Both the position numbers and the translations under genes were made by a program. DNA of 14,525 nucleotides. Origin: a virus. Under the pieces are notes generated by a model. It made no database searches and had not been told where the DNA came from. It saw nothing but the letters and a program-made list of their open reading frames with translations. The stretch lies in UHGV virus genome UHGV-1637634; one strand, written 5' to 3'. Numbering within the stretch: the first letter of the stretch is position 1; each line of letters begins with the position of its first letter. Of the stretch, positions 1 through 14,525 are shown piece after piece.

Positions 1-2
1 AT

Positions 3-926
3 GATTTTTGCGCCTTTATTCTGACTCACGGGCGACCGGACAAAGTTCTGACTTACCGAACGTTGCGTCGTGCTGGCTATACCGGGAAAATTTTTATCGT
101 TGTTGATGATGAAGATAAGACACGGCATCAGTACATGGCTGAATTTGGTGAACAGGTGCTGGTGTTTTCCAAAACCGATATCGCCAGTCGTTTTGACGAA
201 GCCGATAATTTCTGTGACCGCCGCTCAATTTTTTACGCCCGTAATGCCTGTTTCGACCTGGCAAAACTGGTCGGGTGTAAATACTTCATTCAGCTCGATG
301 ATGATTATCACGAGTTCCAGTTTCGGGTGGATCGCAACTATGACCAGGCCTATTTTCCGATAAGGAAACTGGATGCGATCCTTTCTGAAATGCTGGCGTA
401 CTACGAATCAATACCTGCTCTTTCCATCGCTATGTCGCAGGGCGGGGATTTTCTTGGTGACAATGGCGGCCATGCTTCGTGGGTGAAACGCAAGGCAATG
501 AACAGCTTTATCTGTTCGGTTGATCGACCGTTCTCATTCATGGGGCGCATTAACGAGGATGTGAATACGTACACGAATCTCGGTCGCTGTGGTGAATTGT
601 TTATGACGATCGGTGCTGTCCAGTTAGGGCAGAAACAGACGCAGAAAAACAGCGGCGGAATGACCGAGCTGTATCTGGATTCCGGAACCTACGTTAAAAG
701 TTTTTACTCCGTCATGTATGCGCCGTCGTGCGTAAAAATTTCACTGATGGGTGCCAGCCATAAACGCATTCACCATCAGGTCACCTGGAACAACGCTGCA
801 GTAAAAATCCTTCACGAAAAATACAGGAAGAAGACACCCTGCATATCAATGGGGGTGACAAATGATTCCGTATTCGAAAGTCGAGTCTCTGGCAGCGTGC
901 CGGATGACTGCACAACAAATCGCTGA
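3..926 (+). CDS. hypothetical protein, 5'-truncated at window edge; possible GT-A-fold glycosyltransferase
   Basis: Frame is open from position 3 to the TGA at 924-926 with no convincing start or RBS inside the window (the track's start at 63 is a TTG with no SD), so the gene begins upstream. Translation shows FILTHGRP...KIFIVVDDEDKT, then IQLDDDY (DxD-like) about 70 aa later, then GRINEDVNTYTNLGRCG. This pattern resembles nucleotide-sugar GT-A (family 2-like) transferases. Functional call is from motif pattern only. Confidence 0.45.
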   Translation, partial: DFCAFILTHGRPDKVLTYRTLRRAGYTGKIFIVVDDEDKTRHQYMAEFGEQVLVFSKTDIASRFDEADNFCDRRSIFYARNACFDLAKLVGCKYFIQLDDDYHEFQFRVDRNYDQAYFPIRKLDAILSEMLAYYESIPALSIAMSQGGDFLGDNGGHASWVKRKAMNSFICSVDRPFSFMGRINEDVNTYTNLGRCGELFMTIGAVQLGQKQTQKNSGGMTELYLDSGTYVKSFYSVMYAPSCVKISLMGASHKRIHHQVTWNNAAVKILHEKYRKKTPCISMGVTNDSVFESRVSGSVPDDCTTNR

Positions 927-1113
927 CGTTCTGGATGTTGATCTGAACCGACTGAAAGAAAATCGGGAAGCAATGACAGATTTTTATGCGGCCATCCGTA
1001 AGGGCAGAGCGAAAGGTGAAGCCGAGTTACGAGCGGCATTGTTTAAGCTTGCCAGAAAAGGGGATGCCTTTGCTCTGCGCGAACTACTCAGGGTGGATAA
1101 AAATCAGGACTAA
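862..1113 (+). CDS. small hypothetical protein, putative helix-turn-helix DNA-binding protein
   Basis: 83-codon ORF ending 4 nt before the terminase small subunit start. GGGGGT at 851-856 lies 5 nt upstream of ATG 862; an alternative ATG at 904 (MTAQQIADVL...) lacks an obvious SD. Basic/alanine-rich helical sequence (AAIRKGRAKGEAELRAALFKLARKGD). Overlaps the 3' end of the upstream gene in another frame. Function unverified. Confidence 0.4.
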   Translation: MIPYSKVESLAACRMTAQQIADVLDVDLNRLKENREAMTDFYAAIRKGRAKGEAELRAALFKLARKGDAFALRELLRVDKNQD

Positions 1114-1116
1114 CTG

Positions 1117-2211
1117 ATGAGCAGACCGGACTGGGGGGCGTTGCAGCAGGAGTATATTGCTGAATACACCCGCTCCGGTATATCTCCGGTGGCATGGTGT
1201 GAAGCAAGGGGACTGAATTACGCAACAGCCCGTCGTTACATCAAAAAAACTCCGAAAAATGCGCAGACAGAAATGCGCAAAACTGCGCAAAAAAGTGCGC
1301 AGAAAAAATCTGCGCAGACTGCACAAAAGCGGAACGAAAAATCTCAGGAAAAAAAGCCAGTATTCGATGCGGGCCTGAATGAGGGCGACGCGGAGGAATT
1401 TTCGTTCTGTCCCGATGAATTCGGCATTTCTGACCAGCAGGCTAAGTTTGCGATGCTTGTTGCTCAGGGTAAAAAGCCGACAGAGGCGTACCGACTAGCC
1501 GGTTATGAGGGGCAAGGTGCGACAGCTAACAGCAACGCCAGTCGTATGCTTAGAAATGCCAGGGTTTATCGTGCTATCAGCTACTTCCGCAATCAGTACC
1601 AGAAACGCTATACCGCAGACCTGGATTTACTGGTGAGCCAGTTGATGGCCATTGTCCAGGCCGACCCCAATCAGTTGGCACAATTTCGCCGTGTTAACTG
1701 CCGTTATTGCTGGGGCGAGAATCATCTCTACCAGTGGCGTGATATTGCAGAATTCGATAAGGCTGCGGCACAGGCCTCCAGAGATGGTAAACCCGAGCCG
1801 GAATATGGAGGCCTCGGCTTTGTTGATAACGCCATACCCAATCCGGATTGCCCGAAGTGCTGCGGTGAGGGAACGGGACAGCTTTATATGGCTGATACCA
1901 CACTGCTTGATGGGGATGCGCGGCAATTATATGCAGGGTCAAAGCTCGGAAAATACGGTGTTGAGATCCTGCTGGAGGATAAGGCTGCCGCCCGGCGTGA
2001 ATTGTTGCGTTTGTTTTCTGCTGGCGGGGCTTTATGTGCAGATAAGCGGCTACAGGAACTGGAAATTGAACGGCGCAGAATGGAAAACCAGAAGCTGCGC
2101 AAAGAGATCGAAACGGTGGAAGATAATGAACATCCCCAGCCTGTGGCGATCAATATTAATGTGGTTGATGCCAGAGTAAGGAGTGATGAAGATGATCTCT
2201 CCGACGCTTAA
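1117..2211 (+). CDS. terminase small subunit (unusually long, multi-domain)
   Basis: 364 aa, immediately upstream of and overlapping the terminase large subunit gene. Central segment ISDQQAKFAMLVAQGKKPTEAYRLAGYEG...ANSNASRMLRNARVYRAI matches the helix-turn-helix signature of phage small terminases of the SPP1 G1P type. Also has an N-terminal HTH-like segment, a K/Q/A-rich linker, a cysteine cluster (CRYC...CPKCC) and a C-terminal coiled coil with acidic tail. Confidence 0.7.
   Translation: MSRPDWGALQQEYIAEYTRSGISPVAWCEARGLNYATARRYIKKTPKNAQTEMRKTAQKSAQKKSAQTAQKRNEKSQEKKPVFDAGLNEGDAEEFSFCPDEFGISDQQAKFAMLVAQGKKPTEAYRLAGYEGQGATANSNASRMLRNARVYRAISYFRNQYQKRYTADLDLLVSQLMAIVQADPNQLAQFRRVNCRYCWGENHLYQWRDIAEFDKAAAQASRDGKPEPEYGGLGFVDNAIPNPDCPKCCGEGTGQLYMADTTLLDGDARQLYAGSKLGKYGVEILLEDKAAARRELLRLFSAGGALCADKRLQELEIERRRMENQKLRKEIETVEDNEHPQPVAININVVDARVRSDEDDLSDA
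1242..1356 (+). repeat. phased direct repeats inside the terminase small subunit gene: five TGCGCA cores alternating with A-tracts; candidate pac/terminase recognition region
   Basis: TGCGCA occurs at 1260, 1274, 1284, 1296 and 1311 (spacings 14, 10, 12, 15 bp), each followed by an A-rich run, with a TGCACA variant at 1319. Runs of four or more A recur at roughly one helical turn from about 1242 to 1356. The segment encodes the AQK/AQT-rich linker of the protein. Confidence 0.5.
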
Positions 2212-3493
2212 TGTGCCTCAGGCGCGATTTCTTTCAATGCCCCATAAATTTAAAGCCTATATTGCTGGTTTTGGCTCGGGCAAAACATGGGTTGGGTGTG
2301 GCGGCATATGCAAGGGGATTTGGGAGCATCCAGGTATAAATCAGGGATATTTTGCGCCAACGTATCCCCAAATTCGCGATATTTTTTACCCTACAGTGGA
2401 AGAAGTTGCTGCTGACTGGGGATTGAACGTAAAAATTAATGAGGGAAATAAAGAGGTTCACTTTTATTACGGACGCCAGTATCGGGGAACCACTATCTGC
2501 AGATCGATGGAGAAGCCACAAACGATCGTCGGTTTCAAAATTGGTAATGCGTTGGTGGATGAACTGGACATTTTGCCGAAGGAAAAAGCCAGAACGGCGT
2601 GGCGCAAGATAATTGCACGTATGCGTTATAAGATTGATGGACTTCGCAACGGTATTGACGTTACAACCACGCCGGAAGGATTCAAATTTGTCTACGAGCA
2701 GTTTGTTAAAGCCGTGCGTGAAAAAACAGAGCTGGCCTCACTGTATGGTCTGGTGCAGGCATCTACTTTCGATAATGAAAAGAACCTGCCAGCAGATTAC
2801 ATTCCTTCGCTTCTTGAATCATACCCTCCAGAGCTGATTAAAGCCTATCTTCGAGGACAGTTTACTAACCTGACAAGTGGTACTGTTTACCATCAGTTTG
2901 ACCGGAAACTGAATAATTGCGAAGAAGTGGAGCAGCCAGGGGAGCCGATTTATATTGGGATGGATTTTAACGTTGGAAAGATGGCGGGAATCGTCCATGT
3001 GCTGCGTTTGGGGCTTCCATGTGCGGTAACTGAAATCATCAATGCCTACGATACGCCGGATATGATCCGCATCATTAAAGAACGCTTCTGGCTGTATGAT
3101 GGGAATGATTACCGGAAAGTGAGGGAAATTTATATTTATCCAGATGCTTCCGGGGATTCCAGAAAATCAAGTAACGCAAGTACGACGGATATAGCCCAGC
3201 TTAAGCAGGCTGGTTTTAACGTTGTGGTGAACAGCTCGAACCCGCCAGTAAAAGATCGCGTTAACTCAATGAATGCAATGTTCTGCAATGCCAATGGTGA
3301 GCGTCGCTATAAAGTTAATGTGAAGCGTTGCCCGTTATATGCCGAATCTCTGGAGCAACAGGTCTGGGATGAGAAGGGGGAGCCTGATAAAAAATCTGGC
3401 AATGATCACCCGAATGATGCCGGAGGTTATTTCATCGTTAAGCAATTCCCTATTGTCAAACCGACCGGAAGAGTCACATCACTTCGGATTTAA
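2192..3493 (+). CDS. terminase large subunit
   Basis: Walker A-like motif GFGSGKT near the N-terminus; about 433 aa; follows the small subunit gene with overlap. AAGGAG at 2178-2183 is 8 nt upstream of ATG 2192; alternative in-frame starts are GTG 2183 and ATG 2186. Stop TAA at 3491-3493. Confidence 0.85.
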   Translation: MISPTLNVPQARFLSMPHKFKAYIAGFGSGKTWVGCGGICKGIWEHPGINQGYFAPTYPQIRDIFYPTVEEVAADWGLNVKINEGNKEVHFYYGRQYRGTTICRSMEKPQTIVGFKIGNALVDELDILPKEKARTAWRKIIARMRYKIDGLRNGIDVTTTPEGFKFVYEQFVKAVREKTELASLYGLVQASTFDNEKNLPADYIPSLLESYPPELIKAYLRGQFTNLTSGTVYHQFDRKLNNCEEVEQPGEPIYIGMDFNVGKMAGIVHVLRLGLPCAVTEIINAYDTPDMIRIIKERFWLYDGNDYRKVREIYIYPDASGDSRKSSNASTTDIAQLKQAGFNVVVNSSNPPVKDRVNSMNAMFCNANGERRYKVNVKRCPLYAESLEQQVWDEKGEPDKKSGNDHPNDAGGYFIVKQFPIVKPTGRVTSLRI

Positions 3494-3495
3494 TT

Positions 3496-4902
3496 ATGGC
3501 TGATATATCAACACCCAACCTCGACTATAACGATATGCTGGAGGCGTGGGATATTAACGACGCACTGATGGGCGGTACGCTTGAAATGCGCAGGCAGGGG
3601 GAAAATTATCTCCCAAAATGGCCTAACGAAGATGAAGACGCTTATAAAAAACGCCTGTCTGTGGCTACGCTACTTCCTGTGTATGAAGAAAGCATCAAGC
3701 AAAATATTGGGCGCATATTTGCAGAGCCGACAGTATTGAGTGAGGAAACGCCGGCAAAAATCAGGGAATATGCAGAAAATATCGACATGGAGGGGAGCCG
3801 ACTGGATGTGTGGGCGCAGCAATTTTTCAGCCTCGCATTTCAGTATGGTGTGGCACATGCGCTGGTGGACTATCCACGAACGGATATGAAAGAGATTCGG
3901 ACAAAAGCCGATGAAAACGCGACCGGTGGTCGTCCGTACGTTACGATGCTGAATCCACGCCAGGTTATTGGATGGAAATCGAAAGTTGAAAAAGGGAAAG
4001 TTGTTCTCACTGATTTGCGTATAAAAGAGGTCATCATTATTGATGGTGATGATTTCGGGCAGAAGAAGGTGGAGCAGATCCGCCATATTATGCCCCGTCG
4101 AGTTGAAATTTATCGACGTAGCGAAGGCACTAATGGCGAATCTGTCTGGACGCTTCATGAGTCATGGAATACCAGCCGTGATGATATTCCTCTGGTAACA
4201 CTGTACACGAAGAAAACAGGATTTATGCGTGGTACACCGCCATTGCTTAATCTTGGCTTGCTGAATATCAAGCACTGGCAAAGCCAGAGCGAGCAGGACA
4301 ATATTCTTCATGTTGCCCGCGTTCCATTGCTGGTGGCCTACGGGCTGGACAGGAATGAAGAACTGACGGTTGGTGCATCCACCGCTACGATTTTTGAGGA
4401 CAGAACAAAAAATGGCCTCGAATATGTTGAACATAGTGGCGCAGCGATAGAATCTGGCGAAACATCACTTGAGAAGCTGGAAAATCAGATGCGTCATGCC
4501 GGCGCTAAACTTCTGCGTGCTGAAAATACATCCACCAAATCTGTTGATCAGACTAATGAAGAGCGAATGCAGGAAAACTCGCCGCTTTATACAATGGCGA
4601 ACTCCCTCGAAGATGCCCTCGATAATATTCTCCAGATAATGGCGGAATGGATCGGAGAGAGTTGCGGTGGCAATGTGGATGTGCGCACTGAACTGGATGT
4701 ATCTGCCCAGGTGTTTGACTCATCCTCCGCGCTGGCTGTTCAGTCATTGCGTCAGGGCGGTGATATACGTCAGATTGATGCGGTTCGGGTGTTGCAGGCG
4801 TTGAAATTTATCGATCAGGATTCCCGTCCAGAGGAAGTGATCGATGAATTAAAAAATCAGAGTGTAATGCTGATGGAAATCAATGATGCAAACCGTGAAT
4901 GA
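3496..4902 (+). CDS. portal protein
   Basis: 468 aa ORF starting 2 nt after the terminase large subunit stop (translational coupling) and followed by a Mu F-like gene. Size and position are those of a portal gene. Assigned mainly by synteny. Confidence 0.7.
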   Translation: MADISTPNLDYNDMLEAWDINDALMGGTLEMRRQGENYLPKWPNEDEDAYKKRLSVATLLPVYEESIKQNIGRIFAEPTVLSEETPAKIREYAENIDMEGSRLDVWAQQFFSLAFQYGVAHALVDYPRTDMKEIRTKADENATGGRPYVTMLNPRQVIGWKSKVEKGKVVLTDLRIKEVIIIDGDDFGQKKVEQIRHIMPRRVEIYRRSEGTNGESVWTLHESWNTSRDDIPLVTLYTKKTGFMRGTPPLLNLGLLNIKHWQSQSEQDNILHVARVPLLVAYGLDRNEELTVGASTATIFEDRTKNGLEYVEHSGAAIESGETSLEKLENQMRHAGAKLLRAENTSTKSVDQTNEERMQENSPLYTMANSLEDALDNILQIMAEWIGESCGGNVDVRTELDVSAQVFDSSSALAVQSLRQGGDIRQIDAVRVLQALKFIDQDSRPEEVIDELKNQSVMLMEINDANRE

Positions 4903-5998
4903 ACGGCTGCGTGATGAATCAATTGCTCATGCAGTCTGGATATCCCGCTATAGCACTGGCGTGGCTGCCAGAATGGTGAAAATACTGAATGACAGCGATG
5001 CGGAACTTACTGCTCGCCTGCTGATAGCACTGGACAGCCTCGATCCAGGTAGTTTTACCGTTAAGCGCCTGGAGTCACTTCTGGCGAGCGTCAGAGAGGT
5101 TAACCGCACTGCTATTAACAGCATGTTTACCAGTCTCTCCGGAGAGCTGAACGAGCTGGCAATTTATGAGGCTGGTTATCAGTTAAGTCTGTTTGATTCT
5201 ATGCTACCTGATTTTGTTGCTGATGTTCACCCTCTGGTTGGTATCTCTCCTGATGCACTTTATGCCGCTGCAATGGCGCGACCATTCCAGGGACGACTGC
5301 TCAGTGAGTGGGCCTCAGATCTTGAGGCGGATCGGCTCAGACGCATAACAAATACAGTGCGTCAGGGTTTTTTGCTGGGGGATACCAATGAGCAGATCGC
5401 AAGAAAAATTCGGGGACATGTCAGTAAGGGATTTCAGGATGGTGCATTGCAGATGAGCCGGGCTAATGCGGCCAGCATTGCAAAAACAGCGGTTGGACAT
5501 CTTGCTGCTACTGCCCGTGAGAGTTTTGCCAGCGCGAATAATGATTTGATTAAGGGTAAGCAATGGTTATCAACGCTTGATAATCGTACTACGCCACAAT
5601 GTCGAATCAGGGATCGCCTCAAATATACGCTGAATAATAAACCTGTAGGTCACAGCGTGCCTTATTTGCAGGGGCCGGGAAAAATTCATTTCTGCTGCCG
5701 CTCAACGGAAACGTTCATTCTGAAATCAGCGAAGGAACTGGGTATTGATGTTCGCGATATTTCCCCGGCTGAGCGGGCCAGCATGGATGGCGTGGTGGCC
5801 GGAGATACAACCTACAGGGAATGGTTTTTGCGTCAGCCTTACACCAGACAAAAACAGATTGTGGGGGAAACCCGAGCAAAGCTGATTCGGGATGGTGGTA
5901 TGTCGCCAGATGAATTTTACACCGATAAAGGCGAATGGCTGACGCTGAAGCAGCTCCGTGAGCGTGATGCACAGGTATTCAGAAAAGCAGGGATTTAA
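4883..5998 (+). CDS. head morphogenesis / minor head protein (phage Mu F-like, SPP1 gp7-like)
   Basis: 371 aa; overlaps the portal gene 3' end by 20 nt. C-terminal region contains WLSTLDNRTTPQCRIRDRLKY...KPVGHSVPYLQGPGKIHFCCRST, matching the conserved Mu F-family core (W..DsRtRp.H...G ... CRC-like motif). Confidence 0.75.
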   Translation: MMQTVNERLRDESIAHAVWISRYSTGVAARMVKILNDSDAELTARLLIALDSLDPGSFTVKRLESLLASVREVNRTAINSMFTSLSGELNELAIYEAGYQLSLFDSMLPDFVADVHPLVGISPDALYAAAMARPFQGRLLSEWASDLEADRLRRITNTVRQGFLLGDTNEQIARKIRGHVSKGFQDGALQMSRANAASIAKTAVGHLAATARESFASANNDLIKGKQWLSTLDNRTTPQCRIRDRLKYTLNNKPVGHSVPYLQGPGKIHFCCRSTETFILKSAKELGIDVRDISPAERASMDGVVAGDTTYREWFLRQPYTRQKQIVGETRAKLIRDGGMSPDEFYTDKGEWLTLKQLRERDAQVFRKAGI

Positions 5999-6017
5999 AT
6001 AAATCATTTATTACAAC

Positions 6018-6045
6018 AGGCTACCTTCGGGTGGCCTTTTTTATT
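6018..6045 (+). terminator. putative intrinsic terminator
   Basis: AGGCUACC-UUCG-GGUGGCCU hairpin (8-bp stem with one G-U pair, UUCG tetraloop) at 6018-6037, followed by UUUUUUAUU. Lies 20 nt after the Mu F-like gene stop. Confidence 0.5.
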
Positions 6046-6102
6046 GCTGCGATCCGGATGGTGAGCAGCGTAACTGTCGGAAGACTTAAACCAGGTACTA
6101 AT

Positions 6103-6867
6103 ATGAAACTGAAAACGGTCGAGATTAACGGAAAACAATACGCAGAAATTGATACTGCTGGCCTGCCAGTTTATGTGCACGACGATGGTAAAGAAATTGG
6201 CTTCGATGCACCGCTGGCGACAAAAAAAATTACAGAGCTTAATGGCGAGGCAAAAAATCATCGCCTGGCTAAAGAAGCTGCAGAGGAAAAACTGGCTAAG
6301 TTTGCCGCTATCGAAGACCCGAAGAAGGCGATCGAGGCACTGGAAATGCTGTCAAAAATCGACCAGAAAAAGCTGCTCGATGCGGGACAGGTTGACCAGG
6401 TTAAGGCAGAAATTACGAAAAATTTTCAGCAGCAATTAGATGAAGAAAAGCAACGCTCTCAGATGCTGGAGAAGCAGCTTTACGATTCTATGATTGGCGG
6501 TAGTTTTGCGGGTTCAAAATATATTGCCGATAAAATTGCGATCCCGGCAGATTTATTACAAGCCCGCTTCGGGCAGGCATTCAAAGTGGAAGAAGGGAGG
6601 ATCGTTGCTTATGACGCTTCCGGCAACAAAATTTATTCCCGCGCGAAGCCTGGCGAACTGGCGCAGTTTGATGAGGCGCTGGAGTTCCTTGTCGAAAATT
6701 ACCCTCAGAAAGACTACATCCTGAAAGCCAGTGGCAACAATGGCGGCGGCTCCCGTCCGACACAGCATGATATTGGTCAGAAAACGATGAAACGCTCTGC
6801 TTTTGATGCACTGGATGTTGCAGGTAAGCAAAACGCATTGAAAGACGGTATCACAATCGTTGATTAA
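6103..6867 (+). CDS. putative capsid scaffolding protein
   Basis: ATG at 6103 (MKLKTVEINGKQ...) is preferred over the track's GTG at 6031, which lies inside the terminator hairpin. 254 aa with a charged, helical, coiled-coil-like middle region. Sits between the Mu F-like gene and the capsid gene. Assigned by position and composition. Confidence 0.55.
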   Translation: MKLKTVEINGKQYAEIDTAGLPVYVHDDGKEIGFDAPLATKKITELNGEAKNHRLAKEAAEEKLAKFAAIEDPKKAIEALEMLSKIDQKKLLDAGQVDQVKAEITKNFQQQLDEEKQRSQMLEKQLYDSMIGGSFAGSKYIADKIAIPADLLQARFGQAFKVEEGRIVAYDASGNKIYSRAKPGELAQFDEALEFLVENYPQKDYILKASGNNGGGSRPTQHDIGQKTMKRSAFDALDVAGKQNALKDGITIVD

Positions 6868-6965
6868 CACATTTGTCAGCTTCCGGATGGGAGCTGGTGT
6901 CAGGGCTGGATAGCTCATTACTCCATCTATTCACAATTACGCAAATTTTTAAGGAATATTTAATT

Positions 6966-8105
6966 ATGGCTGGAAATACCCTGACCGGGTTGATCCCGAC
7001 TATTTATACCGCCCTGGATGTTGTATCCCGTGAGCAGGTAGGTTTTATCCCTGCGGTAGCAAAAAACGCAAAAGCTGACGCCGCAGCAAAAGATCAGACG
7101 GTAACCGCGCCAGTTGCGCCTGAGGCGAAAACCGAAGATATCGTACCGGGGCCGTCAGCTCCGAATACCGGTGATCAAAATATTGGCACTGTTGATGTAA
7201 AAATTACTAAATCCAAAATGGCACCGGTTAAATGGAATGGTGAAGAACAACTGGCTCTTGGCCCTTCAGGGACTTACAACACCATTCTGGCTGATCAGTT
7301 CAAGCAGGCTTTTCGCGCCCTTGCAAACGAGGTTGAGGCTGATCTTGGTGCGTTGTATTTCGGTGCTTCCCGCGCCGTGGGAACCGCAGGGACAACGCCG
7401 TTTGGTGTTAAAGATGATCTTTCTGATGCTGCTCTGGCTCGTCAGGTTCTGGAGGATAACGGCGCACCGACAACCGATCTGCAGATGGTGCTTGGCTCCA
7501 CTGCCATTGCTAATTTGCGCGGAAAACAGTCTGTATTGTTTAAAGTGAATGAATCCGGCACTGAACAGCTACTGCGTGAGGGCGTGTTGGGGCGTCTGGA
7601 GGGATTCAATATTCACAGTTCGGCAGGTGTGAAACGAGCGCCAAAGGTTGCTGCAACTGGTTATCTCGTGAATGGAGAGAAAAAAGAAGGCGATGTTCTT
7701 ATTTCCATTGATACTGGTTCGGGGAGTATTTCTGCAGGTCAGATTGTTACGTTCGCTGGTGATCCGAATCAGTATGTTGTGGCAGCAGCGACCAGCAATC
7801 TGATTACTCTTGCAGCGCCCGGACTGCGTCAGGATCTGGCCGATGATACTGCCATCACAGTTGTTGGGGCCTTTACTGCAAATATGGCGTTTGATCGCAA
7901 CGCGTTTCTGCTGGCATCCCGTACTCCGGCAATGCCGGAAGGCGGCGATAATGCTGATGATGTAATGAATGTTACGGACCCGATTTCAGGGATTACGTTC
8001 CAGATTGCACTGTATCGTCAGTATCGCCAGGTGCGCTATGAAGTTGGACTGGCATGGGGTGTTTCATCAGTGAAGCCGGCACATGGTTGTCTGATTCTTG
8101 GTTAA
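6966..8105 (+). CDS. major capsid protein
   Basis: ATG 6966 is preceded by AAGGAA at 6951-6956; the track's upstream extension to 6873 has no RBS. 379 aa, located after the scaffold gene and followed by a strong terminator, as expected for a highly expressed coat gene. Assigned by synteny. Confidence 0.65.
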   Translation: MAGNTLTGLIPTIYTALDVVSREQVGFIPAVAKNAKADAAAKDQTVTAPVAPEAKTEDIVPGPSAPNTGDQNIGTVDVKITKSKMAPVKWNGEEQLALGPSGTYNTILADQFKQAFRALANEVEADLGALYFGASRAVGTAGTTPFGVKDDLSDAALARQVLEDNGAPTTDLQMVLGSTAIANLRGKQSVLFKVNESGTEQLLREGVLGRLEGFNIHSSAGVKRAPKVAATGYLVNGEKKEGDVLISIDTGSGSISAGQIVTFAGDPNQYVVAAATSNLITLAAPGLRQDLADDTAITVVGAFTANMAFDRNAFLLASRTPAMPEGGDNADDVMNVTDPISGITFQIALYRQYRQVRYEVGLAWGVSSVKPAHGCLILG

Positions 8106-8115
8106 ACATTCAAAC

Positions 8116-8138
8116 GGGGCTTCGGCCCCATTTTTAAT
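8116..8138 (+). terminator. putative intrinsic terminator downstream of major capsid gene
   Basis: GGGGC-UUCG-GCCCC hairpin at 8116-8129 followed by AUUUUUAAU; 11 nt after the capsid stop codon. Confidence 0.6.
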
Positions 8139-8147
8139 GGGGGGCAT

Positions 8148-8324
8148 ATGGCCGGATTAACTAAAGAGCAAAGAGCACAGCGTGAAGCCGCACAAAAAAC
8201 GCAAATTGAGTTAGTGGTTATGGTGACCGATTATCAGATGTTTCCCGGCGCACCAACTATCGCTAATGTTCATCCTGATGAAGTTGACAACTGGAAGGCT
8301 ATGGGCTGGAAAACTCAGGAGTAA
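8148..8324 (+). CDS. small hypothetical protein (58 aa), absent from the ORF track
   Basis: ATG 8148 to TAA 8322-8324, translation MAGLTKEQRAQREAAQKTQIELVVMVTDYQMFPGAPTIANVHPDEVDNWKAMGWKTQE. A G-run at 8139-8144 lies just upstream. It fills an otherwise non-coding gap between the capsid terminator and the next gene, whose ATG is 3 nt after its stop. Confidence 0.3.
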   Translation: MAGLTKEQRAQREAAQKTQIELVVMVTDYQMFPGAPTIANVHPDEVDNWKAMGWKTQE

Positions 8325-8327
8325 CAC

Positions 8328-8723
8328 ATGATCACTTACGTGACCTGTGATGACGTTGATAATGCGTTTGGGAACGCCTGGACGAGTGAGAACGCTAAAA
8401 ATAAAGCTGTTTTAATGGCTAATGCCTGGCTTAATGGCTTCAACCTGAAAATTAACCCATCCCGTATTCCGGAAGAGGTAAAACTTGCGGGAGCATATGC
8501 AGCCAGAATTGCCTCATTCGGTAAGTTGTTTCAGCAGAAAAATGATTCTGGCGTTGTTATCAGTAAAGCCGTGTCGGCTGACGGGGTCAGTGTATCGAAA
8601 TCATTTTCTGAGTTGCCAGCAAACAGCACTGCATTGCTTGAACCCGATTTACAGCTTGCGATAGCACTGCTGAAACCGTACGGACTTAGTCGCTCACAAG
8701 TCAGGGTTGTGAGGGGGGGATAA
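8328..8723 (+). CDS. putative head-tail connector / adaptor protein
   Basis: 131 aa; first of four small, tightly coupled genes between the capsid and major tail genes. Its stop overlaps the next start (TAATG at 8721-8725). Assigned by synteny with lambda/HK97-like siphoviruses. Confidence 0.5.
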   Translation: MITYVTCDDVDNAFGNAWTSENAKNKAVLMANAWLNGFNLKINPSRIPEEVKLAGAYAARIASFGKLFQQKNDSGVVISKAVSADGVSVSKSFSELPANSTALLEPDLQLAIALLKPYGLSRSQVRVVRGG

Positions 8724-9106
8724 TGGGGCTTCGTGAAGAGATTCAGTCAGAGGTTGCCGCTGCTTTTGATGAGGATTTAGCGGACGCCGTGAGTGATTTT
8801 TCTGGTTCTTACGTTACGCACCGGCACTGGGATCCTGTGACGGAAACTGGCGGCGAATCCACCGCAATCTATACCGGGCGAGGCGTGTTGACACGTTATA
8901 AGCTGGGCAGAATTGATGGGATTAATATTTTGCATGGTGACCTTAAATTAACCGCTCTGGTATGCGAGGTTACGGATAAACCAGCTGTCGACCATATTAT
9001 TGAGATTTATGATCCTGTATCAAGGCAGTTACAACGATACGAGGTAATTACAGCAAGTGTAGATCCTTCCGCATCAGTTTACTCTATCCAGTTAAGGAGA
9101 GCGTAA
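8723..9106 (+). CDS. putative head closure / head-tail joining protein
   Basis: 127 aa; start overlaps the upstream stop and the next gene abuts its stop. Assigned by position in the head-tail joining cluster. Confidence 0.4.
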   Translation: MGLREEIQSEVAAAFDEDLADAVSDFSGSYVTHRHWDPVTETGGESTAIYTGRGVLTRYKLGRIDGINILHGDLKLTALVCEVTDKPAVDHIIEIYDPVSRQLQRYEVITASVDPSASVYSIQLRRA

Positions 9107-9487
9107 ATGGCAAAGGCATGGGATATAGAACCGTCAATATTTGCCGGGATGATTGAGGAAGATGTAGGGCTGAAGATTCGCTACATCGCTATGCAGATTC
9201 TTACTGCTATTGATATTGCTGCTCCGGTTGATACCGGACGTTTCAGAAATAACAACCTGGTGTCGTTACAGCATCCCGATTTTGGTATATCTGATAACGT
9301 GGATCCGAACGGTACGATTGCTGTTCAGCGTGGGATCGGGGTTATTTCGAAAGCTGCAAATTACGGGGTTATTTATATCCAGAATAACCTTCCTTATGCA
9401 GAGGCTCTTGAAAACGGTCATTCACAACAAGCGCCAACTGGCGTGTATGCCAACGCTTTTCATGGTGTTTTACAGGCTTACAAATGA
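9107..9487 (+). CDS. neck / tail completion protein, HK97 gp10-like
   Basis: 126 aa; contains PVDTGRFRNN and LPYAEALENGHSQQAP motifs typical of the HK97 gp10 family of head-tail joining proteins. ATGA overlap with the next gene at 9484-9487. Confidence 0.55.
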   Translation: MAKAWDIEPSIFAGMIEEDVGLKIRYIAMQILTAIDIAAPVDTGRFRNNNLVSLQHPDFGISDNVDPNGTIAVQRGIGVISKAANYGVIYIQNNLPYAEALENGHSQQAPTGVYANAFHGVLQAYK

Positions 9488-9876
9488 AGTTTACTGAAAT
9501 CAGAAATACGGTTATTTCCAGAATGACGGCACAGACGATTATTGATGGAAAAGACGTATTGTATCCGAACGGGCCAACGTTCGATCCTTCCGGTAAGTTA
9601 ATCTGGGCGCGGTTAAGTAATATTCCCGGGCAGGCTGGAGTTAATGAAATTGGCGCGGGGCCGGTTGTTTATCGCACGGGGATAATCATTATTCAGTTAT
9701 TTGTCCCCGCAGGTTCTGGTTCAAAACTCATTACTGAGACAGCCGATAAATTGCGGGAACTGTTTGAGTTTCAGGATGACGATCGTCTCAGTTACCAGGC
9801 TGTTTCCTCAATAGCCGTCGGCGAAAAGAATGGCTGGTTCCAGCTTAATCTTCAAATTCCATATCGCGCGCTCTAG
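9484..9876 (+). CDS. putative tail terminator protein
   Basis: 130 aa; last small gene before the major tail protein gene. Assigned by synteny. Confidence 0.4.
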   Translation: MKFTEIRNTVISRMTAQTIIDGKDVLYPNGPTFDPSGKLIWARLSNIPGQAGVNEIGAGPVVYRTGIIIIQLFVPAGSGSKLITETADKLRELFEFQDDDRLSYQAVSSIAVGEKNGWFQLNLQIPYRAL

Positions 9877-9902
9877 CGCAATTAATGACATAGGAGGCTC
9901 CT

Positions 9903-10865
9903 GTGAGTTCAGGTGCAAAGGTTATCTCGGCATTTATCCGGGAGACAGTTGCAGGCACTACGCCAGCAAGTGGTGACTGGAGTTTATTAAAACGCACAAG
10001 CTGGGGAGTAAAACCCACCCAGAATAAAGGCGAAAATAATGAGATTGGTGGCTCCCGGATGGCTCAGGGGGCGACGCCTGGCACTGTGGATGTCGGCGGT
10101 GATGTTGGTACCAAATTTCGCTGGGGTCAACATGATGATTTTCTTGCATCCTGTTTCGGCGCGGAATGGTCAGGCGATTCTCTGACAATGGGGAATGAGC
10201 GAATAACATTTTCTCTGGCGACCTATGCGTCCGATGTCGGAATTGCCTCTGTCGTCAGAGGAGCGCAGGTTGGCTCATGGAAAATGCAGATCCCTAACGA
10301 CGGCGATATTACAGCGACCGTAACCTTTGCCGGGCTGGGCTGGGAATCAAAGGCCGATGATACGAATTTTATCAAAGGCGAACCTGTGGATAGTGCAGGA
10401 AAGTTACGCTATTCGTTTAAGGAGGTTTCAGCAGTAAGCCTGAATGGTGTTGCCGGAGGTAACGGTTTTTGTATCGACAGTTTTGATATTCAGTTCGATA
10501 ACAAACTCCAGACACAGCATTGTATCGGGACTGGCTCGCCTTATGCAGGAGCAAATATTCCGACTACTTTTACACCGTCCGGTACGGTGACGCTTTCATG
10601 GTCTAAAGCCGCGTGGGAAATCTGGAGTAAAACACTGACTGGAGAAACAGTTCCGTTCAGCTTCACGCTTTCGAATGGAGAGGGGGCATACACTTTCAGT
10701 TTCCCGAAGGTTCAGGTGTCAGGTGAATGGCCTGATGGGGGTAATACTGACATTATCCAGGTTCAATTGAGCATTACCGCAGCAGATGAAGCACCTACGA
10801 TAACCAGAAAAAAATGCTCCCCGACTGCCGTGATCGCAAAAGCCAGTGCTGATGCGATTAGTTGA
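9903..10865 (+). CDS. major tail (tube) protein
   Basis: GTG start at 9903 preceded by a strong SD, AGGAGG at about 9891-9896. 320 aa, immediately upstream of the G/GT chaperone pair. Position and size fit a siphovirus major tail protein. Confidence 0.65.
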   Translation: MSSGAKVISAFIRETVAGTTPASGDWSLLKRTSWGVKPTQNKGENNEIGGSRMAQGATPGTVDVGGDVGTKFRWGQHDDFLASCFGAEWSGDSLTMGNERITFSLATYASDVGIASVVRGAQVGSWKMQIPNDGDITATVTFAGLGWESKADDTNFIKGEPVDSAGKLRYSFKEVSAVSLNGVAGGNGFCIDSFDIQFDNKLQTQHCIGTGSPYAGANIPTTFTPSGTVTLSWSKAAWEIWSKTLTGETVPFSFTLSNGEGAYTFSFPKVQVSGEWPDGGNTDIIQVQLSITAADEAPTITRKKCSPTAVIAKASADAIS

Positions 10866-10877
10866 TTTTCCGTTATT

Positions 10878-10904
10878 CCCCCTGTGGTACTGCACTACAG
10901 GGGG
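10878..10904 (+). promoter_or_regulatory. perfect 8-bp hairpin overlapping the chaperone gene ribosome-binding site
   Basis: CCCCCTGT (10878-10885), 11-nt loop, ACAGGGGG (10897-10904). No U-tract follows. The 3' arm contains the GGGGG SD-like run about 9 nt upstream of the chaperone ATG at 10914. Confidence 0.4.
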
Positions 10905-10913
10905 ACGCATTGA

Positions 10914-11375
10914 ATGAGGTTATGGATGTTTATTCTTAATCAGAAAATTATCATCGGTGGAGAACGCTGGTTTACGCCAATGAAGGACTTAAAACCTGTA
11001 GACGGGTTAAAACTGTTGGTGGCAAGCAGCGATAACGATCAGTATCGCTCCCGTAATGCATTAATCCGTCGTCACATTGAGAAAATGGATGCCAGTTTGC
11101 ACGTCGGAACGAAGGAGTTTGATATTTCAAAAGTTTCCGAGGTAGATTCTGTTGATGATTTACTCATTGATAATGCTGCTCGTTATCTGCTGAAAGACTG
11201 GAAAGGGGTTGGTGAACTGGTTAATGGTGCTGAGGTTGCACTGGAATATACGCCAGAACGAGGGATCGCGCTGCTTAAGCAGAATCCAGAGTTGTACTGG
11301 CAGATCCTTGCAGAAGCAGCCAGCATCGCCCAGGGTAAAGAGCAGCAGAAGCAGGATACGATAAAAAAGCCATAG
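10914..11375 (+). CDS. tail assembly chaperone (lambda gpG-like)
   Basis: 153 aa ORF between the major tail and tape measure genes. Ends ...DTIKKP with the A_AAA_AAG slippery heptamer one codon before its TAG stop. Confidence 0.65.
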   Translation: MRLWMFILNQKIIIGGERWFTPMKDLKPVDGLKLLVASSDNDQYRSRNALIRRHIEKMDASLHVGTKEFDISKVSEVDSVDDLLIDNAARYLLKDWKGVGELVNGAEVALEYTPERGIALLKQNPELYWQILAEAASIAQGKEQQKQDTIKKP

Positions 11376-11683
11376 CCGCCCAGCGGTGGTTATCGGAGTT
11401 CGGGGGAGAAAGGGGGGAAAAGGCAAGATGGAAGCGAGAAAAACTCAGGTTGCCACCGATACCGGAACCAGAAATAGACCCGGTGCTTAAGGAATTGTTG
11501 TACGCCTATTCGGTAATATCCCGTGCCCGACGTTATGCTGGAATGACCGGGGTGCCTTTGCCTTTATCTCTGACAGAGATAAATGAATATTTAGCCACTC
11601 ATCCGGTATTGATTGAGCGCGATGAGTTTGAAGCAGTGATCTTTGCACTGGATGACCAGTATTTTCAGGAGCAGTGTGTGTAG
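10914..11683 (+). CDS. tail assembly chaperone frameshift fusion (lambda gpGT-like), made by -1 frameshift at 11363-11369
   Basis: The -1 frame is continuous from the slippery site into the ORF listed as 11450..11683. That ORF would otherwise need a TTG start and has no RBS. A G/GT frameshift pair at this position is conserved among tailed dsDNA phages. Confidence 0.55.
11363..11369 (+). promoter_or_regulatory. programmed -1 ribosomal frameshift slippery heptamer A_AAA_AAG
   Basis: ATA AAA AAG CCA TAG: AAA and AAG are zero-frame codons of the chaperone ORF. The -1 frame (AAA AAA GCC ATA GCC ...) has no stop from 11363 through 11683, which I checked codon by codon up to 11452. A short possible stem CCGC-cca-GCGG begins 7 nt downstream at 11376-11386. 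Confidence 0.6.
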
Positions 11684-11806
11684 TTGTTAATTACGTACAC
11701 TCTGTTACAGAGATGTGATGGTGTCTTTAATTAAATCGATGATGCTCCTGGAGAAAAGCATTGCGTGGCCTCGTAATCGCTATATCTACTATTATGTCGC
11801 CTGAAA

Positions 11807-11830
11807 CCCACTTCGGTGGGCTTTTTGTTG
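11807..11830 (+). terminator. putative intrinsic terminator/attenuator upstream of tape measure gene
   Basis: CCCAC-UUCG-GUGGG hairpin (11807-11820) followed by CUUUUUGUUG. GGAG at 11834-11837 and the tape measure ATG at 11847 follow. Confidence 0.45.
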
Positions 11831-11846
11831 TCTGGAGTTTTAATAA

Positions 11847-14492
11847 ATGGCAGAGCAAACCTCGCGTCTCGCAATAATTATTGATAGCACTGGAGCAAAA
11901 AATAATGCTGACAATCTGACCTCCTCATTAGTCAAAATGACGCAGGCCGGGGAAACTGCTGCAAATAGCGCAGGGAAAGTGACTAAGGCAACAGAAGATG
12001 AGAAGAACGCGCTCGCAAAATTAAAAGCAGCTATTGATCCAGTTGGTGCCGCAATTGATACTGTCGGTCGACGCTATTCTGAATTAAAGAAATTTTTCGA
12101 TAAAGGGCTTATTGATAAAGAAGAATATGAATTTCTTGTCCGTAAACTTAATGAAACCACAGAGGAATTGAGCGGGGTTGCGCAAGCGCAGAGAGAAGCC
12201 GAGAAGGCCGGAAAACTTGCTGCCGCCCAGCAGGAATCGCAGGCTCAGGCCTTTCAAAGAATGCTGGACAAGATCGACCCTCTGGTTGCGGCGCTAAGAA
12301 ATCTTGAACAACAGCAGGATGAACTTAATGCTGCGTTTGCATCCGGGAAAATAAATGGTTCTCAGTTTGAGAATTATAGCCGAAAAATACAGGAAACACG
12401 GCGAGAGCTTACCGGAGAGGCTCAGGCAGAGCGAGAAGCAGCAAAAGCGCATGATGAACAGGTTGCTGCTTTGCAACGTCTGATTGCTCAACTTGACCCT
12501 GTCGGAACTGCTTTTAATCGTCTGGTAGAACAACAGAAACAGCTCAATGAAGCAAAAGCTAAGGGGATGCTCTCTCCTGAAATGTATGAGGAACTTTCTG
12601 GAAAACTTCGTGCTATGCGGAGTGAGCTTGAGGTTACTCAATCTCAATTAAGCAAAACCGGAATGTCGGCAAAACAAACGGCTTTTGCTATGCGCATGTT
12701 GCCTGCACAAATGACGGATATTGTTGTTGGGTTGTCCACTGGTCAGTCGCCTTTTATGGTGTTAATGCAGCAGGGCGGCCAGCTAAAAGATATGTTCGGT
12801 GGGATTGGCCCGGCGATCAAAGGTGTTGGTTCTTATGTGCTGGGATTAATTAATCCTTTTACCCTGGCCGCAGCAGCCGTTGGCGTCTTAGGGCTGGCTT
12901 ACTATAAAGGCTCTCAGGAGCAGGACGAATTTAATAAATCTCTTATTCTTACCGGAAATCAGTTGGGGACAACCAGCGGGCAATTGGCCGATATAGCTCA
13001 ACGTGCCGGGAATGCGGCTGATTCGACAACTGGCGCTGCGGCGGCAGTATTAAATCAGCTTGTGCGTTCGGGAAAGGTAGCGAGCAGTTCGCTGGAGCAA
13101 GTGACGACAGCGATAGTAAAAACGAGCGAAGTAACAGGAATATCAACCGAACAACTGGTTAATGACTTCAATGAAATTGCAAAGGATCCTGTCAGTGCCA
13201 TATCAAAACTTAATGATCAGTACCATTTTCTGACAATTGCGACTTATAACCAGATTAAGGCGCTACAGGATGAAGGGAACCAGCAGGAGGCCGCCCGCAT
13301 TGCGACAGAAGCATACTCATCCTCAATGATCCAGCGCACCAACCAGATTAAAGAAAATCTTGGTTATCTTGAGACTGCATGGAAAGCTGTCGCAGACTCC
13401 GCAAAATGGGCATGGGATTCCATGCTGGATATTGGCCGTGAGGCCTCCCTTGATCAAAAAATCTCAGATGTTCTCCGTCAAATTGATGAAATAGAAAAAA
13501 ATACCCGACCCGGAGTTTTCGGGTTAGGTGGCATTGGAGATGGCGGAGCTCAAAATAAAAGGCTGGCACGATTAAAGCAGCAATTGGGCGTACTTCAAGC
13601 AGAAAAAATTGCTCAGGACGTCCTAAATTCATCAATAAACGATTACAACAAGCGACAACAGGAAGGAATTGAACTCAGACAGAGAGCAGATGCCTTTTCA
13701 AAACAATATCAGACCCGGGAGCAGCAGAGAGCTAGTGAACTTGCAAAACTGGAAAAGCTAAAGAGTCAGTATTCAAAGGAAGAATATAATAATTTTATCG
13801 CTCAAATAAATGAGCGTTATAAAGATCCAAAGCAACCAAAGGCGAAAGGTTATTCGGATGATGCTGCCCAACGAATGATTGATCATCTGAATCAACAGAA
13901 TGCGTTACTAAGTTCACAAACTGAATTAACCGTTAAATTAAGTTCCTCTGAACAGGAACTGGTTAAGTGGCGTCAGCAGATTGCCGACCTGGAGTCACGA
14001 CCGTCATCGAAATTAACCCAGGATCAGAAATCGCTTCTCTTACACCGGGAAGAAATAACCGCGTTGATGGAGAAAAATGTTGCGATTGAAAAAAATAACA
14101 GGCTAATCAAGGAATCCGCCGAAATAGCTGCATGGCGTGATTCATTGCAGGCTTCGATTGATAATCGTCAACAGGGGTATGATATTCAGATTGCTGGTTA
14201 TGGGGTTGGCGATAAAAATCAGCAACGCCAGCAGGAATTACTGCGGATTGAACGTGAATATAACAATCAGCGTCTGCAACTTGAACGTGACTATGCAGAT
14301 AAATCCCGTGGGATGTCAAATCATGTTTTTCAGGAGAAAATGCAGGCTCTGAATGATGCTCTGGAACGAGAAAAAGAAATTGTCAGACAGAAAAACGAGC
14401 AGCTCGATATTCAGGCAGGAGACTGGGTTAGTGGTGCCTCCCAGGGATTCAATAACTGGCTGGATGACACGGTAATGACTCCAACTTATTGA
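11847..14492 (+). CDS. tail tape measure protein (lambda gpH-like), C-terminally truncated by an IS1 insertion; probable pseudogene
   Basis: The segment [38 protein letters not shown]...[13 protein letters not shown] closely resembles the lambda gpH core ([38 protein letters not shown]...FNKTLVLSGNQAG, from memory). Long coiled-coil regions. The final 7 codons and the TGA stop (14471-14492) are read from the IS1 terminal repeat, so the native C-terminal part of the protein is missing. Confidence 0.85.
12009..12680 (+). repeat. three diverged tandem repeats of about 73-80 codons in the tape measure N-terminal region
   Basis: Protein-level repeats seen in translation: ...[12 protein letters not shown]...[17 protein letters not shown]; ...[12 protein letters not shown]...[17 protein letters not shown]; ...[12 protein letters not shown]...[14 protein letters not shown]. 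The (I/L)DP motifs lie at about 12033, 12273 and 12493. DNA copies are diverged, not identical. Confidence 0.4.
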
Positions 14493-14525
14493 TAGTGTTT
14501 TATGTTCAGATAATGCCCGATGACT
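14471..14525 (-). mobile_element. IS1 insertion sequence, terminal 55 bp (insB-proximal inverted repeat); element continues beyond window end
   Basis: GGTAATGACTCCAACTTATTGATAGTGTTTTATGTTCAGATAATGCCCGATGACT is the reverse complement of the IS1 right end as I recall it (...GTCATCGGGCATTATCTGAACATAAAACACTATCAATAAGTTGGAGTCATTACC). It begins exactly where similarity of the tape measure protein to gpH breaks off. Confidence 0.8.
14486..14525 (-). CDS. insB: IS1 transposase InsB, C-terminal codons only (partial; rest lies beyond window)
   Basis: The minus strand of 14486-14525 reads ...[12 protein letters not shown] stop, matching the InsB C-terminus as I recall it; the stop codon is at 14486-14488 in + coordinates. 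Confidence 0.6.

Follow-up and report, generated by a model that had tools for sequence, protein, structure and literature searches.

A gene that resembles a nucleotide-sugar transferase and lies directly ahead of phage packaging genes raises the question of what it glycosylates. We addressed this question for a virus-derived stretch of 14,525 nucleotides (hereafter the window), at the 5' end of which such a gene, here called GT, had been noticed. The original prediction placed a GT-A enzyme in a slot typical of morons and left its role open between lysogenic conversion and glycosylation of DNA or of virions. In the searchable literature, neither a functional result on GT and its upstream partner (the ParB-like/GT module described below) or on ynaK nor an experiment on the module was found.

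The GT gene (1..926, + strand) is read in frame 3, in which no stop codon interrupts the window from its first base until the TGA at 924-926; the remaining two + frames across it are rich in stop codons. Prophage and phage records match positions 1-1200 of the window at 99.6-100% identity, and near-identical records show that the true start (ATG CGT GAT...) precedes the window by 7 nt. The complete gene, retrieved from ON032529, encodes 310 aa, of which the window holds 307 residues (codons 4-310 plus the stop). The gene is indeed cut by the window edge, as had been proposed, but because just 3 codons are missing it is far less truncated than was assumed. GT residue numbers given here follow the window, with the first 3 codons outside it. 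The dN/dS against relatives is about 0.06, indicating purifying selection, and this value rules out a pseudogene or a chance ORF. The translation, the full gene, the Pfam and PHROG matches, the structural model and the dN/dS agree on the feature. GT is a genuine, strongly conserved phage gene, with a non-conserved tail at residues about 280-307.

All four motifs from which a GT-A enzyme had been predicted, including the DxD, were found in place on the + strand, and their key residues do not vary among 22 homologues with 60-83% identity. FILTHGRP (15..38) corresponds to beta-strand 1 and the HGRP loop (G10 and R11 invariant), IVVDDEDKT (96..122) to beta-strand 2 followed by an acidic loop (D35 and D38 invariant), and IQLDDDY (288..308) to a beta-strand ending in the DxD motif (D99, D100, D101 and Y102 invariant). 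In NEDVNTY, the N-E-D triplet (552..560; N184-E185-D186) is invariant and supplies the 'ED' of the signature of GT-A DNA glycosyltransferases. Based on the alignment and the model, the complete R...DDD...ED signature is present as R11, D99-D101 and E185-D186. This signature has been published for phage GT-A enzymes glycosylating 5hmC in DNA and for the base-J glucosyltransferase (JGT).

A family, which the original prediction had not been able to name, was assigned. GT matched the Pfam family TAGT (PF20691, "TET-associated glycosyltransferase") at 122.5 bits against a cut-off of 27.5, over profile positions 4-205 of 205, and PHROG 842 with an E value of 2.6e-102. PGAP (NCBI) labels the E. coli protein 'GREB1-related protein', and no NCBIfam model covers GT. 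The TAGT family was reportedly defined by Iyer et al. in 2013 (Nucleic Acids Res.). In the AF2 model of GT, the N-terminal 150 residues have pLDDT above 90, as does the beta-strand at residues 94-99 directly before DDD; the C-terminal, acceptor-binding half is of low confidence. Employing Foldseek, we found viral TAGT proteins as the top matches in BFVD (TM 0.68-0.74), and the PDB structures matched were GT-A transferases and related nucleotidyltransferases, at a level of generic similarity (TM 0.3-0.44); a PDB sequence search with GT gave no match. As judged from motifs, profiles and the model, GT is a DxD/metal-type GT-A nucleotide-sugar transferase of the TAGT family.

Phage TAGT DNA glycosyltransferases share with GT the PF20691 domain, the GT-A fold and the R...DDD...ED signature, and they are likewise viral and expressed with DNA-handling genes. 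In T6-like phages, a TAGT is held responsible for the second glucose on DNA, and GT-A enzymes of metaviromic methyltransferase/TET clusters glycosylate 5hmC. Between GT and T4-like members, sequence similarity is just 22-24%, and the T2/T6 enzyme was not reached by tblastn from either the window protein or the Aeromonas phage 65 homologue. The close relatives of GT, like those of phage TAGTs, occur in tandem or with glycan-tailoring enzymes: their fusion partners are a second TAGT, SAM-methyltransferases, a sulfotransferase or a P-loop NTPase (possibly a kinase; AAA-domain matches were weak). These fusions fit the stepwise glycan building and tailoring described for DNA hypermodification. DNA glycosylation, one of the roles originally suggested, is a serious candidate in view of the family and the signature.

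The gene upstream of GT encodes a ParB/Srx-like protein of 263 aa, of which the last stop-codon base (1..1, + strand) lies in the window and the rest outside. Its stop overlaps the start of GT by 8 nt (ATGCGTGA), and a Shine-Dalgarno sequence (GAGGAGGAGG) is located directly 5' of the GT ATG. The partner adjoins GT in all 86 close loci and in 88 of 92 diverse viral loci. GT and a near-obligate ParB/Srx-like partner form a two-gene module in which GT comes second; a flippase or base-modification enzymes had been suggested as upstream partners to look for, and this protein was found instead.

Downstream, the tail of GT overlaps by 65 nt the start of an 83-aa ORF (862..1113, + strand), which the records annotate from 904. 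The ATG at 862 is preceded by GGGGG; the product has no Pfam family and, along its full 83 aa, is 64% identical to the +1 ORF of L060. The same gene chain continues with the terminase small subunit (1117..2211, + strand; Pfam Terminase_2), confirming the position of GT directly upstream of the packaging genes, and with the large subunit (2183..3493, + strand; Pfam Terminase_6N/6C). The host element is a full-length Rac-type prophage, in which the integrase lies about 22 kb from GT. GC content of GT is 48%, matching the late genes, versus 37.8% for upstream trkG, which carries its own terminator-like hairpin. trkG is the true moron in the slot between the lysis genes and the terminase. No strong promoter-like match was found in the interval from trkG to the ParB-like gene; together with the gene overlaps and the late-gene GC, this appears to fit late co-expression of the module with the terminase chain.

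The arrangement is not confined to this prophage. The ParB-like/GT pair also occurs in Lactobacillus phages c5 and jlb1, in haloarchaeal virus HHTV-2 and in a Porphyromonas phage, so that the module spans viruses of Proteobacteria, Firmicutes, Bacteroidota and haloarchaea, mostly just upstream of terminases. It precedes terminases of four unrelated families and accompanies four portal families. In phage c5 (complete, 31.8 kb, no integrase annotated), it lies between cos and the terminase gene.

These data bear on the suggestion that GT is a lysogenic-conversion moron modifying O-antigen or another surface polysaccharide of the lysogen. The slot does hold a moron, and GT-A enzymes serve in seroconversion: Gtr-type seroconverting enzymes are, like GT, prophage-encoded with a GT-A catalytic domain. 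Gtr-type enzymes are membrane-associated, their genes sit beside the attachment site and are active in the lysogen, and they act together with a flippase and a membrane transferase that is serotype-specific. GT, however, contains no hydrophobic segment (maximum Kyte-Doolittle 19-residue mean 1.08) and is predicted to be a soluble enzyme; its neighbours are the ParB-like gene and the terminase chain, both of which it overlaps, and no flippase or Gtr-type neighbour was found in the Rac-type prophage. Its base composition differs from that of trkG, the module is present in c5 and in an archaeal virus, and GT matched no PADLOC defence model. Composition, overlaps, synteny across phyla, the lack of a membrane segment and the occurrence in phage c5, with no integrase annotated, largely refute the moron reading, which we regard as extremely improbable.

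Glycosylation of virion proteins, also raised by the original prediction, would alter the stability or surface of the particle through sugars on capsid or tail. Some phage glycosyltransferases, for example of mycobacteriophages, modify capsids, and GT does lie within the late structural/packaging chain. However, the module travels with four terminase and four portal families and hence with unrelated head proteins, a distribution that does not sit easily with a fixed protein acceptor. An obligate ParB-type partner would also have no obvious role in such a reaction. The location of the gene is in keeping with the proposal, the partner is a poor match for it, and we rate it as highly improbable.

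The N-domain of the partner is in line with action on DNA. In the partner, a disordered linker joins a predicted nucleotide-binding domain to a C-terminal domain. The closest phage relatives of its N-domain are the N-termini of DNA methyltransferases (45-54% identity), and it matched PADLOC MTase_II (E 2.5e-38) solely through the ParB-like N-terminus of that type II methyltransferase model. This kinship suggests that the same targeting domain has been reused with another DNA-modifying enzyme. In the prophage ParB-domain/DNA methyltransferase fusions, which are enriched in phages and prophages, catalysis resides on the same chain; in contrast, the partner lacks a methyltransferase domain and has its own C-terminal domain, and catalysis (predicted glycosyl transfer) is assigned to a separate polypeptide. 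In the nucleotide-binding boxes of the ParB-CTPase fold, where box II has a conserved arginine and box III a conserved asparagine, GHGR takes the place of GERR in the partner, with the first arginine and the glutamate lost and G57, R60 and N93 invariant.

A second system resembles the module in layout. The ParB-dependent thymine dioxygenases (5mYOX; PNAS 2026, PMC13229309) likewise combine a DNA-modifying enzyme with an adjacent ParB-like protein, and that ParB is built along the same lines as the partner, with a disordered linker between a nucleotide-binding and a C-terminal domain and with no recognisable DNA-binding domain. 5mYOX-ParB loci are often near the terminase (PMC13229309). The enzyme there, however, is a dioxygenase whereas that of the module is a glycosyltransferase, and the glycosyltransferase-linked dioxygenases are the ParB-independent ones (PMC13229309). 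That ParB guides DNA-modification enzymes during packaging is an idea cited by the ParB/5mYOX authors (PMC13229309) and by Burke et al.

Based on these comparisons, we infer that the pair may be a late-expressed, ParB-assisted module glycosylating phage DNA before or during packaging, a reading to which we give an even chance. GT would be the catalytic half and the ParB/Srx-like protein the other half. GT would take sugar from a nucleotide-sugar donor and attach it to the phage genome once this has been replicated, either while the DNA is being packaged or shortly before; the partner might load or activate GT so that it acts on double-stranded DNA; and the modified DNA could be protected from host nucleases or defence systems. 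Several observations speak against DNA as the acceptor: in the partner, an acidic protein (pI 4.5), no DNA-binding (HTH) domain can be recognised, its ParB domain is dispensable in certain Vibrio phages (see below), no acceptor-making enzyme accompanies the module, and protein glycosylation has been reported for GREB1, a TAGT-domain protein of eukaryotes.

The missing acceptor-making enzyme sets the module apart from the known systems. Known phage TAGTs act on 5hmC or on 5hmC-attached glucose, the base being supplied by the phage, and JGT of kinetoplastids, which with GREB1 belongs to the same wider group of GT-A enzymes and carries the same published catalytic signature, needs 5hmU made by JBP; neither JGT nor GREB1 has a ParB partner. 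The annotation of the Rac-type prophage, taken over its whole length, lists no TET/JBP dioxygenase, dCMP/dUMP hydroxymethylase or C5-methyltransferase, and neither does that of the complete genome of phage c5. Of the top 40 recurrent neighbour clusters, 38 are not part of the module, and in the 30 of these that were tested Pfam revealed no acceptor-making enzyme either; ThyX was found near the module in only 6 of 152 loci. The usual acceptor, 5hmC or 5hmU, is missing because there is no TET/JBP dioxygenase or pyrimidine hydroxymethylase to make it; the acceptor of GT cannot be phage-made 5hmC or 5hmU.

One way to accommodate DNA as the acceptor would be self-sufficient glycosylation by the ParB-like/TAGT pair without prior hydroxymethylation, the sugar being placed on a canonical base or on the backbone during packaging. 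We know of no precedent for GT-A glycosylation of a canonical DNA base, and to our knowledge phage DNA glycosylation has so far been found only on hydroxymethylated pyrimidines or 5-hydroxycytosine. This specific form of the proposal is put forward tentatively, as a rather unlikely one.

That no DNA acceptor can be named would also suit an enzyme acting on a small molecule or nucleotide, such as a host metabolite or an immune signalling nucleotide, with the ParB/Srx-fold partner as an NTP-dependent kinase or another enzyme of the same pathway. The fusion of some GT relatives to a P-loop NTPase is consistent with such a pathway. On the other hand, the nearest kin of the partner N-domain are domains of DNA methyltransferases, the module keeps its position ahead of the terminase rather than among early/anti-defence genes, and the ParB domain can be missing while the C-terminal domain stays. 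We consider a small-molecule substrate improbable.

A different acceptor is suggested by the portion that every partner retains. In Vibrio phages of 191-196 kb, the partner is just 139 aa long and comprises a peptide motif and the C-terminal domain; since the ParB domain is absent there, the ParB part is not indispensable. The peptide motif, YTxKIxxPxYEP, is conserved within a disordered segment of low or rising model confidence; in 20 diverse partners Y157 is invariant and Y148, P155, P159 and P164 are nearly so. The C-terminal domain has neither a Pfam family nor a structural relative. In the phage collection it was found in 28 records, only in phage groups that also carry GT (the listed accessions coincide), versus 523 records matched by the N-domain. 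GT might therefore glycosylate a protein, most plausibly its own partner on this tyrosine-bearing peptide, so that the module would encode an enzyme together with its substrate, and the resulting glycoprotein would act in packaging or host takeover. The PDB fold matches of GT include the peptide/protein glycosyltransferases SunS, ThuS and ColGalT1 and the self-glucosylating glycogenin, and the oestrogen receptor is reported to be glycosylated by GREB1, a large multidomain protein of eukaryotes.

However, a conserved peptide beside an enzyme is explained equally well as a docking or activation motif, and the fold matches reflect only the generic GT-A similarity noted above. The characterised phage relatives of GT act on DNA, N-domains like that of the partner are found fused to DNA methyltransferases, and tailoring fusions and tandem GTs are equally typical of DNA glycan pathways. 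Among 150 family representatives, no ParB-GT fusion protein was found; N-terminal extensions were P-loop NTPases, methyltransferases or a second GT. Glycosylation of a protein, most plausibly the partner, is the chief rival reading but, in our estimate, rather unlikely, and glycosylation of phage DNA remains the reading we prefer.

The module, which is very widespread, keeps a DNA-type glycosyltransferase and a ParB-type helper yet lacks an acceptor-making enzyme. The outcome would be either new acceptor chemistry on DNA or proof of protein glycosylation by TAGTs in phages, and either would be relevant to the arms race between phages and hosts, to what the ParB fold does besides segregation and to DNA-labelling tools. 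If DNA is glycosylated without prior hydroxymethylation, phage DNA modification would gain a new chemical class, carried by roughly one in five of the E. coli strains sequenced and occurring also in viruses of bacteria and archaea. Because the system sits in ordinary E. coli prophages, it is testable by standard genetics and mass spectrometry. The GT gene was found in 996 of 5426 complete E. coli genomes (18%), and its homologues form at least 8000 clusters when grouped at 90% identity and 1302 when grouped at 50%.

The glycosyltransferase gene (GT) lies at nucleotides 1-926 of the window on the + strand, where frame 3 is open from the first base to a TGA at 924-926 and translation of the two other + frames gives many stops. 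Near-identical records place the start of GT 7 nt upstream of the window (ATG CGT GAT) and give a product of 310 residues. The original prediction that the gene is cut by the window edge was right as to the truncation, but the matching records with the full gene limit the loss to only three codons. The same DNA, at 95-100% identity, was found in ten phage records and in 996 of 5426 complete E. coli genomes. All four predicted motifs, FILTHGRP (nt 15-38), IVVDDEDKT (nt 96-122), IQLDDDY (nt 288-308) and NED (nt 552-560), were present on the + strand in the translation and in the predicted order, and their key residues (G10, R11, D35, D38, D99-D101, Y102 and N184-E185-D186 in window numbering) were invariant when aligned with 21 homologues (60-83% identity). 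The dN/dS of GT against its relatives was ~0.06. Judged by these comparisons, GT is a genuine gene under strong purifying selection.

Although no family had been proposed for its product, one can be named: Pfam PF20691 (TET-associated glycosyltransferase, TAGT) matched GT over the whole profile with 122.5 bits (cut-off, 27.5 bits). PHROG 842 ('beta-glucosyl-HMC-alpha-glucosyltransferase') matched with E 2.6e-102, and the current NCBI PGAP name is 'GREB1-related protein'; there was no match in NCBIfam, nor in PDB by sequence search. The AlphaFold2 model of GT showed a mean pLDDT of 68, with residues 1-150 above 90 and a poor C-terminal half. Its best matches among viral predicted structures were TAGT-domain proteins (E 1e-22, TM 0.68-0.74), and among solved structures only GT-A glycosyltransferases and related nucleotidyltransferases were matched (E 5e-5 to 1e-3). 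These profile and structure matches confirmed the predicted GT-A fold, and in the model the DDD triplet comes after a confident beta-strand, as expected of a DxD motif. R...DDD...ED, ordered and invariant in GT, is the published signature shared by phage GT-A enzymes acting on 5hmC in DNA and the trypanosome base-J glucosyltransferase. The protein is mildly basic, without any hydrophobic segment. Its family is a large one, with 1302 clusters at 50% identity (counted with E up to 1e-3). By itself, GT is an ordinary gene that has been annotated already.

GT resides in a full-length Rac-type prophage with the integrase beside ttcA, followed by ralR, recT, recE, kilR, racR, ydaS, ydaT, trkG and ydaY. 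Around GT, the order is Q, two tRNAs, lysis genes, trkG, a ParB/Srx-like gene (hereafter the partner), GT, an 83-aa ORF, TerS, TerL, portal, head and tail genes. GT is thus positioned just ahead of the packaging genes, as predicted, with only the 83-aa ORF between it and TerS. The stop of the partner gene and the start of GT overlap by 8 nt, preceded by the ribosome-binding site GAGGAGGAGG; at its other end, GT runs into the 83-aa ORF, 3 nt lie between that ORF and TerS, and TerS overlaps TerL. Therefore, GT belongs to the packaging gene chain and is not an insert. The GC content of trkG is 37.8%, whereas those of the partner gene, GT and the terminase genes are 48-50%, and a 10-bp hairpin with a T-run follows trkG (9597-11182 of the retrieved locus L002, upstream of the window, between the lysis genes and the partner gene). 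This slot does hold a moron, namely trkG, and the view of GT as a moron finds no support. Nor does its proposed role in surface polysaccharide or lysogenic conversion, which we regard as very improbable; the upstream neighbours are the partner gene and then trkG, where a flippase or base-modification enzyme had been sought.

The 83-aa ORF (862-1113, +), with its ATG at 862 behind GGGGG, belongs to no Pfam family. Its start is most likely at 862, as judged from alignment, rather than at 904 (69 aa) as in GenBank/RefSeq: all 83 residues align with the +1 ORF of a relative at 64% identity. The last 28 residues of GT in E. coli are not conserved, and the ORF overlaps this tail; in relatives, GT stops ahead of the ORF.

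A partner homologue adjoins GT in all 86 loci first collected (GT identity 57-100%). Another 100 viral loci, with GT identities as low as ~40%, show it in 88; in 8 of the other 12 GT lies at a contig end, and in 2 it is a fragment. Neighbour clustering of 152 diverse loci showed 112 with the partner at position -1, upstream of TerL genes of four unrelated families (Terminase_6N, Terminase_3, GpA and TerL_ATPase) and portal genes of four families. In Lactobacillus phage c5, the annotated pair is ORF1 and ORF2, which come immediately behind cos and ahead of the terminase; the pair is annotated also in Lactobacillus phage jlb1, haloarchaeal virus HHTV-2 and a Porphyromonas phage with a GT of only 27% identity.

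The partner consists of a ParB N-domain, an acidic disordered linker, and a conserved peptide (YTxKIxxPxYEPxGxKP, with Y157 invariant) joined to a helical domain of ~90 residues (RH..F..IADYYAH...Q..ME.SALVIID..AIENG) for which neither a Pfam family nor a structural relative was found. The nearest phage relatives of the N-domain are N-termini of DNA methyltransferases (45-54% identity), a closer match than the GT-linked partner of jlb1, and the PADLOC type II methyltransferase model matches it with E 2.5e-38. By sequence, the ParB domain is a module common to other DNA-modifying enzymes. The peptide and helical domain occurred in 28 phage-collection records, only in phage groups also carrying GT, and in Vibrio phages of 191-196 kb (pv27, L090 4459-4878; also phiKT1024, Va1 and SRILMA) they alone make up a partner of 139 aa, 52% identical to that of E. 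coli. The peptide and C-terminal domain are therefore the GT-specific element of the partner.

The best-supported reading, to which we give an even chance, is a late-expressed two-component module that adds sugar to the phage genome, either before packaging or in the course of it. GT would be the catalyst, and the partner would load or activate it via its C-terminal domain and peptide; the ParB domain may supply a nucleotide- or DNA-linked function common to phage methyltransferases, and the phage would gain protection from host nucleases. The strongest rival, which is possible but rather unlikely, is that GT glycosylates its own partner at the tyrosine-containing peptide: the peptide is kept in the ParB-less Vibrio partner, and GREB1, which has a TAGT domain, is reported to act on protein.

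The main weakness of the DNA-glycosylation reading is the missing acceptor. Characterized TAGT enzymes depend on a hydroxymethyl-pyrimidine or on a sugar that such a base already bears; GT belongs to this known family, but its arrangement lacks one defining feature of the characterized systems, a hydroxymethyl-pyrimidine source. Neither the annotation of the whole Rac-type prophage nor that of the complete phage c5 genome (31.8 kb) lists a TET/JBP dioxygenase, hydroxymethylase or C5-methyltransferase, and Pfam showed no acceptor-making enzyme among 30 recurrent neighbour clusters, the larger of the 38 non-module clusters in the top 40. A small-molecule target for GT appears improbable, and glycosylation of the virion slightly more so. 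A DNA-type glycosyltransferase that is carried by one E. coli genome in five and lacks its usual acceptor poses a sharp and cheaply testable question.

Recurrent accessory genes in the 152 loci encode a radical-SAM enzyme at +1 (15 loci, e.g. L186 976-1917), a SAM-methyltransferase (13, e.g. L196 1731-2558) and, several genes upstream, ThyX (6, e.g. L125 1494-2111). GT relatives at ~50% identity are fused to a second divergent TAGT, a SAM-methyltransferase, Sulfotransfer_2 or an N-terminal P-loop NTPase (P0294, P0295, P0312, P0314, P0322, P0325, P0329, P0331, P0355 and P0363); the NTPase (~184 aa), with a Walker A motif (GxxxxGKS/T) and only weak AAA-domain matches, is a possible kinase. In a Sphingomicrobium-related soil-metagenome contig (L003 1357-3938; near-identical to a contig of an NCBI metagenome assembly with a protein labelled Sphingomicrobium sp.), ParB-like, TAGT and TAGT genes lie in a row with an HNH endonuclease gene ahead. 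Accessory genes, fusions and tandem TAGTs point to an extended and tailored glycan, resembling reported DNA glycans, and do not identify the acceptor.

In T6-like phages, a TAGT is thought to put the second glucose on their DNA, and metaviromic GT-A enzymes glycosylate 5hmC; in the metaviromic study, the 65% of GT contigs without an adjacent base-modification enzyme were set aside. One subclass of phage thymine dioxygenases is activated on dsDNA by ParB-like proteins that have no DNA-binding domain, and genes for ParB, glycosyltransferase and terminase are often found together with these dioxygenases (PMC13229309). A survey of the ParB-CTPase fold reported ParB-methyltransferase fusions enriched in prophages and mentioned neither glycosyltransferases nor terminase. 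The notion of ParB guiding DNA-modifying enzymes during packaging is credited to Iyer et al. 2013, where the ParB-like/TAGT arrangement may already be depicted. We found no experimental literature on the two-gene module.

Other features were seen in the packaging and head genes. TerS carries a lysine/glutamine-rich low-complexity stretch (KNAQTEMRKTAQKSAQKKSAQTAQKRNEKSQEKK; 1240-1350, +) N-terminal of its Terminase_2 domain, encoded by repeated GCGCAGA/AAAA units. The product of 4883-5998 (+) is a Mu-F-like head protein with Pfam Phage_Mu_F at residues 154-275 only and ~95 C-terminal residues without a Pfam match; one phage record calls it 'NAD+--asparagine ADP-ribosyltransferase'. In strain 14EC029, with a GT 100% identical to that of the window, an IS4 element splits the TerL gene (L203 22192-24931), unlike the intact TerL gene of the window (2183-3493). 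Truncations, and in-frame fusions to fragments of Lom, tail-fibre, NlpC/P60 or terminase genes, affect many E. coli copies of the partner gene and GT and indicate frequent deletions in this prophage region; the short ynaK of the K-12 Rac prophage is presumably such a remnant of the partner gene.

Follow-up and report, generated by a model that had tools for sequence, protein, structure and literature searches.

The window, by which we mean the whole 14,525-nt stretch of viral DNA analyzed here (UHGV virus genome UHGV-1637634), carries terS, a gene for a small terminase subunit of 364 aa (1117..2211, + strand; ATG 1117, stop 2209-2211), with AGGA standing ahead of its start ATG. The product matched the Pfam family Terminase_2 (PF03592) at 35.3 bits against a gathering cutoff of 26.1 (E 2e-8) and, over its full length, phrog_51, annotated as "terminase small subunit" (E 7e-76). 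The large terminase gene, terL (2192..3493, +; Terminase_6N E 4e-33, Terminase_6C E 3e-10), begins at ATG 2192, the start codon given in annotations of related phages (ON470614), and overlaps the 3' end of terS by 20 nt; it is followed by a portal gene (3496-4902; DUF4055, phrog_145). With terS, terL, and the portal gene in this order, co-oriented and directly adjoining, terS occupies the position of a small terminase gene. Upstream of it lie a small HTH-like ORF and a glycosyltransferase gene.

We identified the terS gene in 896 of 5,426 complete E. coli genomes, about one in six, where it is annotated as terminase small subunit. DNA of 99% identity was found in ten sequenced phages, of which nine were induced from E. 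coli (vB_EcoS-…R…) and one is Salmonella phage SPF_0923, and a single 90%-identity cluster of the terS product has 1,423 member sequences. Related forms are carried by prophages of Klebsiella, Enterobacter, Yersinia, Proteus, and Providencia and by Stx phages. Because full-length copies are present in the 896 genomes, the sequenced phages, and the 1,423-member cluster, the ORF is real and not an assembly artifact, and a fusion of two ORFs created by sequencing error, an explanation raised in the original prediction, is excluded by the complete genomes and the cluster. The 364-aa ORF is a genuine, intact, correctly annotated, and very common E. coli prophage gene. It had also been called oversized, and it is indeed long among small terminases generally, but its length is standard within its own family, which has a short form of 240-270 aa and a long form of 318-365 aa. 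The term holds only in a relative sense, since the architecture is usual for a very large, routinely annotated, biochemically uncharacterized family.

Core, Cys4 insert, and C-terminal tail

AlphaFold2 (AF2), run on an 88-sequence alignment, gave a model of mean pLDDT 82 in which residues 100-300 are predicted with high confidence (mostly pLDDT >90). Only this part, residues ~100-300, is matched by the short-form TerS of F116, Bcep22, BcepC6B, PEp14, and Acinetobacter 4316 (237-271 aa). These uncharacterized short forms, to which the TerS of BcepIL02 also belongs, share the G1P-type HTH and the Cys4 insert (CR[YH]C…CPxC) with the window TerS but have no N-terminal head, no in-gene hexamer array, and other C-terminal tails. 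The first 100 residues were also identified in homologues from Yersinia, Klebsiella, and E. coli PHB10 phages and in ~50 enterobacterial prophage homologues (318-365 aa). Because the short forms lack the N-terminal part and the long forms have it, this part was added to a Cys4 TerS that already existed. The suggestion that a DNA-recognition module had been fused to a TerS core is thus borne out, both by the short forms without the first 100 residues and by the presence of the head on three PHROG families. The further possibility that homologues are split into two genes was not, as no clean two-gene split was found.

Sequence comparison places the core in the Terminase_2/SF6-SPP1 G1P family. 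The family profile aligned with the SF6 G1P structure 3zqp (E 2e-21, or 2.2e-21 unrounded) in two pieces, the first covering G1P residues 18-103, with the HTH and the first long helix, and the second covering G1P residues 117-153, with a strand and a helix. The corresponding parts of the window TerS are a G1P-type (Terminase_2) HTH DNA-binding domain at aa 105-160 (1429..1596, +), a long helix at aa 148-183 equivalent to the first G1P oligomerization helix (1558..1665, +; AF2 helix 148-181, G1P alignment to residue 103), and, after the insert, a G1P-like strand and helix at aa 277-305 (1945..2031, +; aligned with SF6 G1P 117-153), for which AF2 predicted strands at 272-278 and 281-286 and a helix from 289. 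Both HTH segments proposed at the outset (~1-45 and 105-160) were recovered, the first as a three-helix head in the AF2 model and the second as a G1P-type HTH through its Terminase_2/3zqp match.

The HTH precedes the oligomerization helix, as in Terminase_2/G1P proteins, whereas the compact, continuous oligomerization domain of G1P is interrupted in this TerS by the Cys4 insert. About 95 profile positions of the TerS family, the Cys4 module, stand where G1P has 14 residues, and the Terminase_2 match spreads 200 TerS residues across 110 profile positions. SF6/SPP1 G1P (PDB 3zqp, 3zqq, 2cmp, 4zc3) further differs from the window TerS in having no accessory N-terminal HTH, no long C-terminal helix, and no TerL-type-specific tail; the G1P-type HTH, which is the pac-binding element in SF6/SPP1, is the second HTH in the window TerS, where pac recognition could be divided between it and the head.

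The insert itself (~aa 184-276; 1666..1944, +) is rubredoxin- or zinc-ribbon-like, with the pattern C195-R-Y-C198-W-G ... G231-G ... P-D-C245-P-K-C248-C-G-E-G. Its Cys codons are found at 1699-1701 (C195), 1708-1710 (C198), 1849-1851 (C245), 1858-1860 (C248), and 1861-1863 (C249), exactly where the original prediction had placed a potentially zinc-binding CxxC...CxxCC cluster (~1699-1863). No substitution of C195, C198, C245, or C248 was seen in 9 phage TerS or in 88 diverse homologues, most of which share 25-45% identity with the query. The third adjacent Cys of the proposed cluster, C249, varies among homologues, and the metal motif is therefore CxxC...CPxC and not CxxCC. At 50% identity the Cys4 TerS family comprises 1,771 clusters (E <= 1e-3), and CxxC...CxxC was present in 109 of 123 cluster representatives of at least 220 aa from the 50%-identity library, usually in the form CR[YH]C[WYH]G…H.YQW…(about 45 aa)…PNP.CP.C.GEG.

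Knuckles of the types CxxCxG and CPxCxG resemble those of rubredoxin and zinc ribbons. By this analogy, the insert most likely holds a structural zinc ion, and the metal could be iron instead. No counterpart of the insert was found among solved structures, and we found nothing relevant on zinc or CxxC in phage TerS in the searchable literature, which has most subscription journals outside it. A 2022 TerS review gives herpesvirus pUL28 and pUL56 as the sole small-terminase-type proteins with zinc fingers (PMC9611059). These serve as an analogy only, because they are much larger, all-helical proteins with no detected sequence or fold relationship to the window TerS. The Cys4 insert, which hardly varies across >1,000 sequence clusters (those of F116 and Bcep22 TerS included), marks a large TerS subfamily (>1,000 clusters at 50% identity) without a solved structure.

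After the core, a long helix at aa 289-335, possibly a coiled coil (1981..2121, +; AF2, pLDDT 54-84), leads into a disordered acidic tail at aa 336-364 (…PVAININVVDARVRSDEDDLSDA; 2122..2208, +), a candidate TerL-binding module, and the AF2 model here agrees with the acidic tail first described and with a C-terminal helix that could form the proposed coiled coil. The last ~30 residues (…PVAININVVDARV…D..SDA) are common to the window TerS and homologues of the Klebsiella/Enterobacter type, whose TerS cores are ~40% identical and whose TerL proteins are 76-89% identical to those of the window. The tail motif ININV[VA]DAR was identified in 32 loci, with a TerL at least 75% identical to the window TerL in 31 of them. 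Where the core is closest to that of the window (55-61%), the tail is of another type and TerL is <40% identical. Three further tail types are each tied to a TerL group of their own, a pairing that persists when the cores differ. Tail type covaries with TerL type. The C-terminus of TerS is established as binding TerL for P22 gp3 and other TerS, and the covariation fits such a TerL-binding role for the tails compared here.

N-terminal head and hexamer array

The added head is a predicted HTH at aa 1-45 (1117..1251, +), resembling those of PacA and Stx-phage TerS, with the recognition helix T37-A-R39-R-Y-I-K43. AF2 helices at 6-20, 24-30, and 35-38 (pLDDT about 87-94) make residues 6-43 a confident three-helix bundle. 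The hhalign comparison of the head with the N-terminus of VT2-Sakai TerS gave a Prob of 98.9% (E 4e-17), and that with the N-terminus of P1 PacA gave 85.9% (E 5e-6, 40 columns), for which pairwise BLAST reached E 0.026. These profile matches clearly indicate homology of the head to the Stx-phage TerS N-terminus; homology to PacA, extending over ~40 residues and weaker than the Stx-phage match, is moderately supported. No Pfam or NCBIfam family matched the head above threshold, and the matches to transposase-type HTHs were weak and below it.

Just 3' of the HTH-coding part, at +143..+199 of the terS ORF, we identified 5 exact copies of the palindromic hexamer TGCGCA (starts 1260, 1274, 1284, 1296, and 1311), which together with a degenerate TGCACA at 1320 form a candidate pac site (1260..1325, no strand assigned). 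Half of the TGCGCA copies in the 14.5-kb window (5 of 10) are packed into 57 bp (1260-1316), separated by A-rich spacers. The next TGCGCA is 780 bp away, and no second hexamer cluster was found in the window with one mismatch allowed. The peptide encoded by the array belongs to the low-complexity K/Q/A linker that had been noticed earlier and is confirmed here at aa 46-100 (1252..1416, +; pLDDT 43-73).

We scanned 80 head-encoding loci from different species, each of 6 kb, for the densest 6-mer cluster anywhere in the locus. This was TGCGCA (or its register shift CTGCGC) at ~+137 nt of the ORF in ~60 of the 80 loci. Across 72 loci, 313 hexamers fell in +100..199 and 77 in +300..399, over a background of ~2-3 per 100 bp. 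Spacing between hexamers is irregular (7-16 bp), and every reading frame is used (264/79/23), the main translations being "AQ" and "(L/V/M)R(T/K/N)". Additional hexamers at ~+347 to +397, in the part of the gene that codes for the G1P-type HTH, give the Klebsiella/Enterobacter sister clade a bipartite arrangement, as in P1. As a positive control, the scan recovered the P1 TGATCA hexamers in pacA and the Stx-phage array, and in five short-form terS genes without the head it returned nothing above background. A partial E. coli match that stops at nt 145 might have marked a recombination junction at the array, but it proved to be an IS1 truncation.

Synonymous resampling, in which the peptides were kept fixed, the codons redrawn, and the hexamers counted, gave an expectation of 37.0 hexamers against 376 observed. 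For the window array alone, 5 hexamers were observed against 0.58 expected, and none of 500 resamples reached 5. The ~10-fold excess over synonymous expectation therefore indicates selection on the DNA, and from this it follows that the K/Q/A peptide is largely a by-product of the hexamer array. In the searchable literature, with most subscription journals outside it, we found nothing relevant on TGCGCA and terminase or on the Stx-phage pac site.

Most loci encode the recognition helix T-A-R39-R-Y-I-K and a minority T/S-A-K39-R-Y-I-K, and residue 39 covaries with hexamer position 5. TGCGCA was present in 64 of 65 Arg39 loci, and TGCGAA/TTCGCA arrays (often TGCGAATTCGCA) in all 12 Lys39 loci, Yersinia phage vB_YenM_29.18 included. 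This covariation may trace back to a very small number of independent evolutionary events, and the Lys39 class could be a single cassette lineage, though it stands on three different cores. The head and its repeats were found as a cassette on three PHROG TerS families, namely phrog_51 (the family of the window TerS), phrog_32222, and phrog_370.

P1 PacA, like the window TerS, is an oversized TerS-type subunit (397 aa); its N-terminal HTH ("…LNPNTARRYLR") aligns with window residues 6-45, and its gene likewise carries palindromic hexamers (TGATCA) shortly 3' of the HTH, read in several frames. The pacA hexamers surround the annotated pac cleavage and IHF sites, and P1 pac contains seven hexanucleotide repeats (PMC11260489). 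Full-length homology to PacA was rejected, as the first ~40 residues alone align; beyond the head PacA has no resemblance to the window TerS, whose core is G1P-type with the Cys4 insert. The P1 hexamers carry GATC (Dam control), whereas the window TGCGCA has no GATC, and P1 pac is bipartite (4+3 hexamers with the IHF site between), whereas the window has one cluster of five, and its clade a single cluster. Because of this single cluster, the cleavage geometry may differ from that of P1, or part of the site may be unrecognized. In Stx-phage TerS of the 933W/VT2-Sakai type, identified in 250 phage records, a homologous head is followed by a repeat array at the same position, as in the window. 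The Stx-phage array consists of 4x GATCAT at 12-bp spacing, read as "IDHEIDHKTDHEIDH" and containing GATC, and this TerS differs from that of the window in its helix (NTARTRIK), its hexamer, and its core (268 aa, no Cys4 motif seen).

Proposed function and rival explanations

The window TerS is an undescribed protein variant that combines a G1P-type TerS, a conserved Cys4 insert, a PacA-like head/hexamer cassette, and a TerL-matched tail. Starting from the domain boundaries, homologies, conservation, DNA-level hexamer selection, and two covariations observed in this analysis, we infer its function and consider it rather probable that a portable P1-like pac-recognition cassette has been fused to a zinc-bearing G1P-type TerS with a TerL-docking tail. 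The ORF would be the functional TerS of a Rac/lambdoid-type E. coli prophage, built of four modules that recombine independently. Its head (residues 1-45) would bind and read the five TGCGCA hexamers that follow directly 3' of the head-coding part of terS, and analogy and covariation suggest that this array makes up all or part of the pac recognition site. TerS would assemble there on concatemeric DNA and direct the first cut by TerL for headful packaging. The core (residues 105-183 and 277-305) would form the usual TerS ring, the two CxxC knuckles of the Cys4 insert (~184-276) would hold a structural zinc, and the C-terminal helix and acidic tail would dock the cognate TerL.

The head and array might instead form an autoregulatory operator, with TerS binding its own coding region and throttling terS-terL, and the repeats would then not be a packaging signal. 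The array does lie close to the gene start (first 200 nt), behind an HTH of a kind found in transposases and regulators, and the covariation and DNA-level selection that tie the head to the repeats are silent on the outcome of binding. We regard an operator as unlikely, however, as the cassette was seen only at the N-termini of small terminases, on three unrelated cores, and the homologous P1 arrangement flanks annotated pac cleavage sites. In P22, Sf6, SPP1, and P1 the pac site regularly lies within terS, which also weighs against it. A conventional TerS, in which the low-complexity linker has no meaning, the repeats stem from slippage, and the HTH is a generic DNA-binding add-on, would have to account for the 10-fold hexamer excess in three reading frames, an array position fixed in ~60 of 80 species, the pairing of residue 39 with the hexamer (64/65 Arg, 12/12 Lys), and the distinct hexamer that accompanies each of the Stx-phage and P1 heads. 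Such a protein appears very improbable on these counts, even though the gene is routinely annotated and extremely common, the linker is predicted to be disordered, and the hexamer spacing is irregular (7-16 bp).

For the Cys4 insert, the rival to structural zinc is a redox-sensitive packaging switch based on iron (rubredoxin-like or Fe-S) or on disulfides, to which we assign quite a low probability. In cytoplasmic proteins that bind nucleic acids, the great majority of Cys4 sites with this spacing hold structural zinc, neither a third CxxC nor an Fe-S-type CxxCxxC pattern is present, and disulfides are unlikely in the cytoplasm; on the other side, the CxxCxG...CPxCxG knuckles fit both rubredoxin and zinc ribbons, a His203 nearly invariant among the 88 homologues is close to the first knuckle, and the TerS family has no solved structure. 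There is practically no chance that the long ORF is an artifactual two-gene fusion from sequencing or assembly error. Its unusual length and a few homologous loci with short N-terminal ORFs could be read that way, but the same 363-365-aa ORF recurs in thousands of independent assemblies, with homologues from many genera, and the short N-terminal ORFs belong to copies broken by a frameshift or an IS, in which the rest of the coding sequence goes on in a different frame. The small genes upstream of short-form TerS (Acinetobacter 4316, BcepC6B), moreover, are not homologous to the head.

If the array serves as the pac site or part of it, as in the pac-recognition cassette proposed above, it bears on a wider problem. 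Packaging signals are known for a minority of pac-type phages, and TerS specificity still awaits an explanation; this TerS family offers a candidate pac site (1260-1325) that can be read directly from sequence. A known pac site would help predict which prophages mobilize host or plasmid DNA by transduction, and it would help in designing packageable vectors. In a broader form of the proposal, which we judge to have about an even chance, the first ~100 codons would be a self-contained "packaging address label", made up of a PacA-like HTH and its own hexamer targets, that moves horizontally, can be grafted onto unrelated TerS cores, and follows a residue-39 code, and the Cys4 insert would make this large G1P-type subfamily the first zinc-containing phage small terminases. 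Arg39 would then read TGCGCA and Lys39 TGCGAA, with other helices reading GATCAT or TGATCA, and the one-residue-one-base covariation between residue 39 and the hexamer is testable by a swap.

Recombination and further TGCGCA hexamers within terS

When the window was compared with the fetched loci of Klebsiella/Enterobacter-type prophages (L003 and L033-L087), TerL was 76-89% identical, whereas the TerS core was only ~40% identical. This discrepancy between the 2 subunits indicates that recombination took place inside terS, upstream of the part coding for the acidic C-terminal tail.

In the Klebsiella/Enterobacter clade, the first TGCGCA cluster is followed ~170 bp further 3' by a second one of 2-3 hexamers, at 2860-2905 of L003 and in the equivalent region (+347..+397 nt into the terS ORF) of ~35 loci. 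This second cluster lies within the G1P-type helix-turn-helix coding region, where it is read as 'VAQAIAQ…VRT'. The 2 TGCGCA clusters of this clade resemble the bipartite layout of P1 pac, whereas the window's own clade is without the second cluster. Near the 3' end of the window's terS, the repeat search (family D1) identified a GCGCAG…TGCGCAAA repeat at 2073-2103, with a hexamer at 2096, that is similar to the linker repeats. Across loci, TGCGCA was mildly enriched at +800..+899 (16, against a background of ~2-3).

A GATCAT array in Stx-converting phages

The N-terminal head of the window's TerS was also identified on the TerS of Stx-converting phages (~230 Stx-phage records), a medically important group. 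Four GATCAT repeats, each a Dam site, follow 3' of the Stx-phage head with 12-bp spacing (1636-1690 of the VT2-Sakai locus, L092), and this array is a candidate pac element. A description of it as such was not found in the searchable literature.

Genes flanking the terminase and portal genes

Close 5' of the window's terminase genes lies a plus-strand gene at 1-926 (ORF listed as 63-926), cut by the window start, encoding a homologue of TET-associated glycosyltransferases (Pfam TAGT, PF20691, E 4e-27) that also matched phrog_842 'beta-glucosyl-HMC-alpha-glucosyltransferase' (E 2e-90). The glycosyltransferase gene of the related phage ON470614 is annotated 3' of a ParB-like gene and trkG, with no TET/JBP gene among its annotated neighbors; this homologue of DNA-sugar-modification enzymes is without its usual partner annotated nearby in ON470614. 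Directly 5' of terS, a small plus-strand ORF of 83 aa (862-1113), or 69 aa as annotated in relatives (904-1113), matched phrog_309 'terminase small subunit' (E 8e-23) over internal positions 145-218 of 319 only and had no Pfam match. The small ORF and the glycosyltransferase gene occurred together in only 5-6 fetched loci, and the small ORF could encode a further DNA-binding accessory of either the packaging or the modification module.

The plus-strand ORF directly 3' of the portal gene (4883-5998) is annotated as 'NAD+--asparagine ADP-ribosyltransferase' in related phages; its position suggests a head-morphogenesis protein. Two consecutive plus-strand ORFs, at 6031-6867 and 6873-8105, are both annotated as 'P22 coat protein' in related phages; for the first of them, a role in scaffolding or decoration is more likely.

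Follow-up and report, generated by a model that had tools for sequence, protein, structure and literature searches.

How a small terminase subunit (TerS) chooses viral DNA was described in a 2022 review as 'unclear and controversial' (PMC9611059). Few pac sites have been defined, and that of phage ES18 is unknown (PMC11260489). In P22 and SPP1, the pac site lies in or overlaps the small terminase gene, terS (PMC9611059, PMC6316719). For P22, SPP1/SF6 and Sf6, the pac phages studied best, TerS showed weak binding of DNA in vitro, and this binding had little sequence specificity (PMC9611059, PMC4737164), so that base-specific reading of a site by a TerS protein would be unusual.

The locus described here raises this question in a concrete form. 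Within its terS gene, the hexamer TGCGCA recurs in a tight cluster, and the same DNA encodes a repetitive stretch of the protein. Is the repeat a matter of the protein, or is it a DNA site, and if the latter, which protein reads it? Comparison with related genes led us to conclude that the array (1260-1325) probably consists of cognate sites for the N-terminal helix-turn-helix (HTH) domain of TerS and represents the portion of a headful pac site at which recognition takes place.

The terS gene and its phage

The window, i.e., the whole stretch of 14,525 nucleotides that was analysed, represents the late region of a Rac-like lambdoid E. coli prophage. Its first 4 kb showed 99% identity to ten phage records, including Escherichia phage vB_EcoS-666R9 and Salmonella phage SPF_0923, in which this region sits 3' of racC, recE/recT, kil, Q, the lysis genes and trkG. 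The gene order in the window is a TAGT-like glycosyltransferase gene (63-926), a small ORF (904-1113) that resembles part of a TerS family, terS, terL, and genes for the portal (DUF4055), a Mu-F-like protein, and the coat and tail. A ParB-like gene and the glycosyltransferase gene are located just upstream of terS.

The terS gene (1117-2211, plus strand) encodes a protein of 364 aa and carries this annotation in the 99%-identical phage records. Over aa 122-321 its product matched Pfam Terminase_2 (PF03592) with 35.3 bits, the cut-off being 26.1, and E = 2.1e-8; it also matched PHROG 51, 'terminase small subunit' (E = 7e-76). The large terminase gene, terL (2183-3493, plus strand; annotated start 2192), encodes a protein with Pfam Terminase_6N (E = 3.7e-33) and Terminase_6C domains, which found no match in a sequence search of the PDB. 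The closest phage relatives of TerL are siphoviruses of the Jersey, Kaguna and Dhillon types, which are reportedly headful packagers. Because of these relatives and of the packaging and head genes present (a Terminase_6N/6C large subunit, a DUF4055 portal and a Mu-F-like protein), we infer that this phage also packages by the headful mechanism; judged by gene content, the terS-terL-portal-MuF context is typical of headful phages. The ends of the related phage records were considered as a proxy for packaging ends and were rejected, since their positions are arbitrary contig or prophage boundaries. Many of the prophages that carry the array may be defective, and numerous database copies of the terS gene are frameshifted within A-runs.

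The N-terminal domain of TerS (aa 1-44; 1117-1248, plus strand), which we propose as the reader of the repeats, is predicted to be a three-helix HTH. AlphaFold2, run with a 16-sequence alignment, placed helices at residues 6-20, 24-31 and 35-41 with a pLDDT of ~86 across the domain; the predicted fold has one helix ahead of a helix-turn-helix, and R39 and R40 belong to its helix 3. This third helix (Y35-Y41, YATARRY; 1219-1239, plus strand) is the predicted recognition helix, and the codon for Arg39 is at 1231-1233. Past aa 42 the pLDDT is low, and a linker rich in Lys, Gln and Ala (aa 45-95; 1249-1401, plus strand) connects the HTH to the conserved core (1402-2211, plus strand), which contains a second HTH-like segment belonging to Terminase_2, two CxxC pairs and a coiled C-terminus. 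A search of the PDB with the TerS sequence returned nothing useful (best E = 0.15), and a search of Pfam with the N-terminal domain returned no credible family.

A cluster of TGCGCA words in the linker-coding DNA

Five exact TGCGCA cores are present in the part of terS that encodes the linker sequence ...NAQTEMRKTAQKSAQKKSAQTAQK... Copies 1 (1260-1265; coded N-A-Q, aaT GCG CAg), 3 (1284-1289; T-A-Q), 4 (1296-1301; S-A-Q) and 5 (1311-1316; S-A-Q) are read in one frame. Copy 2 (1274-1279; coded M-R-K, aTG CGC Aaa) lies in a different frame from these x-A-Q copies, which gave a first hint that the DNA word, and not the peptide, is what repeats. A degenerate sixth copy (1320-1325) reads TGCACA in the window and TGCGCA in many close relatives, as seen in a haplotype alignment. 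The array occupies codons 48-70, starting 143 bp inside the gene. The preliminary description of this DNA had noted five cores at 10-15 bp spacing over about 115 bp. The number and the spacing (14, 10, 12 and 15 bp) were correct; the extent was not, as the five exact cores span 57 bp, or 66 bp with the sixth copy, and the longer figure corresponds to the A-rich zone of Lys codons and spacers around the array (1243-1356).

A cluster of this kind is not expected by chance. In 500 first-order Markov simulations of the window, no 70-bp stretch ever held more than two TGCGCA. The corresponding Poisson estimate, for a cluster anywhere in the window, was ~3e-5. Among all hexamers other than homopolymers, only TGCGCA reached four or more copies within a 70-bp stretch of this DNA. 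Outside the array the word occurs only five times in the 14.5 kb, and never upstream of 1260. In the 37-kb record L001 of the same phage, which ends before the last few kb of the prophage, no other stretch of 100 bp holds more than one TGCGCA, and no second repeat array was seen within 700-2300 of the window. An inverted repeat (1332-1343/1396-1407) was discarded, as inspection by eye indicated that divergent haplotypes of close relatives do not keep it.

The alternation of cores and A-tracts had also been taken for the helical-repeat phasing of bent DNA. Our measurements argue otherwise. In 1236-1362 the AA dinucleotide recurred most strongly with a period of 11.5-12 bp, whereas a period of 10-10.5 bp had no power. 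For the six cores, the rotational concentration was 0.09 at 10.5 bp versus 0.81 at 12 bp, and relatives mostly show spacings of 7, 9, 12 and 14 bp. The A-richness of the array zone largely reflects Lys codons and the A-rich flank of the word, which is A-rich in relatives as well.

The DNA word is conserved beyond the needs of the protein

One genome per species was scanned with an alignment of the N-terminal domain. This yielded 69 loci, found in Enterobacterales and in a small number of other Gammaproteobacteria; most of the loci contain a cluster of three to eight TGCGCA starting at nucleotide +137 of the ORF. In 50 unique intact relatives from ~50 species, the DNA for aa 41-85 contained 235 TGCGCA words versus 25.8 expected when codons were redrawn for the same proteins (500 trials, maximum 40), although the loci are related by phylogeny and the counts are not independent events. 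This segment carried the word at 34.8 per kb, the remainder of the ORF at 2.5 per kb. The words were read in three frames, encoding x-A-Q/H in 177 cases, [V/L/M]-R-[T/N/S/K/I] in 47 and C-A in 11. Twenty-five sequences of the same layout, from different genera, gave the consensus ..CTGCGCAAA.TGCGCAAAaa.cTGCGCAgAA.AaA.TGCGCAcTGCGCA.., and the information at third codon positions in these sequences was 1.86 bits for the words, 1.16 bits for the spacers and 0.82 bits for the neighboring DNA that encodes the HTH. Because of the nine-fold excess, the three reading frames and the conservation at third positions, a purely protein-level linker repeat cannot, on this comparative evidence, explain the repeats in the linker DNA.

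It had been suggested that one segment might serve as both protein linker and DNA element, a suggestion strengthened by these results, which indicate that the DNA word is under selection of its own beyond what the protein needs. Had relatives with the linker lost the repeats from their DNA, this would have spoken against a DNA site; the opposite was found, with the word conserved far beyond the protein requirement.

Of about 80 close relatives, 25 have TGTGCA as copy 2, and copy 4 reads TGCGCG in others; single copies of the array are evidently dispensable in nature. Within E. coli (34 unique terS sequences), pi was 0.038 in the repeat zone versus 0.100 in the distal linker, and word bases (0.039) did not differ from spacer bases (0.037), this level of divergence being uninformative on the point.

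The association was also observed in the reverse direction. In an unbiased DNA-pattern scan of IMG/VR for three TGCGCA at short gaps, 73 of the 121 clusters listed (120 stretches) adjoin this domain, as called by HMM at E of at most 1e-3, and the same 121 include two further members of the family that are truncated where a contig ends. The others among those listed were mostly chance matches of three copies or belonged to tandem repeats of low-complexity genes.

Two classes of word, separated by residue 39 of TerS

A second class of relatives carries the word TGCGAA in place of TGCGCA. Position 39, in the predicted recognition helix, was Arg in all 55 aligned sequences of the TGCGCA type and Lys in all 13 of the TGCGAA type, and it was the only alignment column that separated the two word classes. 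Loci encoding ..ARRY(I)K.. (n = 58) had on average 4.6 TGCGCA and 0.05 TGCGAA/TTCGCA each; those encoding ..AKRYIK.. (n = 13) had on average 0.15 TGCGCA, 6.0 TGCGAA/TTCGCA and 1.5 full TGCGAATTCGCA palindromes. Counted by locus, the switch of word with residue 39 held in 13 of 13 Lys loci versus 58 of 58 Arg loci, and the few Arg-type loci that lack an array have truncated ORFs.

Isolated phages are found in both classes. Klebsiella phage RothC, Yersinia phage vB_YenM_29.18, Providencia phage PSTCR3 and Pasteurella phage Pmp11 are of the Lys type, and Aeromonas phage phiARM81mr, with the residues ARR, has seven TGCGCA. In Pmp11 the word TGCGAA occurs about ten times, encoded both as C-E and as A-N. 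Residues 1-34 are intermixed between the Arg and Lys classes, and one Lys-type sequence is 94% identical to Arg-type sequences, which argues that the switch at residue 39 is not just the marker of a deep clade. The gene for a related TerS of an Stx phage contains three (C/T)GATCAT words.

The array accompanies the N-terminal domain and not the core

Inspection of sequences revealed that the N-terminal domain with its array is fused to several clearly distinct types of C-terminal core: the 364-aa type of the window, classic Terminase_2 types of ~330 aa and shorter types of ~235 to 260 aa. The N-terminal domain alone matches five PHROG TerS families. The converse arrangement was found in Actinobacillus phage pPE4, which has the core of the window (92% DNA identity from 1411) and an unrelated N-terminal HTH (Pfam HTH_50), the module boundary relative to this type of gene being at about 1411. 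On these comparisons, the TerS core is exchangeable relative to the N-terminal cassette.

The pPE4-type gene has an array of its own at the same position, of the type GTTTCCAC/GTGGAAAC. In pPE4, the linker DNA contains GTTTCCAC twice and then GTGGAAA(C) in inverted orientation. Relatives of this HTH, with 56% protein identity and another core, contain GTTTCCAC two or three times and then three TGGAAAC. Since the inverted copies encode different peptides, what is conserved in this family, too, is the DNA word.

A reader and its address that lie side by side in ~210 bp would move together as one cassette between TerS cores. This suggests a broader reading, to which we give about an even chance of being right: that a TerS HTH of ~45 aa and the linker DNA, with its own sites in several frames, form a portable cassette with a simple recognition code, widespread in phages of Enterobacterales, Aeromonas, Pasteurella and Vibrio. 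In such a code, Arg39 would specify TGCGCA, Lys39 would specify TGCGAA or TGCGAATTCGCA, and other helices would specify other words, including the GATC-containing word of Stx phages. If this is correct, the sequences of thousands of prophages would allow their pac specificity to be predicted, and this specificity could be re-programmed. The 5' 304 bp of the window's terS are present in 883 of 5,426 complete E. coli genomes, and related cassettes were found in Klebsiella, Yersinia and Stx-converting phages.

A model for TerS binding and its alternatives

The comparison of relatives established that the DNA word is under selection, that it is linked to the HTH domain and that it co-varies with residue 39. 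The earlier view of the repeats as a multimeric binding site and a candidate pac site is supported by these findings, as the array appears to have the properties expected of a multi-site TerS binding array and is a good pac candidate. Physical binding, the geometry of the oligomer, the recruitment of TerL and the position and direction of the cut are parts of a model that we infer. In this model, TerS would oligomerize via its core and carry its HTH domains on flexible Lys-rich linkers. Helix 3 of each HTH would read a single hexamer, with specificity set by Arg39. Several sites ~12 bp apart over ~65 bp would be filled together, and the cooperative filling of five to six sites would mark the concatemer; flexible linkers, and not phasing on one face of the helix, would let the HTH domains reach successive sites. 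The TerS complex could then recruit the Terminase_6-type TerL, a nuclease/ATPase, leading to a nearby cut and a headful packaging series.

Might the array serve TerS in some other way? It is possible that it is an autoregulatory operator, through which TerS limits transcription or translation of terS-terL, with packaging recognition located elsewhere. The pairing of HTH and site fits this explanation equally well, and SPP1 TerS has been reported, in one account, to repress its own synthesis via pac binding (PMC6316719). However, the defining role of TerS is pac recognition, and SPP1 uses one piece of DNA as both its regulatory and its packaging site, so that the two roles are not exclusive. 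Furthermore, neither the second repeat array sought in 700-2300 nor another TGCGCA cluster sought in the 37-kb record was found as the site of such separate recognition. We therefore consider an operator with packaging recognition elsewhere to be unlikely. A reader other than TerS, such as a host factor, the product of the upstream ORF, or a restriction-modification or hypermodification enzyme, is suggested by the GCGC contained in TGCGCA and by the neighborhood of terS, with its TAGT-like glycosyltransferase gene, its ParB-like gene and the TerS-like ORF 904-1113. This is very unlikely, as in many hosts and gene contexts the arrays track the N-terminal domain of TerS and residue 39 within it. 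The ORF 904-1113 was itself rejected as the source of an array binder, being found at five of 75 array loci.

The two remaining explanations would dispense with a DNA-binding protein. Self-complementary UGCGCA hairpins in the terS mRNA might tune translation, pausing or stability, and 1235-1365 indeed folds at -32.3 kcal/mol (z = -3.84), with similarly stable folding of the arrays from Aeromonas and Klebsiella (z = -3.9 and -4.9). Arrays of a palindromic word score in this way by construction, however, and the array of Pmp11, with its ~ten direct TGCGAA words, has no excess structure (z = +1.05). Moreover, it is the word itself that is kept, rather than pairing through compensatory change, the word varies in step with a TerS residue in the predicted recognition helix, and an Rfam search of 1000-1600 returned no match; a function at the RNA level is thus highly improbable. 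Finally, the repeats might be a by-product of the low-complexity AQK linker, arising from recent slippage or duplication and having no function as DNA. Tandem Repeats Finder did report a 36-bp unit in 2.1 copies (80% matched), the linker is of low complexity, and word and spacer bases vary alike within E. coli. Against this stand the excess over synonymous resampling, the use of three frames, the high third-position conservation across genera, the change of word with residue 39 and the inverted words of the pPE4-type family, which are impossible for a peptide repeat. These make a functionless by-product scarcely credible. We therefore favor TerS binding for packaging as the function of the array.

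Comparison with known packaging sites

The closest known system in design is that of P1, with its hexamer array inside the gene for the small subunit, as in terS of the window. According to the work of Sternberg and of Skorupski, the pac site of P1 reportedly lies inside pacA and consists of repeated near-palindromic hexamers (TGATCA/G) that are read as an array. Two clusters of hexamers are said to flank the cut, together with a site for IHF and control by Dam methylation of GATC. In contrast, the window has a single cluster, a word without GATC and a different reader domain. Lambda packages from a cos site, using a large subunit of the GpA type and IHF; the several repeats of cosB, the 16-bp R sites, lie upstream of and beside the small-subunit gene and are read by the winged HTH of Nu1. 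Repeated sites and an N-terminal HTH of the small subunit, here proposed as the reader, are common to both; in the window, unlike lambda, the large subunit is of the Terminase_6 type and the sites are inside the gene.

SPP1 and SF6 resemble the window in the build of the protein. Their TerS is an oligomer with an N-terminal HTH on a flexible linker, as is predicted for HTH and linker here, and direct repeats overlap the 5' part of terS (PMC6316719, PMC4737164). The pac site of SPP1 (pacL-pacC-pacR) also serves autoregulation (PMC6316719, PMC4737164); it covers promoters and the region encoding the DNA-binding domain, and recognition there has been ascribed to a preference of weak, non-specific HTHs for intrinsically bent DNA (PMC4737164). 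Between these two phages the box repeats show no conservation (PMC4737164). In contrast, the array of the window lies in linker-coding DNA, and its word shows strong conservation and varies in step with a residue of a helix. With an AA period of 11.5-12 bp and a start 143 bp into the gene, it also departs from the SPP1 pattern. For P22, wobble recoding has separated the DNA role from the protein role of the pac site inside terS (PMC11260489). The array of the window is likewise embedded in terS of a lambdoid phage that appears to be a headful packager, but P22 has one asymmetric 22-bp sequence in place of an array, and the TerS families differ. The 22-bp P22 pac sequence had no match in the window at up to three mismatches.

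In literature on TGCGCA and pac, on the pac sites of Rac prophages and Stx phages, and on the relatives named above, of which our coverage was incomplete, the array and the cassette are not described. The short conserved word, the Arg/Lys39 candidate and the natural swap variants make base-specific recognition by a TerS directly testable. If such recognition holds, it would contrast with the prevailing view from SPP1, SF6 and P22, in which TerS reads DNA shape with little base specificity. A defined pac site would also aid in predicting lateral and generalized transduction from such prophages and in designing packaging signals for phage-based DNA delivery. Set beside these systems, the comparative data indicate that the array is very probably a pac recognition site within terS, one with an unusually clear comparative signature.

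Slippery heptamer and truncated copies of terS

The small terminase gene, terS, contains the heptamer A AAA AAG in the zero frame (GAA AAA AAG) at window positions 1350-1356. A AAA AAG is the classic -1 slippery heptamer, and a -1 shift at this position is predicted to yield an 88-aa protein consisting of the HTH domain and the linker, with a stop after 8 further codons. The heptamer was present in all of the E. coli haplotypes that were aligned, but it was not kept in the relatives from other genera that were compared. Programmed frameshifting at 1350-1356 is therefore unlikely. Frameshifts within the A-runs of the TGCGCA array truncate very many of the terS copies in the databases to about 70-90 aa (e.g. 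proteins P0017-P0052; loci L076, L077, L023 and L029), and one truncated form was found on 62 contigs. These frameshifts represent either homopolymer sequencing errors or genuine decay of cryptic prophages.

Between a YdaY-like ORF (10914-11375) and the small ORF that comes next is an 11-bp tandem repeat (GGGGGAGAAAG, 2.1 copies, window 11402-11423). The repeat precedes the tape-measure gene, in a part of the genome that usually contains the frameshift signals of tail chaperones.

Genes upstream of terS

Directly upstream of the packaging genes, the ORF at window 63-926 matched the TET-associated glycosyltransferase family of Pfam (TAGT; E = 4e-27) as well as PHROG 842, 'beta-glucosyl-HMC-alpha-glucosyltransferase' (E = 2e-90). 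In the 37-kb record of the same phage (L001), a ParB-like gene (19210-20001) is found just upstream of this ORF. These genes hint at DNA hypermodification in the Rac-like prophage; the GCGC within the TGCGCA word would be a possible target of such modification. Immediately 5' of terS, a 69-aa ORF (window 904-1113) matched the middle part of another TerS family, PHROG 309 (E = 8e-23). An ORF of this type precedes terS in 5 of 75 loci, only those with the 364-aa core type of the window, and its product may have an accessory role in packaging or be the remnant of a protein that did.

TGCGCA words outside the linker and related cassettes

In TerS cores of the 'LLKPQHEQFAQNIAQGM' type, the core's own HTH-like segment contains two more TGCGCA words 12 bp apart, coded as F-A-Q-N-I-A-Q (at about +296 to +320 of the ORF in L126 and L089; L088 and L097 are further examples). 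This pair could represent additional sites or a coincidence of sequence. Among the matches listed, five IMG/VR contigs contained dense arrays of 5-6 copies without an adjoining TerS N-domain (L274 1554-1600, L199 1119-1170, L189 10434-10520, L161 2121-2200 and L257 1892-1950). These arrays apparently lie in non-coding or unrelated contexts and may be sites of other proteins.

A decayed array was found in Escherichia phage Rac-SA53, in a gene annotated as 'gpOterS; fusion of two genes by deletion' (L002 2912-3940). Its similarity to the window starts within the array, at window 1269, and the leftover words read TTCGCA, TGCGCT and TGCCCA; LT-IIa toxin genes lie just upstream.

In a second type of cassette (L003 2830-2900; L280-L284), the TerS N-domain is Pfam HTH_50, and two or three copies of GTTTCCAC are followed by three copies of TGGAAAC in inverted orientation. 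A-runs separate these words, which occupy the same linker position as the TGCGCA array, and the pattern is retained at 56% protein identity.

The TerS of Escherichia phage phiSTEC801-Stx1a (L153 1501-2295) has a diverged version of the window's N-terminal domain, with the helix NTARTRIKM; the domain was matched in more than 100 records of Stx-converting phages. After the domain come three (C/T)GATCAT words, spaced 12 bp apart and coding IDHEIDHKTDH, with two TGCGCAAA words 3' of them. Each (C/T)GATCAT word holds a Dam GATC site, an arrangement reminiscent of P1 pac.

Follow-up and report, generated by a model that had tools for sequence, protein, structure and literature searches.

In the dnaX gene of E. 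coli (gamma/tau), the slippery sequence is preceded by a strong Shine-Dalgarno-like element and followed by a stable stem-loop; the shift occurs with an efficiency of about 50% and its product is shorter than that of normal translation. The tail assembly chaperones G and GT of phage lambda form another well-described system (Levin, Hendrix & Casjens 1993; Xu, Hendrix & Duda 2004, 2013, 2014, as reviewed in PMC5009743). Among E. coli prophages, the A_AAA_AAG_25 cluster (ECs1801, Sakai prophage Sp9), which corresponds to a tail assembly chaperone, has been accepted as a true case of frameshifting (Sharma et al. 2014, PMC4066793). The same study found in-phase A_AAA_AAG to be strongly avoided in E. 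coli genes (z = -10.1; PMC4066793, Table S3). Its E. coli reporters gave 0.29% frameshifting for the bare A_AAA_AAG heptamer and 0.28% for the bare G_GGA_AAG heptamer, 4.3 and 3.8%, respectively, with the IS911 stimulators (PMC4066793, Table S3), and 39 and 43% with the IS3 pseudoknot (PMC4066793).

The window analysed here is a stretch of 14,525 nt from a viral genome (UHGV-1637634); the features relevant to this study are listed in Table 1. It is very likely that the ORF 10926-11375 and the segment 11369-11683 are the tail-assembly-chaperone pair of a Rac-like siphovirus prophage, expressed in the same way as lambda G/GT. Most ribosomes would then run to the 0-frame stop and synthesize a G-like chaperone of 149 amino acids. 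In a small fraction of them, the two tRNA-Lys positioned on AAA-AAG would slip back by one base at A_AAA_AAG; the slipped ribosomes would take GCC at 11369 as the next codon and go on for 104 codons to produce a GT fusion of 252 amino acids ending at 11683. By analogy with lambda (PMC5009743), the fusion might represent a few per cent or less of the product, its G part would bind the tape-measure protein, its T part would recruit the tube protein, and neither G nor GT would end up in the virion.

Table 1. Position of the genes, recoding signals and predicted products around the putative frameshift site (coordinates of the window)
Feature	Position	Strand	Remarks
Tube (major tail) protein gene	9903..10865	+	Directly upstream of the pair; Pfam Phage_tube_2, E = 1.4e-31
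G-like tail assembly chaperone gene, E. coli 'ydaY' family	10926..11375	+	Assigned from ORF, PHROG 313 and synteny
Conceptual GT fusion	10926..11683	+	252 aa: 148 aa from the 0 frame (through Lys-Lys) and 104 aa from the -1 frame
Weak Shine-Dalgarno-like AGGA, putative stimulator	11353..11356	+	6 nt upstream of the heptamer
Slippery heptamer A_AAA_AAG	11363..11369	+	Site of the proposed tandem -1 slippage of two tRNA-Lys
T-like segment	11369..11683	+	-1 frame; 104 codons and stop TAG (11681-11683); PHROG 1189
Imperfect hairpin, putative stimulator	11370..11396	+	11 bp with 2 G-U pairs and one bulge; loop CAGC
Tape-measure protein gene	11847..14492	+	Downstream of the pair; Pfam TMP_2, E = 7.6e-82; PHROG 24, E = 2.7e-273

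The phase of the heptamer was checked against the codons of the upstream ORF (10914-11375). One of these starts at 11364, which places A_AAA_AAG (11363-11369) in phase 0; the ORF ends with ...ACG ATA AAA AAG CCA TAG, so that its stop lies one codon past the heptamer. The -1 frame is open from 11339 up to the stop at 11681-11683, and the 104 codons that would be read after the shift begin with GCC at 11369-11371. The preliminary description of this DNA had proposed a programmed -1 frameshift of the G/GT type, on a dnaX-type A_AAA_AAG lying in the correct phase one codon before the chaperone stop and followed by a stop-free -1 run into the downstream ORF. Both the phase of the heptamer and the open -1 run proved correct, and each of the predictions which this proposal makes at the level of sequence agrees with what is found, which argues for programmed frameshifting.

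How exceptional such a site is within the window was also assessed. In-phase X_XXY_YYZ heptamers occur 21 times in the coding sequence, which amounts to about 13.9 kb; one of them is another A_AAA_AAG, at 1350, where the -1 frame is closed by a stop after 8 codons. A heptamer by itself therefore proves nothing. Only 2 of the 21 have a -1 ORF that extends past the 0-frame stop, and the second of these (G_GGG_GGA at 8714) just enters the next gene, which possesses its own ATG at 8723. What is unusual at 11363 is the combination of the heptamer, a 104-codon extension without a start and the position in the operon.

The candidate pair sits between the tube and tape-measure genes, on the same strand, in a late operon with the order terminase, portal, coat, tail completion, tube, chaperone pair and tape measure. 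Between T and the tape-measure gene there is a spacer of 163 nt, in which a terminator-like hairpin is found. Several siphovirus or prophage records of E. coli share 99.8% identity with the region. Among 5426 complete E. coli genomes, 1075 contain a match to it, which covers at least 80% of the query in 693. The window ORF 63-926 is a homologue of ynaK (ParB-like). In the Rac prophage of K-12, a deletion fuses ynaK to the middle of ydaY, and everything from terminase through tube is gone; the window therefore represents the undeleted form of a Rac-like late operon. On this comparison, K-12 ydaY is a 5'-deleted remnant of what is predicted to be a tail assembly chaperone gene.

The annotation of these genes in databases follows another scheme. 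The 'YdaY' of RefSeq is a 119-amino acid protein starting at TTG 11016, a copy of the K-12 remnant, and the T frame is called as a separate 66-amino acid 'hypothetical protein' from GTG 11483; in GenBank phage records the T-frame ORF starts at TTG 11498. The records of E. coli, coliphages and Salmonella phages that were inspected contain no annotated frameshift, and none of the papers in the literature library searched connects ydaY with frameshifting or with a tail chaperone. If the arrangement deduced here is right, the database gene models for the Rac-like ydaY pair are wrong.

For the upstream gene, two initiation codons were considered, ATG 10914, which would give a 153-amino acid protein, and ATG 10926, which gives 149 amino acids. 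The second is the likelier start, since the corresponding residue (M5 when counted from ATG 10914) is invariant among homologues, a GAGG is located 6 nt upstream and GenBank phage records use the same codon. The G part matches PHROG 313 'tail assembly chaperone' (E = 8.2e-47, 161 bits). Its homologues bear the precomputed Pfam family PF27119 (Phage_YdaY); neither the G part nor the fusion had a match in the local Pfam-A or in NCBIfam. A search of PDB sequences with a G profile found no relative, and an AlphaFold2 model of G, built from an alignment of 10 sequences, had a mean pLDDT of 49.7, too low for its fold to be used.

The downstream segment was characterized in the same manner. It matches PHROG 1189 (E = 1.8e-36) and, weakly, the C-terminal part of PHROG 313; its score against Pfam Phage_TAC_18 (E = 6e-4, 20.3 bits) lies below the cut-off of 27. 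The preliminary description held that this ORF has no start or ribosome-binding site of its own. Taken literally this is not so, as the -1 frame contains start-type codons from 11450 onwards (TTG 11450, GTG 11483, TTG 11495 and TTG 11498, with none before 11450 and the first ATG at 11543) and an AAGGA precedes TTG 11498; none of these TTG and GTG codons is conserved in relatives.

These codons are the basis for considering G and T as two independent genes, T being initiated at GTG 11483 (RefSeq) or TTG 11498 (GenBank phage records) and the heptamer being incidental. The AAGGA just ahead of TTG 11498 speaks for it, as does the listing of T as a separate 'hypothetical protein' in every E. coli and coliphage record inspected. 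However, comparison with relatives makes this very unlikely. The stretch from the upstream -1 stop to the junction is free of start-type codons in all 15 non-fused relatives, and across 15 relatives no start-type codon is conserved in the first 58 codons of the T segment. Three relatives (L081, L010 and L013) have no start-type codon at all in these 58 codons. Within the first 59 codons, the only such codon to be conserved is that of Met59, which is buried in the conserved domain. Translation of the T segment must therefore come in from the G frame.

The 38-43 codons ahead of the annotated starts provide a second argument against independent genes, because they are conserved as protein and vary at third positions. 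Pairwise nucleotide differences among 16 relatives, counted at positions 1, 2 and 3 of the -1-frame codons, amount to 3585, 2661 and 7554, respectively; the same count restricted to the first 27 codons, i.e. those ahead of the first start-type codon in the window, gives 713, 629 and 1573. This distribution of changes indicates constraint on the protein encoded in the -1 frame, beginning with the codon that directly follows the heptamer. The T product is likewise conserved from its first residue (A[IL]EAQKWLSEFGGE.GEKAKW.REKL.LPPIPEPEID...). A further point against independent genes is that the heptamer is kept in phase across genera in spite of the strong avoidance of this motif.

The two parts were also analysed as a single conceptual protein, which reads ...QDTIKK-AIAAQR... 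across the junction (predicted junction peptide ...QDTIKKAIAAQR). The fusion gives one collinear match with PHROG 313 (E = 1.7e-51), residues 5-249 being aligned with positions 20-246 of the 258 of the profile, and scores 176 bits vs 161 bits for G alone. Neither G nor T had a match above the gathering score with the Pfam families of lambda gpG and gpT (Phage_TAC_2 and Phage_tail_T); the pair would therefore work like lambda G/GT and yet lie outside its sequence families.

Conservation of the site was examined in 97 related loci, i.e. those in which the junction could be located, obtained from species-representative genomes, viral contigs and individual look-ups. They span E. coli, Shigella, E. 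ruysiae, Citrobacter, Klebsiella, Raoultella, Serratia, Siccibacter, Scandinavium, Pantoea and Providencia, with a G identity as low as 56%. A slippery heptamer is present in phase at the homologous Lys codon in all of them (97/97). It is A_AAA_AAG in most relatives and G_GGA_AAG in a Raoultella locus (L010), a Pantoea locus (L012) and Acinetobacter phage TRS1. In every case the synonymous third position of the codon before it agrees with the P-site codon (GTA, ATA or GCA before AAA, GTG before GGA), which is exactly what tandem slippage requires. The 0-frame tail past the heptamer is not conserved (10, 28, 82 or 112 nt), and the -1 ORF always has 104-119 codons, with 54-99% protein identity. 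Synteny, conservation of the heptamer, coding constraint on the -1 frame and homology to PHROG 313 and TRS1 together support the assertion, made in the preliminary description, that this is the conserved recoding event of tail assembly chaperones.

The nature of the site raises the question of transcriptional slippage, in which RNA polymerase would lengthen or shorten the A6 run by an A and the edited mRNA would give rise to the fusion. In addition to the run of six A, a Providencia stuartii copy (CP114582) can be cited in its favour: one extra A (A7) puts the same junction in a single frame (TIKK-VIEAQKWL), so that run length has changed at this site, at least in DNA or in sequencing. Productive slippage by bacterial RNA polymerase, however, generally needs runs of about 8-9 or more. 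Moreover, the relatives with G_GGA_AAG have the same two-frame architecture with only three A in a row; since G_GGA_AAG is not a homopolymer, its use argues for ribosomal rather than transcriptional slippage. The matching base before the P-site codon (GTA-AAA, GTG-GGA) is in turn a signature of tandem slippage on the ribosome, and an origin of the fusion in edited mRNA appears extremely improbable.

A different reading is that of decay: a gene that was once continuous would have been disrupted by a frameshift mutation inside a defective prophage, and a fusion protein would not be produced. The K-12 Rac copy is indeed a deletion remnant, and indels in a G run of the T frame shorten T in four loci (L041, L045, L043 and L059). 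Against this, loci in more than 8 genera share the same organization, two frames that meet at a slippery heptamer, and the two-frame arrangement is also found in isolated phages, namely Klebsiella phages, Erwinia phage Gungnir39 (with a non-canonical site), Pseudomonas phage phiPSA1 and Acinetobacter phage TRS1. Purifying selection persists on both frames. Decay is thus exceedingly unlikely to account for the two frames, and programmed -1 frameshifting by the ribosome is retained as the most probable explanation.

At the homologous codon, two isolated phages have a sequence that does not form a canonical heptamer, GTC GCA AAG TAA in Erwinia Gungnir39 and CTG GAA AAG in Pseudomonas Aurca01; the exact slippage rule therefore varies across the chaperone family. 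One might go further and suppose that the shift site turns over freely in this family, through exchange of A_AAA_AAG and G_GGA_AAG, non-canonical sites and the in-frame Providencia fusion, and that single-tRNA slippage on A_AAG is enough. We regard this as a tentative and rather doubtful extension. If Gungnir39 and Aurca01 still make GT, single-tRNA slippage on A_AAG would suffice to set the G:GT ratio; in Gungnir39 it would take place beside a slowly decoded stop codon, and the family would constitute a natural series on how much frameshifting tail assembly needs.

Potential stimulatory elements flanking the motif were then considered. Downstream, the preliminary description had noted a weak 4-bp stem starting 7 nt after the heptamer. 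The stem is really the top of the 11-bp imperfect hairpin of Table 1; this G+C-rich top comprises 6 bp (-8.7 kcal/mol) and begins 5 nt past the heptamer, and the whole hairpin has an energy of -13.1 kcal/mol in isolation. Its energy is statistically unexceptional, and it is not conserved. In a 40-nt context its z-score is about -0.9, which is ordinary for a G-rich composition; the isolated 27-nt hairpin has a z-score of -3.8, a value which depends on the boundaries chosen. A C-to-U change weakens the hairpin in the commonest E. coli variant, and other genera have different structures or none.

The same holds at the level of the family. For 31 unique junctions, the median z-score of the minimum free energy in the 40 nt past the heptamer is -0.28. 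A family-wide stimulatory RNA structure was rejected, as RNAalifold gave only -2.8 kcal/mol for 15 diverse junctions with essentially no covariation, and a scan of 10800-12000 with Rfam detected no frameshift element, its one hit being a chance match to a snoRNA. A long-range stem CCNNCGAA / UUCGGNGG, present in Citrobacter- and Serratia-type sequences, was likewise discarded; it begins directly after the heptamer, so that the ribosome would cover the foot of the stem while the shift takes place, and it also lies on conserved codons.

Upstream, the AGGA is found in most relatives and is missing from Siccibacter and Providencia. It overlaps conserved Gln-Glu/Asp codons and is therefore explicable by protein constraint. 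It appears that the heptamer is probably the main determinant of the shift, as in lambda, and that its efficiency may be modulated by the hairpin on one side and the AGGA on the other; any stimulation would be putative and specific to a lineage.

G/GT frameshifting is textbook biology, and the case found in the window is real but ordinary. A distant member of the family, TRS1, is already annotated, and PHROG 313 is built partly on fusions; the new element would be the recognition of the E. coli ydaY, or Rac-like, version as a G/GT pair. The main value of this result lies in annotation: it would provide a function for two 'unknown' genes and add one more family to the conserved class of G/GT recoding. 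Roughly 700-1000 of 5426 complete E. coli genomes would carry an intact prophage with an unannotated G/GT frameshift. Our understanding of frameshifting and of tail assembly is left unchanged.

Of the systems outlined at the beginning, dnaX has the same A_AAA_AAG, decoded by the shift-prone tRNA-Lys (mnm5s2U34). The window site differs in having only a weak AGGA and an unexceptional, unconserved hairpin, in giving a longer product and in the lack of an Rfam match. The full dnaX-type signal, i.e. heptamer, strong Shine-Dalgarno-like element and stable conserved stem-loop, is absent from it.

ECs1801 is closer in context, since it is also the tail chaperone of an E. coli prophage with a conserved in-phase A_AAA_AAG. 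Membership of the same family was considered and rejected, BLASTP giving no alignment between ECs1801 and the window G protein. The string 'ydaY' does not occur in the supplementary tables of Sharma et al. 2014 (PMC4066793).

Comparison with lambda G/GT reveals both differences and likenesses. By sequence, the pair has no detectable similarity to the G or T families of lambda; the window heptamer is A_AAA_AAG, and its 0-frame stop comes just one codon past the site; and the 163-nt spacer with its terminator-like hairpin lies between T and the tape-measure gene. The reporter value of about 0.3% for bare A_AAA_AAG (PMC4066793) is some 10-fold below the lambda ratio of 30:1 and counts against the parallel. 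On the other hand, as in lambda, the two genes are flanked by those of the major tail and tape-measure proteins, the second ORF occupies the -1 frame and lacks a conserved start, the first ORF carries near its end an in-phase heptamer ending in A_AAG, and there is no evident strong conserved structure downstream. Some relatives of the window locus even use G_GGA_AAG, the heptamer of lambda itself.

The last comparison is with Acinetobacter phage vB_AbaS_TRS1 (TRS1_18 / TRS1_19; NC_031098). The TRS1 heptamer is G_GGA_AAG, its 0-frame stop is 85 nt downstream and its fusion is only about 31% identical to that of the window; the frameshift is annotated there, as a joined CDS in GenBank, whereas it is absent from the E. 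coli and coliphage records inspected. In both cases the shift is in the -1 direction and the T part has 104-110 codons. BLASTP of the window fusion against the joined TRS1 product (E = 4e-19) gives one HSP that runs through the junction, and the shift occupies the same column of the alignment in the two proteins (QDTIKK|AIAAQ in the window, QDIVGK|VTNLY in TRS1). The two belong to the same family, and both fusions cover PHROG 313 from end to end, that of TRS1 with E = 7.4e-61 over profile positions 13-258.

Relatives of the window differ at and around the programmed -1 frameshift site (A_AAA_AAG) that is predicted to join the tail assembly chaperone frame (G) to the -1 frame segment (T) in a GT fusion. 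In Providencia stuartii CP114582.1 (L094, about 3265-3290), seven A rather than six precede the G of the A-run, so that G and T share a single frame (TIKK-VIEAQKWL). The genes called directly downstream at this locus code for 30-132 amino acids, and none of them is of tape-measure size. The seventh A could be genuine, giving a constitutive fusion in a prophage undergoing decay, or it could be an error in sequencing the homopolymer. The canonical heptamer is absent from the homologous site of two isolated phages: Erwinia phage Gungnir39 (L098, about 1975-1995) reads GTC GCA AAG TAA, i.e. A_AAG only with a stop immediately after, and Pseudomonas phage Aurca01 (L097, about 1885-1899) reads CTG GAA AAG. 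The -1 T frame is conserved in both (110-117 codons). These sites suggest that slippage may involve a single tRNA, or that GT may be needed less.

Some relatives (L068-L072, L083, L085, L086 and L007) carry an extra in-phase heptamer, G_GGA_AAA, ~30 nt 5' of the main one. It arises via a synonymous GGT-to-GGA change and falls within the part of the -1 frame that is open before the main site; the window lacks it because codon 11334-11336 is GGT.

Additional in-phase heptamers of the window are listed below with other features. A shift at the A_AAA_AAG in the small-terminase ORF would yield a truncated product of ~88 amino acids, since the -1 frame ends after 8 codons. At the G_GGG_GGA, the -1 frame belongs to the following gene (8723-9106), whose own ATG forms part of an ATGA overlap; G_GGG_GGA is a motif of low efficiency in E. 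coli, and its occurrence here is probably incidental.

Additional heptamers and other features of the window
Feature	Position	Sequence	Context
In-phase heptamer	1350-1356	A_AAA_AAG	within small-terminase ORF 1117-2211
In-phase heptamer	8714-8720	G_GGG_GGA	7 nt 5' of the stop codon (8721-8723) of ORF 8328-8723
In-phase heptamer	13070-13076	G_GGA_AAG	within tape-measure gene; -1 ORF of 28 codons only
Purine-rich run, Shine-Dalgarno-like	11402-11424	GGGGGAGAAAGGGGGGAAAAGG	33-55 nt 3' of main heptamer
29-codon ORF	11715-11804	MMVSLIKSMMLLEKSIAWPRNRYIYYYVA	in T/tape-measure spacer
Terminator-like hairpin and T-run	11807-11830	CCCAC-TTCG-GTGGG	3' of 29-codon ORF

The purine-rich run encodes the conserved T motif FGGERGEKA, and in some loci (L041, L059) its G-runs are prone to indels. 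After the run comes an ATG that is out of frame (11428), from which a 20-codon ORF starts.

In RefSeq, the PGAP model of intact prophages (e.g. NZ_CP050047.1) is a 119-amino acid 'protein YdaY' starting at TTG 11016 (window 11016-11375), a start which removes ~30 conserved N-terminal residues, while the T frame appears as a separate hypothetical protein of 66 amino acids (window 11483-11683). This YdaY model is a copy of the 5'-deleted K-12 remnant. The K-12 Rac deletion fused ynaK (ParB-like) to mid-ydaY (1249-1852 of the K-12 locus, L101; window 63-926 and about 11024), and the terminase-to-tube block missing from K-12 is complete in the window, which thus has the undeleted arrangement. Some genomes encode a ParB-YdaY hybrid protein (P0040).

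The T stop and the tape-measure start are separated by a 163-nt spacer (11684-11846) containing the 29-codon ORF and the hairpin. A terminator at this position in the late operon, if genuine, would require antitermination. The spacer is very unlike those of two related loci, being only 44 nt long in Serratia (L095) and holding an additional gene for 110 amino acids in Klebsiella (L096).

Follow-up and report, generated by a model that had tools for sequence, protein, structure and literature searches.

The prophage module and its setting

The DNA analysed here (the window) is a single stretch of 14,525 nucleotides and represents, in a lambdoid prophage of Rac type, the block of late morphogenesis genes. 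The window itself contains morphogenesis genes only, without flanks, and synteny with Rac was read in the 99%-identical module of Escherichia coli E62. In E62 the homologous block is flanked by racR-ydaS-ydaT-ydaU-ydaV...trkG-ynaK and, on the other side, by the tail genes M, L, K, I and J together with lom, stfR, tfaR and pinR; it adjoins uspF and ompN, that is, the Rac locus, with ydaY immediately preceding the tape measure gene.

Every one of the 16 genes that precede the tape measure gene in the window is full-length and gap-free with respect to E62, such that the only lesion visible within the 14.5-kb window is the junction with an IS1 element described below. These genes encode two hypothetical proteins, both terminase subunits, the portal, a Mu-F-like head protein, a DUF6651 protein, a P22-type capsid protein, five small head-tail proteins, the tail terminator, the tail tube and the ydaY pair. 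The terminase small subunit gene (1117-2211) is unusually long, encoding 364 aa with a PF03592 Terminase_2 assignment, and is also the most divergent gene relative to E62, at 95.6% amino acid identity against 98-100% for its neighbours; the divergence suggests local mosaicism.

The tail tube gene occupies 9903-10865, upstream of a putative chaperone pair and of the tape measure gene, which starts at 11847. The position of the latter, downstream of a tube gene and a G/GT-type chaperone pair, fits that of a gpH-type gene. In the chaperone region (10914-11683) the ydaY-like ORF ends ...ATA AAA AAG CCA TAG. Included in this end is A AAA AAG (11363-11369), a canonical slippery heptamer for -1 frameshifting, from which the -1 frame stays open through a 77-aa ORF at 11450-11683. 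Judged from these signals, the ydaY-like ORF and the 77-aa ORF look like a lambda G/GT-type tail assembly chaperone pair expressed by programmed frameshifting. In RefSeq each has a gene entry of its own, one named 'protein YdaY' and the other 'hypothetical protein'.

The truncated tape measure gene

The tape measure ORF (11847-14492) encodes 881 aa and is composite. By homology to E62, positions 11847-14470 on the plus strand comprise the 5' 81% of a lambda-gpH-type tape measure gene of the Rac-type prophage (codons 1-874 plus 2 nt); on translation, positions 14471-14492 of the same strand provide a tail encoded by IS1, which consists of the third base of a hybrid Thr875, the residues VMTPTY and a TGA stop. 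The intact counterpart in E62 is 1077 aa long (WP_001703076.1) and shares 99.5% identity with the window product over 875 aa. The window product comprises 875 native residues and 6 from IS1, and lacks the last 202 of the intact protein. Codon 875 is made up of AC from the gene and G from IS1, which still specifies Thr, and past this residue the window reads VMTPTY followed by the stop, where the intact protein reads KDISEQIK... and the intact gene runs across the junction as ...NNWLDDTKDISEQ.... Collinearity with intact tape measure genes ends exactly at base 14470, and the preliminary description of this DNA, in which the ORF was said to run straight into the IS1 repeat, is borne out at this point. 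Its statement that the ORF stops 7 codons later is essentially right, given the hybrid codon 875 followed by 6 IS1 codons and the stop.

Two Pfam domains are present in the 881-aa product, TMP_2 at aa 267-471 (E = 8e-82) and TMP_4 at aa 671-748 (E = 2e-24). In the intact protein the Tape_meas_lam_C domain (PF09718) covers aa 858-932, and the break at residues 874/875 falls inside it; a Pfam search with the 881-aa product of the window returned no PF09718 hit. The claim of insertional truncation thus holds, with 202 of the 1077 residues lost and most of Tape_meas_lam_C gone. The product is a truncated member of the gpH type and its gene is a pseudogene.

The IS1 end and the junction

Positions 14471-14525 are the right (IRR) end of an element of IS1A/IS1B type, lying on the minus strand. 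Two annotated IS1B copies of E. coli ET734 match this segment at 55/55 positions (blastn E = 6e-24), which is the outcome of the BLAST comparison that the preliminary description had proposed and which agrees with its reading of everything from 14471 onwards as IS1 terminal inverted repeat. The segment begins GGTAATGACTCCAACTTATTGATAG... (also given as GGTAATGACTCCAACTTATTGATAGTG...), and the terminal inverted repeat characteristic of IS1, GGTAATGACTCCAACTTA... at the IRR end, is present at the end of the window. The visible part of the element amounts to 55 nt, where the window stops, and in a sister contig with the same junction (L005) 140 of 140 nt are identical to both the IS1B of ET734 and the IS1A of strain 2017.01.04CC. 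From these matches the IS1 identity of the window end is considered secure, far beyond chance.

The minus strand at 14486-14524 translates as the last 12 codons and the stop of the IS1 transposase (InsB / InsAB'), as had also been noted earlier for the InsB C-terminus. In ET734 the annotated CDS of the IS1 transposase ends at the very position that corresponds to the stop codon here, 14486-14488, and a 26-aa fragment called in a second sister contig (L006) matches PF03400, DDE_Tnp_IS1. The transposase gene is oriented opposite to the tape measure gene.

The junction at 14470/14471 is unambiguous, in that not a single base is common to the gene and to IS1 at the boundary. The 9 bp adjoining the IS1 end, GGATGACAC, are read directly from the sequence at 14462-14470, where they had been placed before, and form the predicted target-site copy. 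Local GC content at the insertion site is 45-54%, against 45% for the whole gene, and the idea of an unusually AT-rich target site was accordingly rejected.

The far side of the element

The best explanation of these features is that IS1 inserted in the tape measure gene and truncated it, leaving a prophage that is probably tail-defective, and we hold this with high confidence. An IS1A/IS1B-type element would have transposed into the tape measure gene of the E. coli Rac-type lambdoid prophage between 14470 and 14471, and the ORF now runs on past codon 875 into the inverted repeat of IS1 and stops after 6 foreign codons, at 881 aa in place of 1077 aa. What form the insertion took depends on the far side of the element. 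Simple transposition is the commoner outcome for IS1, and a simple insertion with a 9-bp duplication is the reading that we favour, as a probable one. Under a simple insertion the far junction is predicted to read from the IS1 left end, ...CAGTAAGTTGGCAGCATCACC, through GGATGACAC into the resumed gene, TAAGGATATCAGTGAGCAG; the patterns searched for gave the gene resuming after the duplication as TAAGGATATCAG..., and the IS1 left end would adjoin GGATGACAC-TAAGGATATC.... The extension downstream that the preliminary description had called for goes part of the way: in the sister contigs IS1 sequence extends at least 140 nt past 14470, where the contigs end. Indeed, every public contig with the junction stops within 140 nt of it. 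Searches for the far junction, comprising the left end of IS1, a duplication of 8-10 bp and the gene resuming after it, gave no match in JGI metagenome contigs, IMG/VR viral contigs, GTDB species representatives or, with a synthetic junction query, 5,426 complete E. coli genomes. The near junction served as a positive control and was likewise absent from these four collections, so that this result is uninformative on structure.

Protein queries were directed at what would follow the element. The ORF predicted after IS1 matches a cluster of 189-aa C-terminal fragments (P0002, 177 members), the representative of which lies on a contig with a different lesion, without IS1. The TTG-initiated fusion MAASPDDTKD..., predicted on the E62 sequence, was not found in the protein collection. 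The 189-aa ORF (MFDGMTDALG...LSG) is the C-terminal end of the tape measure protein and occurs as a separate protein on 859 contigs, complete genomes included (P0025); since it is called on so many contigs, broken copies of the gene must be widespread in E. coli.

The main competitor of simple insertion is a rearrangement associated with IS1, either an adjacent deletion or IS1-IS1 recombination leading to inversion or deletion, of which the IS1 end in the window would be the mark. Were this so, the element would not be followed by the remaining 3' sequence of the tape measure gene, nor perhaps by the tail genes downstream of it, there would be no 9-bp duplication and the frame would not resume, and the prophage would still be tail-defective. 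Other strains show both kinds of event in this very gene. In 2017.01.04CC and ST12468 a deletion has left a single IS1A between the minor head gene and mid-tape-measure sequence, and in ET734 the flank of the tape-measure-side end of one IS1B copy recurs, inverted, beside the other copy, the signature of an IS1-IS1 inversion. Moreover, the strains with the present allele are evidently repeat-rich, given that their contigs never exceed 29 kb. Against rearrangement, simple insertions are also known in the gene. Strain EC2 and three SW0716 wastewater genomes contain a clean 768-bp IS1 located 24 bp downstream of the window's site; it has the same orientation and is accompanied by a duplication of 9 bp (AGCAGATAA), and the gene resumes after it. 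The IS1X2 of ET734 is a simple insertion farther upstream, where the flanking matches to the window overlap by 8 bp (13998-14005), an overlap consistent with a target duplication. Added to this are the greater frequency of simple transposition in IS1 and the window itself, which has no sign of a deletion. We consider rearrangement possible, but less likely than simple insertion.

The copies of IS1 that interrupt or border the gene in these comparison sequences lie at L002:6795-7562, at L001:3306-4073, 6307-7073 and 8058-8825, and at L008:4287-5054. RefSeq annotates the analogous IS1-interrupted alleles as pseudogenes. The possibility that the present allele and that of EC2 derive from the same event was rejected, since the sites are 24 bp apart and the IS1 copies only 94% identical. 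Two IS1 variants have therefore entered the gene 24 bp apart, in lineages unrelated to each other and in the same orientation. In other complete genomes no fewer than three additional IS1 copies interrupt the gene or border it, and the window's allele has spread to dozens of sequenced samples. It is conceivable from this that the distal part of the gene is a preferred IS1 target, or that its inactivation has repeatedly been selected as prophage domestication, but we think either unlikely. With some five events in a 3.2-kb gene, two insertions within 24 bp are not statistically remarkable, being estimated here to arise by chance in ~10-15% of cases.

Probable consequences for tail assembly

Lambda builds its tails around the tape measure protein, beginning at the tip complex and proceeding upward. 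Since the tape measure is anchored in that complex when assembly starts, the truncated protein should not support assembly. The intact homologue aligns to residues 57-850 of lambda gpH at 28% identity (E = 3e-79), with residue 874 aligned to residue 643 of the 853 in gpH. The preliminary description had put the continuation of gpH beyond this point at more than 200 residues, and the count is indeed 210 for gpH and 202 for the actual 1077-aa homologue. Within the missing part, gpH 818-842 maps to residues 1045-1069 of the intact homologue, which are absent from the truncated product. In the lambda virion these gpH residues form a three-helix coiled coil in the lumen of the tail tip, where they are supported by a gpI trimer (PMC10721106).

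By analogy, the truncated protein, lacking the C-terminal helix that anchors it at the tip, would be unable to seed or complete a tail, and the prophage would make heads but no infectious particles on its own. Reasoning from lambda biology, we consider it quite likely that the prophage is tail-defective or tail-less. This expectation is largely indifferent to the question of the far junction: no complete tape measure ORF would be found at the locus under either simple insertion or rearrangement, so that a tail defect is likely either way.

It might nevertheless be argued that the truncation is real and yet harmless to phage production, either because the 881-aa protein works or because a re-initiated fragment after IS1, or the tape measure protein of another prophage, compensates for it. 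Two features could be cited for a fragment, namely an ORF that starts from a TTG within the left end of IS1 and the frequency with which the 189-aa C-terminal ORF (MFDGM...) is called in genomes with broken copies of the gene. In either case, however, the tip-anchoring C-terminal helix of the gpH type would be located on another polypeptide, or be absent altogether, and Katsura and Hendrix are said to have found deletions to be tolerated in the central part of gpH only. As for compensation by another prophage, co-resident prophages can rescue defective lambdoid prophages (PMC2669165), but there is no evidence for a second related prophage here. On balance, a harmless truncation is very improbable.

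The preferred reading, a truncating insertion with a probable tail defect, has a counterpart in O157 Sakai, where it is common for lambdoid prophages to have morphogenesis or packaging genes hit by IS insertions; such prophages are considered defective, although some of them are still transferred with the help of co-resident ones (PMC2669165). Because of such mobilisation, 'defective' need not mean 'immobile', and, by analogy with the O157 prophages, the defect could be complemented, or repaired by recombination, if the cell carried another lambdoid prophage as well.

Recurrence of the allele

Among 5,426 complete E. coli genomes surveyed, 698 hold at least 80% of the module and ~700 have an uninterrupted copy of the tape measure gene. 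None of the 698 module-bearing genomes contains the IS1 junction at 14470/14471, the match always stopping at 14470. The nearest complete genomes match all 14,470 bases in one piece at 99.7% identity and have the gene intact. The junction is derived and not ancestral.

The exact 881-aa product, IS1-encoded tail included, is a named E. coli protein (WP_308125108.1, CAM7496571.1) that occurs in NCBI, JGI, ENA and Logan data; at least 59 public contigs, across 92 index blocks, encode it, and none of them exceeds 29 kb. Assemblies from ENA (ERZ27279742, MEGAHIT k141) and JGI (3300030438) have the same junction, with 1 mismatch in 12.7 kb against the window. The stretch of IS1 at the contig end is 55 nt in the window and 140 and 98 nt in these two assemblies (L005 and L006, respectively), which would be the lengths left at a repeat boundary by de Bruijn assemblers with k of ~55, 141 and 99. 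Short-read assemblers break at multi-copy repeats, and it is for this reason that the window ends 55 nt into IS1. That the junction is an artefact of assembly or a chimera, the real genome having an intact tape measure gene, was rejected as extremely improbable. In favour of an artefact, the visible IS1 is 55 nt long and lies at the window end, in a repeat of the kind at which assemblers may join wrongly. Against it, the ENA and JGI assemblies, which are independent, reach the same junction and continue 140 and 98 nt into IS1, and several sources, NCBI isolates included, together contribute 59 contigs that encode the chimeric 881-aa product. We regard the junction as real and as belonging to one recurrent lineage, and the end of the window as a contig break induced by the repeat and not as a biological boundary.

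Significance

Insertional inactivation of a prophage gene by IS1 is a textbook process and every component involved here is of a known family. No paper on the window's allele turned up in a literature search covering E. coli prophage tape measure genes interrupted by IS1, although the product of the allele is already in public databases. The case matters little beyond annotation, as one more instance of the decay of lambdoid prophages in E. coli driven by IS elements. In annotation terms, WP_308125108.1, an 881-aa 'tape measure family protein', should be treated as the product of an IS1-truncated pseudogene, and prophage-prediction tools should score the Rac-type prophage as defective in the lineage carrying the allele.

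Comparison with known systems

The Rac prophage of K-12 is a deleted remnant, which has lost the head and tail module and kept ydaY and a fragment of the tape measure gene; the window, by comparison, carries this module in full. With lambda the module shares the gene order of tube, G/GT-like chaperones, tape measure, M, L, K, I and J, and the intact homologue has the same C-terminal domain as gpH, PF09718. It differs in that the intact homologue has 1077 aa against the 853 aa of gpH, with an extra N-terminal region of ~210 aa, and in that the head genes of the Rac-type module are P22-like.

As regards the element, everything visible is identical to IS1 (IS1A/IS1B, 768 bp, IS1 family, DDE_Tnp_IS1), of which one end only is seen here. 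EC2 and three SW0716 wastewater genomes resemble the window in having IS1 in the same tape measure gene and in the same orientation; the IS1 of EC2, however, is at another site and of another variant (94% identity over 138 nt), which makes it an independent event. Compared, finally, with the IS-disrupted lambdoid prophages of O157 Sakai, the decay is of the same kind, in other prophages and by other IS insertions, and it is in those prophages that transfer with help has been shown.
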